This document shows positions 1-64,000 of a DNA stretch of 64,000 nt, in pieces (the first letter of the stretch is position 1; the number at the start of each line of letters is the position of its first letter). The position numbers and the translations under genes are program-made. Source of the DNA: Oculina patagonica (lineage: Eukaryota); NCBI RefSeq assembly GCF_052425735.1, contig NC_135763.1, positions 31,000,001 through 31,064,000 on the forward strand, written 5' to 3'. The notes under the pieces are model-generated. The model had not been told where the DNA came from. It saw nothing but the letters and a program-made list of their open reading frames with translations, and did no database searches.

Positions 1-190
1 ACAATTGTATTACAAAAATCTTAAGTTTTGAATTCAATAATTCCACGCAAAACACAGTTTATTTTCTATTTCTTTACATGTCAGTTTCTTAACAAGAAAT
101 TCATAATTAAGCTTTCGTATCAATGCGTTTAGATCTACTACGTTTTTGTTCAGTTTTTCTTGGTGGTAAAGGTAATTTCTTGTAGCTAAT

Positions 191-2212
191 GTGCAGTTGA
201 AAGTCTTACAGATTTGTAACTGTAGGTCTGCCACTGACTATGTACGCTATGGAGTTCCTCAAGGCTCGCTTCTTGGCCCCAGGCTATACACCATATATGT
301 TAATGATCTCCCTGACCACATTGATTCAGGAGATTTCTACATGTATGCAGACGACACTACAGTCTACTGTATTGGTCCAAATGTTGACCTGGTTATGTCA
401 TCACTAAACAAAACAATGGAGCAAGTCCTCATGTGGAGTGTTAGAAATCAGCTAACTATCCACTCAATTAAAACCGAGGCAATGATAATAAGAAAATCCT
501 CTTTTGTTGGGCCTATACCTCCCCTCTACTTCAACACTGGCCATATCGACCTGGTTAACTATACCACTTGCCTTGGAGTTAAAATCGACAATAAGCTGAC
601 ATGGTCTGTGCACATTGACTCAGTAAAGAAACATTTCACGCAGAAGGTTGGAGCGTTGAAGAGAACGAGAATGCTCCCCAAGAAGGCTCTCGAGGAAATA
701 TACTTTAAAACAATTATCCCCAGTGTAACATATGAAATCTCAGTATGGGGAAATTGTTCTCCTTCTGCACTGAACTCTCTACATCATATTCATGCAAGAG
801 CAGCTCGTATTGTGAATAACCTTAATTCAACGATGGCAGATGACACATGTCTCATGAAATCCGATTGGCTGCCCATCTCCTACTTCTATAAAAAATCCGT
901 ACTGTTACTTATGCACAAAGTATATTATGAAACAACGACCCAATCAATATGCGAACTGTTTTCTAAAAGAGTTACTTCTAGATCTTCTCGTGTTCCTAAC
1001 CAATTTAACATCATTAGATTTAAATCGGAGACTGGCAGAAACACCCTACAATACAGAGGTCCTGTAATCTGGAATTTTGTAAATAGATTAGTTAAAGTAC
1101 CAGATAATTCTTATTCTTTTAAACAAATTTTACATAAACATGTTAAAATTATAGACAATTTTTCATTTGACAAGGGGGCAACAGTAGTCGCTAATAAAAA
1201 GGATGATTTTATATATTTTTAATCTATTATATTTTTAATGATGTATGTAAATTTCTCTTCTTTTTATCGTAAGTGTTAGTTAGTGTGCTAGTTTTAAATT
1301 TATAAATGTAATTCTTAATTTTTAGTATAGTAGGTCCACATCAGCCCTTTGGCTGCCTTTTTTACCCAACCTACATAGGCGTACAGGCATCTACGGTCCT
1401 GGGGGGGCGGAGACCTTTTTGCCCGAAAACAAAAATTGGCACAGGTTGAAAGCTGAATAAAAAGGCATATCATGAAATGAAAAATAAAACGTGCATTGAA
1501 ACAGCTGTGTACAAACTTCGCCTGCTTGCTTTACTTCTTTAATTAATTTCGTTGCGTTGTCCGAAGGTGTCAATGCAATAAATCCTTTTTCGGATTTATT
1601 TTATTTATTCACTCTAGTTTAGGAAAACTTAAATTAATTTTGGGGAGTCAATTTACATTGTTTTCACCCAATTTGAAAGAAATACAAAAGCGTGTAAAAC
1701 CATTGGTTTTAAAACATTTCGTTGAAAGTTTTAAGTTAGCCCTAGCCCTGAGAACTAAACATTTGAGTCAAAAGTATTAGCTTCATCACATTTATAACAG
1801 CTTTGTTTCACGGTCTTCCACTAAATCCATCGTGCGCAAACGCTCAAGCTTTGGAAAAGCTGATTGCCACTGAATCAAACTGAGGGGTCACGCAGAATTT
1901 GCGAGAAAAATCAAACATGATTATAGCAATTTGGGGGAGGAAACGAAAGCAGATGAATGAGAAATTTGGACTTTTGAATAACAAAGTTTGGCATATTTCC
2001 AATACTTTCGCTGTTGATGTAATTCGTTTTGAACGTAATGTTGTACAGACTTTTCGGCTTATTTTCTATTTTTCTCTAGGCTTGTTGCCCGAATTCTAAG
2101 CATTTTGCCCGAGAAATTTTGGCACTGGGGGGGCTGCAGCCCCCCTCGCCCCCCCCGCCTCGTACGCCTATGCCAACCTACTCATCAAATAAAGTATGTA
2201 TGTACGTATGTA
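191..2212 (+). mobile_element. 5'-truncated non-LTR retrotransposon (L2/CR1-group) with RT C-terminal ORF 191-1222
   Basis: GVPQGSLLGP, YADDTT and LGVKIDNKLTW motifs. The 3' UTR is interrupted by a MITE and ends in AATAAA + (TATG)n at ~2188-2212. Confidence 0.9.
1374..2172. mobile_element. hAT-type non-autonomous element (MITE) inserted in the LINE 3' UTR
   Basis: TIR cataggcgtac/gtacgcctatg; perfect 8-bp TSD ccaaccta at 1366-1373 and 2173-2180. Confidence 0.85.
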
Positions 2213-2648
2213 GGATGTTGTCCAATATTGAAGGTTTTACCAAAACAGCAGTTGTTTTATTTGTTGCATTGCCTATTTACATCAAAAAAAATACTTCGCT
2301 TTTCCATTTTACAATTTTTGTTTCTCGAAGATATTAGTCTTTTTCAGGCTACTCTACAATTCGAGTTGAAATAAAGTTCATGTTATGTTATGTTATTGAA
2401 TAACATAACTGGGACACCTAATGAGCAGATGAGCCACTGGATACGATTCTGTTTTTGTAGGAATACCACATAATTTTACTTTATTACAAATTGTTGAATT
2501 CTTTACGTAGTTATACCTGTAAGGGCAGGTTTCACTTAAACAACAAAGCTTAACTCTCTAACAGACGAATACATGTATTAACTATCAGATGTAAAAAAAA
2601 AACGTTTTTTTGTTTTGAATTAATTATTTAAAGGAACACATTCCTTAA

Positions 2649-3051
2649 AGGGGCTATGTCACGGATTTTAACAGATTTTTAAACAGCCAAAATTTACATT
2701 TTTGTCCCTTTAAACCTAAAAATAATGGCCCATTTTTTTATTAAAAATTGCTATTTTAGAGCACTAGAACTGTTGACCGCTGTTTAAAAGCGCGATTGGC
2801 TGCGGATGGCTCGGACCTGTAAATGGATTGCAATTTGAAAACGTTAGCCAACATTTTCAAATTGTTCCGCGTGCCTTCAAAAAAAAATACCGATATTTAT
2901 AGCCGACGTTTGATTTCTGTCCCCAAATAAAGATTATATATATCTTCAGTTAAATTTAAAAAGATAATGTTTTTCATGGGTAAAGTTCCCTAACACTTAT
3001 TTCAGAACAGTTTAGAACAAAAATCTGCGAAATCCCCGTGGCATAGTCCTT
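2649..3051. mobile_element. MITE with TTAA TSD (Kolobok-like termini)
   Basis: ttaa|aggggctatgtcacgg ... ccgtggcatagtcctt|ttaa; absent at the paralogous site near 31385. Confidence 0.75.
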
Positions 3052-3173
3052 TTAAGCAGTCTTCCAACATTGCATTTTGATTTTTTTTGTTAAATTTATA
3101 TACAGGGAATGTGTGGTAATCTAGTCTGCGGAGCAGGCGCCTGTGTAGTTATCTTACTTCTAAATGCTATCTA

Positions 3174-3964
3174 CCTTATTGTTACTTATTTTCGCGGGCA
3201 CTTAATTTCGCGAAAATGTAACAGGAATATTTCGCGAGTCTTAACCCTTAACATGCTAAGCCCGGATTTTTCCGGGATTTGGAGGAATAGCCATTCTGCC
3301 ACTTATGACGTCACCAATTTACACGTCAGCAGAGTTTTGTGATTTGCATCTGATAGAGCTTGGATAGATCTTTCCATAGGACTGTCCATCTTCAATATTG
3401 ACTGCATTCCGACAGAGCTAATCGAAAAAAACGTGATCAGTTTTTGGTGTAAAATTGGTGCTAAAACAGGCCAAAATACCCGTACTTGATCACGATCTAC
3501 TTTCCAGGGTTTTCCATTGATTCAGGTCAAAACTTTTTAGGCCAGTAGAAGGGGTGCACAGAGTAAAATATAGAGAGAATAAAAAAGCAGAGAAAAACGA
3601 AAAGGAAAGGAGCAAGGAAAAAAATCGGAACGTACATTTGTACATTTTACATTGTACATTTTTACATGGTAATTACATCAAAATCTTCCTGCATTGTCAG
3701 ATAGTGCAATTTTAGCAAATTTAGAGAAAATTTGGACCGTAGAGCCAAGAAAATCGATTAACGGTTAAAAAAAAAACGCGTTTTTGGGAATAATTTCAGC
3801 ATATTAAGGGTTAATTTTCGTGATTTGGCCAAAAATACGTAATTAGCATAAAAATAAAATAGAAATCGGTTGGATTTAATTTTCGCGGGTCTTTAATTTC
3901 GCGATTTTTTGAAAATCGCGAAAATCGCGAAAATTAAGTCCCGCGAAAATAAGTAACAATAAGG
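3174..3964. mobile_element. TA-TSD MITE containing a nested piggyBac-like MITE (3245-3810)
   Basis: Outer TIR ccttattgttacttattttcgcggg / cccgcgaaaataagtaacaataagg flanked by TA. Inner element ttaa|cccttaacatgct ... agcatattaaggg|ttaa. Confidence 0.8.
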
Positions 3965-4053
3965 TATCTTTTTTTTAATAATAAAAAGAAACAGAGTATC
4001 ATAGGGTTTCCTTTAAATTATAGAATAAAGGTTTGTTCAATCGCGATCCTCCA

Positions 4054-19626
<15,573 letters not shown>

Positions 19627-20089
19627 AACTGAAAATCAAGTAGATGAGCGTTAAGTAATAGACAGCTGTTGTGTTAAAGGGCAAAAAGTAACCTGCAGAC
19701 GTTGCAAATCTTAATCAGTCTTACACTCTTACTTTTTTATGAACACTGAGATTTCATAGAAATGACATTATCACAACACACAATAAAATGAGTATGCAAC
19801 CATATTTGTTGTTGTAAGACGTCCTCAATAATACTACAGTACAAGAAAAACAAAAGTAAATAAACAGTCGCGAAGTAAACTTACAAAATCTACATAAAAC
19901 GATAAGAGGGCACTAGCTTACTTATGGACCTAAGCCAGTGGCTGTTAGACGATATCAACTCGTTCCTCAGGCCAAATTTATTAAATATTTGGGCACGGTT
20001 GCGGTTAAGGATGGATGGGTGGTTGCACTGACAGACTAGCATCCCGGTCATCCGGAGACCATTCATTACCATACATTCAAGATATCAAT

Positions 20090-23000
20090 TTATTTCATAC
20101 ATAGTGAGATTTACAGTTAGAATTGATCGGAAATTCTCGCAGCCAATGACAACGGCGAAACGACTTTCTCACACGTGAGAAACCCGTTTCGTCCAATCAG
20201 AAAGCGGCTGTCAAAACGCATCAACATTTTCAATGAACGTGGTAGCTTTGTCGATGGCGCTAGCTTTTTCACTGCTTGAAAGTTATCGCTTGCAGGGTTT
20301 TTGGCCTTTCGCAGTACATTTGTGGACGGTTTAAAACGTTCTCATTAACAACTATGGCTGAATTTTCTGGCAGTAGGTTTAAACCATTAAGTAAACCCAT
20401 CGAAGAATATATTACTGAGGAGGAAAACGAAAACACTCGAGCAAAAACGCAGCGGGATGTGAATCTGCTTTCTACATTTTTGCTGGAGAAAAACGAACAA
20501 AGAAAAATTGAAGAAATCCAACTAGAAGAGCTCAGCCGTTACCTTGGTGAATTCATTCTTAGTGCGAAAATAAAAGATGGCCAAGACTATGAACCATCGA
20601 GCCTTCGAGGGTTGTTCTCAAGTTTTAACCGGTATTTAAGAGAACGCAAATACTCAGCGAGTATTATCGAAGACACTGTGTTTGACCAAGCAAGAAAATG
20701 TCTGAAAGCTCGCAGGAAACAACTGAAAAAAAAAAAGGCAAAGGGAACAAACCCAACGCAGCCGAAGCTTTGACTGATGTGGAGGAAAACATTCTTTTCG
20801 AAAAGAATTTACTGGGAATCTCAAATGCCAAAGCTTTGCTAAACACAGTCTGGCTTTTCAATTCGGTGCATTTTGGTTTGAGAGGCTGTAAAGAACATCG
20901 GCAGAAGACTTGGGGCGACGTGGAACTTCACATGGAAGCCGACGGAACTGAATACCTAGAGTATTCTGAACGTCAAACGAAAACTAGAACGGGAGCTGAA
21001 CCTCGAAATGTCAGAACTGTTAAACCGAAGGCTTTCGCAGCACCAAACGGTCCACCTGAAAGAGACCAGTTGCCGTTTACAAAATTTATTCCAAAAAGAG
21101 ACCTGACGCGATGAACAAACCTGATGCGCCATTCTATCTCGGAATAAATTACACAAAAAGTCCTTCGTCGAATAAACTGTGGTTTAAATCAAGTGCAATG
21201 GGTCAGAACAAATTGAATAGTCTGATGAAAACCATGGCGGAAAAAGGAGGCCTTTCAAGTAAACGACTGACTAAACACAGCGCTCGAAAACGCATGGTAC
21301 AAAAACTAAACGACAGCGACATACCTCCCAGTCACATTATGCAGCTCTCAGGCCACAAAAATGTCCAAAGCATAAAACAGTTATAGCCACATTTCCCAAA
21401 AAAACATGTCAAGGATACTGAGTGCGACCTCGACTGAACCTCCTCATCTACATTTAATAAGTTGGTAAAAAGTCCATACGGATATCACACCAACGTCTAA
21501 AAATAAGTAAAAATACAATATGTACATATATAATAACTGAAAAATTCTAAATTAATTCTAAAAATCTAAAAATTCTAAAAATCTAAAAATTCTAAAATTA
21601 TATGGGTAAACTACTAAATTAATAAAAATGCTCGCGCAGTCCAGACTGGAAGGACGTAAGAGAGCCGGACTCCTGCAAAAGTTCATCGAGTATTGGCCAC
21701 AGATAGTGAAGCTGAAACTCTGTCTTGTAGTTTTCAGTCGTCAAGCAGTCCAACATTGCCTGGAGCAAGTTTATTTAGTGGAGCCGTGTTTCATGGAGGA
21801 CACTTTAACATTTCTATAAACACAGTAAGTCAAACCCCATTTACACGCGCAAAAAAATCGGCACGGCACGGCAAATTTTTGGCACCGTGACCAAACCATT
21901 TTGGCACGGCACTGCCCATTTACACGACCAAAACAAGAAGGTTCTCTCCTGCTAGGCACGGTACCAATTTTTATCTTGGCACCCCTACTTTCCATCGGTT
22001 TCCTTGCCGAGAAATGGCAGAAAAATGTTTTGCTGTGATAGTTCATCGTGCTTTCAGTGCAAAACGCGAATTTTATCGGAAAGGAACGAGTTGTCGACCA
22101 TTCAACATAATGAAGAGTGTTCAGGGGCAAAACAAATCGACATCTGAAAGGAGTTGACGAAATCAGAAGAAGAAGATTGAAAAGTCTGAAAAATAAATGG
22201 CTCTTTGCAGTGATGGTGGAAGTGGCTGACTTACGGTGATTTTTTTAGAGCGGGAGCTTTCTCTTATCTTCTGCCTCGGTGGCATTCTTATCCCCCAGAA
22301 CTTCTCTTTTTGTACTCTTTTCGCCGACCACGTGACTAAAAGTCTCTTGGGGCGAGAATGACGCAGTGGCCGCCATTTTCGTAGAAACAACGCATGCGTC
22401 ACACTTGTCTTCGGCACGGTGCCTCTATTTACCCGTGCCGAGACTACCTCCTGGAGGTAGTCTCGGCACCCCTAAAAAATTGGGCACTGGTGCCACATTT
22501 TTTTTGGGACCGGTACGTTTACACGTCGATAATTGGGAGTGCCGTGCCCAAAAATTGTCAGCACGGTGCCAAAAATTTGCCGTGCCGTGCCGATTTTTTT
22601 GCGCGTGTAAATGGGGTTTGAATCAGTCGCCTAATGCGCACACCTTCAAGCGTGTTAAACGTATTTTAGATTCTTCGGATGAAGATAGCCCTCCCTTGCA
22701 ATAACACGGTTACATATTCTCAGTTCTTATTTCTATATTTCATTTTTGTACTTGTTGAGTGAAAAACTCTTGATATTCGATTTCTTATTTTATTAGAACA
22801 ATTTTAAGACACGAGAATAATCTCATGAAATGTCGTTTTTCAACGATTTTGTTGTTATTATCATTTTGCCCGGAACTTTGCAAATTAGAGTAATTTCATT
22901 TTGTGTGCTTGTACCGAGGTATTATAACAATAAAAAATAACAGTTCAGCGTGGAAAAATCTCTGTATGTATAAAATAAACAAATTACAGCATGAAAAGTG

Positions 23001-23138
23001 CTTTGTACGGTGTTTACGCAATCGTTGTTTTGAAACAAAAATCTCACTCGTTCGCTCTCGCTCACTCGTTCGATTTCTGATACGTCAACAACTCGTGCGT
23101 ATACACCGTACGCGCGCACTTTCCATGAAGTAATCTAT
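20090..23138 (+). mobile_element. Crypton-type tyrosine-recombinase transposon, copy A (full-length ends, frameshifted, two nested insertions)
   Basis: Broken ORFs 20276-21386 encode a DUF3504-like YR (YEPSSL, FGLRG, ERQTKTRTG, HSARK, SGHKN). The empty site in the gene 2 paralog (gatatcaATgactcg, ~43626-43640) defines the ends. ~150-bp hairpin at 22983-23134. Confidence 0.85.
21832..22619. mobile_element. MITE (PIF/Harbinger-like TIRs) nested in Crypton A
   Basis: ~60-bp TIR aaaccccatttacacgcgcaaaaaaatcggcacggcacggcaaatttttggcaccgtg and its reverse complement; absent from copies B and C. Confidence 0.8.
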
Positions 23139-23582
23139 ATGACTCGCCTACCCGAATTGAAAATCATTCAAATTCAGTCACCAATAAACGCATCAAGGCA
23201 CTTCAACAAGGGCGAATTTCTGGCGTTCCAAATGCATTGGCGGATATCAACCCACTTGCGGGTTTTCCCCACTCACTGAACATTAGGCTTTAATTTTGTT
23301 TCCATCGTGCTTAGTGATTCATTCCATTTTTAGAATTTCCGAACTGAATGATCACGAACAACGCAAATTTTGTAACATTTACTATTTACTGGCGGTAACA
23401 TGCCTAAATTTGATCGAAAATATTCAACATGTATGCAGTAGTGTAATTTGTGTTCGGGAAAATACTACAGGGCTCGCTTCTTGAGAAAACAACTTTTAAA
23501 TTTAAACATAAAACTCACAACAATCCTTTTCCTATTTACAGACAAAGTGAACGAAGCTCAAGGCTAACACTTTGCGGCTCGA

Positions 23583-24358
23583 TATAATCGCATTGCGTAA
23601 AAGTTTGCTTCTTTGATAATGTAATAAGTATTGGTAATCAAATGGTGACGAGTGAAATTAGGAAATAATTTCACGCGCATTTTGTCAAAATGCTTAAAAT
23701 TTCCTGAGCCTTTAGGCGAGGGAAATTACTAGCATTTTAACAAAATGCAAGTGAAATTATTTCCTAATTTCACGATTATACCATTTGATTACATTTTAAT
23801 ATCATAGGTGACAAATTACGCTTGCAATCGTAGGTTTTTGACTGGTTTATTGCATCGCGAACTCCGAGCTTTGAAAAGTTGAAAGCATACATTTTGCTCA
23901 AGTTCGCAATTTGTTTAGTCTTTGAAGAAAACCTTTTAGAGATTCCTTTTTGCTGTTGACAAAAAGTTTCAAAGATGAATCAAGTGCCAATTATATCTCA
24001 CATAATGACCGTAGTTCGTCTTGAATGAACTGAAAACGGTGCCCGTCGCTTAAAAATCCGGTCGATGCTATTTATGTAATTGGCTTAAGTCTAGAAGTCG
24101 TTTTGACGTTTTGAAATATAAAATATCATCAAAAGTTTTATTACATGGCCATGGCTAGCTGGCTAAGATGAAATTCAAGCGAAAATGTACAAAGTTTAAG
24201 CTTTAAAACATCTTTTATTACGGACGCCATCTTGCCGCTAATCACGTTGCCATGGCAATTTTATAATTTCACATGTTAAATTATAAATTAACGCTAAAAT
24301 TTCGCGCCAAAATTAAGGAGTAATTTGTCACCTATGATTATTAAAACTGAAATCTACC
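23583..24358. mobile_element. Non-autonomous element with a ~155-bp left hairpin and internal inverted repeats
   Basis: Hairpin 23635-23790 (gtaatcaaatggt...gtgaaattaggaaataatttcac / gtgaaattatttcctaatttcac...accatttgattac). IR atcataggtgacaaattac (~23801) / gtaatttgtcacctatgat (~24320). Absent at the paralogous site ~44105-44120. Confidence 0.65.
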
Positions 24359-27300
24359 AAGACTCGATCTCTTCTTGATTCTACGTTCCCAATACAATTG
24401 ATTTTTACGCTTTTGACATAGATAAAATCATGAATTAAATATAGATTACTTCATGGAAAGTGCGCGCGTACGGTGTTTACGCACGAGTTGTTGACGTATC
24501 AGAAATCTCACTCGTTCGCTCCGCTCACTCGTTCGATTTCTGATACAAAACAACGAGTTCGTAAACACCGTACAGAGCACTTTCCATGCTGTAATTTGTT
24601 TATTTTATAAATACAGAGATTTTTCCACGCTGAACTGTTTTTTTTTTATTGCTATAATACCCTGGTACAAGCACACAAAATGAAAGTACGCTAATTTACA
24701 AAATGATAATAACAACAAAATCGTTGAAAAAAGACATTTCATGAGATTATTCTCGTGTCTTAAAATTGTTCTAATTGGATAAGAAATCGAATATCAAGAG
24801 TTTTTCACTCAACAAGTACAAGAATGAAATATAGAAATAAGAACTAAGAATACGTAACCGTGCTATTGCAAGGGAGAGCTATCTTCATCCGAAGAATCTA
24901 AAATACGTTTAACACGCTTGAAGGTGTGCTTTCTTGTTGCTGAGTACGCATTAGGCGACTGACTTACTGTGTTTATAGAAATGTTAAAGTGTCCTCCATG
25001 AAACAGGGCTCCGCTAAATACACTTGCTCCAGGCAATGTTGGACTGCTTGACGACTGAAAACTACAAGACAGAGTTTCAGCTTCACTCTCTGTAGCCAAT
25101 GCTCGATGAACTTTTGGAGAAGATTCAGTCGAGGTCGCACTCAGTATCCTTGACATGTTTTTTTGCTGTTGTTGGGAAATGTGGCTATAATTGTTAATGC
25201 TTTGGACATTTTTGTGGCCTGAGAGCTGCATAATGTGACTGGGAGGTATGTCGCTGTCGTTTAGTTTTTGTACCATGCGTTTTCGAGCGCTGTGATTAGT
25301 CAGTCGTTTACTTGAAAGGCCTCCTTTTTCCGCCATGGTTTTCATCAGACTATTCAATTTGTTCTGACCCATTGCACTTGATTTAAACCACAGTTTTTTC
25401 GACGAAGGACTTTTTGTGTAATTTATTCCGAGATAGAATGGCGCATCAGGTTTATTCATCGCGTCAGGTCTCTTTTCGGAATAAATTTTGTAAACGGCAA
25501 CTGGATCTCTTTCAGGTGGACCGTTTGGTGCTGCGAAAGCCTTCGGTTTAACAGTTCTGACATTTCGAGGTTCAGCTCCCGTTCTAGTTTTCGTTTGACG
25601 TTCAGAATACTCTAGGTATTCAGTTCCGTCGGCTTCCATGTGAAGTTCCACGTCGCCCCAAGTCATCTGCCGATGTTCTTCACAGCCTCTCAAACCAAAA
25701 TGCACCGAATTGAAAAGCCAGAGTGTGTTTAGCAAAGCTTCAGCATTTGAGATTCCCAGTAAATTCTTTTCGAAAAGAATGTTTTCTTCCACATCAGTCA
25801 AAGCTTCGGCTGCGTTGGGTTTGTTCCCTTTGCCATCTTTTTTCAGTTGTTTACTGCGAGCTTCCAGACATTTTCTTGCTTGATCAAACATAGTGTCTTC
25901 GATAATACTCGCTGAGTACTTGCGTTCTCTTAAATACCGGTTAAAACTTGAGAACAACCCTCGAAGGCTCGATGGTTCATAGTCTTGGCCATCTTTTCTT
26001 TTCACACTAAGAATGAATTCACTAAGGTAACGGTTGAGCTCTTCTGGTCGTTTTTCTCCAGCAGAAATGTAGAAAGCAGATTCACATCCCGCTGCGTTTT
26101 CGCTCGAGTGTTTTTGTCCTCCTGCTCTGTAATATATTCTTCGATGGGTTTACTTAATGGTTTAAACCTACTGCCATAAGATTCAGCCATAGTTGTTAAT
26201 GAGAACGTTTTAAACCGTCCACAAATGTACTGCGAAAGGCCAAAAACTTTCAATTATAAATTAACGCTAAAATTTCGCGCCAAAATTAAGGAGTAATTTG
26301 TCACCTATGATTATTAAAACTGAAATCTACCAAGACTCGATCTCTTCTTGATTCTACGTTCCCAATACAATTGATTTTTACGCTTTTGACATAGATAAAA
26401 TCATGAATTAAATATAGATTACTTCATGGAAAGTGCGCGCGTACGGTGTTTACGCACGAGTTGTTGACGTATCAGAAATCTCACTCGTTCGCTCCGCTCA
26501 CTCGTTCGATTTCTGATACAAAACAACGAGTTCGTAAACACCGTACAGAGCACTTTCCATGCTGTAATTTGTTTATTTTATAAATACAGAGATTTTTCCA
26601 CGCTGAACTGTTTTTTTTTTTATTGCTATAATACCCTGGTACAAGCACACAAAATGAAAGTACGCTAATTTACAAAATGATAATAACAACAAAATCGTTG
26701 AAAAAAGACATTTCATGAGATTATTCTCGTGTCTTAAAATTGTTCTAATTGGATAAGAAATCAAATATCAAGAGTTTTTCACTCAACAAGTACAAGAATG
26801 AAATATAGAAATAAGAACTAAGAATACGTAACCGTGCTATTGCAAGGGAGAGCTATCTTCATCCGAAGAATCTAAAATACGTTTAACACGCTTGAAGGTG
26901 TGCTTTCTTGTTGCTGAGTACGCATTAGGCGACTGACTTACTGTGTTTATAGAAATGTTAAAGTGTCCTCCATGAAACAGGGCTCCGCTAAATACACTTG
27001 CTCCAGGCAATGTTGGACTGCTTGACGACTGAAAACTACAAGACAGAGTTTCAGCTTCACTCTCTGTAGCCAATGCTCGATGAACTTTTGGAGAAGATTC
27101 AGTCGAGGTCGCACTCAGTATCCTTGACATGTTTTTTTGCTGTTGTTGGGAAATGTGGCTATAATTGTTAATGCTTTGGACATTTTTGTGGCCTGAGAGC
27201 TGCATAATGTGACTGGGAGGTATGTCGCTGTCGTTTAGTTTTTGTACCATGCGTTTTCGAGCGCTGTGATTAGTCAGTCGTTTACTTGAAAGGCCTCCTT

Positions 27301-28226
27301 TTTTCCGCCATGGTTTTCATCAGACTATTCAATTTGTTCTGACCCATTGCACTTGATTTAAACCACAGTTTTTTCGACGAAGGACTTTTTGTGTAATTTA
27401 TTCCGAGATAGAATGGCGCATCAGGTTTATTCATCGCGTCAGGTCTCTTTTCGGAATAAATTTTGTAAACGGCAACTGGATCTCTTTCAGGTGGACCGTT
27501 TGGTGCTGCGAAAGCCTTCGGTTTAACAGTTCTGACATTTCGAGGTTCAGCTCCCGTTCTAGTTTTCGTTTGACGTTCAGAATACTCTAGGTATTCAGTT
27601 CCGTCGGCTTCCATGTGAAGTTCCACGTCGCCCCAAGTCATCTGCCGATGTTCTTCACAGCCTCTCAAACCAAAATGCACCGAATTGAAAAGCCAGAGTG
27701 TGTTTAGCAAAGCTTCAGCATTTGAGATTCCCAGTAAATTCTTTTCGAAAAGAATGTTTTCTTCCACATCAGTCAAAGCTTCGGCTGCGTTGGGTTTGTT
27801 CCCTTTGCCATCTTTTTTCAGTTGTTTACTGCGAGCTTCCAGACATTTTCTTGCTTGATCAAACATAGTGTCTTCGATAATACTCGCTGAGTACTTGCGT
27901 TCTCTTAAATACCGGTTAAAACTTGAGAACAACCCTCGAAGGCTCGATGGTTCATAGTCTTGGCCATCTTTTCTTTTCACACTAAGAATGAATTCACTAA
28001 GGTAACGGTTGAGCTCTTCTGGTCGTTTTTCTCCAGCAGAAATGTAGAAAGCAGATTCACATCCCGCTGCGTTTTCGCTCGAGTGTTTTTGTCCTCCTGC
28101 TCTGTAATATATTCTTCGATGGGTTTACTTAATGGTTTAAACCTACTGCCACAAGATTCAGCCATAGTTGTTAATGAGAACGTTTTACACCGTCCACAAA
28201 TGTACTGCGAAAGGCCAAAAACTTTC
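24279..28226 (+). repeat. Direct tandem duplication, ~1.97-kb unit (24279-26251 and 26252-28226)
   Basis: aattataaattaacgctaaaat recurs at 24279 and 26252. Each unit holds ~160 bp of flank plus most of the Crypton and differs only by a few SNPs and homopolymer lengths. Confidence 0.9.
24441..26251 (-). mobile_element. Crypton copy B (5'-truncated); ORF 24863-26005 retains the tyrosine recombinase catalytic residues
   Basis: R (GLRG), K (TKT), HxxR (NHSAR), H (SGH) and Y (INNY) are all present. A short deletion near 26040-26050 separates the N-terminal part from the main frame. Confidence 0.85.
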
Positions 28227-28442
28227 AAGCAGTGAAAAAGCTAGCGCCATCGACAAAGCTACCACGTTCGCTCCACGTTCATTGAAAATGTTGATGCGTT
28301 TTGACAGCCGCTTTCTGATTGGACGAAACGGGTTTCTCACGTGTGAGAAAGTCGTTTCGCCGTTGTCATTGGCTGCGAGAATTTCCGAACCGTGTTTTTA
28401 ACAGATCAATTCTAACTGTAAATCTCAGTATGTATGAAATGA
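26414..28442 (-). mobile_element. Crypton copy C (both ends present, frameshifted)
   Basis: Near-identical to B, with an extra T in a homopolymer at ~27300 splitting ORFs 27282-27980 and 26837-27250. Its end gtatgaaatga matches the left end of copy A. Confidence 0.85.
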
Positions 28443-28662
28443 TGTAGTTTCCTTCTATTATAAAAGATGGCAAGAATCTAATTCAGTGGAACTTAACAAA
28501 AGAAAACAATTATTCATCTCAAGTCACTCTGGCGCATCTACCGTAAATTTAGATTTTAGTTATGTCAGAGAATTCTGGTTATGCATGCACTGTGAATTAC
28601 ATTGTTCGCGAAAAACGTGATTCTTTTTCGAAAAACGCTGCGACAAAACGAAGTTTGAAGAC

Positions 28663-28758
28663 GTATTCGTATTCTCGGTATTGGACTGAAACACGTTTGC
28701 AATGAAGCTCTAAATGACATGAAGCTCTTTTTAATGATGTTCCCCGCATTAGCCTGTT

Positions 28759-28791
<33 letters not shown>

Positions 28792-28805
28792 CGAGAATAC
28801 GAATA
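28663..28805. mobile_element. Short MITE-like inverted repeat; paralogous copy at ~44433-44576
   Basis: tattcgtattctcggtattggactg ... cagtccaataccgagaatacgaata. Confidence 0.6.
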
Positions 28806-29702
28806 TGGTCTGCTTCACAATGGAGTCCAAATCTGGGGTGGATAACACCTGATAAAAAATTTAACGGAGAGTCTGTCTTCGGTCTGGCGCCTGCGCTACT
28901 TGCAGCTTAATTACAGCAAACCCGAGTTACGCTACTGCTTGCAGTCTAGAAATAACTGAAAACTGTTAGCCGAGATCGTGAAATCTTCAGGTTTAACTGT
29001 GGTTAACATTTAGCCGAGAAATGTTAAAGTTTTAACTAACAACCAAGAAATCTATTACCAGTGGCAAGTCAGATAGATTATCCAATTCCTACCTTCGTTT
29101 AGCAATGCAAGTGAAAGAGAGAAAGGAGAAATGTTCGTGAAACTGACTGTGTCAAAATTTAAATTGCCAGAATATTATCGTCAAGTGAACGCCATTTAGT
29201 TGGAATACAATAGGTAATTATGCTAAATCACGTTCTTATTCGTTTTTACACCTGCATAATCAAACGAAAGAAGGATCTGCAGGCTATTTGGCTTAAAACC
29301 ATCCCAAGACGCAAATCTTATCTTAGGTTCTGATCATTTACCAAATCCACCACTCTAGGTTATTATTTCTTACAGAACTGGCTTGCAGTTTAGGAAAACA
29401 ATAGCACTCTTGATCGAGCAAGCTATAACTCCCGCATGTAGCAAAGAAGCGTTTTCTGGACAGTTATTTCCATAATTACATGGCATCAATCCAGCTACAA
29501 ATTACAATAGCAGCAAAAGATGGAAGTTAAGATGTTGAATCAAGCTAAACGAAAACAGTTTTGTAATCTGCAGGACTGAAACCGAGCTCTAACGATGCCA
29601 GAAATCCATTATAAGCAATTTGCAACTCAATAAAATAATGAACATTTGATTGCAAAATGCCACTTGCTTACATCATAATGCATACTTACTGTTAGAGGTA
29701 GT

Positions 29703-29860
29703 ATACTTACTAATTCCTGATCGACTACCTGTCTTAAATCATCAAACGATTTAACGATCAGACAACACGAAAACAGCACAGAGACGAATGTTTTATAATA
29801 CTGACGATTTCTCTTAAGCGATTTTCAGACTGAGAATAATGAATATGCAAACATGAAATA
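29703..29860 (-). promoter_or_regulatory. Probable non-coding first exon / promoter region of gene 1 (paralogous sites at ~45480-45630 and ~63811-63980)
   Basis: Each ATG exon begins just after an acceptor AG (19629-30, 43174-75, 62529-30). Homologous donors GTAAGTAT/GTGAGTAT occur at 29710, 45487 and 63818 inside a block conserved among the three paralogs. The TSS cannot be located from sequence alone. Confidence 0.45.
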
Positions 29861-30324
29861 GTAAACAATTGTTACAATATTGTCACCGTCAAAAGCAATC
29901 GTTCTTCCTGCGCAAAAAATATCGAAAATGTAGCCGCTTTAAATTAAGTGGGAAAACATTCCAGTTTTGTAATGACCATTATAACCCATTTTTGGAAAAC
30001 GTTTGATAAAGGGTCGGAGTTAGCATAAATTTTGTATTGCGTGACGCCAACAAAGCTTGTAGCAAAGATTTGCATAGCTTCGAATTCTAGTGTTACTAAT
30101 TACGTTCAAACAAGGAGAACGCGAACGGGTTTTGTTTTGTTTTAACAGTCGAAAAAAGAATATTGATAAAATATTGATACTTTTTAAGAGGCGAGAACAA
30201 CAGGCGCCAACTCGGCGATGATCTAAAGGTTTTCTATGATTTTATTGTGTCAAGAATGAATGAAACCTTTAACTACTTCCTCATCTGGAGTACTATAAAA
30301 AATCCGCTGCATGAATGTTACATC

Positions 30325-30491
30325 TAGCCTGCGTAGCTGGCGCGATTAATGCGGCTCTAGAACAATCGTGGACGAAGCCCGCGTGCGTGAGCGGCAAATC
30401 CTCCCCAATTCCCTCGCGGCTTCACAGCTCGACTTTGCCGTTCGCCGTAAACAAAGCACTCGATCGCGAATCCCGCCAGCTACACAGGCTA
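30325..30491. mobile_element. MITE with TAG...CTA termini and imperfect 9-bp TSD (AcademH-like); paralogous copy at 46415-46578
   Basis: tgttacatc|tagcctgcgtagctggcg ... cgccagctacacaggcta|tgctccatc. Confidence 0.65.
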
Positions 30492-31145
30492 TGCTCCATC
30501 TAAATATATGAGGGGCGCACAAAACAACCCAGAAATGCCACAGTAGTCAATTCAGGCATGCAACGAATACACGGATGACGTCAGTGTTTTCGAAAGCCTC
30601 CGTTTTCGCTGGTTTTCGCTCCGTTTTCGAAATACACTTTAATCCGGATATATTTGAAAACGGAGCTTTCGCCCCGAAAACGGATAAAATTGTCAATAAT
30701 TTCACTGTTCAAAGTAATCCGGATAGATTTGAAAACGAATCACGCATCGGCCCTAGATGAATGGTAGAGCATGCGTACGTTCATTACTCGAACCTGCCCG
30801 CACAAAATTCAAATCAGGGAGTTAAAAAAAAAAAACATTAGGGTTTTCACGAAAGCTTTCTTCGCCTTGATTTGACCGTTGATACCATATTGCATTATAA
30901 GCTCATTTGAGCTGAAACGGGGGGATGGAGCACTCCTATTTATAGCGCGTCTATCAATTCATTTAGTTTTACTCCTTTATGTTCCGGTTCTGGAGGTAAA
31001 AGTAATATTCTAAAATGTGCAATTTAGTTTCTTTAGATTTGATGAGGTTGCTGTCTAATATTCAAGGTTTTGCCAAAAAGTAGTTCTTCATTTCTTGGTA
31101 ATAAGAAATAAAAAGTCCCTAATCAGATACATGTATTAACTATCC

Positions 31146-31373
31146 TTTACAGCGCGGCGCGCCTTACCGTGGCCACCCAACAAACTTTTTTTACAAGTGT
31201 GCTCTCGTAATATTATCAACCGTTTGACGAACACGCTTCCTTGAAAAGTTGAATACGATCAAATAGATACTTGTTACATCGTATTTACCAATAAAACGCA
31301 GTCAATATTACAAGATGACACTTGTAAAAAAAAATTTGTTGGGTAGCCACGGTAAGGTGCGTCGCGCTGTAAA
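31146..31373. mobile_element. MITE downstream of gene 2; paralogous copy at ~48195-48423
   Basis: tttacagcgcggcgcgccttaccgtggccacccaacaaa / tttgttgggtagccacggtaaggtgcgtcgcgctgtaaa. Confidence 0.65.
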
Positions 31374-31481
31374 GGAACACATTATCTTAGCAGTCTTCCA
31401 ACATTGCATTTCTGATTAAAAAGAAACAGACCATCACTTCAGTTTATTTATAGAAAAAGTTTGTTCAATCGCGATCCTCCA

Positions 31482-43171
<11,690 letters not shown>

Positions 43172-46066
43172 AACTGAAAATCAAGTAGATGAGCGTTAAG
43201 TAATAGACAGCTGTTGTGTTAAAGGGCAAAAAGTAAAACTGCAGACGTTGCAAATCTTAATCAGTCTTACACTCTTACTTTTTTTATGAACACCGAGACT
43301 TCATAGAAATGACATTATCACAACACACAATAAAATGAGTATGCAACCATATTTGTTGTTGTAAGACGTCCTCAATAATACTACAGTACAAGAAAAACAA
43401 AAGTAAATAAACAGTCGCGAAGTAAACTTACAAAATCTACATAAAACGATAAGAGGGCACTAGCTTACTTATGGACCTAAGCCAGTGGCTGTTAGACGAT
43501 ATCAACTCGTTCCTCACGGCCAAATCTATTAAATATTTGGGCACGGTTGCGGTTAGGGATGGATGTGTGGTTGCAACAGACTAGCATCCCGGTCATCCGG
43601 AGGCCATTCATTACCATAAATTCAAGATATCAATGACTCGCCTACCCGAATTGAAAATCGTTAAAATTCAGTCGTCAATAAACATATCAAGGCACTTCAA
43701 CAAGGGTGAATTTCTGGCGTCACGGCAGACATGGAACTCTTTGTTCCAAATGCATTGGCGGATATCAACCCACTTGCGGGTTTTCCCCACTCACTGAACA
43801 TTAAGCTTTAATTTTGTTTCCATCGTGCTTAGTGATTCATTCCATTTTTAGAATTTCCGAACTAACTGATCACGAACAACGCAAATTTTGTAACATTTAC
43901 TATATATTTACTGGCGGTAACATGCATTAATTTGATCGAAAATATTCAAAATGCATTTAGTAGTGTAATTTGTGTTCGGGAAAGTACTCTAGGGCTCGCT
44001 TCTTGACAAAACGACTTTTAAATTTGAACGTAAAACTCACAACAATCCTTTTCCTATTTACAGACAAAGTGAACGAAACTCAAGGCTAACACTTTGCGGC
44101 TCGACTCGACTCGACTCGGCAAGACTCGATCTCTTCTTGATTCTACGTTCCCCATACAAAAAATAAATTGCTTCAGTTTTACGCTTTTGACAGATAAACC
44201 ATTATTACTATTATAATAGATGGTTAGAATCAAGTTCAGTGGAACTTAACAAAAAAGTAAACAATTATTCATTATTTTCTAGTCACTCTGGCGCATCTAC
44301 CGTAAATTTAGATTTTAGTCATGTCATTAGCTGTCAGAGGATTCTGGATTTGTATGCACTTTGAATTACAGTGTTCGCAAAAGAATTTGATTATTTTTCG
44401 AAAAACGCTGCGACTTAACGCAGTTTGAAGACGTATTCGTATTCTCGGTATTGGACTGGGACAAGTTTGCAATAAAGCTCTAAATGACATGAAGCTCTTT
44501 TTAATGATATTCCCCCGCCTTAGCCTGTTAGCCTCCATTTCAAGCTAGTTCCAGTCCAATACCGAGAATACGAATATGGTCTGCTTCACGATGGAGTCCA
44601 AATCTGGGGTGGATAACACCTGATAAAAAATTTAACGGAGAGTCTGTCTTCTGTCTGGCGCCTGCGCTACTTGCAGCTTAATAACAGCAAACCCGAGTTA
44701 TGCTACTGCTTGCAGTCTAGAAATAACTGAGAAAAAAAAAACTGTTAGCCGAGATCGTAAAATCTTCAGGTTTAACTGTGGTTAACATTTAGCCGAGAAA
44801 TGTTAAAGTTTCAACTAACAACCGAGAAATCTATTACCAGTGGCAAGTCAGATAGATTATCCAATTCCTACCTTCGTTTAGCAATGCAAGTGAAAGAGAG
44901 AAAGGAGAAATGTTCGTGAAACTGACTGTGTCAAAATTTAAATTGCCAGAATATTATCGTCAAGTGAACGCCATTGTTGGAATACAATAGGTAATTATGC
45001 TAAATCACGTTCTTATTCGTTCTTACCCTTGCATAATCAAACGAAAGAAGGATCTGCAGGCTATTTGGCTTAGAACCATCCCAAGACGCAAATCTTATCT
45101 TAGGTTCTGATCATTTACTAAATCCACCACTCTAGGTTATTATTTCTTACAGAACTGGCTTGCAGTTTAGGAAAACAATAGCACTCTTGACCGAGCAAGC
45201 TATAACTTCCGCATGTAGCAAAGAAGCGTTTTCTGGACAGTTATTTCCATAATAACATGGCATCAATCCAGCTACAAATTACAATAGCAGCAAAAGATGG
45301 AAGTTAAGATGTTGAATCAAGTTAAACGAAAACAGTTTTGTAATCTGCAGGACTGAAACCGAGCTCTAACGATGCCAGAAATCCATTATAAGCAATTTGC
45401 AACTCAATAAAATAATGAACATTTGATTGCAAAATGCCACTTGCTTAACTCATAATGCATACATACTGTTAGAGGTAGTATACTTACTAATTCCTGATCG
45501 ACTACCTGTCTTAAATCATCAAACGATTTAACGATCAGACAACACGAAAACAGCACAGAGACGAATGTTTTATAATACTGACGATTTCTCTTAAGCGATT
45601 TTCAGACTGAGAATAATGAATATGCAAACATGAAGTAGTAAACAATTGTCACAATATTGTCACCGTCAAAAGCAATCGTTCTTCCTGCGCAAAAAATATC
45701 GAAAATGTAGCCGCTTTAAATTAAGTGGGAAAACATTCCAGTTTTGTAATGACCATTATAACCCATTTTTGGAAAACGTTTGATAAAGGGTCGGAGTTAG
45801 CATAAATTTTGTATTGCGTGACGCTAACAATGCTTGTAGCAAAGATTTGCATAGCTTCGAATTCTAGTGTTACTAATTACGTTCAAACAAGGAGAACGCG
45901 AACGGGTTTTGTTTTGTTTTAACAGTCGAAAAAGAATATTGATAAAATATTGATACTTTTTAAGAGGCGAGAACAACAGGCGCCATCTCGGTGATGATCT
46001 AAAGGTTTTCTATGATTTTATTGTGTCAAGAATGAACGAAACCTTTAACTACTTCCTCATCTGTAG

Positions 46067-46380
46067 TACTATTCGCACTGCATAAATTATCGACATCGCA
46101 TATAAGTACTACAAATCATGAATAAATTGACATTGTTCAAGTGCGACGGCGGAGGGAACATACTAAGTGCTATTAAGAGCCAGCTGGTAGTTTTGTTGAA
46201 TATTTTTGGGACTTAGTTATGGGTGTTTATATCGTTTGAGGGTATTATGGATGGTACAATTTCACCTACCCACCCACCCTCCCATTATGTACTTAGTTTG
46301 CACTGCGACTCTTGTCGGGTCGCCGAATTTTATCCCCAATCTTAAATGCGATGCGATGATTGTTGCAGTGCAGAATAGTA
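46067..46380. mobile_element. MITE upstream of gene 2
   Basis: tactattcgcactgca ... tgcagtgcagaatagta; the paralogous site at ~30290 is empty. Confidence 0.7.
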
Positions 46381-48536
46381 TACTATAAAAAATCCGCTGC
46401 ATGAATGTTACATCTAGCCTGCGTAGCTGGCGCGATTAATGCGGCTCTAGAAAAATCGTGGACGAAGCCCGCGTGCGTGAGCGGCGAATCCTCCCCAATT
46501 CCCTCGCAGCTTCGCAGCTCGACTTCGTTCGCCGTAAACAAAGCACTCGATCGCGAATCCCGCCAGCTACACAGGCTATGCTCCATCTAAATATATGAGG
46601 GGCGCACAAAACAACCCAGAAATGCCACAGTAGTCAATTCAGGAATGCAACAAATAGACGGATGACGTCAGTGTTTTCGAAAGCCTCCGTTTTCGCTCCG
46701 TTTTCGAAATCCACATTAATCCGGATATATTTGAAAAGGGAGCTTTCGCCCCGATAACGGATAAAATTTTCAATAATTTCACTGTTGACAGTAATCCGGA
46801 TAGATTTAAAAACGAATCACGCATCGGCCCTAGATGAATGGTAGAGCATGCGTACGTTCATTATTCGCGCCCGTCTGCACAAAATTCAAATCAGGGAGTT
46901 AAAGGTTTTTGTCGACGCCAAGGATAACGTAGATAAAAAAAAACGTTAGGGCTTTTAAAAGCCTCCATTTTCGTCGCCCACAACTTATGCGTTCTCGAAA
47001 AGGTCTATTATTAAATGTCTCCCCTCTGGATTGCGTGTGCCAATGTATGCGTTCAGTAAACAGCTATTTCGAGAAAGGTTGTTGAAAAAAAAAAACACAT
47101 CAAATTGCACGCGACAAGACCGAAAGGTGGTCTGGGGATTCACTGGAATTTTGCATATTGGCCTAGAGAAAATTTACAATTTTGTATTTTTGCACGTGGA
47201 GAATTTGTTTTTCTTCTCAGGAGGCCTATATCTGTAGCTTTACATTTACTGTCGCATGTCTTTGAGTGAGGAAAAATTCTTCTGAACTTCAGAGGGTCTA
47301 AACGTACTTTTTTTCAACATGTCTGAAAAGAAAGAAAACCTGAAAATTGCGCTTATTTTGTTGTTATATCTCATTAGTATTCAACACGTGCATTAGCTCA
47401 ATACGTCTACCCATACTACCTTTAGGGATTGGCTTGTGCAGTTTTGTGCTTTTTTCCGACAACGTTTCTTGAAATAGCTGTATTGTGGACGACAAGCAAA
47501 AACGGATCCACAAATATGAGTTTTCAAAAATGCATACGCATTATTGTGAACGGGACCTCAGTTGACAGCGCTTTTTGATGTTGGTTGTTTTCCTTATTTT
47601 TTTATACTAACAGTCATGATAATTAAATTGATAACAAAAAGTCTAACGTTTGCAAGTCAATAATATTACCTGCTTTGAAAGGGATCTAAGCAAAACACAC
47701 TCTAATTTTTATTTCTTATACAATTTTTACACAATATTTTGTATTTTTTTTATACATTATACGATATTTAAACACGAAGACATGCTATAAAAGGAAGGGT
47801 ACCTTAGGTACATGAGGATCATTTGTCAATGAACCGTCGTAGCTTACAGGCCTCTGTAAAAATAACAACTAAAGTGGAATTTTCACGAAAGCTTTCTCCG
47901 CCTTGATTTGACCGTTGCATACCATATTGCATTATAAGCTCATTTAAACTGAAACGGGGGGATGGAGCACTCCTATTTATAGCGCGTCTTGAGCTTTCCT
48001 ATCAATTCATTTAGTTTTACTCCTTTATGTTCCGTTTCTGGAGGTAAAAGTAATATTCTAAAATGTGCAATTTAGTTTCTTTAGATTTGACGAGGTTGCT
48101 CTCTAATATTCAAGGTTTTACCAAAAAGTAGTTCTTCATTTCCTAGTAATAAGAAATAAAAAGTCCCTAATCAGATACATGTATTAACTATCCTTAACAG
48201 CGCGACGTGCGCATGCCTTACCGAGGCCACCCAACAAACTTGTGCTCTCGTAATATTATCAACTGTTTGACGAACACGCCCTCTTGCAAAGTTGAATACG
48301 ATCAAATAGATACTTGTTACATCGTATTTACCAATAAAACGCAGTGAAACGTTAAATATTACAAGATGACACTTGTAAAAAAAGTTTGTTGGGTAGCCAC
48401 GATAAGGCGCGTCGCGCTGTAAAGGAACATATTATCTTAGCAGTCTTCCAACATTGCATTTCTGATTAAAAAGAAACAGACCATCACTAGGTTTCAGTTT
48501 ATTTATAGAAAAAGCTTGTTCAATCGCGATCCTCCA

Positions 48537-62508
<13,972 letters not shown>

Positions 62509-62576
62509 ACACGGCGCGTGGTAGGTACCTAAATATGATAAATGTATTGTTAATCAGTGATTTTATTCAGGCCGTT

Positions 62577-63083
62577 CCGGGCACAGGCTTCCCAAGCTCA
62601 AAAGTCGTCTTTTTGATGTGTTTTTGAGAGCTCTTCGTGCGGCCGACTCTACATACGTGGTGTATGCGACAGCTTGTGTATATAGAGAAATGTATGGGGA
62701 AATCACGGATTCTCTAAAATCGGGTGAATAACTATCTATTTTGAAATAAAGTTAACCTACCTCAAATTTGTCGCTTACTTGTGTCTTGTGCCGAATTCGA
62801 AGCCATTCCGACGCCATTTAGCGAAGTTATTCGAAGTCGTTGTCTCCCCGGAATGGCTTCGAATTCGGCAAAAGACACTAGTAAACGACACATTTGAGGT
62901 AGGTAAACTTTATTTCAAAATAGATAGTTATTTACCTGATTTTAGAGAATCCGTGATTTTGCCATACATTTCTCTATATACACAAGCTGTCGCATACACC
63001 GCGTATGTAGAGTCGGCCGCACGAAGGGCTCTCAAAAACACATCAAAAAGACGACTTTTGAGCTTGGGAAGCCTGTGTTCCGG
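62577..63083. mobile_element. ~505-bp near-perfect palindromic (foldback) element in the 5' intron of gene 3
   Basis: cacaggcttcccaagctcaaaagtcgtctttttgatgtg... mirrors ...cacatcaaaaagacgacttttgagcttgggaagcctgtg over ~230 bp per arm. Confidence 0.85.
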
Positions 63084-64000
63084 GTAATGGTTTTATCGAA
63101 GTTGTTATTTGTGAAAACACTGAGTTGACTATTTCAACTTCAAAAAGCTTTTCTCAGCATCAATAAACTACTCCATTCCTCCCCTTTTTAGCATTGCGAC
63201 GGAAAGAGAAAAAAGGAAAAACGTTTATGAAGCTGACCGTGTCAAAATTTGAATTGTACAGATACTTGTATTGTCACGTGATCGTCATTGTAGGAATGCA
63301 ATCGCAAATTATGCTAATTGCTTACAAGTCGTTACGCCGTTTCAACTATTGCGTAAACTACAGAAAAATCTTTTAATACAGCTATTTCATGTCGCAGCTC
63401 TAGATCTTATGTTAGGTACTGATTATCTATTAAATACCCCAACTCTTCTTAAATAACTTTTTTTTCCAGTTCAGAAAAGCAAAAGCAAACAGTTGAAAAT
63501 GATCGAGCAAGCGGTAACTTCCGCATGGCAGGCAACGAACCGTAATCTGTGGAACAGTAATTACACCGGCCATTGGTATTGCTTGGCGTCTAAGTTCGCC
63601 ACCTTGACATAAAGGCTAACATGCACTAACACATGGTGGTTAAGATGTCCGCAGGACTGAGTGTCAGCTCTGACAATCATTGAAATTTACTAAAAGCGAC
63701 TTACAACTACAACTCAACAATAAAATAAACATTTGTCTGCAAATGTCATTTGTGAAGCTCATTTTTTGCCGTTACAGAATAAATACGAACAGTTTCAAGT
63801 GAAATGTAATATACTCACCAGTCCCGATCAGCTGTCAGTCTTAAATCGTCGAAAAACTCTCGAAAAGAGAAGCCTACGCTCATTTAACACAAATTAGCGC
63901 AGAGGCAAATACATATACTGTTGACTCAAGTTGCCGGCCAGTGACCTCAGGACAGATTTAAATGCAAACAAATATGCAGAAATCAAAAGGTAATAGTCAT

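Follow-up and report, generated by a model that had tools for sequence, protein, structure and literature searches.

The window, a stretch of 64,000 nucleotides from a chromosome-scale scaffold of Oculina patagonica, contains three tandem genes, all on the minus strand, whose products combine an Eph ectodomain with a RET/FGFR-like kinase. The coding span of gene 1, the downstream parent in the reading set out below, extends over 4054–19626 (minus strand), while that of gene 2, the putative hybrid, runs from an ATG at 43171 to a stop codon at 31482 (31482–43171, minus strand). Gene 3, the upstream parent, was located by tblastn with guide protein P0015 at 48537–60947 (minus strand), a span that reaches from the stop codon to the ligand-binding exon, where it begins as given here, and leaves out exon 1. 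Both parents look intact, and in alignable noncoding DNA they are about 20% apart (~18–25%). Gene 3 retains a second fibronectin type III (FN3) domain (56339–57279) that is matched by nothing in genes 1 and 2, and the nearest relative of its ectodomain is a paralog on scaffold C6 (31.22 Mb) rather than gene 1 or gene 2.

Pfam matches in gene 2 comprise Ephrin_lbd, Ephrin_CRD, fn3 and PK_Tyr; a SAM domain was found in none of these genes. By proxy, the kinase is closest to those of RET and FGFR and not to Eph kinases. On the minus strand, exon 1 of gene 2 (43025–43171) encodes the signal peptide and is followed by an exon for the ligand-binding and Cys-rich domains (ending at 42307), an FN3 exon (~40331–40678), a stalk micro-exon beyond a zone of N gaps (~37839–37868), the transmembrane (TM) exon (37035–37142) and the kinase exons, which run down to the last exon (31482–31553). 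The intron joints, taken from spliced contigs of public read run X10, show GT-AG borders throughout the readable exons with frames intact, and the frame, read from the ATG, is open as far as the N-gap zone and again over the TM exon and all exons that follow it down to the stop codon. Judged from its sequence, gene 2 is probably functional.

The core of the ligand-binding exon (~41700–42100, minus strand) stands out in the comparison of genes 1 and 2, which differ there by ~18–20%, as against ~1.5% in the flanks. In this core dS is 0.45 and dN 0.19, with dS of ~0.1 in the exon flanks; a genome-wide search revealed no donor, and among other paralogs the best match is 84% identical.

The 3' flank of gene 2 and its last five exons with their introns form a block, B2 (28455–33956, minus strand), that is a copy of gene 3 44208–50994 (B3). 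In self-BLAST, gene 2 30844–33987 aligned with gene 3 47880–51023 at 93% identity counting gaps, and the 3' flank (28455–30826) aligned with 44208–46903 at 94–96%, in agreement with the preliminary description, in which the 3' introns and flank had been assigned to gene 3. The 18-mer ACAACTCTTGGATTAAGG occurs only twice, at 33774 and 50811, and thus represents, as had been claimed, a segment common to genes 2 and 3 and missing from gene 1. B2 also contains an inverted-repeat element (31143–31376, a putative MITE) and a very high-copy repeat (33073–33269, a putative SINE), the latter recognized by the depth of read-derived contigs. The 3' part of gene 1 (3982–9466) is only ~80% like B2 and B3, and a closer relative of it is absent elsewhere in the 529-Mb assembly searched. 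On the other side of the switch zone described below, the kinase N-lobe, juxtamembrane region, TM segment, ectodomain, exon 1 and ~930 bp of upstream sequence of gene 2 form block A2 (34664–44104, minus strand), a copy of gene 1 10873–23582 (A1). Collinear BLAST matches at 89–95% link gene 2 33219–44104 to gene 1 9466–23582.

Noncoding substitutions amount to 254/5482 (4.6%) between A2 and gene 1 and 203/5068 (4.0%) between B2 and gene 3 (z = 1.6); both duplicated halves are of the same age. Divergence between A1 and A2 is uneven: it is 1.5–2.3% near the 5' end and ~6% beside the junction, and it reaches ~20% within the ligand-binding core, so further exchanges must have occurred. Neither a second copy of the junction nor a closer relative of either half was found in the 529-Mb assembly.

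To locate the change of relationship along gene 2, we used 416 gap-free informative sites from a three-way comparison of genes 1, 2 and 3. Segmentation favors four blocks: gene-3-like at 33073–33951 (113 gene-3-like to three gene-1-like sites), gene-1-like at 33980–34230 (44 gene-1-like to ten gene-3-like sites, reaching 13 bp into the next exon), gene-3-like at 34239–34667 (34 to 13) and gene-1-like again at 34685–36165 (182 gene-1-like to 17 gene-3-like sites). The nearest paralog does switch along gene 2, with a maximum chi-square of 204 that was equaled in none of 1000 permutations, and the last block agrees with the earlier assignment of gene 2 from ~34700 upward to gene 1. The patchwork that had been described for 33.9–34.7 kb was likewise recovered, with both its gene-1-like intron (33957–34217) and its gene-3-like exon encoding ENKVCK..GLEGD (34218–34337).

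That intron (minus strand) is low in complexity and rich in microsatellites; it is 87.8% identical to gene 1 with few gaps and 81% identical to gene 3 with many gaps. A piece of ~26 bp within it (about 34072–34098) is common to gene 3 only. At 12%, the divergence of the intron from gene 1 exceeds the 4.6% average, implying a history less clean than a simple exchange. The adjoining exon shares 97.5% identity with gene 3, against 91.7% with gene 1. Across this exon and the next intron (34218–34475, minus strand), where site patterns were polarized by an outgroup, gene 2 is gene-3-like up to ~34385 and mixed in the remaining intron, and the differing sequence of gene 1 is explained by no other paralog. 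The most conserved exon, which encodes the kinase hinge and insert (34476–34663, minus strand), is where genes 1 and 3 share their longest exactly identical tracts (73, 56 and 29 bp), and the three copies are roughly equidistant across it. The final switch, from gene-3-like to gene-1-like, lies in or beside this exon, with segmentation placing it at 34667–34685.

The intergenic DNA shows a matching layout. A short segment (44105–44207) separates A2 from B3, and relatives of this segment occur as 79% matches at 24358–24426 and 26331–26399 in the spacer between genes 1 and 2. Both spacers are therefore ordered in the same way, with a gene-1-type upstream end, a segment of ~100 bp and a gene-3-type downstream start. 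The gene 1/gene 2 copy of this unit carries extra DNA (20090–28454), broken by the conserved gene 1 upstream end (23139–23582). It comprises a composite dispersed repeat (20090–23138) with dozens of genome-wide copies at 88–100%, a 1977-bp tandem repeat (copies at 24276–26253 and 26249–28228, 99.7% alike) that holds two inverted copies of the composite repeat, and 775 bp without explanation (23583–24357). The added DNA consists largely of dispersed transposons.

Based on these results, we suggest, with a probability of roughly 0.75, that gene 2 is an anti-Lepore-type hybrid that arose by a single in-register non-allelic homologous exchange between genes 3 and 1. This interpretation, already proposed in the preliminary description, fits the order, the common strand, the origins of the two halves, the spacers, the register and frame, the equal age of the halves and the location of the identity tracts. 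Indeed, the array reads upstream parent (gene 3), hybrid (gene 2), downstream parent (gene 1) on one strand, and the equal divergence of the halves, together with homology that extends along the entire 3' flank as far as the spacer, supports a crossover. Moreover, the last switch falls in the very exon where the parents share their longest identity tracts, which argues for a homology-driven exchange. That there was one event, and by this mechanism, is what these features point to.

The ancestral locus would have held two old minus-strand tandem paralogs, gene 3 upstream and gene 1 downstream. Exchange between misaligned copies inside three conserved kinase exons (33.9–34.7 kb), by meiotic unequal crossover or by homology-driven repair, either of which the sequence fits, would have duplicated a stretch of ~16 kb from mid gene 1 to mid gene 3 and produced the present order. 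The hybrid would thereby have received the promoter region, signal peptide, ectodomain, TM segment, juxtamembrane region and kinase N-lobe from gene 1, and the kinase C-lobe, tail, 3' UTR and downstream flank from gene 3; as the exchange would have been in register, its frame stayed open. On the simplest view, the gene-3/gene-1/gene-3/gene-1 patchwork of ~700 bp would reflect patchy heteroduplex repair around the point of exchange or one short conversion near the crossover in time, and transposons would later have entered gene 1 and the spacer between genes 1 and 2. The proposal that such exchange re-pairs ectodomains with kinase tails thus holds structurally, while its effect on the protein is modest, since, of the 264 residues encoded by the N-lobe exon and the exons after it, only 12 differ between genes 1 and 3; hybridization changed about six kinase C-lobe residues.

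The same order of blocks would come out if only two genes were real and the assembler had jumped between haplotypes in the conserved kinase exons, A1/A2 and B2/B3 being alleles. Allelic duplications are known to persist in coral assemblies (PMC10236652), the junction has no second copy in the assembly, genes 1 and 2 both contain N runs, and the contigs built from public reads at this locus measure only 100–640 bp each, far short of the stretch between 28 and 45 kb of the window. We nevertheless regard such an artefact as unlikely. The copies differ by 4–4.6% in substitutions, by many indels and by kilobase-scale transposon differences, whereas heterozygosity in two other corals is 1.1–2.3% (PMC10236652). 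The switch is not a clean jump but a three-point mosaic with gene-2-private variants, although the three private letters in the conserved exon (34485, 34493 and 34634) are in no read-derived contig, such contigs being prone to drop minority variants. The mosaic intron-exon boundary is matched exactly by a 303-bp contig of runs X1 and X2, which covers 33958–34260 with no differences from gene 2, while gene 1 differs at 39 sites; a contig from X4, which bears another species label, shows one substitution relative to the gene 2 intron 34734–34931, where gene 1 differs at 21. The junction sits within a 23-kb N-free stretch (14828–37948), which also takes in the region upstream of gene 1, the gene 1/gene 2 spacer, B2 and part of A2; two haplotigs simply placed in tandem therefore cannot have created this junction. 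The five N runs inside A2 (37949–39690) come no closer than 3.3 kb to the switch zone and lie at the place homologous to the gene 1 N run (14117–14827): their flank 37800–37948 matches gene 1 13906–14054 at 99.3%, an island at 39374–39430 matches 14830–14886 at 98.2%, and the flank 39861–40859 is collinear with 14881–15903. Islands among these runs repeat a segment of ~57 bp that is single-copy in gene 1. In addition, the assembly separates the copies of the 2-kb tandem repeat, which are 99.7% identical, as well as transposons that are ~100% identical, a resolution that suggests a long-read assembly.

Another alternative is gene conversion at constant copy number: three genes would have pre-existed, and gene 2, a duplicate of gene 1, would have had its 3' part overwritten by a long gene 3 tract. 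Chimeras resembling the Lepore and anti-Lepore types can arise by conversion (PMC4041002), and small-scale mosaicism is indeed present in the switch zone, at exon 32605–32701 and in the ligand-binding core. However, the gene-3-like block measures at least 5.5 kb and spans the whole 3' flank up to precisely the end of the gene-1-type upstream homology of the neighboring unit, a gene-1-type 3' flank has left no remnant beside gene 2, and equal divergence of the halves is predicted by one duplication, not by duplication plus later conversion; this course appears quite improbable. Finally, tandem duplications by replication error are common, and end joining or microhomology-mediated template switching could have hit equivalent breakpoints in both paralogs by chance, but no direct evidence for this was found here. 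The junction preserves both register and frame perfectly, lacks inserted or deleted sequence, falls in the block most conserved between the parents and has a conversion-like mosaic around it. All of these features typify homologous exchange and leave a non-homologous origin very improbable.

Gene 2 as a product of unequal crossover illustrates, in clean form, a known textbook process rather than a new one. Red/green opsins, CYP11B1/CYP11B2 and plant resistance-gene clusters are tandem genes hybridized in this way, in which in-register exchange in conserved exons yielded functional chimeras and copy-number change, albeit in other gene families and organisms than coral receptor kinases. In anti-Lepore hemoglobins, an HBB/HBD fusion lies between intact HBD and HBB, with fixed cases in mammals (PMC4041002). 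As proposed here, misaligned tandem paralogs underwent unequal crossover, and the hybrid stands between its upstream and its downstream parent; its promoter and 5' part come from the downstream gene and its 3' part and flank from the upstream one, the reading frames are intact, and mosaic details, as in a dolphin gene, are ascribed to additional conversion (PMC4041002). The coral genes differ in being multi-exon receptor kinases of 12–15 kb with exchange in kinase exons, and both parents look intact, whereas most mammalian cases lost a parent (PMC4041002). In phased Acropora genomes, unequal crossing over in tandem arrays has been proposed to drive copy-number gain under an NAHR model, which involves misaligned flanking transposons and whole-gene copies (PMC12314368), unlike the gene-against-gene exchange proposed here, with its readable chimeric junction.

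Cnidarian Eph receptors share with the present genes an ephrin-binding domain, Cys-rich region, FN3, TM segment and tyrosine kinase; their ligand-binding domains form one clade, while their kinases fall into three, two of them anthozoan-specific (PMC6485061). The genes described here differ in their kinase, closest by proxy to RET/FGFR, in lacking SAM and, for genes 1 and 2, in having no match to the second FN3. Exchange within an array, of the kind proposed for gene 2, would yield discordance between ligand-binding domain and kinase such as that reported for these receptors (PMC6485061).

Three receptor-kinase paralogs, all on the minus strand and ordered gene 3, gene 2, gene 1 in the direction of transcription, were delineated by BLAST and tblastn in the assembly (529 Mb, 1951 contigs; the window, with a G+C content of 37%, corresponds to C6:31,000,001–31,064,000). 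Pfam and tblastn with P0015, a close homolog protein of 878 residues whose role was limited to that of an exon guide, revealed an ephrin-binding domain, a Cys-rich region, FN3, a TM helix and a tyrosine kinase in genes 1–3. The coding region of gene 2 extends from an ATG at 43171 to a stop at 31482 and that of gene 1 from 19626 to 4054; the stop of gene 3 lies at 48537. With intron positions taken from spliced contigs of the public sequencing run X10, all introns are GT..AG on the minus strand, and in each of genes 1–3 every readable exon has an open frame.

Self-BLAST divided gene 2 into two blocks of different kinship. Its 3′ flank and 3′ part (28455–33987) matched gene 3 (44208–51023) at 93–96% identity (block B), and the sequence at 33219–44104 matched gene 1 (9466–23582) at 89–95% identity, broken only by insertions and N runs (block A). 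Taking blocks and individual sites together, the gene-3-type part of gene 2 (B2) covers 28455–33956 and the gene-1-type part (A2) 34664–44104. The 3′ part of gene 1 itself is about 80% similar to block B, and the 5′ part of gene 3 aligns with block A in exons only, at 73–87%. In a MAFFT three-way alignment of 33.05–36.34 kb, the top single split of 416 informative substitutions in gap-free context fell between 33951 and 33980 (chi-square 204, matched in 0 of 1000 permutations), and the BIC favored four segments: 33073–33951, with 113 gene-3-like and 3 gene-1-like sites; 33980–34230, with 10 and 44; 34239–34667, with 34 and 13; and 34685–36165, with 17 and 182. The preliminary description had claimed that the nearest paralog of gene 2 changes from gene 3 in the 3′ part to gene 1 further up, through a patchwork at 33.9–34.7 kb; self-BLAST and segmentation both recover the change, and the four-segment solution reproduces the patchwork. 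An 18-mer marker said to be missing from gene 1 indeed has no occurrence outside genes 2 and 3. A shared MITE and a shared SINE had also been described; the gene-3-like part contains an inverted-repeat element (31143–31376) and a very high-copy repeat (33073–33269).

On these sequence comparisons, gene 2 is best read as a product of unequal crossover of the anti-Lepore type. Gene 3, upstream, would have been misaligned with gene 1, downstream, and an exchange between them would have yielded a chromosome carrying gene 3, a gene with the 5′ part of gene 1 and the 3′ part of gene 3, and gene 1; a parent-hybrid-parent arrangement arising in this way is termed anti-Lepore (PMC4041002). The order found is the one originally proposed, with gene 2 corresponding to the downstream gene 1 in its 5′ part and the sequence before it, and to the upstream gene 3 in its 3′ part and the sequence behind it. 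By self-BLAST the two spacers are copies of each other, both running from a gene-1-type upstream end (23582; 44104) through a segment of about 100 bp (copies at 24358–24426 and 26331–26399; 44120–44198) to a gene-3-type downstream start (28455; 44208). Noncoding substitutions amount to 254 of 5482 positions (4.63%) between block A of genes 1 and 2 (A1 and A2) and to 203 of 5068 (4.01%) between block B of genes 2 and 3 (B2 and B3), a difference (z = 1.58) consistent with the same age for both halves. The exchange was in register, exon sizes being equal in genes 1–3, borders GT-AG and the frame open to the stop. The last switch lies in the most conserved exon (34476–34663), which contains the longest stretches over which the parents are exactly identical (73, 56 and 29 bp). 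A second copy of the junction is absent from the genome.

Other assignments of the hybrid were considered as well. Gene 1 as the hybrid, with a recently imported 3′ part, was rejected, as that part has no closer relative in the genome; gene 3 as the hybrid, with a recently imported 5′ part, was likewise rejected, the closest paralog of its ectodomain, at 31.22 Mb, reaching only 86–88%. A different explanation invokes the assembly: a jump of the assembler between haplotypes would leave a false duplication with the same block order, and retained allelic copies are a known problem of coral assemblies (PMC10236652). We consider this unlikely, because the copies are 4–4.6% apart and are further distinguished by numerous indels and by transposons on the kilobase scale; the heterozygosity reported for two other corals is 1.1–2.3%. 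Moreover, in place of a clean jump, three switch points and variants private to gene 2 are seen in the mosaic, and the junction sits within an N-free stretch of 23 kb (14828–37948) that takes in the upstream region of gene 1 and the spacer as well as B2, the junction itself and 3.3 kb of A2. The six N runs of the window are located in gene 1 (one, 14117–14827) and gene 2 (five, 37949–39690), the latter inside block A, no closer than 3.3 kb to the switch zone, and the former at the homologous place. Their flanks in gene 2 are collinear with gene 1, in the same strand and order (37800–37948 with 13906–14054, 99.3%; 39374–39430 with 14830–14886, 98.2%; 39861–40859 with 14881–15903). A segment of about 57 bp (TCACACTTACCTACC..) is repeated in the islands between the gene 2 N runs (37949–39860) and occurs once in gene 1 (14055–14880), after its N run, so that gene 2 may have undergone an internal expansion and carry additional copies of a hidden unit.

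Public reads also speak against a false duplication. Contigs of runs X1 and X2 showed 0 differences from gene 2 over 33958–34260, 34638–34848 and 35319–35537, where gene 1 differs at 39, 26 and 3 sites, respectively, and gene 3 at more, and a contig of run X4, which carries another species label, contained the gene 2 intron 34734–34931 with one substitution, gene 1 differing at 21 sites. Contigs from all four runs are at most 640 bp long, and X1 and X2 may represent the source sample; these matches thus support the local gene 2 sequence, including one switch point, and not the long-range order or the copy number. Spliced contigs of organism B were mostly not gene-2-specific, with the exception of the TM exon (37035–37142; 0 differences, compared to 4 for gene 1). 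As a caveat, every covering contig shows the letter of genes 1 and 3 in place of the gene-2-private letters at 34485, 34493 and 34634, in the conserved kinase exon, which may reflect paralog collapse dropping minority variants, individual variation or assembly error. For the gene-2-specific open frame through the mosaic intron (33885–34307), a near-identical match was not found in other data.

The three switch points coincide with exon borders or lie close to them (33956/33957, about 34230–34239 and 34663/34664), as expected if exchange and heteroduplex ends were restricted to conserved exons. The gene-1-like intron of the switch zone is of low complexity and shows 87.8% identity to gene 1 compared to 81% to gene 3, with a piece of about 26 bp common to gene 3 only; its distance of 12% from gene 1 lies above the block average, so the intron does not stem from conversion in recent times. 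When a paralog at 27.8 Mb serves as the outgroup, exon 34218–34337 exhibits six gene-1-specific changes and conflicting shared-derived sites, two uniting genes 2 and 3 and two uniting genes 1 and 2. In our reading, the mosaic goes back either to patchy repair of heteroduplex DNA at the crossover or to a single short conversion at about the same time, alternatives that the data do not separate. Overwriting of the gene 1 exon, instead of that of gene 2, by another paralog was ruled out, there being no closer donor in the genome. In another exon (32605–32701), genes 1 and 3 have common states at 32616, 32637 and 32652, where gene 2 agrees with the outgroup paralog; the gene 2 exon is about 7–8% from both neighbors, the surrounding introns are gene-3-like, and another small conversion may have taken place here.

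The gene 1/gene 2 spacer is 4.9 kb longer than the other, and the gene 1 upstream region carries a further 3 kb. Most of this extra DNA consists of dispersed composite repeat copies and a tandem duplication of 1977 bp (24276–26253 and 26249–28228, 99.7% identity), with 775 bp of the extra spacer DNA (23583–24357) of unexplained origin. Each 1977-bp unit bears an inverted copy of a composite repeat found at 20090–23138, giving a large inverted arrangement around the gene 1 promoter region. A 1.33-kb element resides in intron 1 of gene 1 (17887–19217) and, inverted, in an intron of gene 3 (53150–54481), whereas gene 2 lacks it. With at least 40 copies in the genome at 99–100% identity, of 606 first-look candidates, it looks like a very recently active transposon. 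Gene 2 carries in an intron a very high-copy repeat of about 200 bp (36252–36456), missing at the homologous place in gene 1, and a SINE-like repeat of about 235 bp at 37440–37673 has dozens of genome copies at 89–95% among the matches listed. The gene 1 intron between exons 5338–5434 and 9613–9653 spans 4.2 kb, compared to 0.66 kb in genes 2 and 3, and contains (5494–9466) an inverted repeat pair (6412–7085 and 8779–9410, 92%).

As judged from sequence, the hybrid joins the promoter, ectodomain and N-lobe of gene 1 to the C-lobe, 3′ UTR and downstream flank of gene 3. Between the N-lobe exon 35178–35288 and the stop, genes 1 and 3 differ at 12 of 264 residues. At the first four of these, gene 2 has the gene 1 residue; at the five after that, close to the DFG motif, the activation loop and the helix behind it, it has the gene 3 residue. 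Of the last three, one agrees with gene 3 and two with gene 1, and gene 2 adds two private changes. As no more than about six residues of the kinase C-lobe change, the hybrid protein probably brings little that is functionally new. In the ectodomain the parents differ more, gene 3 having a second FN3 with no match in genes 1 and 2. Only one FN3 was detected by Pfam in gene 2, and the second FN3 of P0015 was matched in gene 3 only; at the homologous place, genes 1 and 2 have N runs together with at least one Thr/Pro-rich micro-exon. The TM exon and such a micro-exon, near 37839–37868, are joined in a spliced X10 contig.

Exon 41591–42337 of gene 2 encodes the canonical Eph N-terminal layout (Pfam Ephrin_lbd, E = 1.2e-16; Ephrin_CRD, E = 1.7e-7). 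Genes 1–3 share this ectodomain start with canonical Eph receptors; they differ from them in lacking a SAM domain and, as judged by a proxy, in kinase class. The gene 2 kinase contains a DFGLAR motif, and the protein stops about 30 residues past the kinase (stop 31482), leaving no room for a SAM domain. Among solved structures, the P0015 kinase, taken as a proxy, was nearest to RET (E = 4e-78) and FGFR1–3, with one two-stretch EGFR top entry set aside, and no Eph kinase appeared among the 60 structure matches listed; by this proxy, the kinases of genes 1–3 are RET/FGFR-like and fall outside the Eph class. A search of protein representatives with the ligand-binding exon returned no annotated ortholog; its matches were distantly related proteins or fragments, at 61% identity at best. 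Directly left of the window (C6:30970001–31000000) lies another member of the array, gene 0. Its ligand-binding exon is 70% identical to that of gene 2, it has two FN3 domains, and Eph-type kinase exons (GKIPVRWTAPEA..), located 9–11 kb farther along the same strand, were attributed to it. An Eph-type kinase in gene 0 and RET/FGFR-like kinases in genes 1–3 suggest an older exchange of kinase type inside the array.

The core of the ligand-binding exon represents a second recombination footprint, inside block A and separate from the switch zone. Here gene 2 (about 41700–42100) and gene 1 (16820–17230) are about 18–20% different, while the flanks differ by about 1.5%; dS is 0.45 and dN 0.19 in the core, compared to a dS of about 0.1 in the exon flanks and about 0.05 in introns. 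Positive selection was rejected as the cause, as synonymous divergence is raised as well, to about ten times that of introns; the core is therefore older sequence and not a result of fast protein evolution. No donor for the core was found in the assembly, where nothing exceeded 84%, gene 0 being 84% identical to both cores. Either the core was converted from a lost or unsampled copy, or A1 and A2 stem from different old alleles. In a more far-reaching version, which we regard as improbable, A1 and A2 would derive from two anciently diverged gene 1 alleles put in cis by exchange between homologous chromosomes, with the core of about 400 bp marking a peak of long-term balancing selection; the Eph-ectodomain receptors would then be hyperpolymorphic recognition molecules, for self/non-self or for a partner, and the array would store alleles as paralogs.

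Chimeric genes from unequal crossover in tandem arrays are a textbook process, and the locus is a clean new example of it. Our literature search returned no paper joining Eph receptor, coral and tandem duplication, and no report of this family or locus. NAHR has been put forward for coral gene expansions (PMC12314368). According to one published view, coral tandem arrays undergo gene conversion only very rarely (PMC10236652); the present locus has an exchange junction and several conversion-like patches. The junction sequences are usable as diagnostics for copy-number genotyping across colonies. In cnidarian Eph receptors, ligand-binding-domain trees and kinase trees mismatch (PMC6485061), and exchange within the array offers a concrete mechanism for such mismatched domain trees. 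The locus preserves a readable, near-undisturbed record of gene gain in a coral receptor-kinase array, by homologous exchange in conserved kinase exons.
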